Shown piece after piece: positions 1-64,000 of a DNA stretch of 64,000 nucleotides (positions are counted from its first letter, which is position 1; each line of letters starts with the position of its first letter). The notes under the pieces are model-generated. The model was given only the letters and a program-made list of their open reading frames with translations. It had not been told where the DNA came from and made no database searches. Location of the stretch: positions 2,604,001 through 2,668,000 of the forward strand of contig BQFW01000004.1 of assembly GCA_020891255.1 (NCBI GenBank). Reading direction: 5' to 3'. A program made the translations under genes and the position numbers. The stretch is from Entomortierella parvispora E1425. Its lineage: Eukaryota > Fungi > Mortierellomycota.

Positions 1-464
1 GGAGAGGGTCAGGGGGGGTGGATGTAGAGTGAGAAAGAGAACGCCGGAGACGCTGGTTTATACATATACATTTGTTTTTCTTTCCGTCACCAAGATACAC
101 AGGCGCCAAAACAAAAACGAAAAAAAAGATGAGGAAGAAAGAGCAGGCACGATGACATACACGCCAGCATGCATAACTATAGAGTCTTATTTGAATAATG
201 AAACCATTGCACTCCTAAAAAAATAACCAATGAAGAAAAAAGAACTTGCAAGACACACAACGCCTAGATAAAGTGTAGGAGTGAGTGAGTGAAGCCCATA
301 GAGGCTCTATGTTTTCCAGGCGGAAAAAAAAAACAAAAGAAAAACTTCCCTGTGAACAAATGAATGGATCTTGCGACGACGACAATTTTATTATTTTAAA
401 GGTATGGTAGTATTGTACAGTTTTTTTGTCATAGCCCCAAACACCGGCTTTAGGTCTTGCTCCT

Positions 465-2114
465 TTATGGAGTGCTTGCACGAGGCTGGTCCCAAGGACG
501 AGTAATGACTTGGAAGATGGCCTTGTCAAAGGCAGGTGGGTTGTCAAGATACAGGTGATGGCCTGCATTTGGAATCCTCATCAAGACGGTAGGCACGGTC
601 ATGGACTTTCTAGCCTTCTCAGCTGCTCTGAAGTCCATCCAATCGCTCTCGCCATCTACGAAGGAACAGGAAAAGAAAATGAAGATGAGTCTTTGAAATC
701 TTTGTAATATGCAGGAGGTATATATCCATAAGACAAAAAACAAACTTACAAAGGAAAACAGTGGGCATGGTCAGAACCTTGAGTCTGTCCATCAATGGCC
801 AGCGTGCATATGCACCAGGGGCCAAGATCGTGGCCAGAGCATACTCTCCACTTCCACTCTTGGAAGAAATGTGATAAATGTAGTTGTTCAAGTCCTAAAA
901 AGGTAGAAAAGAACGAATACAAAGTCAGAATTGTCCTTCAAACATTCAGCATTTCAAGGATGAACGGCACAAGTATTTACCCTTTGTTCATCTTCTTCCA
1001 AATGAGCGAATCGGCGGGAGGTATAAGCTGCCACCAGAGAGGGTCCAAAGGGTCCTGTGAATCTCATGATAGACTGTGGCGTAATGTTGCGTTCCCAAGC
1101 TCCCATCGCCAGTCTCCGAACCCATGGTGAAGGTCCTGCCCTGGCAACTTCCTTTGGAGGGCTTGGTGGTGTCGCTGAACCAGAATCCTGCTGAGGAGGT
1201 TGAGGGAGAGGCGCCTTTTGAGCTTCTGGGTTCTCGGGAATACCAACTATGTAGCAGGAGAGAATTATTGTGGTTAGAAAGAAGGCCATATTAAAAAGAA
1301 AACCATTTGCACCAAAAGTAATCAAAGCACAAAGTCAGCACTTGCCTGGACTGACGAGGATCAGTTTTTCGACCCTCTCTGGGTACTTGAGTGCGTACGC
1401 GACTGAGAGATAGCCTCCGAGAGAGTGACCGACCAAGACCATCTTGTCAATCTTTTGAATCTCTCGCCATTCTTCCAGTCCATCGATGAAAAAGTCTTCT
1501 GAATCCTTGACAACCTGCTGGACGGATGACTTTTGAGTATGCTTAAACTTGAAATCCGGTCTAGAGCTTCCTCCCATGCCGAGCCAGTCCAATGCATAGA
1601 TCTTGGAGTTGGGGATCTGACTCAAACTGTGAAAGTTTCTGTAAAAAAAGGCCATGCCGGCACCGTAGCCGTGACAGACCACAATGGCCCGCTCGCCTGG
1701 GGCAGGTGGGGAGACGACAGAGTTGTCATGATTGTCCATGGTGGATTTGATGTCTAGTTTCGTCTGAGCGATAGGCGTTCTTCCTTGATCATCCGTTTCC
1801 TTGTCCTTTTGTTCCACAGCGGCCTCCGACATGTCCACGGCAGAGCCAAAGGGGCCAGTGTTTTGTTGTTTGATGACCAAAGTGTTGATGAATCGGTTCT
1901 TGCCAGAGAGTTCGACGAGACCCACACGAGCTACGGTCGTGTTCTCGGAGGCATCGGTGCTGGAGACACCCTTGAAGGAGAAGAACTGGAGACGAGAGAG
2001 AAGTCTGGCTTCGGCGGCCAGGGCCTGGTCCTTGTTGGTTCTGGTCCACCAAGTCTTGGCGGCGCCCCAGCGTGAGAACATGTCGGGGGCTGGCGGTAGA
2101 GTTTCAGAGGGCAT
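465..2114 (-). CDS. Alpha/beta hydrolase of the ABHD4/ABHD5/CLD1/ICT1 family (phospholipase/deacylase-acyltransferase), 4 exons
   Basis: Exons 2114-1346, 1246-981, 894-750, 655-465 splice into one frame. Motifs: VVCHGYGAGMAFFYRNF, ALDWLGMGGSSRP, nucleophile GHSLGG, LVSPVGIP, YGESDWMD, and C-terminal HHLYLD (HxxxxD acyltransferase motif). Intron 1 has a GC donor. Confidence 0.93.
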
Positions 2115-2590
2115 GATGGGGAAGCGAAAGCGAGGTCTTATCAGTAGGCGAGGAATGGTGAAGGATGCCGCTGCTGCGATGGCAATGGCGATGATGAGCG
2201 CGAGGATGGAGAAAAAGGACGAGTGAGAGAAGAGAAGCGGACGAGCCAGGATGGCGGCGAGTAGGGTGAATAGGGTGAATAGGGTGAGTGAAGGTGAAGG
2301 TGAAGAAAGATAAAGAAAGAAAGAGAGGAGGGAGGGAGGGAGAAAAAGAACCTTTTTTTATGTATCCCTGATCGAACATCTGTGTGGTCCGATCGCACAG
2401 ACGGTGATCGGTCAGCATGGATGGATTCACTGCGTGGGAGGGGAGTGGGAGTGGGAGTGGGACGCGCACTGCGTCGTCATTGCAGGTGTGCCGTGGCCTG
2501 GAATGGCAATTTTCATTGCCTGGTTGCTGTCTTTTTTTGGATGCCCTCGATTCGTCATGTGACTTGTTCCTGCAGTCACGTGTGTTTCTC

Positions 2591-2610
2591 ATTCATTCAT
2601 TCATTCATTC
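2591..2610 (+). repeat. (ATTC)5 microsatellite in the divergent ABHD/Aurora promoter
   Basis: ATTCATTCATTCATTCATTC lies 8 nt downstream of CAGTCACGTG. Confidence 0.9.
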
Positions 2611-3048
2611 TTGTGCCTGGCATCCATTCATGTCATTATTCAATCCTTGCATCCATCCATCTTCACCTACATCACACCTTAGCATATACCCAACGCACCC
2701 TCTGTGTCGTGTCCTTTCTTTACCTATACTCTCTATCTATTCAACCCACTCCTCTCCTCTCTCAAATTCCTCTCTCTGCCTCGACGCATTCCCCACGGTC
2801 GTCCATTGTTTATTTTTCAGGAACCAATAACAGAATCGCGCGCGTTTTTTTTCCCCTCTTCTTGGGTGCTTCATTTCTGCATCAAAACCTCTTCTGTAGG
2901 CGCTGAGAACAATGAAGCAAATGTATCAAGAGACAAAACCCCCAGTCCAGACTGCTGACAGTTCTTGTTTACCTTCATTTAGATTCACAACTCTTTGCTC
3001 GTCATTCCTTTCAACCGCGCCGCGACAGTTCTGGGATAGCCAGTGCTC

Positions 3049-4962
3049 ATGTCCCATTCGACCGCGAAAACACTCTCAGTCGCCACCTCTTCAACTCTAG
3101 GAGGACAAAAGTCAAATCGATACGAACCATCCACCTCATCCTCGTCGTTTTCAATGTTGTCTGGCAACCGCTCCGGACCCTCCTCCTCTATTGTACTGTC
3201 CAAACTCCGGACCAACAATCAAAATATCGCAGGAAACAACAATAATACCTCTGGGAGTGGAGCAGTCAGTTCAAGTTCAAGGTCGGCCACGCCAGTAAGC
3301 AGTGTCGGCAGCGGTATCTCTGGGATCTTTAGCAGTTTGATCAAAAAAGTCGAGTCTGGAAACCCGATTGGAGGCACACAACATGCGCGATTGGGTGGCA
3401 TGATGCCACCTTCCTCTGTCGCAGCACATGTTGATCGACACAGACCCACGGCCTCCAGTCATCAGAATACCAACAATAACGACGACAGCAATGAGGAAAA
3501 CAAAGACTCTACAACAAGCGACAGAGACCGGAATGGCAGCAGTGCAAGTACGACAGGAACTCTATTTAAATCTACCGCCGTCAGTCGTGCATCCTCGCCC
3601 CCCGTCTCAAACCAGTCTGGAAAGATGATGCCTCCGCCGGTCGGAGGATCTCCACGTCATAACCCTTATCAGCGGTCTGCGGTTGTTGCAGGTGCCTCCT
3701 CCAGGACTTCGTACGGAGCATATCATTACGAGTCGATGGCAGCGTCTATTAGGTACATTTCAGGACTAGCAAAAATGAGCCTCTGTTGTTCTCGTAACTA
3801 ACCTTTGCTGCCTTTCCGCCGTCTTAAATACATAGTCGCGCTTTGCCTGCTCGGGAGTGGTGTCTGGATGACTTTGAGTTGGCGCGGCCGTTGGGCAAAG
3901 GTCAATTCGGGAGTGTGTATTTGATGCGTGAACGCCAGTCAGGGTATATCGTGGCAATGAAGGTCTTGAACAAGAGCGAGTTGCTGAACCACAACATGGT
4001 GCGTCAGTTGCGACGTGAGATTGATATCCAATCCAATTTAAAGTAAGCCCTGCTCTGCCTTCGTGAATGCTGAGCTCAACGTCAGAATGAAAAAGGAAAA
4101 AAAAATATACTCATATTGTTGTAATTTTTTAGGCACAAGAACATTTTACGATTGGACACTTTCTTTCATGACAAGACCCGCGTGTTCTTGGTACTAGAGT
4201 ATGCGCCACAGGGTGAACTTTACAAAAAGATGAGAAAAGTGGGCCGATTCTCAGAGGAACAAGCATCTAGGGTAATAGAACGACTCAGGAGCCACTACGC
4301 GTGCGAATGGTGATCGCCATGATTACATTGTCTAACATTTCCCATCCTTTCTTTTAGTATATTTTCGAGTTGGCGACGGCACTGTCATATCTTCACCGCA
4401 AAAATGTTATTCATCGCGACATGAAGCCCGAGAACCTGCTACTTGGACTGAATGGAGAACTCAAGATCTCTGACTTTGGATGGTCAGTCCATTCACCCCA
4501 GACAAGACGGAAAACATTGTGCGGAACACTAGACTATTTGGCACCCGAGGTGGTAGAGGGAAGGTTGCATTCCACCGAGGTGGATCTGTGGTCTTTGGGC
4601 GTCCTTTGTTATGAGTTTGTGGTGGGCAACCCTCCGTTTGAGCATATTGGCGACCCAAATGATGCCAACGACGGTAAAGAAAAGACCTTTCAAAAGATTC
4701 TAAAGGTCGACATGACGATTCCAGACTATGTCAGCCATGAAGCCAGGGATCTGATAACCAAGGTAAGGGCGACGTGGCACTTGAGTGCCCTTTTCTTTGT
4801 TTTTTTTTTGTCCTGCCGTCCATTGAAAGCTAAACATGATTATTTTTTACCTTGATCGTCTTGTAGCTGCTCAGACTGGACATGACGAAGCGTTTGTCAT
4901 TGGAACGCGTGTTGCTTCACCCCTGGATTACGCGGCACAATGCAGGAAGGCCTCGATCGTAA
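3049..4962 (+). CDS. IPL1: Aurora kinase (Ipl1/Ark1 family) with a long Ser-rich N-terminus, 5 exons
   Basis: Exons 3049-3752, 3836-4042, 4133-4271, 4358-4762, 4867-4962. Motifs: [73 protein letters not shown]-terminal [12 protein letters not shown]. Confidence 0.95.
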
Positions 4963-5315
4963 ACAACTTTTCTTTTTTTTTTTTCACTTTTTTTTTTCTT
5001 TCTTTTTTCCCTCCGTTTTTTTTTTTTGTCGTGTCTTCCGTCGACTGAAATAAAGAGCCTCATTGCGCGACAAGACCATCGATCGCGTTGCGCCATCATT
5101 GTTTGCTGTTCTTTACAGATTACAAATAATTTGATCCGCACCTCTATCACTGCAAAGGTCTGAGATTTCTGAAAAGAGAATTGTTTTATAGAAATGAGAA
5201 ATGAATGGAGGGAAATACACACCTCTTGTGAATGAGATAGGGTCAAAAACGAAAGGAAAAAAAAACAGGAAACTAAAGAGAAGAAGGAGAGTGGCTGGGT
5301 CATGATCAAACTCCA

Positions 5316-7179
5316 TCAGGCATGCTCGTGCTTGGGATCATCGTCTTGGCAAGACTTCAAATCCGAATGACGGCGGAGCTCATCCTTGCGCGAAAAGGGC
5401 TTGTCGCACTTTTGGCAGGCATAGATGTGGGTCACGCCATGGATCGAGATTTGATGACGCTGCAGATCATTCTTGCGTGTGAACGACTTTTTGCATCCCT
5501 GTTCAGGGCAGGCAAAGAGCCGTGCCTTGCTCCGGTCATGAGTACGCTCATGAGTGTTCAGATTGAAGAGACGCGAAAAGGCACGACCGCACTGGGCGCA
5601 GGTAAACTGCCGAGGCGCTTCCTCGCCCGCTTCCTTGATCACGTCCGACTTTCGCTTCAATGGGTTCTCGCTCGAGGTCTTGGTCGCAGCAGTGACGGCG
5701 GACTCTGAGGTCGAGGAGGTCTGGTACTGTTGTTGGTGACCAAGGAGGGACATGAGAAGGTCCAAATCCGCAGAGGAGGCGGCCTTGGCGAGAGGCATCA
5801 TTGGAGAGGCAGACATTCCGAATCCAAGTCTGCCGTCAAAGGTCGTGGGGGCGAGCGCAGAGGCGCTAAAGTCGAACGAATAGGTTTGGGGAACAGTGGA
5901 GGTCCAATCCAACGAGAACTGAGAATCTGACGAGACGACAGTGGGGGCTGGGGTATCCATAAGAGGAGAGACATTTACATCGTCAAACAAACTTCCGATG
6001 TAGTTGGAGGTGCCATTCATCATCATGGGAGACGACTGGGCAGAAACAGACAGAGATTGGCTGTTCATGCTGGCAGCGGCTGCCGCGACAAGTTGCATGG
6101 CAAGCTCTTGGGTCTCGAGCTCCTGTATTGCAAAAAAAGAGAAAACCAACGTGTGAGATGATGGTTTCCACGAAAAAAATAAAATACAAGTGGATATTCA
6201 ACAGACATCAAGGCGAATTGCTTACGTTCGAATCGGTAGAAGGGGACAAAGTTAACGTGGTCGACATTGGGGTCGAGAGGGTCGAGATAGGGCTCATGGG
6301 AGCGATATCATCAAAGAGAACAAAATCGAGCAAGGCGGTTTCGGCTTGAAGACGGGCATCATTCGCGGTCTGTCCAAAGGAGTCGGCCCTGATCTCGGCG
6401 TCCGAGGTGGACAGGATCGAGTTCGAGGGAGAAGGGAACAGAGTCGAGAAAGAGTCTTGGGCAGCGGGAGCGAAAGCGTCGGCACACTCGTTCTCACCCA
6501 TACCGGCACCTAGGAAGGTGGCGGGGGAGGTGGAAGCGGAAGCGGCTTCGGTTGTGCTCCAAAACTGCTCGAGACTGGCTGCATCAAAGTCATCAGAGGC
6601 CACACACTCAAACAAAGGAGTCTGAGAAGGGGTTTGGTCCGGCGTGTCAAGGAAAGGCGAGAACGGTGAATCGAAGGCAGAGGCGCAGGCCTCGTCAAAG
6701 GGCGACAGGTGGTCAAAACCAGAAGCGTCGCTCTTGGGCAAGGCGGTGCGGGCAGAGGCAGAGGCAGAGGCAGAGTCAAAGGGTGCGTCTAGAGAGGAAT
6801 CGGTGGAATTAATCCACCCAAGCTGCTCTAGACTTAACAAAGACGGTGACGGAAACGACGACACGGGACCATTGCTGGGCGTGGTCGAGCCGTGGTAGCC
6901 AACTTCTGGCCTAAGGGTGGGAGACGGAACTCGTTGATGGTGGACATGCTGATTATCTGAGGGGGGGTTGAAGGTGGAAGTGGTAGAAATAGGGAAAATA
7001 GGAAAAATAGGGGGCTTAAGAGTGGAAGCTGCTTGAGGCTGAATAGAGTCGAGCTTGGAAGGAGCGAAAAACGTGGGTGACGATTTGTCAATAAAAAAAA
7101 AGGCTGGATTAAAAGTGTTTGGGGTTGTTTGCATAGACTGGGGGGGTGGAGAAGAAAAAGTGTCGTCAGATATGAACAT
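5316..7179 (-). CDS. C2H2 zinc-finger transcription factor with two canonical fingers, a third C2HC-like finger and an acidic/Ser-Pro N-terminal region, 2 exons
   Basis: Exon 1 runs from ATG 7179 (or ATG 7134) to 6226; the intron is 6225-6123; exon 2 is 6122-5316. Fingers: CAQCGRAFSRLFNLNTHERTH, CPEQGCKKSFTRKNDLQRHQISIH, CQKCDKPFSRKDELRRHSDLKSC. The ORF-track start at 7227 is a TTG. Confidence 0.88.
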
Positions 7180-9833
7180 GCACAGGTGGGCGGGGAAGGC
7201 TTGGGTGTGGAGTTCAGACGGCGGCAAGGCGGGCTGGGGCGGGCGAGCTGTTCAGGGACGGGAACAGACTACTTGATCTTCTTGCGAAAGGAGACGGATC
7301 CAAAGGGTGCTTCGGCTAGGGGAGGAGACCGAAGAAGCTTGGATACGAATAAAAGACGGGTAATCGACCTTGCACAGAAAGGTGGTCGATTGAAAAAAGG
7401 AACGCTTGTGGAGGTTGCTGCTGGGCTATTTGGCTTGTCTTTCCGAGAGACAAGGCTTGTTGCTGGTTTTAAGTTGTTTAAAAAGAGGAGGGGGGAGGGG
7501 AGGTGGGGGGAACGTAAAGTTGTTCTCGTATGGCCGGGGTGATCGACAGATGTAAAGTGCTAGATGGGGGTGTTTCTGGGAAGAAAGGGAGACCTTTGTA
7601 ATCCGTAGAATAGGATGAAAGGTCTTTGGTTTTTGCTCGGGGAAGGGAACAAAAAAGAAAGAGAAGGGGGAAAGAGATATCTTCTGCTGGAGGCAGAGGG
7701 GGAGATGTCGCTTTGTGGGTAGGGAAGGGAGGGGAGGGAAGGGAGGAGGAAGAAGGAAAAGAAAAGAGAAAAAAGAAGCAAAGGACTCCGGACCGATATG
7801 TATGAAGGATGCCGCGATCAGGTGACCGACCCATTCTGGGCTTTCACGGCGTGCAGCAGATGACTTTGCTCATTTTTAGTCAGTCAGGGTCTGTTCGTCC
7901 GTCTGTTCAAAGACGCCGTTCTTTTTTCATTTCACAGCACTTTTTTTAGGCTCGAACGTCATCTTTGCTGACAAGCAAACAATGCGGAATAGAACAACTT
8001 CCACAGGCTTTATTGCGAGTTGTCTGTCCCCTCTTGGCAGCGTTTGCGTACGGTTTGCTTACCTCCTTTCCCAGGATTTGTAGTGGCATCGTCAAGCCTG
8101 CCTGCGTCTTTCTTTCTTTGTCTCTCATCCTTCTCCACTTTCAAACAACAACAACAAAATGCCCAGTCTCACCCCGGGCAAAAACAAAAGCCAATTGCTC
8201 TCCCCGTCTCCTTGACCATTCGAATCCAAAAACTGCGGATTTTCGGAGTTTGAATTTCCATTGCACTGGCCTTGTGCATGGAGACCACTTCAGCCAATCA
8301 GATACCACTGTCGGAGCAACAGAGTGAGGAGCGATCGAATCAGGCAGGGCGCTGCCACTTCAGTCACTCACACGCCCTTTCATCGCGACTGCTGGCAACC
8401 GGCCAAACAGAGAGCGATTGGATGGTCGTTCCCTGCGGCTATCGACTTCCAACATTCCTATCCGGGTAGTGGTGCCAGACTGGATCCTGTTGCAATTACT
8501 TATAGCTGGGTATTGTGCACACTGGAAACCTTTATGACTTCGGAACATACGAACGAAGTGAAGAGCAGACTGCACTGGTTGGATGATGAAGGGTATGGGA
8601 CAGTGACAAGCTCAAGAGAAAGGGTGCTTATCAGCACCGTTGGGGGAAGTGCAAGACAGGGCCTTGGAGGAATCGACAGGGGTTGGACATGTGAAATGAG
8701 CGCTGAAGATTGAAGACTGGTTGCAAAGAGGGACGCTACGCGAAGGAAAAGGGAAGAGAAGAGTGCAAAACAATGGCAGGGTTGCTTTTATCGTCGACAT
8801 TCGTAGCGCCACCAATTCGATACAGACCTGCCGCAGGCGGAAAGTCTAAAAAGTCTAGGAGCGCACCAGCAAGGACAAGAAGGTTGAGGCCGCGTCTGTG
8901 GATTGACGCGATTCCGAGACACAACGCCCCACTATGGACTTTTGTGCTCAGGATCTTGTCATTTCTAATCAGCTCGATGACGATGGTGCACTGGATCATG
9001 TCTTCAAGGTGCTTGAGGAGCTGGAAGAACCGTTTAGTCTTGCGGTGGCAAAAGGAGCCAAACTGCGCTCCCTTTTTTTTTTCTTGATCGCCGAGGTCAC
9101 CGAATCGAGGGTTTGCAAGATACCAATTGCAAACCGGGGTAGACACTTTAAAACACAAAGAGGGGAGTGAACAATGGATTGCGAACTGTAGGCGGAGAGC
9201 TTGGCCCTTGGCATCGCAGTTTCATTGCCGAGAAGCGCGAAGCAATGAAAGTGAACAGAGAATTCGCGCACCTTTTTTTTCTTGTTCAACAGGGGGGATT
9301 TGATTCCATGCAGTCCGAGAGAACATTTATTGCGGCGCGCCGCGTTGGTGGCCGTGCAAAGTCTATTTCGTATTCTTGAATCGAGCAATGGATTGAGCAA
9401 CTTTTCGAGAAAATCTAGTGACATCGGGTTGGTTTTTTTTTTGTTTTTTTTCAGGAGCCAAGAAAGAAAACAAGACAACATTAGCATGACTCAATTGCGC
9501 CTCGGCAGGGCCTCAATGGCCTCTCGCTCACCCTGACAGCTAATGATTGCAGACCCTGTTCCTCATTTTGCGCCCGCAGCTGATCTCTCGAAGGTCCTTG
9601 GCGTCGGGAACTGCAGCGAGGACATTAGCTTAGTGAATGCCAAGGTCAAACGGGTAGGTGAAGGGCGAAGTCCAGACATGACATTGTGTATAAAAGAACG
9701 CTGCAACATGCACTCTTTTGTTCGCATCTTCATCCATCGCAGCAAACCCGGTTTTCAAACTGCCCATAGCAAGCCCTACAACAGCAATCACAACCACGAC
9801 AACTACCTCCCTCTCTTGAACAAAACTCCATCC

Positions 9834-10022
9834 ATGCCCCTCTTCAAGTCTATCAAGAAGCAAACCTCAGCCAACTCGACCTCAAATCAAACTCCTCGAC
9901 CCTCCTTGAACGATTACCGACCCCTGATCGATTCCCAAGCCAAAACGACACCGGAGCAGGCCCTCAAGAAACTTTCCAAGCAGGGAGCTACATTTGGAAT
10001 GAGCGGCAACATTGTCGTCTAG
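9834..10022 (+). CDS. Small 62-aa intronless protein of unknown function
   Basis: ATG follows a C/A-rich leader (CAAAACTCCATCCATG). Codon use is C-ending biased like neighbouring genes. Sequence: MPLFKSIKKQTSANSTSNQTPRPSLNDYRPLIDSQAKTTPEQALKKLSKQGATFGMSGNIVV. No family recognised with certainty. Confidence 0.6.
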   Translation: MPLFKSIKKQTSANSTSNQTPRPSLNDYRPLIDSQAKTTPEQALKKLSKQGATFGMSGNIVV

Positions 10023-10525
10023 TAGACTCATACTCCAAAATGCTGGGCAATCTGATTTATGCCTATGGTGCTCCATACTTTGCACTCACGGTCTGTGTAC
10101 TATATTTAATACAAAATAAAGTCCCATCGGGTTTGAGATCGTACACAATCATAGCGATATCTGGGAGAGTAGAAAAGATACACTCCAGAAGTTATCGCAG
10201 TATGGGGTTAGGTGTAAGTATGGTTTATGGCAGTCCGTGCTCACGAGCTCTATTCAGATCGAGCCCAGACGTGAAGCAGGAAACCGGATGGCACCCAAGG
10301 ACTCTTTGTTCAAACAGGAAAAGCGCGTGGAGATTTTACACCCTTAATTGGGGGAGTTACGTTCCACGGCCCGAACGCGATCATTGTGCCGCAAGATTGG
10401 GCAAGACTCTCCTTTCGCCCCTCTTTCCACTCCTTCTTCCTCCCCTCGACTTGCGCCTTTCACCATCATCGGTCTCTACGAAACACAAAAGCACAGGAAT
10501 TCAGAGCAAGGACCTTGCCAGCAAC

Positions 10526-11661
10526 ATGATAAACTCGGGTTATGTCTCTGAGGCCACCAAGGTGCTGATGACAACACTCCTGGCCGACTTTGGGATACAA
10601 CTTGCTGGATTCAGTGTTTCTGCCCTTTTGCAGACAGAGAAGGTACAGCGGTACTACAGCGGTACTACAGCACGGTGAATGCGGGAGGAAAGCGAAACTG
10701 AATGTGAAAGCAGAGAATTGCAATTACGGCATTCATTCAGAATACGCTCTGATCTGATCACTTTTTTTTTTGGTCAGTTCTATGACCTGCTAGGGTCGAC
10801 GGCGTTTATTGTCTGCACGTACGTGTCACTGTTCAAACCATGGAACGACCAGGACCAATACAACGCAGCTGGACATTACACCGCTCTCCACCCACGTCAG
10901 ATCCTTGCCTCAAGCACAACAGTCATATGGGCCTTGTACCTAGGCTCATTTCTATTCAACCGTGCCCTGAGGCATGGCGACAAGAGATTCGACAGGATCA
11001 AGACCCGGCCCAGACGATTTTTCTTTTATTGGCATGTCCAAGGTGTTTGGGTCGCTCTCACGGCTCTCCCTGTTTATTTGACCAATTCTATCCCAGGGGA
11101 GGCCCACCCACCGATTGGACTGCGCGATATTCTAGGGTTTGTTCTATGGGGAGGAGGGTTTGCTTTCGAGATCATTGCCAACTACCAAAAGCAATGTTGG
11201 CGCAAGGAAATCGGAAGGGATTACAAGCGGTCGTTTATTTCGACGGGTCTTTGGTAAGCAGCGGAAAGGCCAGAAAAAATGGCGGAGCAACGATCGATTC
11301 AACCTGTGGACGATTTTTTCTAAATGAACTGATGTTTGCTCCGGGATGATATAGGTCGCTCTCAAGGCATCCCAACTACTTTGGTGAGTGCATACTATGG
11401 TTCGGTAGCTATCTATTCAGCTCGGGCGCGTTCTCAGCCGTGTTGTCGAACAATCCAGAGCAGACCATTCTTTCGCCTTGGATGACACGTCTTGCAGTGC
11501 TGAGCCCAGTGTTTGTCACGGTGTTGATCACTCGCGTGAGTGGTATCCCTTTGCTGGAGCGTGAGAATGATAGGCGTCTCAAGGATGTGGTTGCTTACTG
11601 GAAGTACAAGAAGCAAACCAGCATGTTTGTTCCCACCTGGCCCCATCCTGTGGCGGAGTGA
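10526..11661 (+). CDS. DUF1295 / steroid 5-alpha-reductase-like membrane protein, 3 exons
   Basis: Exons 10526-10642, 10778-11253, 11355-11661. Motifs: TEKFYDLLGS, GDKRFDRIK, QGVWVALTALP, FISTGLWSLSRHPNYFGE, VSGIPLLE. Confidence 0.92.
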
Positions 11662-13750
11662 AAAAAATATAAAAAACCGGAGCGAACAAGAGTCTGAATT
11701 TTTTTTTTTTTGCGCCACCAAAAAAAAATTCAGTGCCAGAATGTTGGCCCATGGTCAATTGCATGTGTAGGAAGAACGATAAATCTATTTTGAAATTGAG
11801 AACGGGCCGAATGGAGTTTGGGCGAGGGAAAAGTAAACCGTCGTTGACGCCTTTGGATGGGCATGGATAGACTACCGCAGGTACATTTACTTGGAGCAGG
11901 ACCATTTGAAAAAAAAAAAAAAAAAAAAAAAGTGGACGAGAGCCAACGCTCAGTTGAAAATCTGAGCAATCATCTCCTGTGTTTTTTTCTCTTTCTTTTC
12001 AAGGTCTTTTCTGAACTTGTGTCCTTTACAGAAAGGATAATGCATCGCTCTCATTTAGGTTTGTTATAGTGCAGCCTTACCCTTTAGGGAGGGGAGGTGG
12101 GGCAGAAGTGGCGAAACAGAAAAAAAAAGCTGAGATCGCATCGTCCCAACGGCGAGAGGAGCGGGAAAGCAGTTTTTGTCGGACCATGTCCGCAATTGCG
12201 GCGCAGATGATACATGGGTGTGCGAACATTAAAAAGAATAAAAAAGGGAAAAAGCTCTTGAGATGGAAGGGAACCAGTTGATTTTATTTCTTCACCTGCT
12301 GTTGCTTACCTCAATGCTTATTTTCGAAAGGGCGACTGGAGGGTTTGGAATTTAAAATATTCGGAATTATTGTTTGTGGTATGTTGTTGTTCGTAGGGCA
12401 GCGGTCAGGCAAATTCTCAGCAGCTTGATCGGGATAGGTATAGTAGCTGGAGGGGGATAATTGGCGTCTGCGACTTTGAGGGTGCGGAGCAAACTCAGGG
12501 GTGTAATAACAAGATGAAAGAGTGAGAGAGAGAGACAGAAGAGTACAAGAGGAATGAGAGAGGAGGGAAAGAACAGAGCAGCAAAGAACAAGGTCAAATT
12601 GCGGTCGTACAGAAGCAAGAGTGTCTGGCGAGAGCAGCACGATGGAGAATCATCACTCTCAGGCCATGGGCACAGCGTGGACACAAGGACACAAGGGAAG
12701 GCCAGCAGAGCGTGCAAGTCCAAGAGGACGCGAGGCGAGGGAGCCAAGAAGAATGAATGAATCAGACAGAGGGGAAATTAAAGCAAAAAACAATGAAAAA
12801 GACGAATGGCCTCGGCAAGGCAGACTGAGGGAGAGAGAGTGTGAGAGTCGGCCGTACGAGCCGCCAGGTACCCGCGACGAAACAAGGTCTTTCATTCAAC
12901 GAAGCAGCGGACTGACCACTCGCACACTCAACTCTCTTTCACACTCGCTCTCCTTCACACTCTTTTTTTCCCACTCGCGCGCATCATCTCGCCTCTCTTC
13001 TTCTTCTTTCCATCATCATCCGCCCCGGGGCATCTGCCATCTTGCCTTCCCGCCTTTCATCCCTTCTTCCCTCCAATCCATCCCTCGCCCTCCCCTCGCT
13101 TCTTTCCCTCTTCCCTCTTCCCTCTTCCCATCTCTTTTCCCGCCCTTAGTGTTCATAGTGTCCAGGAACAGGGTCTGCATCCTCTCTTTCCAATCTCTCC
13201 CTCCCTCCCTCCCCCCTCCCTCCCTCACTGCACGCTTCCATCCATCTCCATCCTCTCCACTCTCGTTCATTGGACCCACAGACGGATGGTACGGCCCTGA
13301 AGCTACTTCCTCCTGCTTCTCCTCACTCCAATCAACCAACGCCCTCGGCCGTTGGATAACATCGCTATTCGCTATTGCCACGAACGCCTCCGCTTCTTGC
13401 TCCCAGTTTACGGCATCCTTGCTAACGCTTTCTCGCTCTTCTCCCTCGCTCTGCCTCCTCCTCGGACCCCTGAACATCAATTGCCTTATTGTTCCACATT
13501 TCACCTTTCCACATTCTGCCATCTTGATCCCTCATTTCCACACCTTTCCCCGTCTTTCCACCACAACCATATCCACAGCCATCAAGGACGACGAAAGTAT
13601 AACAGTAGAGTTGACAGCAGTACCACCATCCATCCGCCCTCTTGTATGGTACCACAGCCTTCTACTGCTTACATCGCCTCCCCTTTCTATCGACAAAGAA
13701 GGACCATCCCTCCTCTCACTACTCCGAGACCCTAGCCCGATATATACAAT

Positions 13751-15734
13751 ATGGCTTCATCTCCAGGACCGGGTCACATCTCCCCAAACGCCAACCATAA
13801 CCTTACCCCCAGCCTAAATGGTATCCAACAGAGCGGTCGGAGCAGTAACAGCCCTGGCCTCGTCAACGGATCCAGGCAACGAGTGCAGTTCAACGAGCAT
13901 CAACAGGATGCGATCGTTCCTGCCTCGGATCAAGAGCTAGAGGACGACAGCACAGACGAGGATGAAGACTATAATTCATACATGCAGGAACAAGAGCATA
14001 AACAGCTGCACCATCATCACCCACACCACCAACAGCAGCAGTATGATTCGGGTGATGAAGGCGAAAACGAGGCCGACTTGGATTATCACCATGGTCATCA
14101 GCAACAGAACCAGCAACAACAACAAAGGCCGCATCATCATCAACATCAACAGCTCCAGCAGATCCAACAACAGTATCAGCTGCAGCAACAACAGCAGTTG
14201 CATGCTTACAAGACCCAGGCCATGAATATTCAACAGTTGCTCCGACGCGATCTCCAGAACCCAGACCACGATATGAACGGGACCGATAGTCACGAGGAAG
14301 AAGAGTTTTACAACCAGAACCCTCAGCACGATCCTCTTCGCCAGCGTGAGATGGATATGGAGTTACTACAGGAGCAAGTCCGTCACGACGATCCACTCGA
14401 GGACGACGAAGACGAGGACGATTTCGATGAAGACGACGAAATGGACCATGAAGGCGAGGAAGATCAAATGGACGAAGACATGCTCGACGACGAGGACGAC
14501 GAGGAAGGCTCCGAGACCATGTCCTTGACCGAAGATGACATTGACTTCAACTTGGTCTATGCCTTCCACACCTTTGTGGCTACTCAGGAGGGTCAGGCCT
14601 CAGTCGTCAGAAACGATTCATTAATGCTCCTTGAAGACGCCAACGTCTACTGGTGGCTGGTCAGAGTCCTGAAGACAGGAGTCATTGGTTATATCCCTGC
14701 CGAAAATATTGAGGTAACAGAAAGCTTCTGCCTTGAAAACGACGATAGTTGCTTGAAACAAAGGGGGGCCATGTTCCTTTGTGCTGGGAAAAGGGTTGAT
14801 TTTTCGAGAGTGAAGCAGTGTCCGCAGATTTGTTTATTTTGAATGCCGCATGCCATCTGACTACAAAAAAAAAATCGAATGATCATAGACACCTTTCGAG
14901 CGATTGGCAAGACTCAACACCTATCGCAACGTGGCGCTTTCTGCACCTTCGCCTGAATGGGGTACCTTTGATGAGCACATTGAGCCCCTGGACCCTGCTG
15001 TCCTGGAACAAAGAGCTTCCAATCGGAGATCTGTCATTTTCACAACCCAGAACGAGTTCTTGGAAGCAAGCGAAACCGAATGGACCGCCGAAGAGGACGA
15101 GGAAGGTGACTGGTACGAAGACGAGCTCGAAGATGACGAAGAGGAAGATGACGAAGAAGAATTCGAGGACGATGGTGAAGGTGAACATGACCATGAAGCT
15201 GAGGAGGATCACATGGATGCCGTTGAATCATGGCAGGACGACCATGCCCATTCAAACGTGCATGACGACGCTATGGCTGACGAAGATGAAGACGAGGCAG
15301 AGAGAGTTGCTCTTCAGTTGGAGGCTCAAAGGGTTCAACAAGAAATCATGGAGGATCAAAGAAAGATGCAGGCTATTGCAGCAAACCGATCCACACCCAA
15401 CTCTGCTGGCACTCTCACCTCCTCAGTAGCAGCGCTGCAGCATGGCCACCAGAACCACAGGGCTGAAGAGGAAGAAGAACAAGATGAGGACATGGAAGAT
15501 GTCGAGGACGGAGAAGTTCAGGTGACGAACCGTTACCGCAAACCTCTCTTGGATGAGGATGACCTCTTATTTGCCAACGCCGAACCTCGAGTTATTTCAC
15601 TTACTCCTCCAATTGCCCGCGACGACTCGATTATTTCTCGTGTCCAAACCCCTCCCGGCAAACCAAGAAACCTGCGACTTGCAGAAGAATCAATCAAACC
15701 ACAACCGCAAATGCAGGCTCAACAACGGCTCCAG

Positions 15735-15773
<39 letters not shown>

Positions 15774-18700
15774 GGATCAAGTGGATTGGGAGCAAAGTCA
15801 TCCGATAGTCCAAATGCAGCCGTTCGATCCGCCAGTTTCGAGGCCGAAGAAGAAGAAAGGGAGCAGCAAAAAGTGAGAGCAAATATGCAAAAATCCGAGT
15901 CAAAACTTCAGGCGATTCTTGGCAACAAATCCCCCGAACCCATCATCACCAAAAAGTCAAAGGACGCTCAGGAGCAGGTCGTGTCTCCAGTGGTGACCAA
16001 AAAGCCAGGAAAGTTCAAGAGTCTCTTTGGTGTTGGCAAGAGCAAAGACAAGGAGAGGAAAGAAAAGGAACGTCTGGAGAAAGAAAAGCTAAAGAGTCAA
16101 GCCAAACCGTCTCAGGCTCAATCTCAATCCAGCAGTGGTGGCATTGGCAACAACCTTTTCCGAGCCAGATCCAACTCAAATGGGTCCTTTGGATCAAGTG
16201 CGGCCGGTTCATCTTCGACGACCGCAGTCTCAACACCCACAGTGGACAAGACTGAAGCTCCACCGCAACAAGAGATCCTAACTCTTAGAGTGTACCCAGG
16301 AAATGTTGACTTTGGTGCGTCCATGTACAAGACTGTGGTCGTGACACCCGCGACCATGGCCTCGGATGTGGCCCACCAAGCCGTAGTCAAGTTCAGACTG
16401 GCACCAGATGGCACAGCCTCTACAGGAGACTTTTTCTTGACCGTGCGTGGAGTCGATGGAGGTAAGACGTCTTTGATATTTAATGAAATTCTGGAAAAAA
16501 AATTGGATGAATATTAACAACAAATAATTCCCTCCCTACCATAGACGAAACCGTTTTGCAGGCCACAGACAAGCCAATGGCCATCTACCAATCGCTTACA
16601 GCCCATTTGACGACGCCCTTGCCCACGAACCATCGTCTCTCCATTTCGTCCGTCTCCTCCATGATGTCCGTCGCCTCGACAGGATCCAACAGTAACGGCA
16701 GCACCCCCTCGACCCCTAACGGACCACCTGGCCAGCAAACCTTGCGCCGCACTGGATCTGGAAGGTCCGAGCCTCAACAAAAGTCTATCCGGTTCCTCCT
16801 GAACAAGAAGATTCGTCGCGCCGGATCTATCACGGCTGGGTCCTCGATGCCCTCGACTCCAACTACCCCTACAACCCCGGTCCAGGATGATCTCTTCTGG
16901 GTGAAGGTTATCTGCCAAGCCCAGGATTTGCCCCAGTCAATGTTGCTCCTCGAGGGTATGACCACTGCGATGGAAAAGTCGGACCCCAAGGCACATGGAC
17001 AGTCGGTTGCTACAAAAGTTGAACAGTGGGTTCCTATGCACGCGACCTCGAACGCAGGCGACGTGATCTTTAGGACCCTTGAGAAAATTGGCATCAAATG
17101 CGGAGTTGTCGACGGTGTGCCCGAGCACGTCCTCACGGCCAAGAGAGCAACTGTTCCCAATGGACTGGTGATTGAGTATCAATTGGGATTGAAGTTGGTC
17201 GGAAACACGTCTCGAAAGTACAAGCAAGGAGACGAAGTCCCTCTTCCGCCTCAAATGCCACTTCAGCGCTGTTTTGAAGAACACCAGCTCACGCCTGTGC
17301 GGAGATCGCCCAAGGCAGATGTTGCCTCTATGCCATTGCATACCGACCATGTGTTCCTTCTTCGCAAGGCGACCAAGAGTCTTCAGGCCGAGATGCGGTT
17401 TGTTCAAGAGCAGCTTCAGCTGCAACAGCAACGGCCCCGCACGACGCCCGCACCTCTTCGGACTTCAGGCTCGGATCCATCCTTGTCGTCTAGGCCCGCT
17501 TCTGGCATCGTCACACCTTCCTCGCCAGGGCATCACGCTCGGACATTCAGTGCTGCCTCTGTGAATAACCGTTTGACTCAGGGCAATGGTGGAGCAGGGT
17601 CACCCCCTATTCGCGTCCCACGCCGGACAGATTCTGTGATTATGAGCTCGACAAGCCCTATTATTCGAGGCAACTCCTTTGACAACAGCTCTGGAAGACC
17701 CAGTCCCACCTTGTCTGCCCAGAGTCTGATGACTTCACAACAAGCCCAACCTGCTCAGCTTTCAAGGACGCCTACTCCTGATCGCCACCAACATGTCCGG
17801 ACACGGTCTCCAAGTATCAGTCAGGGATCGCCTCCAGCTTTAGCCCGTCCCTTGCAGGCACCCTCGCCTGCACCCTCCAACCAGTCCGGTCAAGCGGATC
17901 AACAACAGGAAGGATCACGGTCGTCAACCCCTGAGCGGTCATCTCGTTTGGATCGTCCAGATCGACAGAGGGCCACCTCTCCATCTTTGACCCATGGACC
18001 TTCTCCCCTCTCCATGTCTGCTGTCATGCTTCAAAAGGATTCAAACAGTCCTGTAACCGAAGAGAAGGAGGAGAGAGGACCTCCCCAGTCCTTGAATGTG
18101 TCCATGACTTCGCCTCCAAACAGCCCCATCTCCTTGCAACGGAGAATTAGCACGGATGCCGAGGTCCAAGTTGCGTCGGTCAGTTGTGTTGGCACAGTTG
18201 CTAGGAACCAATCGCCCATGCCCACAGTAGTCCAAGTTGAGAACAGTCAAAACAGGGGTAGCCCAACAGGCCCCGGCACGCCTCCACCAGGACGATCATC
18301 TCCTGGACGGTCTTCTCCCGGACGGTCTTCTCCTGCCTCCCCGTCAGCCTCTTCAGCAGCCGCTGCGGCCGCTGCAGCTGCAAAGGCAATGATGATGTCG
18401 ACAGTCGGTTCATCGATGCAACAGGGACCGCGGTCGTTGTCTCCTTTGCCAAGGCCTCTCAGAACCCCCTCACCAGCAGTCATGGTGGGTCAACAGCAAG
18501 CGCCACAGGCCCTGCCTCACCAGCTCTCTATTCAGACCAATGTCTTTAGTGGCGCAGGTGGACTCTCCTCGGCCTCGTCGTCCTCTGGGCCTTCGTCCGC
18601 AGGTGTGTTGGATACGCCCAGCAGGAACAACAGTTTAGGCGGTCGAAGTCGCTCAGCCAGTACCAGTGCGGCCGAGATCTCTCGGTCAGGCTCCACGTCG

Positions 18701-19606
18701 TCCAGAGGACCAGTCAGTCCAGGAGGACCCAATGGTTCGAGCGCGGGCCAGGACCCATGGCTTCTCATGTCGGATTACAACACGGGCATGCAAGACTTGC
18801 TGACGTTGGTGCGTGGTGGACGGTCGAGCTCTGTCTCCTCTCAGGGTCCCAAGGGCATTAACAGTGCCCCGTCTTCATTGCGAGGTGGATTTCGTTTCCA
18901 ACAGGTCGTCTCTCAGGACAGGAGCCAGACCATGTCTTCACCCCCACCGTCTCAAGAAGGATCGACCATATCGACCCCGCCCAGTAGTAGCCGGACGCGT
19001 CAAATCTCACAGCCTTCATCACATCAGGTTTCGCCTGCACTCTCGCACTCTTCTTTGTACAACAACAACAACAACACTCTTGCTTCAAATCAGCAACCAA
19101 GGAACTCTAATAAGGATACCCCAGCTCATGACAATGCCCTTGATGACTCTCAATTCCAAAACACGCATGCCCACCAACAACAATTCCTCGACAAAGTCAA
19201 CACAACGCTTAATGACACCCAATCTAATGCACTGGGAGACGTCGATGCCGAGACCTTTTCGTCTTCCAACGCCCACCACAGCGACCCCTCTAGTCCTCCA
19301 ACCCACAACGCCACTTCCCCCAACTCGACCTCGTGGTCACGGATATGGACGCGCACAGATAGACGGCTATGGGAAGTCCGTGAGGACTGCCATCCAGAAG
19401 TCTACGAGTGCTGGCAAGGTGTCGATGCTGATCTGGACAAGGTTGAGAAGGTATGTCGTTCTGACAAAGGATTTTTTTTTTTTTTTTTTTTTTTTTTGGT
19501 TTGTGTTTCATTCTTGTTCTTGTCGCTGACTCTATCGTCCGCTTGCTCTCTCTTTCAATAGGAACTTGACTCTCTGCTGGCCACAGTCAAGGCTATCACC
19601 TTTTAG
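13751..19606 (+). CDS. Tea4/Bud14-like SH3 cell-polarity protein (SH3, RVxF PP1-docking motif, Ras-association-like region), 4 exons
   Basis: Exons 13751-14713, 14889-16461, 16545-19450, 19562-19606. SH3 IDFNLVYAFHTFVATQEGQASV...YWWLVRVLKTGVIGYIPAENIE is followed by the family signature TPFERLARLN. Also RRSVIFT, LRVYPGNV...YKTVVV, and C-terminal LDKVEKELDSLL. Confidence 0.88.
15732..15773 (+). repeat. (CAG/CAA)n poly-Gln tract in the Tea4-like gene
   Basis: CAGCAGCAACAGCAGCAACAGCAACAGCAACAGCAGCAGCAA (14 Gln). Confidence 0.95.
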
Positions 19607-19844
19607 AAATGAAACATAGAAATCCCCAAATAGCAAACTTACCCTCCACCCGCCCACCCCCCAAAAAAAGGACATTTTAAATATATTCATTTTTGCAAAC
19701 CAACAAAAAGTTCAAAGGTTTGATGTGGACGCTGGTGATGGGCGGAGGAGGGGGGGGGGTACTTTTATTATCATCCAATATGAAGTAGAAATGGGGATGG
19801 AGCGTGAAAAAAGGAGCATCCTGGAGTCTTCTTCCCTCCAAATG

Positions 19845-22800
19845 TCAGATCATAACATTTCTCATAAACTCGATCAGTCTCTCTGCATACCGACCGGGCT
19901 CTTCCACAGAGACCTCGGCCGTTTGCGAGATGGAAAGTGGGTACGATGATTGTCGACCTTGCTGCTGTTGCTGTTGTTGCTGTAAAGTCAAAATGGATTG
20001 CACGGACGGAGGTGAAGTCGAAAACGATCCCTGTCGGGAATGATGCAGAACCGGATCCGTCATGGTCGTCGCCATCGTTGGTTGGCCCAACGAAACACTG
20101 CCACCACTCATGGAAGAGGAATCTCTCAGGTCAAAGGAAAGTCTCGAATCCCGACTTCGGCCACTCTGATGACTTTGTTGGCTCGAATGACTGTATTGAC
20201 TGTATTGACTCAACCGTGATCCCAGGTTCGATTTCTGGATGGCAGCCAGAGCGGTCGTCGCTGCGGTGCCGCTGCTGGTCGCTGTGATCGAAGAGGACCG
20301 CGTGCGAAGTCTCGGCGTGAATGAAGATGAGGACGAGGAGGAAGATTGGGACGGTGATGAAGTCAGTGCGCGATTCACGGCCCCTGCACCGGTGGCAGCC
20401 GAGCCCACTGTATCGTCCAAGGAAGCGTGTCCGAAAGGGGGTGACAAAAGCGTTCCTTCCTCTTGACTGATTCGTTTGGCTGATGAGGAAAAGGGGACAG
20501 GTAAAGCTGGAAGGGGCGGCGAGGAGGATGATAAGGTGTCCAAATCCAGAGAAGGTCGTGAATGTGGAACAGGCATCGACAGGGTCTTTTCATTGGATGC
20601 AAAGATACGCCCAGTTCCAGGAGCTGAATAGTCGGCATCCTCCAACAAGACTGAAAGCGTGTGATGGGTAGCGAGACTGGGCATGGTCGGCGCTGAGGAA
20701 GATGAAGAGGCGGCCTCGAGTGCAGCTGGGAGAGAAGGCTCGGAGGCTGAGGCCATCGGTAAGAACGGATAAAAGGAAGATGTCGAGAACGACCGTCCAG
20801 GGTGGGCAAGAGCTACAGGCGTCGATGGAGGATTGTTGGGAAGATTCGATCCAGCTGTTCCATGGCCTGAGGGTGCACCGCCCGAGCCCAGGAGAGCCCC
20901 CTTCACGTTACGCTCGAACCACTTGACCAAGTTGTACCTTTGCAAAATGTCTACCATCCCGAAATAATAAATGATCTCGAATTCTTCCTCATCTTCCAGT
21001 CCAACACTGGCAATCCCGTTTGACCAGCTAACAGTTGCATTCTCGTTGTTGGGGACCGCTGGAGTCAAAGGTGTGTCTGGCTGAGGATGGATTGGATTGT
21101 TCGACATGGAGGCTGAAGGGTCATGGCTCCTGTCAGAAAGAGCGTTCCTCGAGTCCTTAGAACCGGACGCGGCAAGCTGTCGTCCTGATGTCCCTTGAGC
21201 CTGCAGATTTCTCGGCTTGTATCGAACAGTCTGAAATGCGTCCGGGTCCAACATTGCCTCAGCCTTGGCCTTGGCTCGCTTTGAGAACCTGGACTTGCCT
21301 CGAGTAGTTGCATCCAAGTCAATCTCTGGCAAGACCTCGGCATTCGTCTGTAAGGTTGTCAGTTCCACGACGCGCTCTTGGGAAGGAGTCTTTTTGTCCG
21401 CATCGGCCAGGCTCGACTTTGTGATAAGATCCTCTCCAAAAGAATAAATCTCCTGCAGAGCCTCCTGTGCTTTGATCCCCAGCTCCTTCAAGTAGACAAA
21501 GGCTTCCTGGTTCCAGAGGTCGGAAATGTTGACCACAAATCCAAATTGACTCACTGTTTCCTGGGTGGATGGATTGGCCTGGACATTCTCAGGGCTACTT
21601 TTGACAGACTCAATGACAGAGAGGCCATCCTCGTCGCTTTCCATGTTGCTGTTGTCAGCATCTGAGCCCCGAGAGGATCTTGAGCCTCGCCGACTGCTGG
21701 CCACGGATGACGCCTCACTAACGTGCTGCTGCTCTTTGACTTTGCGGACCTTACGGATACCAACAAGCATACTAGTAGTTTTCAAAAGCAAGAGCGAAAA
21801 TCACGTTAGGCGCAAAATGCCTTACAGATTGAGTATCTTACTGCAAGTTGTCAGATTCCTGCTCTTACCTGTAATCCATAAATCCGTGTTTGCGCAACAA
21901 AACAGTATCTTCTTCCAATTGAGCAAGCAGCTCCTGCTTTCTCACCGATCCAACGTGAATTAACCTTGTCTCGCCAGTATAAATGCGGTTCTGGAAATCT
22001 ACCTCCTTGAGCGTCATATGGCTAATATCATCTGCTTCCGTTCCTGAGGTTTTTTCTTGGCTCGTCAGATTCGGAGAAGGGGTGGAAGCCTTTGAACTCG
22101 AATCGCCTCTCAAGAAACTGAACCTCGAAAAATCCGCACTACTGTTGCCAGACTGATCAAATTCAAAGCTGTTTCGTCCTCCTCGGAGCTGTTGTGATTG
22201 CTGTTGCTGTAATGGAAGAGTCTGACGACCGACATTCGAGCCCTTAAAGTCGTATCGTTCATTGATCACTTCAGGAGTATCAAATACATTCGCCAAGACC
22301 ACTACTACAAATTTGGTAGGCAGACCATCATCCTTGCCAGAGAGCAACGTCCCATTAAGATGTAACCGTTGTGCTGTCGAATTGTCGCTCTTTCCAAGGA
22401 GTCCTGCTCCAGATCGGCTGCCTGAGCCTTGCTCACGATCACCCCCGTCACCTAATCCAGAAGACCCTGACTGGCCACTATTGTAAGCCTTAGAGACAGT
22501 TGTACGTTCAAATGTGTACATTCCCAGATACCGCGGCAAAAGCGTGTTCGGATTCTTTTGAACGTGAACCAGGTAGTCACTTAGGAAGCCCTTCAAGTTT
22601 TCCGGTTCTGATCCTCGGAGCGTCTTGAGCAAAAATCGTCCATGGTTGTGGGATGCAAAAAAGATGGCACCTGATTTTCCAGGTGTCTTCATGACCGTCA
22701 TTGGTTGAGAAAGGGCCTCGTCCATGTCAGCAAGAGTGTACTGGAACTGTTCTCGAATGGCATGAAAGACCTGTGGGGCATGGTCTATAAACTTGACACG

Positions 22801-25800
22801 TCCATAAGAGGGAATATTCCATTCGTGCACTTGATCCACTGTGAAATAGTATCGGTCCAGTACAGCTGCCAACGAGTTCGGGAGTGCAAGTGGGCGGGGA
22901 ATGGTGGCGCTTGGTGGCGGGAACATTGGTGAAGGCATTGAGCCGCCGGAGAGGAGCATGGGTGTTGTAATCTTGAGGGGCGCTACATGCTTACGAGCCT
23001 CACCTACGGTCTTTTGATACCCTCCTGACCCACTGGCCAGCTCGGATGCTTTTGTTGCTCTAAAAGAATCCGGTCGAGGGGCTGATTCTGGTCCAGAGAC
23101 AGAGACTGTGGAAGAGCGCAAGTGTTGCTGAAGTCCTGGGTCGATTTCTCCCAAGTTTGAAGTGGTTTTGCTGCTGGGCTGCATCCAAGAGGCTAACGAC
23201 GGCAAGGATGACGCTGGCATGGCCTTTTCAAAGAATGTTGTTCTTCTGAGGTGGATAATCTCCCCACTAGAGTCTGTCTCTATTCCAGCCCCCGAACGCT
23301 CCATTTGATCCCGAGCTCGCCTTGCAGCATCCGCAGGATTGGAGAAATATCCGCCAAAGCTAAGGGCAGATTTGCGTCGATCCTGTTTAGAGGGCGAGTT
23401 CACATTGCTCTGCCCCAGCATCAGAGCCATCGAACTCTCAGTTTCGTCCGAAGGAGGATCGGCCATACTGGAGCGCCATGTCACTTCGTTGCGGATAGGG
23501 GAGGGGGCCGAAGCTTGTTGCTCCTGTCCCGACTCCACTGAAACTCGCTTGGAGGATAGAGGACTTCCCATGTCCTTGGGTGGGGACATCATTCCATAGT
23601 CGCGGTAGTTGGGTGAAGACACGAATTCGCTGAAGTCCTCCTGAGCAATAATATCCTGGGGTTCACGGGTTGGGCGTTGACCAATGGGGTCCCCCCTATT
23701 GGATCTGGATGACGACTCTGTAACAGACTTTGACCGCGTCAATGATGAGCTAGCAATTGGTACGCCTTTTGTCGGACTGGACGGTGAATTATCCAGGCGT
23801 TGCGATAGAGTGAGTCCATCGACTCCTCTTCTCTTTGACTCCCGTTCTCGGGTGCGGGTAAAATCCCCAAATGATGCCATCTCCGGATCTGCTGTTTCAG
23901 TAGACACTGATGTTGTCGTGTTCGCCTTACTCTGTTGCGCTGTGTACATGAACTGGTTCACCTTTGACTGCACTGTCGAAACTTCAGCTGCTGCGGCCGG
24001 ACTCTTGGCAGATGATCTCCTGGCCAAGCCAGGCAAAGCATGGATATACGCTGGAGAGGAAGAGGAGGTGGGCGAATTGGGTGCTGTCTCTGGCGGGGTC
24101 TGGAACGCGACTGGCGTCTGCTGGGTCTGTGGATTTGTGCTAGGTCCTTGCTGGGATGACATTTGATCATCACTGAGAAGACTGAGGACACTGCTGCCAA
24201 AGGACGGCATAGCCAAGCCAAATGACGGGGCTGATGAGGTCGAAACTGGTCGAGACGCCAGGCTGGTGTCTGACAGTGTGCGGGAGGCACCACCGACAAT
24301 CCCATCTGCTTGGTAGACTGTGTTCCTGGATAGACTGCTTGGCCTTGGCTCTCCAGTGACAACCCTTCGAACCTTGCTCCAAAGACGCGACTGTCTGGAT
24401 GAAGATGGTGCCGTTTCTTCTGCTTCTGCGACCGTTAGCTCAAGGCGTGGATGTTGACTCTGGCCCCGTTGTACAGGTTGAGGTTGAGGACGAAAACCAT
24501 CCATGCGGATATCTCCCTTCTCGACGGTTTCTGCACTTGCTGTGTTCATATGTGGTACGTCTCCAAGTCTGGAAACATTAGTCAGAGTGGAGCGACGTGG
24601 CCGCGGAATGACCTCGCTTATTTTCACGCTGGGCTGCGGCTGTATTGTATACCTGTCGGTCCTGCTGTCGGTCCTTTCCCTGTCTAAAAGAGGCGAAGGC
24701 AAAGGTCGCTCGGGTGACCCAAACCCACGCACGATCAAAGGGGGTGAGGCTATCCTAATCCTGTCATGTCGTTCGGTTGGGAGCTGCACGTTGTCCTCTG
24801 ATCGAATAGAGGCTGTGTCTGTTCCCTTTGTTGGCTCGATGGGCAAAGGTGGTCGCAGCTTATGAGGTTCTGAAGCTGGCTCTGAGCTCATGAACTGTTC
24901 TGGTGGATTGGGCAGGGTTGGATGCACAATATTGATCCTGCCCACGTCCAGCGAGTCCCGAATCGATGGCAGATGGGTAGAACTCTTGCGGGCTAGTGGC
25001 GCCATTTGCGACACAAGGTTATTCCAGTGACCCATCCCTTGACTCGCTGCTTTCAAGTCCATGGTCTCGGGACCGACGCTTGTAAAGTGCAGAACCGACT
25101 TTATGGCATGTCGAAGATGCCTCGATAGCACTGGCTCCATAGACTCCAAGAGCACCGTCTGTGCCCACTGCCGCTTCATGTGGTGGTCCTTCCATCGGGA
25201 TTCTGCGTCTAGAGGTATGGTTTCAGGTCCAACCCCTATTGACTGCTGCCGCTGATGATGGGCAGTTGAAGGTGTCGCCCCGAGCCTGTTTTCCTTGGGT
25301 GCCATCGAGTTGGATTTGAGGGAGAGAGGAAGTGGTTTTCTACTGTTGATAGCACGGACACTGCTCTTGCCTCGGATACTCTTCCTGCCTGCTTTGGGTT
25401 TTTTAGGTGTTGTGCCATTCTGGAGCAGCAGAGTAGCGGCTGAAAGAGGATCCGACTCTGTCGCCTTTAATAGTCGATTTTGGTGATGCTGCGCGCTTTG
25501 GTCGGATTGCTTTGACCTCGTGAGGCTTTTGCGAGTTGTGGAATGAGGCAAAGTGGGTTGTGATGTAGGTGGGGGATGAACAGAGGCTGATGAAGGGGGA
25601 GATGGAGGTGGAGGAGCTGTGAGTGGAGATGATATGGTGCCCTTGTCAATCAGGCTTTCTTTGTGCTTTGATCTGTTGGTGTAATGTTTTTGTAATAGGC
25701 TAGCGGGGAGCAAACAGAGGAGGATGGGTGAGTTCCTGGCCTTCCGCGGGAAGGAACATGTAGGGGGAGTAGGTGAAAGCGAAGGGATCAAGATGTACCT

Positions 25801-25893
25801 TGGGATGGAGAGTATGCTGTCAGCAATTGGGATGTGATAGGCAAAGGCGAGACCGGTGAGAAGACCGATCACGAACCAAACGAGGGTCCACAT
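19845..25893 (-). CDS. Very large phosphatidylinositol-phosphate kinase (PIP5K/Mss4/Its3-like catalytic domain)
   Basis: Motifs: FIDHAPQVFHAIREQF, GKSGAIFF, RFLLKT, NPNTLLPRYLGMY, RYDFKGS, TLKEVDF, FMDY|SMLVGI (intron 21868-21772), YYFGMVDILQRY, VSVEEPGRYAERLIEFM. A probable in-frame intron lies at 25798-25700. Confidence 0.9.
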
Positions 25894-27118
25894 TTGAGAA
25901 GGGAAGTTGTATTATTCGATAGGTTGGAGAAAGTATGTGGTGTTGTTACAAACGAGGTTCAGAAACGAAAAAAAGGACAAGGATACGAAAACGAAAAGGA
26001 AAGCGATAGGTACAAAGCAAGGAACGAATGAGCGAATGAATGTCGAAATGGAGAGAAAAGGGAAGAATGATTCTTCTCCATCGATGGGTGACAATGAACA
26101 AGCTGCAACAAAAAAGGGGGAAAAGAGGGAAAGGTCCGAGGAAGAGACAGGGAGGGGGTCAGTACAGGGTCAGGAACAAGAGTTGTCCATGTTGGCCCGA
26201 CTGGGGGGGACATTGGCCCTGGGCATTGAATTCCCAAGGAGGGAGTGACTGGACATGGTCATGCACCTGGGTGCGGCCCCCACGGGTCTTGTCTGACGAA
26301 CTGTTGGACGACTGTTTGTGGATGACAACATTGGCACAGAACTGACAGGGGTCGAAGGTCAAAAATAAAAAAAAGGGGTAAAAGGCAAGCACATGGTATC
26401 TCTGATCGGTCGAGAGGATGAGCCAAGAGTGCCGTGAAGGAACCTGGTGCTGGGGATTGTGCAAGTCCATTCCAGACAGGAACAAGATCATGAGGGGCGG
26501 TTCCTGAGGCACCGTTCCTGATTTGCGTGACATTTTTTTTTTTAAAAAAAAGACGCGTCCTTCGTCGCGTCGCTGTTGGTTAGACAGGCAGGTCTGTCCT
26601 ACAACAAGGGTTGCGCGGGACTCTCGTGTGGAGATTTGCTCATGAATTCCTCCTCTTTCCTTCTTGTGCTGTTCCTCCTAGGAAGAGGCAAGGAAAGGAA
26701 AGAAGGAATGCGAGGAAGGAGGCAGGTCAAGGGGACGCTTTTCAGAGAAGCAAGGGAGCGGCGAATGGACAGACGCGAGGAAGCGAGGACATCGGAACAG
26801 AGAAGAGAGAAGGAAGCACAGAATGATGCACCGCTCCCCTGCTGTCTGCTCAGCTTTTTTGTCCTTTTCTGTCCTTTTCGCTGTCGGAAGAGGTCACCTG
26901 ACAGCCACGGCCGCTCTTTTTTTCTTTTTTTTTGTTCCCGCAGGGATACAAAAGCTCAGCGCGGACGCGCTCTTTTTCTCTCTTTCCGCTCAGTGTCTCT
27001 TCTTCTCCACTTCTCTCCTTCCCTTCCTTCTTTCCTTCCTTCCTTCCTTCTCTCAAGCTCTTCCTTCCAGCCACTCCCTCTTTCACCCCCTTTCCCCACC
27101 TTTAACAGCAGATTCACC

Positions 27119-29564
<2,446 letters not shown>

Positions 29565-30049
29565 AATGGGCGTTCACTTTTTTTATTTTCTTTTTTTTCA
29601 ATGTCCAGTCTTTTGTGTATGATCCCCCTTTCATTTTGCAACGCACGAAATAAATCCACTCACTCAGCACTGTCCCTTGCACACACGCCTGCGTAAGGTT
29701 GTTTATGAAGAAGGCAAAAAAGAAAAAAAAATCGCGGGAGAAAAGAGGACTGTGCATGTGCATGAGGGCATTTTTTTTTTTTTTTTTTTTTTTTTTGGCC
29801 TTGTGCCACCAAGCCTTCCCAACAGACAAATGTTGGAATGTGGTTCACATCAAAAAAGCGGAACGCGAAAAATAGCGGGAAAGAGAGAAAGAAAATATCA
29901 AAATATACATCCGGGTCCACATGATGGACCATGGACTTGGGAAAAGGTTGGAGAGGGGTGGTGGAGGATTGTTTTGTTTTTATTGTTTTTGTCATCCAAA
30001 ACGAACGCGTACAGGCGCATGCGCGTGCTGGGCGCCACAGTATGGTTAT

Positions 30050-33000
30050 CTAGATGCCCTCGAGTTCGATTGTATATTGAGGGTCTTGTGCTTGTCGGAC
30101 TTGAGTGGGCACGAGACGTCGAGTGGTGGAACCAGGCTTCTCGTACTTGATGACAGGCTGGACATGGGCGTCGTATCGACTAAAGGCCCGAGTATTCTCT
30201 GTGACTTCCTGAAGGGCAGCTTTTTTGACATAGGGACCCTGACGAGGGCCAGGGCCCTGACTCTCCTGACCTAGTTGACCAAGGGAGGATGAAAGCATCG
30301 AGAGAACCAGGAAGGCCAAAATCACCATGGCAATGCAGGTCAAGTTGGGGATCGACGCCAGCCACCGCAGAGGGACCTTGCTTCTACGCACGGACTCGGG
30401 GAGCGGCAAGGGCAAAGACTGCAACAGCGATTGCCACTATTTAAGAGAGAAGACCGCGAATAGTCAAAAGAGATGTCAGAAAACATTGGTCATGAAATAC
30501 TGTCCAAGAGAAAAAGAGGCCATCCTTTTTTTTTTTTTTACCTTTGGTGTCAAGTATGCTTCCCCTTGCCTCGTCCAGTTCACCAAAAACTCGACCTCGT
30601 ATGAAAGAACGAGTTCCTCAGCACGGGGTCCAGATCCCACCACATCATCAATGGGCTTCTTTTGCAATCCCTTGGGCACATATCGCCTCCGTCTCTCAGC
30701 TCCCAACAAGCCCCGAGACTCACTCTCCTCCACTGGGGAGATCAAGGCATCCAGTTGCTCAGGCGTCATGGCACTGCCATGCTCCAATGTTCCCTGCTGC
30801 TGCTTCTCAAAAGACTCCACGACACTGGGGTAAAGATCAAAAACCTCCCCAACCATGGCCTTGGTGTCCTGAAGGGCCTTCACCTCTCTCTTGTAAATGG
30901 CTGGATCCTGGGCCACGACCTTGGGTGGTGGCTGTGCGAAAAAGTTGTTCATGGCCGACATCACCATGCTCGTTACAGATGTCTCTCCTTGCACAGGCTT
31001 GTCCTTTGCTTCGATGGCGTTGATTCGCTCCTGCCTTACAATAATCGCGTTGCCAAGCTTGATCAGGATCATGCGGATCTACGAAAGCGAAAAGAAACCG
31101 AGCAGTGTGAGTTTTCGCTTCTAGTTTTTCATTTGTTCATTTTCATCATTATAATCACCTTGCTGCGAGCTGGTCCTTCCACCAAGAACAAGGCTTCGTA
31201 TTTGTGATGGTGTCCCTCGAATTGATTCACTTGCACTTGAAGGGCGCGAGTCATAGAGGCAAGGAAGGCAGATGTCGCATCCGGTCGAGAGCTTCCCAGG
31301 GAAAATCCAGACTCTGAAAGCGGCTCAAAGGCAGCATACGAGGATTCCGTGAAATTCTCGGGCCAGACAAGGACCTGTTCTGCAACCTTGAGAATCTCCT
31401 TCAGTTGATCAGCCTTGTAAACCTTCATGACCTTTTGAATCGAACGAAGTTCCTTTGTTAGCGTCAGGGGTGCGGGTGTGACTGAGGTCCTGTTCGACTG
31501 TGTTGGTTCCGAGAGGCGAGGGAGGTAAAGGGTCAAGAGGGACGTGTAAAACAACAGATTATCAAAAACGAATGGTTGCCTAATAAAAAGTTTGCGATCA
31601 GAAGAGTCTGGTTAGCATGTCATTCACGGTATTTGATTTCCTGAAGGGTGATAAGACTTGCCATTTCTCAGACACAATATCGCCGCTCACGGAAGGATCC
31701 CGTCGTCCGTAGCGCCAGGGCGTGATCCATGTCATCCAGGTATCGATAAGACTGGGAAAAGTATCATCCAAAGGCCAGAACTGAATTCCTGCCTTGAGGA
31801 ACAGGTAAAGCTGAGGCCGGATGTATTGGTAAGCGCTGCGTCTTGCCATACCGGCAGAATTCAAGACAGTTTTCCCAGAGGTATCTACTACATGTGTGGG
31901 CAATTGGTCGCCTCCTAGAACATATTGCGAGATGTCATGACTGGCCAAATGTGAAATCAAAACGCTTAAACACTCTGCAACATCGGCTCCTGGCTGGACA
32001 TAGCGTACCATCTATGAGTTTTTGAGTTGTTGATGAAATAACGGTAAAGTCTGGTCAGCAGATGCGTGCATTGAACAATGTCCCCCCCTCCCCCCTTTTG
32101 CATCTTGTGTTCATTCCATACCCTGTTGTCAACAGCACGGTCGTTTTGGCTCATCCAGAGCTCCACAAGTGTCCCGACAAAGAACTCTGATATCGAGAGT
32201 TGAGTTTGATGTCTGTCCGCAGAATTTTCAATGATTTGGTCCGTGAAGATATTGGATGGGCGAGGTTTGAATCCTTGCTCGGGTACTGGGCTCGAGATAT
32301 CTCTTGGCCTCTCTGGTGCAGGCAAGAAATATCCAAGATAACGCTGGTATAAGTTGAAAAAGGATCCATCCACAAGGACCCTCGATGTTGGTGGTTTGGG
32401 TGCTGTTCCCGTTGCCCAGGTTGGCTGACGATGTGCGCCTGCGGCTACAGGGACTGGTGGAGGGGCACTGATCTTAAATGCCAGTTTGGGGTCGGTCTGG
32501 AAGTGAAAGGAAAGCTCATTTAGTAATGCATATTCTCCTGCCACGCAATATTAACGGACTGGTCGATAATTTGTCTGACTGGTTCTCCTACCCTTCTCAG
32601 TCCTCGTCCATTGATATCGTCGTCATCCAATGTCAAAGCATAAGCAAAATAAAAGAGAAAGTATTCCAGCATGTCTAGCAGATGATACGGGGCGATGGAG
32701 GTTAGGTACGAGTTGACTTTTACGAGACTCCTTTCAAACGTTTCAAAGTCCTGAGCGTACTAAAGTTGAGGTTCACTCGTGTGATCTGCGCCACTGCCTT
32801 TTGATCGCCAATGGTTGTTGTCGTCTTGACTAAATTCACGCGTGCCAGGTAGATGGATGGAAGACTGAGATAATGGGCTGGATCGAGTTTCGACTGTGTC
32901 CTTCTCTGTGATGACAGAACGCAGTGAAGAAAAGCAAGGAGAAAAAAAGAGAGTCAATTCACTGAGCAACGACGGTCGACCTGCAACCGATACAAAGACT

Positions 33001-33456
33001 CGGTTTCCTTCCTGATCATTTGACGTACTGGAAAAGAATCTGCGTTCATTTCATAAATGAATCCAGTGTCCAGATAACGGCTTAAAAGAAAGCGCATGAG
33101 GATACCCTTGGGCTGGATCAGCTCAAAGAGAGGCTCCTCCTCGGCCTTGGAGAGTGGCAAGTGCAGCCAACCCCTGTTCAACATGAACCAAAGGAGAATG
33201 CAATTTAGTAACTTGGGTTTGATTCCTGACGAGAAGTAAAAGGTGACTTTCAGTCGAGTTGGATTCCTTTTGCAAGGAGCGCCCATTACCGTGAGTCCTT
33301 AGATCCGTAGAGGATCTGGCACAGCTTAGGCAGGAATTCATAAAAGGTCTTTGCATGAGCGTCGGATTCGAAACACTGCATCAGATGGCTGGTCAGGTTG
33401 GCGCAGGCTGTGGGCACAGAGCCAACCAAGAGGCGCTCCAGATTCTCAAAGCTCAT
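30050..33456 (-). CDS. SMPD4: Sphingomyelin phosphodiesterase 4 (nSMase3/NET13) homolog, multi-exon, with a C-terminal transmembrane segment
   Basis: N-terminus MSFENLERLL...FYEFLPKLCQILYGS..GWLHL. Central QLYLFLKAGIQFWPLDDTFPSLIDTWMTWITPWRYG resembles the metazoan SMPD4 segment LYLFL..CF..WPLD.SF..VLE.WLSYLQPWRY as I recall it. Also LVLSYEVEFLV, and PLRWLASIPNL followed by a hydrophobic helix. Confidence 0.8.
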
Positions 33457-33997
33457 TCTCAGACTGATCCTTTTGGGTGTTGTGATGGGTCCAGTTGATT
33501 GAGTCGAGGGGTGTCGAGTGCGATGGGTCCAGGTGAAGAAGAAGGGATCTGCAGTCGTGAACAGCGAAGAGGCGATGCATTGAACGCGCCAAAAAAAAAA
33601 AAAAGAAAATGCAGCGCACGTGACTGTGAGATGAAGAGACCCTTAATAACATCTCAAAAAGATCTTCGTCCCAGCAAGCCAACAGGCGACAGAAGCATCG
33701 ACCGAACGACAAGCAGAACCCAGCAGCGTGAGGTCTCAGCGACATGCATTTATGGTGGATTTATTATTGGTATTATTGGTCGGACATTGTCGCATACAAA
33801 AAATAAGAGATCGTGTCCTGATTGTATCCCGAAAGGATTGGAAAAAAAAAATATTTGAAAATAGGCAGTGAGCGCCTGAAAGAACGCGAAAGGCCTCCCA
33901 CACTGTTCTCTCCATTGGGGTCGGGGTATCCCAGATAGCGCGACTCTGGAAGAAAAAAGAACAAAGGGACGCCAAAACCTGTTACTTCCTTCTATCT

Positions 33998-36354
33998 TTA
34001 CTTGCGCTTGGGGGAAAGTCCAACCTGCAAGGACTCCAACTCGGCTTCCAGAGCCTTGATGTGAGAGTGCTCGGCCTCCAAATCCTTGTTGAGTCTGTCG
34101 CGCTCGGCAATCAGCTGCTGTTCCCAAGATCTGAAGCGGTTCTCCTCCAAGCGAACCTGTTCCGTGAAACGCTTGCGAAGAGCCTCCTCCTCTTCCTTCC
34201 ACTTGGGGTTGGTCACAGTCTTGACCCTGGAGGTGATGTGAATAAAAAAGAAAGAATGGGCGAAATCATTTAGTTCTCATTCTTCAGCTTCCATGACTCG
34301 TACAATATCCACAAAATGACCAGAAACTTACTTGGGCTCGCCAATCTTGCGAGTTTCCATCTGGGTATGACGATAGTTCTCGTAGTGGGTCTCCTCGGTG
34401 GAGCTGATAAGGTCCAACATGTGTGTGCGGATGAGCAACTGGCGAAGCTTCTTGAAGTCGCAGTGATCCTCGTTCTCGACTGGAGTATTAAGAGATGTAG
34501 TATTTGTATGATGAGCTACCGCACTTTACAATATCAAGATTACAAAATACCCTTCAGTAGCTTACCCTCAGCAACACCCCAAGAGTACTGGCGACCCTTG
34601 ACAGTGCGACCATCAATGGTAACAACATCATCCGTGCTTCCGATAATGGAGAAAGGCATGGCAGCCTACAATAATACAGGTAAAAGACTAGTTAGAATCA
34701 TTTTCCCTCAAAGATACTGTCGGCTAAAAGCCATGGCAGGTACGTACCATGATGTTCATGTTGCGCTTGGTGCTGGCCTCATCGTCACTCTCAAGAGGGA
34801 AGGTGTAGCATTGAATGTTCTGGGCAGCAATGACCTCCAAGATCTACGAAAACAACAAGAAAAAGGGCCAACCCATGTCAATTCGTGTTGCTACCTCAAA
34901 CATAAAAGCTGATAATGCATCCAATGACCGCTGATGTTAACATACGCGCTTCTTGAACTTGTGCAAATCGGTGGGGGTCAGGGTATCAGCCTTGGCAATG
35001 ACGGGGATCAAGTTGACTCTGGTTCCCAAACGTTTCATAACCTCAATATCCAAAGGCTTGAGGGTGTGGCCAGTGGGGCGAATAAAGTACAAACAGCAGT
35101 GTACACGCATGTCGCTCAACTCCTGACGCTTGGGCTGCTGCTCCTGGCGCATGTAGGACTCGTGCTGATCATCGATAAAGTCAATAATGGGCATCCAGCT
35201 GTCGCGGTTGTTGGTATAATCTCCAAATCCAGGTGTGTCAATCACGGACAGCTTGACGTTGAACTGCTTCTCCTCCAGCTCTGTGAACAACAATGACAAA
35301 AGTTGGGATACAAGTTAGTCTTTTTCATCTCAAAATAAGAACTACTTTTTTTTGCAAGTCCTTTCATTTCTGAGTGTTGTTTTTGAGAGCACTCTTCGAA
35401 TGGACCATCATTTTGAGGGAAGAAGGAAAAAAAAGAAAAGTGCTCAGAAACTGCAGGCAAAGAGACAGAGATCCAGCTGTTGAAGGAGGGTGATAGGGTC
35501 ATTTCGGTATCCCACATTTCAAATTGCTTGGTGGCAAGGTCAAGGCAATCCCTCTGTCGTGCTTTTGTGAGTGAACCACCGCAAAAGGGCCTGGCCGTTT
35601 TGGGTGGACTAAAAGGCCCAAAGCGGCCGCCAGAGATGCTGAAAGAAAACCAAGGAGAAGGAGAGGCAGAGACGGAAAGAGCAAGTTTGCAAGGAAGGGG
35701 GCTCCCATGCTCAAAGAATAGCTATAACACACACGCTGAAGGACGATAGGCAAGGAGAGAGCCAGCAGCAAGTGAGCCAGCAAAGGAAGGCAGGTAGTCA
35801 AAGAGAAGAACCAGAGAAGCAGAGAGGGGAATAACGCCACGCTAACCGCGCCGGAGGCATGAACAACAGGAACTCGCGTGTGGATAGTTGAAAGAGTGGG
35901 GTCATCCAGCGCGATGACAGATGAAGGAAGGGGGGTTGGTTAGGAACAAGAAGAATGCTGGATGCAGAAAACATACCAGCGCGGATGATCTCGATTTCAA
36001 CAGTCTTCTCGGCCGACTTGTTGAAGCGGCGCTTCTGGTTCTTGGGGGTCTTGATGGAGGTGGTGAAGAGGGTGTTGATGAAGGTAGTCTTGCCGAGTCC
36101 AGACTCGCCTACAAGTGGGGAAGGGAGAAAGGGAGCAGAGTATGATTAGCCACGACTGTGTTTGTTTTCCAGTTGCTGTGGATGGACAGTGTTACATGCA
36201 GAACAACCATGCATGCAACACCGTCAGTATCAGTCAAGAGGGGCTCGAACATACCGCAGACCATCAGGGTGAAGTTGGCACCGCTCTTGGCGACAATCTT
36301 ATGGCGCTGGTTGGGCAAGTTGGCAATGCCAATACCGGCTCCGGAGGATGACAT
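33998..36354 (-). CDS. CDC12: Septin, Cdc12/Spn4/AspC group, multi-exon
   Basis: [28 protein letters not shown]|[56 protein letters not shown], and a C-terminal coiled coil. The N-terminal signature is typical of the Cdc12 group. Confidence 0.92.
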
Positions 36355-37581
36355 TATGGGAGGGTTCTAGGACGGTGGGGGGGAGGGAACGGGGAACGGG
36401 GATGGAGTGATGTGGATGGTGAGAGGGCGTGGAGATGAAAAGCAAAGAGATGCAAAGACGGCGGGAGATGAAGAGATGATGAAGGGGCGTGTTGCGTGCA
36501 CTTGCGGGGAGGATGGATGGTGTGTGCCACCGTGCTCTTAATTGAAATGACTCTCTGTAAGTGCATGCATGCATGGTTCATCACGTGATGCTGGTGCCTG
36601 GATTGGTATGTCACGTGTGTCCTGAATCTCATCTTTTTTTTTTTTTTTTTTTGGCCGCTGCACTTTTCTGGTTGAAGGGACAAACGGACATGCTGGAGAG
36701 ACCAAGGAAAGTGAGCACTGAGAACTCTAACTGGCACTAAAACAGAGTGGTAGACTATCAAAACAGACGTCGTCCTACTCACCTCACGATGGGGAGGAGA
36801 CAGCCAGCTCTGAGCACGACGACAGCCTTTTCGCCACACGCGTGTGGACAGCAGATGACAATTGAAGTGAAAAGGTTGAAGGTGCTTGCTTGCTTACGTT
36901 GATACCACATCATCCGTCCATCCATCCAACAGCCTTGCTGGATACACTGCAACCGATGTGGCGTATCAGCGTGCGTGCAGTGGACTTGCCAAGCCCAAAG
37001 AGTGCCGATTGTTCCTGAAGAAACACAAAAGGGACAACTCAGTCCGCTGGACAGACGCAAACTCTGGCGGGCCGTGAGAGGCGGAGTGGACTCACAAAAG
37101 AGAAAAAACCGGCCTTGTTTGCACTTGTGCAATGACATTGGCGCGAAAGCCCAAAAAAAGACGACAAGGGACAATTGTTGGCCCATTGGGCTGTCGCACA
37201 TGCATCTCCCTCCGCTGGACAAGACTTTTTCCCGCCCACCCGACCCTTGGGAGGATGGCGGTGCTCTTTTTTTTTTTTTTTTTTTTTTTCAAGTTCACTT
37301 TCCTGTCCAGCCTGGCTTGCCGCCCCTTTTCTTCGTCGTCGTCGTCCCTGTCTCTGTTCCTCTCCCCCCTTCCTTCTCTTTCTCTCCCTTTCTCTCCTCT
37401 CCTCTCTTCACTCTCGCATTTCTAACCCTGTGCCCTGCTTGACCATCTGCCATCCCCCCTCACCCATCCAAAGGGACATCTCTCCACATCGCAATCTCCA
37501 CCGGACCCAGAGGTTGTTTGTCAGCTTTTCTGTCACTGAACCACCTTTCCCTCAGCCCGTCATCCCCATATACCTGCAGCC

Positions 37582-39503
37582 ATGTCGGCTCCTGTTTGTC
37601 CTCCCTCCGATAACGAGCTCTCGGAACCCGGCACGTTCTTTGATGGCGACAGTATCAACTGGAAACGTAAGGCAGCGCGCTCCCTGCAACTCCATTTTTT
37701 TTATCGAGGATTCACGCCGACTCGACTCTAAACACCCTCGGCCGACTCTTTTTTTTTCCACCCACTTTCCATTATTAGGTCACTACATTGGATGGGGCAT
37801 CGCTGGTCTGGCCGCCCTTATTGCCACGCTCATCTCCTTCAGACTCCTGTACAAGCATGCTCGCAACTACACAAAGGTAAAGTGGCTGACTGCCTGTAAC
37901 CCAAAACGTTGACAAACAAATATTGCCCGAGATTTTGTCCGGGGTCTGTGTCCATGTGAAGCCCTGTGCCTGTGCTGGGCCCAAAACAACCACAAAAACC
38001 ACATATTGGCTATTTTGGCGTCCAAGTGTTTTCCTCATATAGCTCTCGTTTAATGAACTTTTTCCCAATTCGTTTCGTTTTTCCTCATGGCCCTAACGCG
38101 CGCGCGCTCTCTCTTTTTTCCTTGTATTCCCTTATTGTAGCCAACAGAGCAGCGCCAGATCATGCGTATTCTGCTGATGGTTCCAATTTATGCAATCATT
38201 TCGTTCTTTTCCTACCGGTTCTACAAGGAGGCGATCTACTACGAGACTATTCGGGACTGTTATGAGGCCTTTGTCATCCACTCCTTCTTTACTTTGCTCT
38301 TGACTTACCTGGGTGACAGTCAAGAGGCTCGACATGCAAAGATGGTCGACAACTTGCCAAACAGGAAAAAGTGGCTGTTCCCCTTCTGTTGCGCGTTTTA
38401 CAACCCTCAGAGCCCCATGTTCTTGTACTACATGAAATACGGCATCCTGCAGTACGTGCTGGTCAAGCCCATTACCACCATTGCTGCTGTCATCCTCCAG
38501 TACTACAACTTGTACTGCACCACTAGTTACAACTTTCACTTTGGAAACGTCTACATCACCATTATCGACTTTGTTTCCGTTTCCCTGGCCATGTACTGCC
38601 TGATTGTCTTTTACTCCAACATCAAGGACGAGATTGCAGAATACAGTAAGCCCCACCTCTCTTCAAAGGATCGCTCTACATGTACATTATTTTCAAAGGA
38701 ATTTCTAACTTTTTTCTTTTTCCATGTTCATAGAACCGTTGTGGAAGTTCCTTTGCGTCAAGCTGGTTATTTTCTTTGTCTTTTGGCAGACATGGCTTTT
38801 GAACATGTTGGGCGATTTCCACGTGTTCCAGGCCACAGAATACTGGACCGTGGACAACATTGAGATTGGTATCTCGGCCCTGTTGGTCTGTGTCGAGATG
38901 GTGATCTTCTCCATCATGCACAACTACTCGTTCCCGTACCAGCCCTATGTGGTGCCAGGCGAGAGCACCCGCCTGGGCAAGTCCTTGCGCGATGGTTTCA
39001 ACCCTATGGATCTGGTCCGCGAGGTGGGCTGGGCTTGCCAGGACGTGGCTTACCTCTGCATGGGACGCCCTCTCCCTGTCAGGGATGGACACCTCAGCGG
39101 CAGCCTCACGCGTGCCAACACGCTTCGTCAAAATCGTTTTTCAAAGGTTGGAAACAACAAGGGCGGCTTGGGTCGCAAGGGCTCGAATGATGTTGACACC
39201 GTCGTGGATCCTTCGGCCTTGGAAGCTGGTGTGGGTGGCCAGGGCAAGTTCGTGACGGACCCTCATCAGAATGCTCCTCTCTTGAGCCATATCGATGGTC
39301 GCAACCAGAACAACTCCTCGCCTTATCCCTTTGCCTCACCAGGTGTGGGACACGAGTCTTATGAGATGACGCCTCATCAGGCTCAGCAGCAACAGCAACA
39401 AGAGCAAGACCGGCTATACCAGCAGCAGCAGCAGTACTATCAACAACAGCAGCAACAACAAGACGTGTACTCTTCAAGGCCCACCGATGGTTACCAGTAC
39501 TAG
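37582..39503 (+). CDS. TMEM184 / organic solute transporter alpha (Solute_trans_a) family membrane protein
   Basis: Exons ~37582-37666, 37779-37876, 38141-38646, 38734-39503. Motifs: HARNYTKPTEQRQIMRILLMVPIYA, YETIRDCYEAFVI, LQYVLVKP, PLWKFLCVKLVIFFVFWQ, LVCVEMVIFSIMHNYSF. Gln-rich tail. Confidence 0.93.
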
Positions 39504-39694
39504 GACTTGACACTTTCATAGAAAACTGCACACCATACCGTACCATACCATATATCAGGGATCTTTCATCCATAGTCATTATATGAACATCTTCACAAAA
39601 ATAATATTCCCCCCCTCCCCCTCTTCTCCGGTGTACGGACCATATTTACCCGTTCAAGAATGGAACTTTTTAATTGTGAAGTCTAGAAGATTTT

Positions 39695-42600
39695 TTATGA
39701 GAGTTCAAAACCAGTGTTGGACATGATGGCATACCGCAACTTCTCTTTCAGTACAGATTTAGAACTGAAGGGAGGCAACTTCAACAAATTGAAGCAAGTG
39801 GAACTAGACGGGAAAAAGGAAAAAGAGTTACTGTCAGTAGAAGGAAAAGAAAAAGAAAGAGCCGTTCCTGCTCTCTATTTACCTGGTGGGCAACCTGGCC
39901 TTTTTGCCGGCAGCTTCTCCCGATCCCACGCCGGCTTTTCCCAGTACACCGCCAAAGAACGATTTAACGACTCCCATTGGTGCCGGAGTTCCATGCTGAT
40001 CCGAAGTTAGCGCGAACGCGGAAGGAGTAGAGGGTGACGATGATGACGACGACGATCCATGGGATCCATTCAGATTAGAGCCACTGCTGCTAGGGGACAG
40101 AGCTGACCGGAATCTGGACCCGAATCCACCTCCACTGTTGCTATTGCCTGATCCACTCGTTCCTGAACGTTGGTGCGAGGACTGATTGGATGTACTTGGA
40201 TCAGGCACATTTTGACTGGTCCGTGCTCCACTGCCAAATTGTCGGGGCGGTGGAGCCGGGGATCCATCATGGTTCGAATCCGACGTGGTAGGGTTCATGA
40301 CCAATCGAATCGCGAATGGAGGGTAAAGATGTTTGAATCCACCGAGAGGCGGCTATCATCCGAAAAAAATAAAAAAATAATAATAATCTAAGAATCCTCC
40401 ACTGGATACAAGACACGCCGTTTGATCATCCCAACAGTACATTACCTTGGAGCAACTGGTGACAAACTTTAGGAATGCGCGCTTCTCCTCCGAGTTGAAC
40501 TCATTGAGTGCTGCCCATAGATTGCGGATGACTGGATGCTGATCAAAGTAGCCATTCTGGTATTCTGTGTGCGCACGCAAATCTTGGACATCTACGCGGA
40601 TAAAAAAAGGTCAATCCCCCATACTCGTATTAGCGACCTTGAAACTGAAAATGCAGATCAGGGCTATAGACAAAGTACATACCAAAGTCGACATCTTCTC
40701 CAGCCATAACACGGTGCAGCTCTTGCGGAGAAAATATCGAGATCCAGGGCAATGGAATTATGGATCGGAATCTGATTATCATAGAATGAAAAGTATCAGC
40801 TCCTGAAATGTACGGTCTTGATTTCGCACCAAACATGAACGCATCGCTTCACCTCTTACCCGTCAATAAACGCTCTAGATTGTTCCTGAATCTGCTTGTT
40901 CAGCCGATAGTCCGAGACCTGGAAGATGTAATTGATCCTGTTCTCCTTCGTCACTTCCACGTCCTTGCCCCCAGTGAGCAGCTCTACCGTCCGGTGAGTT
41001 CCAAAGATCTCTTCGTCCAAGGAAAAGGTCAGCCCCAAATCTTCCACATCGCCCTCATACTTTTTCAAAAACATCAAGTTCCTAAAAACTTCCTCATCAA
41101 ACGACTTCATCTCGTCCAGGAAAACTGTCCTCCCCAATATCTTGCTCAAGAAGAAGCCTGCAAACTTGACCTCGACCAGTAAGCCCTCGTACATGGATTT
41201 TCCCAACATCTTGCCAAACAACCGAAAGAGCTCAATCCAAGTTCCCGGGTGTGTATATGACGCCGTCGGGGAAGGGTAGAGTAAATTCATGGATGCCGTC
41301 GTAGTTGTAAACAGGTTCAGATTCGGTGAGAATCCAGCTTCTAAAAAGCTCTCCATGAACTCTTTGAAGGGACCACCTTGATCAATACCGGCCTCGTCCG
41401 CCCCGACCTCATTTGTGAACTTGACTCGGATGGTGTTCTTCCATCCGTTCGCCGACAATTGCCCCAAGGCTAGGTATCCATCTTCAAGAACGTAACCGCG
41501 CCGGACCTTTACCAACACAGACTGGTGAAGATCAGGTCGCACAAGTGCCAAATTCTGTTCGCGCTGCAATTTGTCCTCCTTGATGAAATTTCGAAAGATC
41601 TCCAAGCGGGTCGTGAATGGAATCACATGAGGCATTGTCTCCAAGATCTGAAGGGCGGTCCTGTCCTTCTGGCGAACCTTTTGCATAAATTCCTTGGGCG
41701 TAGCGTACTGAGGAGGTGATTTTGAAGATGAAGTGGATGAAAATGAGAGGAGTCCCAGCCCCTTCTTGATCGTTCCAGAGGACGAAGACGAGTTGCCATT
41801 GCTCGATTTGGTTCGATTGTGGCTTGAAAGCGATAGTGAGGCGAGAAGTTGGAGGGGCGATGAAAAAACGCTCTTGGTGGGATGAAGTAAGAGCCAATGG
41901 TTGGGTGGGCAGAATGCTCTCCTGCAGTCCCTCTCATAAATTTGCAGCAGTACCTGTCGTGCATGATAAAATATGGGCGGAAGGGGTGCAGCGACTGGAG
42001 CCGCTGCAGTTGCGGCGGCGCCTGGGCCAAGATCACTGGATGGATCCTCCTGAGTGCTGAGAATTGACAAGCAAAATTGGTTCAAGAATCCAGACATGAA
42101 AACCAGCTCTGAGAGTAACCATGGCTTTTGTTGTTCGTACATGTCGTCGTCATCGAGAGTGCTATCATTGCCAGGGCGAGAAAAGAATGTTTATACCTAC
42201 TTCAGTAGCCATACGGCTATGGTCCAGATCAAATACATGGTAATTTAGAGATAAATACTTACATCAAAAAACGGGCACAGCACTCACAGAATATCTGTAG
42301 AATAGATATGAGAGGTTCGTTTTCCAGGCTCTTGCTCCCATTTCCATAAGCGGCTTCCAAATAGATACGCATTTCTCCCATTGGGCCCAGCGTAGCCATG
42401 AATCTCCAAAGCTTGACTAAAAATCCAGGCAGGTACATCAAAGTCACCAATATTCGCGTCTTTTGAGAGTCAAACGACTTCATCAGCGTTACGTAAAATA
42501 AGCATGCTTGCTGAATCTCAATGGCCATCAAAGTCCTTTGCGGATCTGACATGGGAATACCGTCTCTTGAGACTGTTGTTGAACGGCTGCGGCTTCGTTG

Positions 42601-44277
42601 CCCGTTTTTACTAGCGGGTGGACTTGATTCAGAAGCAGCATGATGGGGCTCTCTTATCAAAGGGCTCGTAGCGGCGATAGCTCCATTATCCGCCGGCGCC
42701 AAGTTGAGATCCAGGATGGTTGAAAAAGTTGCCATCGCAAACTCTCTGCTCCATAAGTACTCCAGTTGCGAGAACACGATTTTGACTTGTGCAGCCGAGA
42801 TTTGCTGGTCCCGTTGTGGGACATTGGTCCATGAGAAAATCGGATGGTATTGCCGGAACTCTGTTGTTTGTGTGGTGGAGACATACTTTTGGCAATTAAG
42901 CAGAAGCAACACTGCTGTATCAACCAAGCGTGGTCTTAGTCCGGCGCGCTCCGCTTCAGTCGCCTTGCCCAAATGAAGTCGATATAGCTTTGTCAAATTG
43001 CAAAGTAGGAACAGCGTTTCGTTGAGACTTATCGACGATAGTATGTATGACTGATGCCGAGGATCCAAAATCGCGTTCAAAGTCTGATCCAAAACACGAC
43101 TCTTCCATGCCAATTGTACACAAAGATCGTCCAAGCACTCTGCGAACAGCATCACGGTCAAGATATGGCATGCAATCCCTACTGTGGTCGAGTCGTCGCT
43201 GTACAAGTTGATGAGATTGTCCTTGACGGACTTGGATTGCGGTGTCTTCTCTGTCCGTTCCTTGTCAACGGATTGCAAGAGAAGGCAGCATCTCCACATG
43301 GCTGTGATCCATGTAGTCAAGGCCTTTTGTTTTGCAGTCTCGTTTGGGGTGGTGGATGTCTTTTTGGCACGTTCCTGTAATTGAACCAATGCCTCAACTC
43401 GGAGACGGAGTCCTTTCTTGATGTCTTTGTAGAACTGACCGCTGTTGAGGATTTTTAGAATGAGATCTGTTCCTCGACTCTGCATCAAAGCTCTAATTGG
43501 AGGGCCGACGTTCTCCGGAAGTCGAAAGGTGTTGATATCCACAAAAGACATTACGAAGCGCATTTCTGGTCCTGACAAGTAGAGCTCTTCCTGGACAATT
43601 GTTGTATTCGATGTTGCTTTGCGTGACAAAGATGTGCTCTTGGGCGTAGCTGGGGAGATGTTAGGAGTGTGAAGGTCCTTGATAGTGCCGGTTATCGCCC
43701 GTATGCAAGCCTGGTTCAGCCGCAAGAGAGTTGTAGCCGCCGTGCTGGCGTGGCGTGAGTGGAGTAGGATCATTTGAAATGGAGCCTGGACCATGGCCTT
43801 TGGTCCAGGGCCCGACGATGGTGGTGGTGATGGCATAGGCGGTGCCTTTGAGGTGCTGTCAGCTGTCGTTGGGGAGCCTCCTCCTGCTGTTGTCGGGGTA
43901 GACTCTGCCGCTGTGACGACAGTCTTTGACAGGAGCATCCTGCACAAGGTGGCGAGTCTTTGGTCATCCCCAGCGGGCGACAATGGGTCGTAAAATCGGA
44001 CAAGAACGAACGCAAGTTGTAGATTGCGAAGAAGGCTCTCAGCTGGGGTCGAGGGGATGGTGTTTGAAAGCGCGTCCCAGTCTTCTCGAAGCTTGACTTT
44101 AGTTCCACGGCGGAGGCTCCATCGCCGATAAAAGGACTGTATCCGCAATGCAGCCGATGTTTGGAGGGCTGTCTTTTTGTCTATTTCCTTTTGACCGCTG
44201 CGAGCAAGGCGGTCCGCCTTTGCCTGGGCGAGGAGAGCAGCCTTCTTGTCGGGGCCACCGGGACGGGATGGGAACAT
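39695..44277 (-). CDS. UBE3B: IQ-HECT E3 ubiquitin ligase, UBE3B-type (UBE3B/UBE3C/Hul5 class), multi-exon
   Basis: N-terminal IQ motif [12 protein letters not shown]. Also [46 protein letters not shown] and [10 protein letters not shown]|PPLGGF. The C-terminus is [40 protein letters not shown] (catalytic Cys; last exon ~39805-39695). Confidence 0.85.
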
Positions 44278-44586
44278 GGAGAGATGCTCGCGTAAATAGG
44301 CAGCTAAGGGCAAAGGGGAATGGATGAAAGGTGTATGAGGTAAGCAAGGAGTGATGCAAAGGGGAAGGAGAAAGAGAAGGAGAAAGAGGAAGGAAGAAGG
44401 AAGAGAGTTCATTCATCCCGCATGCATGCATTCATGGAGAAACGCGCCCGAGAAGGCGGATGGAGGGAACATGCGTCACGTGTGCAAATTGCGCCCAGCT
44501 GTCGCATGGCATGGTTGCAGAGGAAAAAGAAAGATCTCTTCATCAATCTCAATTCTCCATCCAGGAAACACAAGACTGAGCCTGCC
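44278..44586. promoter_or_regulatory. Bidirectional promoter region shared by the UBE3B-like and DUF1749 genes
   Basis: The divergent ATGs are 309 bp apart. The spacer contains GCATGCATGCATTCAT (44420) and GTCACGTG (44475). Confidence 0.7.
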
Positions 44587-45667
44587 ATGATCTTGCAAGG
44601 GACCCTCTCGACCTACAACCCCCAGACGCGTCTGACCATGTTTGAGTCTGGTCCACAGCACTCGTCCACGTCCGTGCTGTTTATCGGTGGGCTCATGGAT
44701 GGCTACAACGCTGTGCCGTACCTGCCTCTCTTGAATGAGGCTCTCGCCAACGAGCTCGGAGTTTCGCTGATTCAGGTGATGCTATCCAGCAGTCATGCCG
44801 GATACGGAACGGCAACATTGATGGAGGATGTCTGGGAGCTGGATGCCTTGCTTACGTACTTGAGAGAACAGAGGAACAAAACCCGGATCTTTATCATTGG
44901 ACATTCCACCGGCAGTCAGGACGCCATCAAGTACGTGACATACGGAAAGAATCAATCTGTTGTCAAGGGCATCGTCCTGCAAGGTGCAGTTTCGGACCGG
45001 GAGTTTTTGTCATCTTCGGTCGAGAATTATGGCAAATACTTGCGGCTAGCTCAACGGATGATCAACGATGGCAATGTATGTTACCATGATCTCAGAGGCA
45101 ATAGACAGGAGCTCATACAGGCGATTCGGCTTGCTAATGCTACATTCTTAAATCATCCAGGGCCAAGAGCTGATGGTCAGAGAGGTCGACGTCGCGCCCA
45201 TCACAGCAAACAGATTCTTTTCCTTGGCGGCTGTGGGGTAAGTTCAAAAGATAACAAGAAGCTAGATCATTCGTTCTCATGTTCATGGGGCTTTTCCTGA
45301 CCCCTGTATTTTTTTTAAAAAAAATAACGGCAGGGGCGACGACGACATGTTTAGTTCAGATATCCCATTCGAGGCGCTCCATGCACTTTTCAAGGAAGTC
45401 AAGATGCCACTCATCATGGTGCATTCCGGCAAAGACGAGTACATTCCAAGTCGTGTCAACAAAGAAAAGCTCTACACACAACTGGCCAAAGCCAGTCCAA
45501 CTTGTCTAGGAGCCGTTGTTTTGCCAGAGGCCGATCATGTCATCTCGGACCAGCCCTCTCAAATCACTTTTTGCAAGGCTGTCGTGGAGTTCATTCAAAG
45601 AGTAGTGGTCGACCTGGATCGCTTGGAGCAAAGTCAACAGCAATCGTTTGACGAATTGTCACTATAG
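44587..45667 (+). CDS. DUF1749 (UPF0613) alpha/beta hydrolase, 3 exons
   Basis: VLFIGGLMDG, GHSTGSQD, IVLQGAVSDRE, ITANRFFSL, GDDDMFSSD, SGKDEYIP, EADH. Confidence 0.9.
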
Positions 45668-45760
45668 AAAGTTCTTTGACAAGTTTGTGGAGATGACGAG
45701 CTCGTATAGACAAGCAAGATGGCGGACAAAAAAAAATATATACAAAAATATCTTGTTTAT

Positions 45761-45842
45761 CTAGACGTGAGTCTTCTTCATGGCTTTTGAAAGCGAATGA
45801 TCCTCGTCTTCGTTCTCTTCATCTTCCTCCTCCTCCTCCTCC

Positions 45843-45874
<32 letters not shown>

Positions 45875-47308
45875 CTCCTCACTATGGTTATGGTTGTGGT
45901 TGTGCACCAAATCGTCGTCGCTCTCCTCTTCACTTTCCTCCTCACTATCTTCCTCATCACTGCCTTCGTCACTTCCATCATCGTCACTGAAAGCCATGAG
46001 AGAATGGTTGGTATTTCGCACCATCAAGTCGTCGTCACTGTGTTCGGCATCATGACGGTCGTTATGTTCCTTTTCGATCATGGCGAGGTACTTGTTCTGG
46101 GCTGCAATCACTGATGAGGAATCCGTGCACTTTGAGTAGATCGAAAGCAGCTCACTAATGAAACCGACATGAAAAAATAAAGGGCATTCGTCAGCCCACA
46201 GTTTGGTGACCTATTTCATTCAGAGAACTGAGGAGGGGAGCGCCGAGAATATATCCTTTGTGAAAACTTACGCGTTCACTTTGCGGAAGGCGTGGCCCCA
46301 CTTGAACTTTGAGAGCAACTCATCACCATACTCGTCGAATCCTGTGATGAAAAAGCAAGCCGCCAGAGCCTCGACACAGTTCAACTTCCATGGCTTTCCG
46401 TAATTGACAGGGTTAGTGGCTATCAAATAAGGCACTAGAGTAGGTGATATGGCAGTTAGATTCCGGTTCTACTGTTATCTTTGATGTTGTGCAAAAAGTT
46501 CAATGCATGATAAAGTTTTCATACAGAGACGGTCGTGTCCAGCACGAAGCTTCTTGAAAGGAACATCGCCAAGCTTGGCCCATGAACAATCCACGACAGC
46601 CAATCCATGCTCTCTGACAACCTCGCGATCTGCAGGTGAGACGGCTTGCTCGCCATTGGGACTAGGTTGAAGAAAGAAGTTGGTTGTCAGTATAATGGAT
46701 TCTTCAATATCTCACCCTGTGCTGAAAATACTGTCTGCTTGTCAACTCACGTCATGCAAACACCGCGGAAACGCTGGTTAATCTTGAGAGTTTCAACCAT
46801 ACCCATGCGGACGAGCTTTTTGCCAGAGCAGCGTTTGGGATCACAGTGCTCAAAATCCCACATTCCTAGAGGCATGGGGATATTGCTCCTGACCTTTTCT
46901 ACTCGGGATTGTAACGAAGGTGACCAGAGTTGGTTATTAGGATGAAGAAACTGCCTCTGCATTTGAGAAAATTAGAGTCCCCGCTGTCAAGAAGAAATAA
47001 ATCAAAAATCAAATCCTTACCACTCTTGGTATCGCCTCTGTCCATGTCGAGTGCGCTCTCAGCACCAGCATCTCTAGAGAATACAGAAGTAAGGGTTGTT
47101 TGGCAGTATTAGAGGTCTGATCAGGACTTGTAGAGCTCTACATAGATCGAGGATTCCTTGGTCTGTACCTGTCTCTGTGGTGGTTGACATGTCCTTTTCC
47201 GCCTCCTCTGCCTCCTCTGCTGCCTCCGCGTCCTCTGCCTCGTCCGCCGCCATGGCCTCTTCCTCCGCCTCCTCCAGCTGCGCCTCCTCGCTTATCGTTC
47301 TTTCCCAT
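45761..47308 (-). CDS. TSR3: 18S rRNA aminocarboxypropyltransferase, multi-exon
   Basis: MWDFEHCDPKRCSGKKL, DCSWAKL, LPYLIATNPVNYGKPWKLNCVEALAA, KFKWGHAF. RGG-rich N-terminus and acidic C-tail. Confidence 0.95.
45817..45880 (-). repeat. (GAG/GAA)n microsatellite encoding the poly-Glu tail of TSR3
   Basis: Run of CTC/TTC triplets on the + strand, encoding about 19 consecutive Glu. Confidence 0.95.
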
Positions 47309-47534
47309 GGTGAGTATTGATGTCAATGGTAATGGTGAGTGGAGGAATGAGAGTCCACTGCTCCATGCATGCAAGCTGGTGATGCGGCGGTGGCAATATT
47401 TGTTAAGGGTACCATTTTAAAAAGGGCAGTCACGGTGTTTATTTTTTCTTTTTCTTTTTTTTCAACAAAGGCACAAGTGATGCATGCATTCATTTCGTTG
47501 CATCTCTTCATCTACCACGCTACATTAATTCACC
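47309..47534. promoter_or_regulatory. Bidirectional promoter region shared by TSR3 and IMP4
   Basis: The divergent ATGs are 226 bp apart. The spacer contains ATGCATGCA (47365, 47480), CAGTCACG (47427) and a poly-T tract. Confidence 0.75.
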
Positions 47535-48925
47535 ATGGTGCGCACCCCTCTCATGCTAGAATGTCTGCCAGTGACTCTGAATTGCTCACCCACAAAGTAC
47601 TATGGCTGACCTGGACTCCATTGCTTGCCATCCTGTAGATCCGCAGACAGACTCGCCTCCGCCGGGAATACCTCTACAAAAAGTCCCTTGAGGGCAAGGA
47701 GAGACAAATCTTTGAGAGGAAACAGGCCGTCAAGGATGCCATTGCCTGTATGTTTTCCGTTTTCTACTTTCTTGGATCTAAAAAGGGGAGCCCTTTTTGT
47801 GGTTGATTCCTTGACTTTTCGAAAAGAAGAGTCGGCTATGAAAGACGGATCATGGACACTCACCCACATCACTTTTCTTTTTCGGAAACTTAGCTGGAAA
47901 GCCTGTCCCCACAGAGTTGAGAAACGAGGGAGCACAGTTCACAAAGGATTTGCAGTACGATGAGGCCCAGGCTGGTAAGGACCAAGGATATGGCTACATC
48001 TCATTTCACATGTGCCTTCATCACTTCATCACCTGTATCGTGTTTCTAACTGGCTTCGACCTTCTTGTGCAAACAAACTCGATCCAACCCACCCAATTTG
48101 ACGACTGCTTTGACTATCGACTCATTTCACAGACCCCACCAGCCACATTGACGATGAATACGCACGCGCTGGTGTCTATGACCCCAAGGTCCTCGTCACC
48201 ACCTCGCGTGACCCCAGCAGCCGTTTGCAGCAGTTTGCCAAGGAGATGCGCCTTGTCTTCCCCAACTCTCAGCGTATCAACCGTGGAGGACATGTCATGA
48301 AGGAGATTGTCGACGCTTGCAAAGCCAACGATGTCACGGATCTGATCATTTTGCACGAGCATCGTGGAGAGCCCGACGGCATGATTGTGTCTCATTTCCC
48401 TCACGGACCAACAGCGTTCTTCACATTGAACAATGTGGTGTTGCGACATGATATCAAGGACCACGGTACGGTCTCGGAGGCGTTCCCCCATTTGATCTTC
48501 AACAACTTTTCGAGCAAGCTGGGCAAGAGGACATCGGATATCTTGAAGTACTTGTTCCCTGTACCCAAGGAGGATTCCAAGAGAGTCATGACCTTTTCGA
48601 ACGACAACGACTTTATCAGTTTCAGACACCATGTCTTTATCAAGACAAGCCACAAGGATGTGCAATTGGCCGAGGTTGGACCCCGTTTTGAGATGAAGCG
48701 TAAGTCAAATCAATTGATATCGGGAGACAGAAGAAGATATCAGACTATCTGGGTTGTTTTTTTTCCGAGCTGAAATGCTTACAAAGGACCTTTTTTTCAT
48801 TCAATCTTGCTTTCCAACGAATAGTCTTCCAGATCAAGGCAGGAACTGTCGACTTGAACGATGCAGACACAGAATGGGTCTTGCGTCCATACCAGAACAC
48901 AGCCAAGAAGCGTACTCAGTTGTAG
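47535..48925 (+). CDS. IMP4: U3 snoRNP protein Imp4 (Brix domain), 5 exons
   Basis: Exons 47535-47537 (ATG only), 47639-47748, ~47893-47971, 48133-48700, ~48825-48925. M|[58 protein letters not shown]. Confidence 0.95.
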
Positions 48926-49335
48926 AAGAACTCTTCTCTGTCTGCTTCGTCTTTTACGCTTGTCTAATATCGCATTACCCCCTCCACACCATGGCATTTC
49001 ATCTTGATCTTACTCTTTCACTTGTATATTAAACGTCATTTACCCGACAGCGACACGTCTGTTTTTCATGGTGTGTTAGATACGAGCAACAGATGAGAGG
49101 ATGAAGACGGTATGGATGTGAACGCCCAGAAAAAAGAGGGGATCCTTTTTTGTTCTTTTTACCAGAGAAGCGCTTGTTGTATTGATCTGCGACTACGAGA
49201 CCCAGATTTCAGCATTTACGTTCGAGACTGATCGTCACTTGTCCCCCCTTTTCACCCACATGCCTTCCTATTCCCATCGAGCATGGGCCAAAGTTGATAA
49301 ACTCACGCTACCGTTGGAATGTCTTGAGTTCGGAA

Positions 49336-50321
49336 ATGAACAGTGAACACCGAGGATTGGAACGTAGGGCTAGGAAACAAGCTCTTATGAAAGATCTGCG
49401 TCTTGTCATCGCTCTTATTCTTGAAACTTCCCCGCCCTCGGAGGCACTCCTCACTCACTTGTCTCTCTCTCTCTTCTGTCTCTCCTTACTTTCTGTTCTT
49501 TTGTTTCTTTCACGACATTTTTTTTTCTTCTATCCACAAGAGCTGCCGCTTCTCCCGTTGTCCATATCCGGACTTCACCAGCGCTACTATCAGCACCTGC
49601 TTGATATACACAACATGTTGCGCTATAAACTGAACAATTGCCTTGACGTAGGTTCCATGATATTCACTTATCTCCCATCTCCCATCTTCCATCTCCCATC
49701 TCCCCTCCCAATGCCACCACTTCATGGAAACGCAGTCTAGTTCGCTTATACATTTTTTCCCTGTACAAACCTCCGTTCTCGATCTAATTTAGCAATTGCC
49801 AACAGCGACCAATCCAACTCGCTGTCGGATCCTTTTGGCCAATGTTTTGATCTTTTGTGAGGATCTCGAACTACATCATGATATTGAAGAAAAAGTCGTG
49901 TTCCCACCTTTTTCAGGTCAAGACCGATATCTCGCACTGGAGTCGATCCCATGAGGCCTTGCACAGTACCCTGGAGAGCCTTCGGCGACTGGCTAGAGCT
50001 GGATTACAGCACGTGGGCAGCGAAGGGACGGGTATGGGTCATGGATGGATCTCGGTGGAGGAGGAACGCACCGGAGAGGAAGGAGGCGCATCGAGTGGAG
50101 AAGCAGCAGCAACAGTAACAGAAATAGTGGCTGCTACTGGTATTAGATCAACGGGGTTGAATCAGGACCAACGGGATGCGATCGTAGCCGAGTTGCGAAA
50201 ACTAGAAGAGATTACTCTGCCACATTTGGTAGATGAAGAGGTGATGAGTCAACCCGAAGAACTGGCCAAGCTTTGGCCGACTGAACAAGACTTTCAAATT
50301 GCGTTTCCGTGGACGAGGTGA
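49336..50321 (+). CDS. Hemerythrin (HHE cation-binding) domain protein with an internal +1 frame discontinuity near 49907-49916; may be a pseudogene or an assembly error
   Basis: Proposed exons 49336-49363, 49541-49647, 49793-50321. Ligand helices: IHNMLR, LHHDIEEKVVFP (frame A), then SHWSRSHEAL and LPHLVDEE (frame +1). The summed exon length is 664 nt = 221 codons + 1. The first exon is the least certain. Confidence 0.75.
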
Positions 50322-50668
50322 AGTGAGAATCAGGACAATCTCCTTTCTTTGACCAGTTCCCGGCCCACCATTGCTCTATTTAATACCGTACAAACGACAG
50401 AGTGGCCTCAGTCTCCATAAAGATTGACCTTCTCCACTATCAAAACAGTCATCCACTGCGAAACTAGAAGATTGCTGCACCCACTTTGGAAAAACTCTCA
50501 TCCTCCAAGATTATCACGCGTGAAAACGCGAAAAAAAATCATGACCGCGTGCATGGGCGGCAGTGACTCGATCGTCAACAATGACAATCTGATCGCAGAC
50601 AAAGAGAACCGATGCAAACCAAAGAGTAAAGATAACAATAATTTATGATATAATTCACGTTTTCCCTC

Positions 50669-53600
50669 CTACTCGATCAAAAACAAGCGACCAGTTTTTT
50701 GCTTCTCGGACGCGTCCAGTACCACAGGGTGCACTTTTTGCACATCGTGGACAATCTCCAACAGCTCGCTCTTGCCCTCGCCCGTTGACCCGCCGATGAT
50801 CTGGCTTCCGCTGGCCAATCTCCAGAGGACTTCAAATACGGGTTTCCGTCCGCTCACACCAAAGGGAGAGCGGTCTTGACCGTGTCCTGAAGCCTTCCAT
50901 TCCTCAATCGCTTTTTCGACTTCGCCCAATTGCTTGATACATTCCTTCTGGAAAGCCAAAAGGCCATCTGAGACGGGAGGTGACAAGGCAGACTGCGAGA
51001 TAACTCGTTCCAAAGATCGAGTGCAGAGCTGGAAGGACACCAAAGGTTCGCGGTAAAGGTTGGGCGATTCCTTGTCAAAGAGCATCTTGCTTGGCTGTAA
51101 TGACTCGGCAACGATGCGAGCTGTAAAGAATAAAGTCATGAAGTAAAAAGGAGTATTAGATCAGGTTTGCTATGGAATCGTGTACCGAAAAAAAAAAAAA
51201 AAAAAAAAAAAATACCTGGCTTTCCAATGCCCATGAAGCTCGAGACAAGCGACTCAATCAGAAGCTGCACCTGAATCTCGTTCGCGTTCTGTCCAGCAAA
51301 CATCTTGAGCTGCTGATCGTACACCAGAGTCAGGGCCTTCTCAGATGAGACACCATAAGGAAGCTGGATACCGAGCGACACAATGCGAGCGGCCTCCTCG
51401 CGGACCTCCTCCTCGTCATCCTGAAGTTGCCAGGTCAAAGTCTCAAAGAGTTTCAAAAATGCTCGTGTCTTTTCCACACTTGGCGTTGGTTGAGTGGGGT
51501 CCAAGAGCTGGCCAGTGAAGCAGGCAATGGACTCCAACGCGGCCTCACGAAGCTGAAGGGTCTATATTCGTTTGAGAAAACACGCAGGCAAAAGCGTGTG
51601 TTGTTAATAAGGAGAACATAGAGCCATCAGCAATTATTGGCTTTGCTAGAAAGAGCATTATCTTACCTGGTACTCGTTTGCGTGCTTGTGAATAGAGTCT
51701 GCCCATCGGTTCAAGCAGTCGATTCTCAATGGTTCAGGAACACTGGAGTCATTCCAAATCTATCAAAAGGAAAAAATCTGGTTAGAGCCACGCTCATGAA
51801 ACAATATCCCTCGGATATGATAATGCCTCCCTTCACTTACTTGAACAAAGACAGCTCCTGTAGCAGGCAAGATAGCCTCGACGACAGCGACACCTCCAGT
51901 AGCCTCATCGTTGATCCTCATAAAGAGTCTGTTCCAGAACTCGACAATGTTGACGGAAGATCCAGTGGGGAAAGGCGTCTTCTTGCCTCCAAGGCTCATT
52001 ACCAACGCAACCTCGGCTCTCAAGCACTCCAAGTTCTCCTCACCCTTGAACAGGCTGTTGATCAGCGTGTTATGAATGCTACGCACATCCAGGCGAGAGT
52101 GAACGCCCTCTTTGTTGTTCAGCAGTTGTGCTTGAAGAGTCTCTAGAGTCTCCAGACGGACTTCATAGTCTGCATCCTTCAGCAGGTTGCACACCATAAC
52201 ACTCGCTTGATCCTTGCCCAGGGCTCCGTTCTTGCCCAAGGCTGAAGCAGAAATCATGATGCGAGCCATCAAACGGCGAACGAGATGACCCCCAACCTGC
52301 TGGCGGTAGGTCAGACTTTCCTCCATCAATCCAACGACCGAGTGATCGACAATGAAATCACGAATACCCTTGAAGTGCAAATCACTCAAGCGTCGCATCT
52401 CCTCGCGTTCGGATTCCATCTCCATCTCTGCACCTTCTTCCAGCTCTACAGAGTCTTGTCCCATCCAGTCTTCGGAAAGAACAAACTCGGCATAGATCGA
52501 CAACACCATCCAACGGTTCAACTGGCATCCTGTCCTGAGCACACGTTCAGTCACGGGTCCAAATGCGTTCGCGAATCGGGTCACAAAGGCCTGACGGACC
52601 ACCCGATCGGCAACACCTTCGCTCAAGAGGTGGCCACGAAGAAGGAACTGAACCTGGACCAAGAGACCATGGGTCTCATTCTGCGAAATCTGAGACTTTA
52701 AGCATCCGTTCAAGATATCGACCACTAGATCCATCAAGTCCCGAGACGCCACCAGGGGAATCAAGGCTCTGGCAGCCATCTCGCGTGTCTTCCAGATAGC
52801 ACTGGCAGCACAACGACGCACCAAGACCACGAAAGCAGACATGCCTCCGTCGATCGCATCTGCAGGGTCAGCGTGAAGACTGGGTTGGAGGCGAGACAAC
52901 AACGTCAGAACAGGGTAAAGACCAGGGTGAACACGGTCCTGGGAGGCATCTGTGCCCAAAAGTTGACCGACGGCGACCTCCAGTTGCTCCTGCAAAAATC
53001 CGCAGAGTCCCTCAAGACGAGCAAAGAGCTCGCGACTGGCAATGCCGTTGATGGCCTGATGCTCATCACGGACTCTCTTGGCTCCGAAGACACGGTGCAA
53101 CAAAGTCGAGAACAACATCATACCGCAGTTACGGACAGCCCATGAAGGAGAAGAGAAAGCTCGGATAGAGAGCTCGAGTCCCTGACCCACATAGGGCAGC
53201 ACTGAGGTGCTCAGCTTTGCGTCCATAAACAGCTTTCGCAAGACGTTCATGGCGTGAATCTGAGGCAGATCAACTTGTTGGTTGGCATCCGCACTAACAG
53301 GCTTGACCGCAATGGCCATAACGCGACGCATGACCATAGGAAGAAGGGTCCTCCTGCTGTCTGAAAGTTCCGCATTCACAATGGCCAAGATGCAGAGAGG
53401 CAAACCAGCAGAACGACGGGTAACCGAGATGGTATCGCTCAAAATAGAATCCAAGTTCTCCTCCAACCATGCTCTGGGCAAAGCTGCCAATCCTGCGTCT
53501 TCCGAGTTCAAAAGTCTCGTGCATAACGAAATATAGGCAGGGAAGACGGAAGAGAAGGCGCCGGGATGACGGATAGTAGTCAAGAGTCTACGGAAGAGCC

Positions 53601-56600
53601 CTCCAGCGCGCTCAAGAGCAATAGGCTCCAGAATACCATCGACCTTTCCAGAGCTGCTTCCCAGCGTGGCCTTGGAGAGAACCAACTCCATCAACGAAGA
53701 CGACTCCTTAATGGCTCGCCAGCAATAACTGAGAATGACTTGGTGGTTAGGACCTCCACTTTGCTCAAACTCGTCTCCTCCAGAAGAGCTAATCACAGCA
53801 TCGATCGACTCTTCCATCTCTGTAAAAGTAGCGGGGATGTTGCCTTCGGGAGAGGGGTTCGAAAGAACACCCATGACGACCGAGCACACCATTTCTACCA
53901 ATTCCATCATGTCTGCATGGATGGCTTGCCAGAGTGGTCGATGGTTCGTGACAAGAGGTGAGGCGTAATCGATAGAGGAGAAGAGATAGCGCAGGCCAAT
54001 AAGAGTTCCGTGCATTGGGTAGTTGTGAGCGGCATCCAGTTGGTTCAGTCTAGCATGCTCGAGTTGAATCCGAAGCAAATTCTGGAGTCGGATGGTAAAG
54101 TCAACTAGTAGTAAATGGGGAAAGGGAAGTGCAGTAATGGCAAGTTAGTATAACTAAAGCATTGGAAGTCACCCCACAGACATATTGTCATGGGCCACAA
54201 AAAAAAATACCTGCTGGGACACCGGTGTCCTTGGCAAGCTTGATGTTTGTCAAATCCACGGATCCATCGTATGGGAGCTGGATATCCCAACCAAGCTCAA
54301 TAGCATACTTGACAAAGATGGTCTTCAAGACCAATCCACCAGAGTCACTTTCGCCAGCGCGAGTACTCTTCAACCAGTCCAAGCCCCAACGAACTAAACC
54401 GTCAACGGCCTCCTTTGATTGATATCCAGTGAAAGGGGCCTTGAAGGCCATCAAGATCTCAAAAGCTTGCTCTCGGCAGTGGTCGAAAGGGTTCAACAAA
54501 CATCCTAGCAGGATCTTTGTATGTTCTTCGTTTGCGATCGGGAGCTGGAATGGGAATCGAGAAATTTCGCCAGGCTTGGATCCTGGAGGCAGGGGTGTCG
54601 ACTCGATTCCAAAGGTTTTGATCATCACGCCCAAAAGTCTCAAACTGGTGGAAACACGCTGGAAAGAGGCGCCTGGGTAGATGGATGAGAAGCAATGGTT
54701 CAACAGCCATTCCAGGAATGATTTTGTCTCGGCGACCTTGACTTCCCGCTCTTTGATCATTGCAGCCACATCATCCTGAGTCAAGTTCTTTTGACCCACG
54801 GGGGTATGAAGACGAGCAATCTCTCGAGTGAGCACATAGCAGTTGCCTCGGACACGGAACAAGAACTTTGCCAGGTGAGAGTACAGCTTTTGACGGAAGT
54901 CTGGAGTCACTGAGTTCAGGTTGAGTGGGAGGAACTGCATCAGTAGCTCGTACTCAATAAGAGCAACAGGCGTAGTGGATTTCCTGGACTCGCACAAAAT
55001 TCCCATTACGTCAATACGAATGTCTCCAGAGGCATGGTGCATCGCAGCATGAAGGGTCGAGATATTAATTGTCCGTTCCAAAGCGCCCAAGTGAGATCCG
55101 CTAGCCGAGGTCTTCGAATAGTGGCTGGCGTCGATCAGATCCAAGGAGCGAGCAGTTTTGATGGAGAGAACAATGGCATTGAATCGGTATTGTTCCTCTG
55201 TGATATATCCACTGTAAGCGCTGTTATCCTGCTCGTTCAAGACGCCCAGCAGAGTCCAGAATGCTTCCTTGCAGGTCGAGAAAAGCGGCGAGAAAATGAA
55301 GTGGCCAAGATGCTTGCGGATCAAATCGTTATCGGTTGTAAGAGCTTGGGTGATGGGCTTCAGCCAGAAGTCAAGCCATGGCTGGATAGCCTTTTGACGA
55401 GCCTCTTGCTCCACCTTGGGGTCGACAGTTGAGACTTCAGCCGCTGCTGCCTTCATTGCCCTTTTGGAGGTTGGTGTTGACAGGACATTGGCTCCTGCGG
55501 CATCGATGGCCAGGCATTCTTTCCATGACTTTTCGATCATTGCATTGATTGCTACGGCTGCTCCTGGGGCGGTTGCGAGCTGTTCCAAGGCCAAAATAGC
55601 CTGGGCAAGCGCGTCGTGTCGTAATTGAACGACTTCATTAATCGAGACGCGATGAACTAAAATAGCCAAGATGGGGTGTTTTGATTTGCGATGTCCATCT
55701 GCCATGAGGATACGCTGAAGCAGTTGCAGGACAAATGGTGGTGTCGAATGTTGTCCTTGGAGCTCAGCCTTCAAGAAGACAATGTCCAAAAGAAGATCCA
55801 GAATGTTTTTGACCTTGTGCTGCACAGTGTCGACTGGATCCTCCCAATAGTCGAGTACGTATGTAGTAAGTCGCTCCTGTGCCTGGTCGTTGATGCATTC
55901 TGCCAAAGCATTCTTCATTTCTGCAGAGGCAGTAGACTTTTCGCCTAAATGAAGCTTTGTCTGTTGGAGCCAATGACCCATTGTCTCGAACGCGCTCGTT
56001 TTGCTGGACATGTCCTTGGAGGTCGCGCACAAAAAGGCAATGGCGTGGAAGAGCACTTGATGCAACATCAGTCCATGCTTGTTCATGTCGTGAAAGACTG
56101 CAGGTGCGTACCACTGCTCAACTTCTGTCACCGGCATCACCAAGGCTTCCTGACGGATATTGGTCAACAATCCACGGACGATCCCCAGCATGTACATTCC
56201 TGCATCCTCCTCGCCTGGGCCGCATTTTTCACCAAGGTAAGTATTCCAGCCATAGTCCATTTCGATCATGGTCCTTGGAATCTCGGGGAGGTATGTGAGG
56301 TCCTGACCGTTCAATCCAAACACCAATCCGACGATGCGACTGGTGGCTTCCTGTACAGATGGTGATGTGAGATCCACAAGATTGGCAAAGACCATGCCAG
56401 AGATTGAAGAAACGTCGCGATGGTAGACTGCTGAAGAGGACACTGTAATGGCATCCTTGAGGATTCTCAGAATGTAGAGCTGAGGGTTGTGTGTTGAAGA
56501 TATTTCAAATTTATGGGTGGATCCTGACTGGCTCCCGTTGGTGACGATCAATCTGGAGATGATGGCGAGAATCAGCTTAAGGATAAATTCCAGATCCAGC

Positions 56601-57452
56601 ATGGCGTCGGTGTGTTCGCTGGGGACGTGATCTCTCGAAACCTATATGAATGGGTATTGCCACTAACTAGTCAGACATACAAGTCGACGTCGACTATATC
56701 AGAAGCATCCTTGTTGTACTGAATAAGGCTCTCACCTCGACATCTGTTGCTTGGACACGTTCATGAAGCAAGATTGAAAGCTGATCCAGAATATGATCCA
56801 CGTCAGCCGTGATTGCTGTCCTGCCCATGGCGTAATCCAGTGTTGTATAGAGACAGAGAGCACGCTGGTGCCAAGACATTTCAATGTCGATCCTTGAGGG
56901 TGTGTTGATGGTGAAGATGTCCTGGGTCACGACGGATCGGAGAGCCGACACGATGACTCCCTGGGGATCCGACTCGTCGGGCTGAAAGTGTGGTTGAAGA
57001 GATTGAATAAGGGCAAAGATCTGTTTCCGAGAAGGCAGTTTTGCAGATGCAAAGTAATATAAGGCGATGAACTGCGAGAATGCGATTTGAAAGTCGGGCT
57101 GATCCAGGAGCTGGCTATGCTTTTCCTTTTGCACCTTGACCGCTTGATCTGATATCACGAAGAACGATTGTCAGTAGCTGCGCGGACGACAGAGAGCGGT
57201 GGAACAGCGTATCTATGACAAACATAGCCTACCGAGCTTTTTAAACGCGGCAGCTTGCTGCTGGGAGGTGGTGCGGCCAAAGTTCTCCTGCTCGTTCTTG
57301 GAGTCTTCAACAAAGGCGATCCATGCGGCGACCAGAGGCTGGTCCTTGTGAGGGCCAGCAAAGGGCCGGACCAGGTCGGACCAAACGGGTGCAAAGGCCA
57401 CGGAGAGGTCCTTTGCCTGGAATGCCTGCTTTGTGCGTTGATGCAGCACCAT
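50669..57452 (-). CDS. THADA: THADA / Trm732 (DUF2428 armadillo-repeat tRNA 2'-O-methylation cofactor), about 7 exons
   Basis: Exons 57452-57233, 57148-56736, 56641-54211, 54104-51841, ~51758-51666, ~51563-51216, 51120-50669. Motifs: HGTLIGLRY, ILSYCWRAIKESS, RHPGAFSSV, TRRSAGLP, QIHAMNVLR, WAVRNCGMMLF, HPGLYPVLTLLSRL, LFDKESPNLYREP. Confidence 0.92.
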
Positions 57453-57722
57453 GGCAGAGAGGAATGGGGGCAGGGAGGGGAGGATGGAGGGATGAATGCA
57501 GAGGCAAAGGAGCAATGCACATATGCGAATATCGAATATGCGTTCATTTTTTTCTTTTTCTTTTTTTTTCCACTTGTTTTCACTCCGCTCAGCCACCCAT
57601 CCGCGAAAGAGACCGTTGCATGTGGCATTCGTGGCATGGTCTTCTCTTGTCTCTTTTCTTCTTCTTCTTCTTCTTCTCTCACGCGTCATCATCCCCTTCC
57701 TTTCCCCTCATCGCATCCGACA

Positions 57723-58825
57723 ATGAAGCTGGTCATCGCTCCCCGCTCTGCCAAGTCGCGCAAGTTCCCCATCACCCTCGACCTCGTCGGCTCGCCTGCT
57801 GATGTCAAGGTCGAGACCGTCCAGGCCGCCATCGAAGCAAAGTTCCCTGAACTCTATGTCGATCGCCAGCGTCTGACGGTCGAGAAGGTTGCCCTCGAGA
57901 CTGGCAAGACCCTGTCTGACTATGGCCTCAAGGATGGTGACTCGGTCACCTTTAAGGACCTTGGTACTTGCCGTCCTCCTGTTATTTTATTATTTTTTCT
58001 TTTCAAGAAACTGCAGGGATGGAGTACTGACAACCTACTCTTTTGCCTGTGCGATGTAGGCCCCCAGATTAGCTGGAGAACCGTCTTTTTGATCGAGTAC
58101 GGCGGACCTCTGGTCATCCACCCTCTTATCTACTACCTCCCTTCGCTTTTCTATGGAGAGTCCTTTGAGCACAGCTGGATGCAGACGTAAGTTCCTCCCG
58201 TCACGGCTCGATGTGTGTTTCCATGGCCCGGGTGCTCTTCCTTGTCGCGTCATTTTTAACCTCTTATCTATCTGCATAAACTAGTGTCACTTACTGGATG
58301 GTGATGCTCCACTTTTTGAAGCGCGAGTACGAGACGGTGTTTGTCCATCGTTTCTCGCACGGCACCATGCCCTTCCGCAACGTGTTCAAGAACAGTGCTC
58401 ATTACCACATCTTGTCTGGATTGAACTTGGCTTACTGGGTGTACGGTCCTTGGAACGCTGCCGGCACAACATTGGCGGAGCGTAGCGATGCTTTGGTCTA
58501 TGGATGCATTGCCCTCTTTATCTTTGCCGAGGTGTCCAACTTCAGCACTCACGTCACTCTCCGCAACTTGCGCCCCCCTGGTACCCGTGTCCGCAAGATC
58601 CCCCGCGGCTACGGTTTTGAGTGGGTGTCGTGCCCCAACTATTTCTTTGAGACTTTGGCCTGGTTGTCCGTCTCGATCTTGACCATGTCCTGGTCCGCCC
58701 ATTTGTTCTTTGTTGTTGCCGTCGGCCAGATGTACATTTGGGCCCTCAAGAAGCACCGCAGCTACCGCAAGGACTTCTCAGACTACCCCCGCAAGCGCAA
58801 GGCCATGTTCCCCTTGTTGTCCTAA
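57723..58825 (+). CDS. TSC13: Very-long-chain enoyl-CoA reductase (Tsc13/TECR) with an N-terminal ubiquitin-like domain, 3 exons
   Basis: Exons ~57723-57964, 58060-58186, ~58284-58825. KDLGPQISWRTVFLIEYGGP, HFLKREYETVFVHRFSHGTMP, KNSAHY, SCPNYFFE, WALKKHRSY. Confidence 0.95.
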
Positions 58826-59114
58826 GCTTTTTTTTCATGGTCGTGTGCCTCCTCTGTCGACGCGAAATAAAACATCGTAAAACAAAAAAAAAAATGATGA
58901 TCCAAAAGCAGTCCCGCCCATGAGTTCAAAAAGCGCAGAAAAGGCGCGGCACAAATGCATCCATGCCTCTTTCTTCCTGATCTTGACTCCTTTTGGAATC
59001 CTCGCTCCTTCTTGACCCCCCATCACGCCTTTACCTTTACTCCAAGACAGCAGGACCGTATCGTTTGCGCGTTGAATCAGCCCCAGGACTCTACACAAAA
59101 GTCATTTTGCCACC

Positions 59115-62100
59115 ATGGCAGCTGTCAAACCCATCTATGAGGAACGCGACTTTGTCCTGAATGAGGTACATGCCCAACCAACAAGACAAACCGAAAAGAG
59201 ATCAAAAGTGCATCCAGAGCTCTTACACTTTATGTGTTGTCAATATAGGATATATCGTATACACAGCTCAAGCCTTCTGTCACTGTTACGCTCGGCCAGG
59301 AGCCTCTGCCAGAGAAGGCAGCTGCCACTGCCAATGTCTTTGCGGTGTCAAACACATATGGCTACTTTGTCGCAGGAAACGGAGATGGTATGAAGACATC
59401 ATGGAGGCTGTTAAGGAAACATAAGGGGTATAAGCCAGGGCGATTGTCTTGACGCAGAGAGGATTTTTTTTTTGTCATTCTTTTTGTAGGATTTTGCTTC
59501 GACACACTAAAGGCACTGAGAGCAGCCTTTGAGAACGGAGAACCAGACGCAGAAAACCCATTCACCGCCAGAACAAGAGTAGCTATCCCTAAGCAAGCTT
59601 TGCGCCTCATTAGACTTTCGGCAGACGAACTGACGGTCATTGTTGGATTGGCTGGAGGAGTTGTAGAGCTTTACAGCGTAGCCAAGTTGTTCATGAAGGT
59701 ATGTCGAATCGACACTCGCCCTTTTCTGGATATCGATGTTTGGAAAGTCCATTCTAATCAGTTGATGTGTTTTTGTAGTCAAAAGGAGTTGCTCCTGAGG
59801 CGACTTACAAACTTGGCGCAGAGATTGTCGACATCCGTCCTAATCCGGCGCCAGACATGGACATTGCCGCCGTCTTGTTTGATAACAACACCATCCACCT
59901 AGTCAACATGGAAGGACGCGCTCTTGCGACCCTAGACAAGCATAAGTACACATCCATGTGCTGGTCTGCGAAAGGAAAGCAAATTGCTTGTGGAACAGAC
60001 AACGGAGAACTGTATCAAATCGATCCCGCAGGAGTTGTGAAGAAGCGCTACCTGGCCAATCCCGAGAATGATGGCCATCGAGGTAATAATCAAAGCGGTC
60101 TATTCAAGGCAATGCTCTATAATCGAGCACAAGGATCAGAATTTGGTGCTGACTCTTTTGTTTTATTTCTCATAGTTGTTACCATTAGTTGGCCAGAATC
60201 ATTCACGTTCATTGTTGTGTACAACCCGCCACCTGAGGATGGTGAACCATCGCTTGAGTTCAACGTCTGCGTCATTACTTACACTAAGGAGACTGCAGCA
60301 ACGCCTCAGTACATCAGTCTCCGGGACGTGTGCTTTGCCTCGCCCTGTGACAACGCGGGCCATGCGTACTTCTTGACCAGCCCACTAAAATCTTGGTATG
60401 GACTTACTGTTCATGTATCGAAAGCTTGAGTGAATGCAAGAATATGCTGACCAACCCTCTTATATTTCACTTTCTAGGAGTGGCTCATTCAAAGAAGTGA
60501 TTGCCGTGGCCAGCTCTCCTTCAACTGATGTAGGAACAATTGGAAGAGATACAAAAGGAGCCTGGCAAAACTGGGATCTCAACGACACTTCAAAGGCTGT
60601 CATTGCAGGATACGACACGATTTGTGTGGGAACCGCAGTGGACTTGACGGCCACTAACAAATTGGAGCCAATGGAAGAGGACGGACCCAAAGTCCCTCCT
60701 GTTCCGATCTTTTACATGTACAACAACCTGGGCGTGCTCACCGCTTACCATGTGATTGATGTGCCCGCAGCAAAAGCTGGCAAGCCATGCCCGTCGATGA
60801 TTGTTCCGGCCGATGTCCCAGGTGTCAGCAAATCGGCTGCCGCTCCAGCACCTGCGCCTGTTGCTGCGCCTGTTGCTGCACCACCTCCATCAGTAAAGCC
60901 AAAGAAGGCTTCTGTTCCAACCATTCCCGCCTTGGCAGCGCCTAGTCCTGTACCTACCCCCAAGCCAGCTCCAGCACCTGTTCAGACACCGAGCTTCCAA
61001 AAGATCAAACCCAAGGACCCTGGCTCAATTCAAAGGCTGCTCGATGAGAAGGAGGAGCCAAAGAAGATTGTCCGCCATCAAGGCTCGAACGATGAAGTCC
61101 TAGCCCAATCAACTGCACCAAAAGCCAGCGCCGCCATGGATAAACTCTCTAGGCAGCTGGAAGATACGTATTTGGCAATGACCGAGGAGTTGCGGGCGCT
61201 GGAGGGACATATCAAACTGACCGAGGAGTTAGTCAAAGACCGGGAGCAATCTTTTGAGGAGCTGGATAAGTTTCTTCAGTTGACAGTAAGACGTATCAGC
61301 AAAGCGAAGGAAACGCGGGACTTGGCCGAAGGCGTCCTAGCAGAATTCACCGATCTTCGTGCGAACCTCATCAAGGGTAAGTTTTTGTCGGCGTTCTATT
61401 TTGTACAGTCTCATAATCATATTGCAAAAATTAATTAATCTCCATTGATCTAGTCATGACAAAGAAGGAGGAAGTTGGCCGTCTCTTGAAGGCTCGCCAA
61501 GATCCTAGCCTTCACGATAAGGTCTTGCTGAGTGAGTTGAGCCCAGCTCAAAAGAGTAAACAAGACCAGATGAAGAAGTCATTTGCCGTAAGTGAAAAGG
61601 ACCCTGGAGACTTTGACAATTCCGTGGGCTCGGATTGACCTCCTTTCCCGTTCACTATAGATTGTCGATAATGGCTTGCGTGAACTGGAGGACTATGTGG
61701 ACACCCTGAGTTTGAGAGTGCTGAAGATGAAAAACGGACATGACCCCGGGACGTCTACACTTGACAGCATTCGACGCACCATTCGCCATAACAGCTCCAC
61801 GCTTATCCAACGCCAGAGTGATCTTGACGACATTTCACGTGAACTCGATCGACTCTGTATCCCAGATGCTGTCACTGCAGAGCCTCTGTTGAAGTCAGAA
61901 TCTACCGTGCATGTTGCGAGAAAGCCGTTCAACATCGATGATGTCTGCTCTGCTTCTGTAGAGTCAAGACAGTTCACGGTCGCCAAGGAGGAGATGGCTC
62001 GCCAGCTTCGACGTGTGTTTACTGCTCCGTCAAGAACAAAGCCACTCATCCACACTTTCCATCAGAACAACCCGTCAGACCAGTTGACCTACATGCCTCG

Positions 62101-64000
62101 TATCCCAGCTCCTGTTCTCTCAGATGAACCACGACGCATTGAATCCAAAAAGAGACACTCTGCTTTGATCCAGCCAGCTCAAGTGGAGGCCATGGTGACC
62201 ACTTCAAAGTCACCCTTTACTTCCAACACCGTTGACAATGTTGCCTTTGGAAAGAGTAGCCCAGCTGCTCCTCAGGCTGCCTCTGGGTTCGGAGCCCCTG
62301 CAACACCTGGCTTTGGAGCACCCACCACGACTGGCTTTGGAGCGCCTGCCACGACTGGCTTTGGAGCGCCTGCCACGACTGGTTTTGGAGCACCCGCTGC
62401 GACTGGTTTTGGAGCACCCGCTGCGACTGGTTTTGGAGTGCCTGCCACGACTGGTTTTGGAGCGCCTGCCGCGCCGGGATTCTCTGGATCGCTATTCAAC
62501 TCGTCCCAAACTCTTGGTAAAGCGCCAGCGACCACTTTTGGATCAACATCCCCAACTCTCAGCAAAACGCCTGCAAACACCTTTGGATCAACATCTCCAG
62601 TCCTGAGCAAAACGCCCGCGGCTTTTGGATCTTCACCCGCGCCAGGCTTTGGAAGTTTCGGCTCAGTCCCAGCCTCTGGTTCTGGAAATATTCTTGGATC
62701 CGCGCCTTCTTCCGGCGCACCATTATTTGGTGCCGCTCCTACCACCACAGCCCCTTTGTTTGGCTCGACGCCTACGGGTGCCAAGTCCACAGGATTTGGA
62801 TTTTCATCTACGCCTCCAACGAGCGACAAATCCGCTGGCTTTGGATTCTCAGCACCTGCGCCTACTGAAGCTCCCAAGCCGTTTGCTGGATTCCAGGTTG
62901 CAAAGACCGAGCCAGCAGCTGCTAAAGACGAGGAAGAAAAGGTGGAGAGTGAACAAGAAGAGGAAGAGCAGGGTGGTGAGGAAGAGGAGGAAGGCGAGGA
63001 AGCCTATGGATCCGAGGGCGAAGAAGACGACTATGTCGGTGAGAACACGCGCGGCCGATTTGAACACGATGGACAGTACTATGACCTTGGAGATGAATCC
63101 GAGCCAGAGTCTTGGGGCTCGGACACCGACCAGCGCGACTATGAAAACGAAGGAGAGGAAGCTGAAGAAGAGCTCCCCGAAGATGAACAAGGTGACGAAG
63201 AGGAAGAAGAAGAAGAGGAGGAGGAAGAAGAAGGAGATGAGGCGACAGAGCCCAAGGATACCAAGGTCGCCGCCCCTGCATTCTCGTTTGCGGCCGCCGC
63301 AGCCAAATCGGCGGCTCCAGTCGTTCCTGCTTCAAGCGAGCCCAAAAAGCCAGACTTTTCATTCTTTGCGGCAGCGGCCGCCAAGAGCTCTCCCTTTGGA
63401 ACGGCTACTGGCAACAATACCTTTGGCACCCCTACCGCGTTTTCTTTTGGAGCGCCTTCTTCGACCCTTGCTACAAAGGGAACGTCTGCTGAAGCTCTTA
63501 CCCCAACCTCAGATGATGAATCCGCCTTGGATACCGCTGTTGGATCTACAAAGGCAAAGGACACTGTGAAGGAATCACCAAAAGAAGAGAAGGTTCCCGA
63601 GTCCAGCAAATCTGCTGTCACGGTGTCTGAGAGCAAGCCCCTCAAGACTGAGGAAGCAAAAGCACCGGAACCACGCTCACAAGTCCAGGAGAGCGACGAG
63701 GAGGAGTCAGAAGTTGAAGAGGAAGAGGAAGAGGAGGAAGAATACTCTGGCGCTGAGGACAACGAAGAACAGGACAGCGACTTTGACGAGGAAGAAGAGG
63801 AGGAAGAAGTTCAGTCCGGAGGTGATGACAGCGACAAGGAATCTGCATTGACTGCCGTCAAGGTCGGCGGTAGTTTTGGCGGATTACCTGCACTTAAGAG
63901 CGACCTGGCATCCTCTGCTGGATCTTTCAATCTAGTTGAGAAATCCTCAGCCTTTGATAACTCAGCACTAGGAGCAGCTCTTTCCAGTTCGAACATTGCC
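59115..64000 (+). CDS. NUP159: FG nucleoporin of the Nup159/Nup146/NUP214 family; 3' end lies beyond the window
   Basis: N-terminal beta-propeller segments (VFAVSNTYGYFVAG, IRLSADELTVIV, SMCWSAKGKQIACG). Then a Pro/Ala linker, a coiled coil (~61130-61900), FG repeats (62285-62880, 63270-63450) and acidic blocks. The frame stays open to the window end. Confidence 0.85.
62285..62484 (+). repeat. Coding tandem repeat, 24-nt unit x about 8 (APATTGFG), FG repeats
   Basis: Near-identical units such as GCGCCTGCCACGACTGGCTTTGGA, read directly from the sequence. Confidence 0.95.
62534..62630 (+). repeat. Coding duplication, 45-nt unit x2 plus a partial copy (TFGSTSPxLSKTPA)
   Basis: ACTTTTGGATCAACATCCCCAACTCTCAGCAAAACGCCTGCAAAC is followed by ACCTTTGGATCAACATCTCCAGTCCTGAGCAAAACGCCCGCG. 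Confidence 0.9.

Follow-up and report, generated by a model that had tools for sequence, protein, structure and literature searches.

The hemerythrin fold carries a di-iron site that is built by ligands from all four of its helices. The nearest solved structure found for our model of a paralogue of the gene studied here is the hemerythrin domain of FBXL5 (PDB codes 3v5x and 3v5y), but that domain is part of a multidomain F-box iron sensor, whereas the Mortierellaceae proteins are stand-alone domains that are predicted to bind metal. Genes whose full protein depends on a change of reading frame are known from yeast, in which EST3, ABP140, OAZ1, Ty1 and Ty3 need a programmed +1 shift for which the P-site codon can re-pair; these shift sites are conserved among species and are followed by a slowly decoded codon or a stop codon. 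Bailly et al. 2008 (PMC2556348) surveyed putative fungal hemerythrins, reported them from Ascomycota and Basidiomycota only, and described them as alike among themselves and as 'substantially different from other Hrs'. The proteins in that survey are small, as are those of the Mortierellaceae family, which is a likeness of description and not one of compared relatedness.

The single-domain proteins of the Mortierellaceae, among them Linnemannia schmuckeri BG015_006327, Podila verticillata MVEG_03484 and two paralogues in the same genome, have the same domain and start position as the gene described here. This hemerythrin-like (Pfam PF01814) gene occupies positions 49564-50321 (+) of a 64,000-nucleotide stretch of the Entomortierella parvispora E1425 assembly (hereafter, the window), and its frame is broken at a run of five T (49909-49913). 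The blocks HxxYY..L..IH, HHDxEE..FP.F, TDISHWSxSH, LPHLxDEE and WPTE..AFPW are common to the window copy and the Mortierellaceae proteins. Compared with those proteins, the window copy has ATA at the start position and one extra T, and it has a loop, found also in a metagenome orthologue, that is absent from the 158-residue proteins. Like the yeast +1 genes, it would need a +1 shift to yield the full protein, but the site is absent from its nearest relatives and the next codon is a common one. With a probability of roughly 0.8, we consider the locus to be a recently inactivated copy, either a young pseudogene or a null allele, of a single-domain hemerythrin-like gene.

Translation and the family alignment delimit a first coding exon (49564-49647 (+), 28 codons, ISGLHQRYYQHLLDIHNMLRYKLNNCLD) that contains helix 1 and the first His ligand, H16, which is nearly invariant in the family alignment. 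It is followed by a phase 0 spliceosomal intron of 145 nt (49648-49792 (+), GTAGGT...TTTAG), the position of which is shared with relatives: the codon boundary matches that of a 97-nt intron in the metagenome orthologue and that of an intron in one of the paralogues (contig 10), and the protein alignment is continuous across it. The first part of the second exon (49793-49912 (+), frame 0, QLPTAT...FCEDLELHHDIEEKVVFPPF) encodes helix 2 with its HHxxEE ligands. Continued in frame 0 from 49793 to 49954, the translation is QLPTAT...LELHHDIEEKVVFPPFSGQDRYLALESIP (in full, QLPTATNPTRCRILLANVLIFCEDLELHHDIEEKVVFPPFSGQDRYLALESIP), and it ends at a premature TGA (49952-49954 (+)) after 13 out-of-frame codons (SGQDRYLALESIP) that follow the last in-frame Phe. 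The remainder of the exon lies in the +1 frame (49914-50321 (+), QVKTDISHWSRSHEAL...LPHLVDEEVM...AFPWTR, with the stop codon at 50319-50321) and encodes the second half of the domain, namely helices 3 and 4 with the remaining His and Glu ligands, together with a lineage-specific loop of about 45 residues that is rich in Gly, Glu and Ala. A first-pass annotation of the window, made from the letters alone, had described both the frame 0 stop at 49952-49954 and the second half in the +1 frame up to 50321, as translation confirms, and had pointed out that no single open reading frame displays this gene; indeed, the whole domain is in no one open frame.

To place the gene in a family, we searched the genome (G000; 38.9 Mb in 20 contigs) in six frames and found two further copies, one on contig 2 (2742.1-2742.6 kb) and one on contig 10 (82.3-82.7 kb), both of which are intact. 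These paralogues score 50.5 and 42.6 bits, respectively, against PF01814 (cut-off 25.3), and the contig-2 paralogue spans positions 4-122 of the 127 in the profile. When the pieces of the window gene were scanned separately against the same profile, only 49793-49951 matched, at 19.8 bits (cut-off 25.3). The pieces are clearly homologous to the in-genome paralogues (E values of 2.9e-12 and 3.8e-8), and the window copy is 48-52% identical to the contig-2 paralogue. The second half (49914-50321) is 57% identical, with an E value of 1.8e-37, to the metagenome orthologue P0001, which is encoded at positions 302-811 of a metagenome contig (L007, from ENA ERZ27249417). The ligand pattern H...HxxxE...H...HxxxE is retained in the window as the His of IHNML, HHDIEE, a His in ISHW/SH and the H..DEE of LPHLVDEE, all in alignment columns with a conservation of at least 90% across the family. 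The first-pass annotation had recognized this HHE pattern (H...HHxxEE...H...HxxxEE) and had taken the two pieces as halves of one domain, an assignment that the 30-row family alignment and the PF01814 matches of the paralogues bear out.

The contig-2 type of protein is spread over many Mortierellaceae genera (Linnemannia, Mortierella, Podila, Entomortierella, Actinomortierella and others), its nearest named relative being a Linnemannia protein with 85% identity, and it appears in databases as 'hemerythrin-like domain-containing protein' or 'hypothetical protein'. The Mortierellaceae proteins are thus already public under domain-level names, and the locus in the window is a frameshifted copy. 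Protein searches by word index, with the C-terminal piece or P0001 as the query, returned P0001 only and no more long-loop orthologues, and neither of two metagenome scans, which used the piece and a two-sequence alignment as their respective queries, found a relative. One further locus in the genome (L006, G000:C9:676435-676650 (-)) matches residues 33-103 of the second half weakly (E = 0.036, 35% identity) and has one internal TGA. The region that it matches takes in the low-complexity loop; the match is probably due to chance, although L006 could be a fourth, degenerate relic.

We assessed the four-helix bundle on a model of the contig-2 paralogue, not of the window copy. The AlphaFold model, made with the family alignment, has a pLDDT of 93.2 and helices at residues 3-32, 36-69, 75-100 and 107-134. 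Its best structural overlaps are with FBXL5 hemerythrin domains (TM-scores of 0.63-0.70), for which the Foldseek E values are only 0.1-0.5. Weak Foldseek E values are usual for helical bundles. A Foldseek search of the PDB with this paralogue gave nothing at E <= 0.001, with hemerythrin domains ranking by TM-score alone, and a PDB sequence search with the paralogue gave no meaningful match. On this model, the break in the window copy maps to the end of helix 2, directly past its terminal Phe, so that a frame 0 product would consist of helices 1 and 2 only. The long-loop region that is common to the window gene and L007 (window 50016-50165) falls between helices 3 and 4; this is the loop of about 45 residues that the 158-residue family members lack. 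At the same site, the 230-residue Podila proteins (P0027-P0029) carry a different, acidic insertion, and they have another between helices 1 and 2.

The nature of the break is defined by the alignment. The three pieces of the window gene (49564-49647, 49793-49912 and 49914-50318) tile the 30-row family alignment without gaps or overlaps, and FPPF runs directly into QVKTDISHW at the break, where other rows have FPxF and then xxVTDISHW. Such exact tiling means that exactly one base is extra. The proposal in the first-pass annotation that one additional nucleotide lies between the ligand-bearing helices was therefore correct, as is also apparent from the relatives with four T.

A homopolymer of five T is a typical site for a long-read indel, and the assembly, with only 20 contigs, was probably built from long reads. 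The extra T could accordingly be an assembly or sequencing error in a strain that truly has four T and an intact gene, which was the first explanation offered by the first-pass annotation. We compared the window with a sequencing run from the probable source sample (X1) in the form of Logan contigs, a k-mer assembly and not raw reads. An X1 contig of 5,375 nt (word depth about 80) matches the window at every position of 49000-50700 (1,701 bases, 0 gaps), and both the five T and the ATA are present in it. That a separate k-mer assembly has the same five T makes a homopolymer slip by the assembler unlikely; the change of ATG to ATA is a substitution and not a slip of this kind, and the occurrence in X1 of a substitution and an indel 345 bases apart argues against a sequencing artefact. 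The X1 reads look accurate from the contig statistics (41.7 Mb in total, 81,024 records, the longest of 46 kb). Another run of that sample, X3, has no contig over the gene, a gap that carries no weight in either direction. X1 may be the assembly's own sample, in which case the match confirms the reads and does not represent a second isolate, and contigs hide minority alleles, such that a minority T4 allele in other nuclei is possible. On balance, we regard an error as unlikely.

The relatives bear both on the age of the lesion and on the more elaborate explanations for it. A second data set (X2), obtained in a separate study from a separate sample under the same organism label, is approximately 8% diverged from the window (95 substitutions and 39 gap letters over 1,187 bases; depth 109). 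X2 is without one T at 49910, which leaves four T and a continuous frame. The metagenome contig L007 reads CCACC-TTTT-CAA (TTCCCACC-TTTT-CAA) and encodes FPPFQSKTD (VVFPPFQSKTDIAHWSRSHEAL) in one frame. At the break, the contig-2 paralogue reads FPAFAAVTDISHW (within ...HHDLEEAVIFPAFAAVTDISHWSHSH...) and the contig-10 paralogue reads FPSFAAVTDISHW (within ...HHDVEEEVVFPSFAAVTDISHWSHSH...), both uninterrupted, and the frame is likewise uninterrupted at this point in all 26 full-length Mortierellaceae family proteins (24 plus the two in-genome paralogues).

These comparisons weigh heavily against programmed frameshifting, which the first-pass annotation had put forward as a +1 slippage of tRNA-Phe on CCU-UUU-U that would regulate the ratio of a half-length to a full-length protein. 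The UUU-U sequence does permit perfect re-pairing of tRNA-Phe in the +1 frame, and the downstream frame is intact with all of its ligands kept. However, the site is not conserved, given that X2 and L007 each read through four T in an unbroken frame, and the next 0-frame codon, UCA, is common (in the window's long open frames, which amount to 7,264 codons, it accounts for 19% of Ser codons and for 23 codons per thousand), so no 'hungry' codon is present at the shift site. We also looked for structure downstream of the site, where 87 nt fold no better than shuffled sequences (z = +1.0). The start codon is lost as well, which suits decay and not regulation. The first-pass annotation had itself named uninterrupted orthologues and an unconserved slippery site as grounds for abandoning this idea, and both are what we find; we consider programmed slippage highly improbable.

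A third proposal, that the frame is restored by a GT-AG micro-intron of 19 or 22 nt (49898 or 49895 to 49916), appears barely credible. Either length would restore the frame, and the stretch begins with GT and ends in an acceptor-like CCTTTTTCAG before a G, but splicing it out would cost the protein its Phe-Pro pair (F65 and P66), two residues with a conservation of 90% or more, and would shorten a segment of fixed length in the family. The confirmed introns of the gene and of its orthologue are 145 and 97 nt long, and the relatives need no intron at this site.

The window copy has a lesion beyond the one noted in the first-pass annotation. In the alignment column that corresponds to window 49564-49566, each of the 26 full-length relatives, paralogues included, has Met (M-x-x-[FL]-H-Q-x-Y-Y). 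The window has ATA (Ile) at this position (49564-49566 (+)), whereas X2 has G at 49566, which gives ATG, and L007 has ATG at the aligned place. Judged by this alignment, the start codon of the family has been lost in the window copy. As X2 is without both lesions, they postdate the split from X2, and they are derived and private to the lineage of the assembly.

Loss of this codon does not by itself have to disable the gene: the 127 codons that precede 49564 in this frame contain no stop, and translation could start at either of two in-frame ATGs (49336 and 49387). The stretch concerned (49336-49563 (+)) is CT-rich, and the first-pass annotation had assigned it a first exon (49336-49363) and an intron (49364-49540) ahead of the intron at 49648-49792. 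Of its two introns, only the latter stands, on the strength of the shared boundary in L007 and in the contig-10 paralogue. An N-terminal extension matching 49336-49563 was found in none of the 26 full-length relatives, and an A>G change at 49539 in X2 removes the A of the proposed AG acceptor. Moreover, the proposed intron (177 nt) is in frame and free of stops, and is thus not needed to link 49336 to the domain. In L007, an in-frame stop lies 22 codons upstream of the ATG with no ATG between them. In X2, 415 letters that cannot be aligned replace window 49172-49507 (336 bases), and 21 bases are inserted after 49102, which indicates that the intergenic or promoter region upstream of the gene evolves fast. 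We conclude that 49336-49563 probably does not belong to the coding sequence of the family but forms a promoter or 5' leader.

The open upstream stretch nevertheless leaves room for the gene to be used in an altered form, in which translation from 49336 or 49387 would yield a shortened protein of two helices, whether or not an unprogrammed +1 slip occurs from time to time. Helices 1 and 2 retain their ligand residues, and a half-protein perhaps pairs into a bundle. Against this, the stretch resembles a leader, is not conserved in X2 and is absent from every relative, and the di-iron site takes ligands from all four helices. We think such use quite unlikely. It is very unlikely, in particular, that the T5 allele is live, whether as a newborn recoding site that combines an upstream ATG with low +1 slippage or because the two-helix half has a role of its own.

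Both parts of the frame carry the mark of a gene that was recently functional. For the window and L007, with the pieces joined for the calculation (Nei-Gojobori), dN/dS is 0.12 over the 68 codons before the break and 0.16 over the 130 codons after it; dS is approximately 1.4-1.7, which is near saturation, so that these ratios are rough but their direction is clear. The near-invariant residues are all still present in the window copy. By this measure, the +1 frame was a coding frame, and purifying selection acted on it during almost the entire period since the window and L007 diverged; the low ratios, together with the retention of all ligand residues, indicate that the break is recent. The frame is otherwise clean, and a very recent or still-segregating allele would look the same as a fixed pseudogene. 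Private lesions, intact relatives and a lost start codon together favour recent pseudogenisation, the second explanation in the first-pass annotation, over the others that it listed.

Constraint on this branch of the family may have begun to loosen before the frame was broken. In P0001, the second His of the HH pair is Arg (LEHHRDIEE versus LELHHDIEE in the window, 49874-49879) and the helix-4 His, at least 90% conserved in the family, is Tyr (LSYLVDEE versus LPHLVDEE, 50221-50226). Loss or alteration of the metal site may thus be under way in the long-loop branch even in copies with an unbroken frame. In X2, the near-invariant Tyr8 is replaced by Cys (49586 A>G), and Gly stands in place of the Cys of FCEDLE (49856 T>G). 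Among the 55 X2 codons for which differences were listed, 3 changes are synonymous and 5 are non-synonymous (start codon counted), figures that rest on 40 listed substitutions of 100. The X2 changes hint at relaxed constraint in this species group and, taken with the two His residues absent from L007, raise the possibility that the whole orthologue group was already under looser constraint. Constraint thus seems to be loosening in several lineages of the long-loop branch, with a broken frame here, ligand His residues replaced in L007 and conserved residues changed in X2.

We therefore propose the following history for the inactivated copy. In relatives, the gene has two coding exons, with an ATG aligned with 49564, an intron at the place of 49648-49792 and an end that corresponds to 50321, and its product is a four-helix bundle of approximately 200 residues with His and Glu ligands across all four helices. 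In the lineage of the assembly, the start codon changed to ATA and a T was inserted into the T4 run at the end of helix 2. Translation would then end 13 out-of-frame codons past the insertion, before helices 3 and 4, which would leave any product with half of the predicted metal site at most. We infer that function was lost, and that the loss is tolerated since two intact paralogues remain.

The flanking genes are ordinary housekeeping genes, which indicates that the locus does not lie in a decaying or transposon-rich region. Upstream is a Brix-domain ribosome-biogenesis gene (48228-48773 (+); PF04427, 103.7 bits), and downstream is a Trm732/THADA gene (51766-54078 (-); PF10350 and PF25151), the 3' exons of which are probably the open frames at 50669-51537 (-). 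The findings have little significance beyond annotation. The locus is best annotated as a frameshifted pseudogene or null allele, with neither a micro-intron nor an N-terminal exon invented to mend it, and it offers a worked negative case, in which a test for recoding on orthologues came out against recoding. The wider comparison shows that a small family of hemerythrin-like proteins, each a stand-alone domain, is retained in the Mortierellaceae.

Within the confirmed intron, a CCCATCT-type simple repeat (49673-49708) also matches unrelated contigs of X1 and X3, with 4 mismatches in 36 bases, and the repeat has several small deletions in X2.
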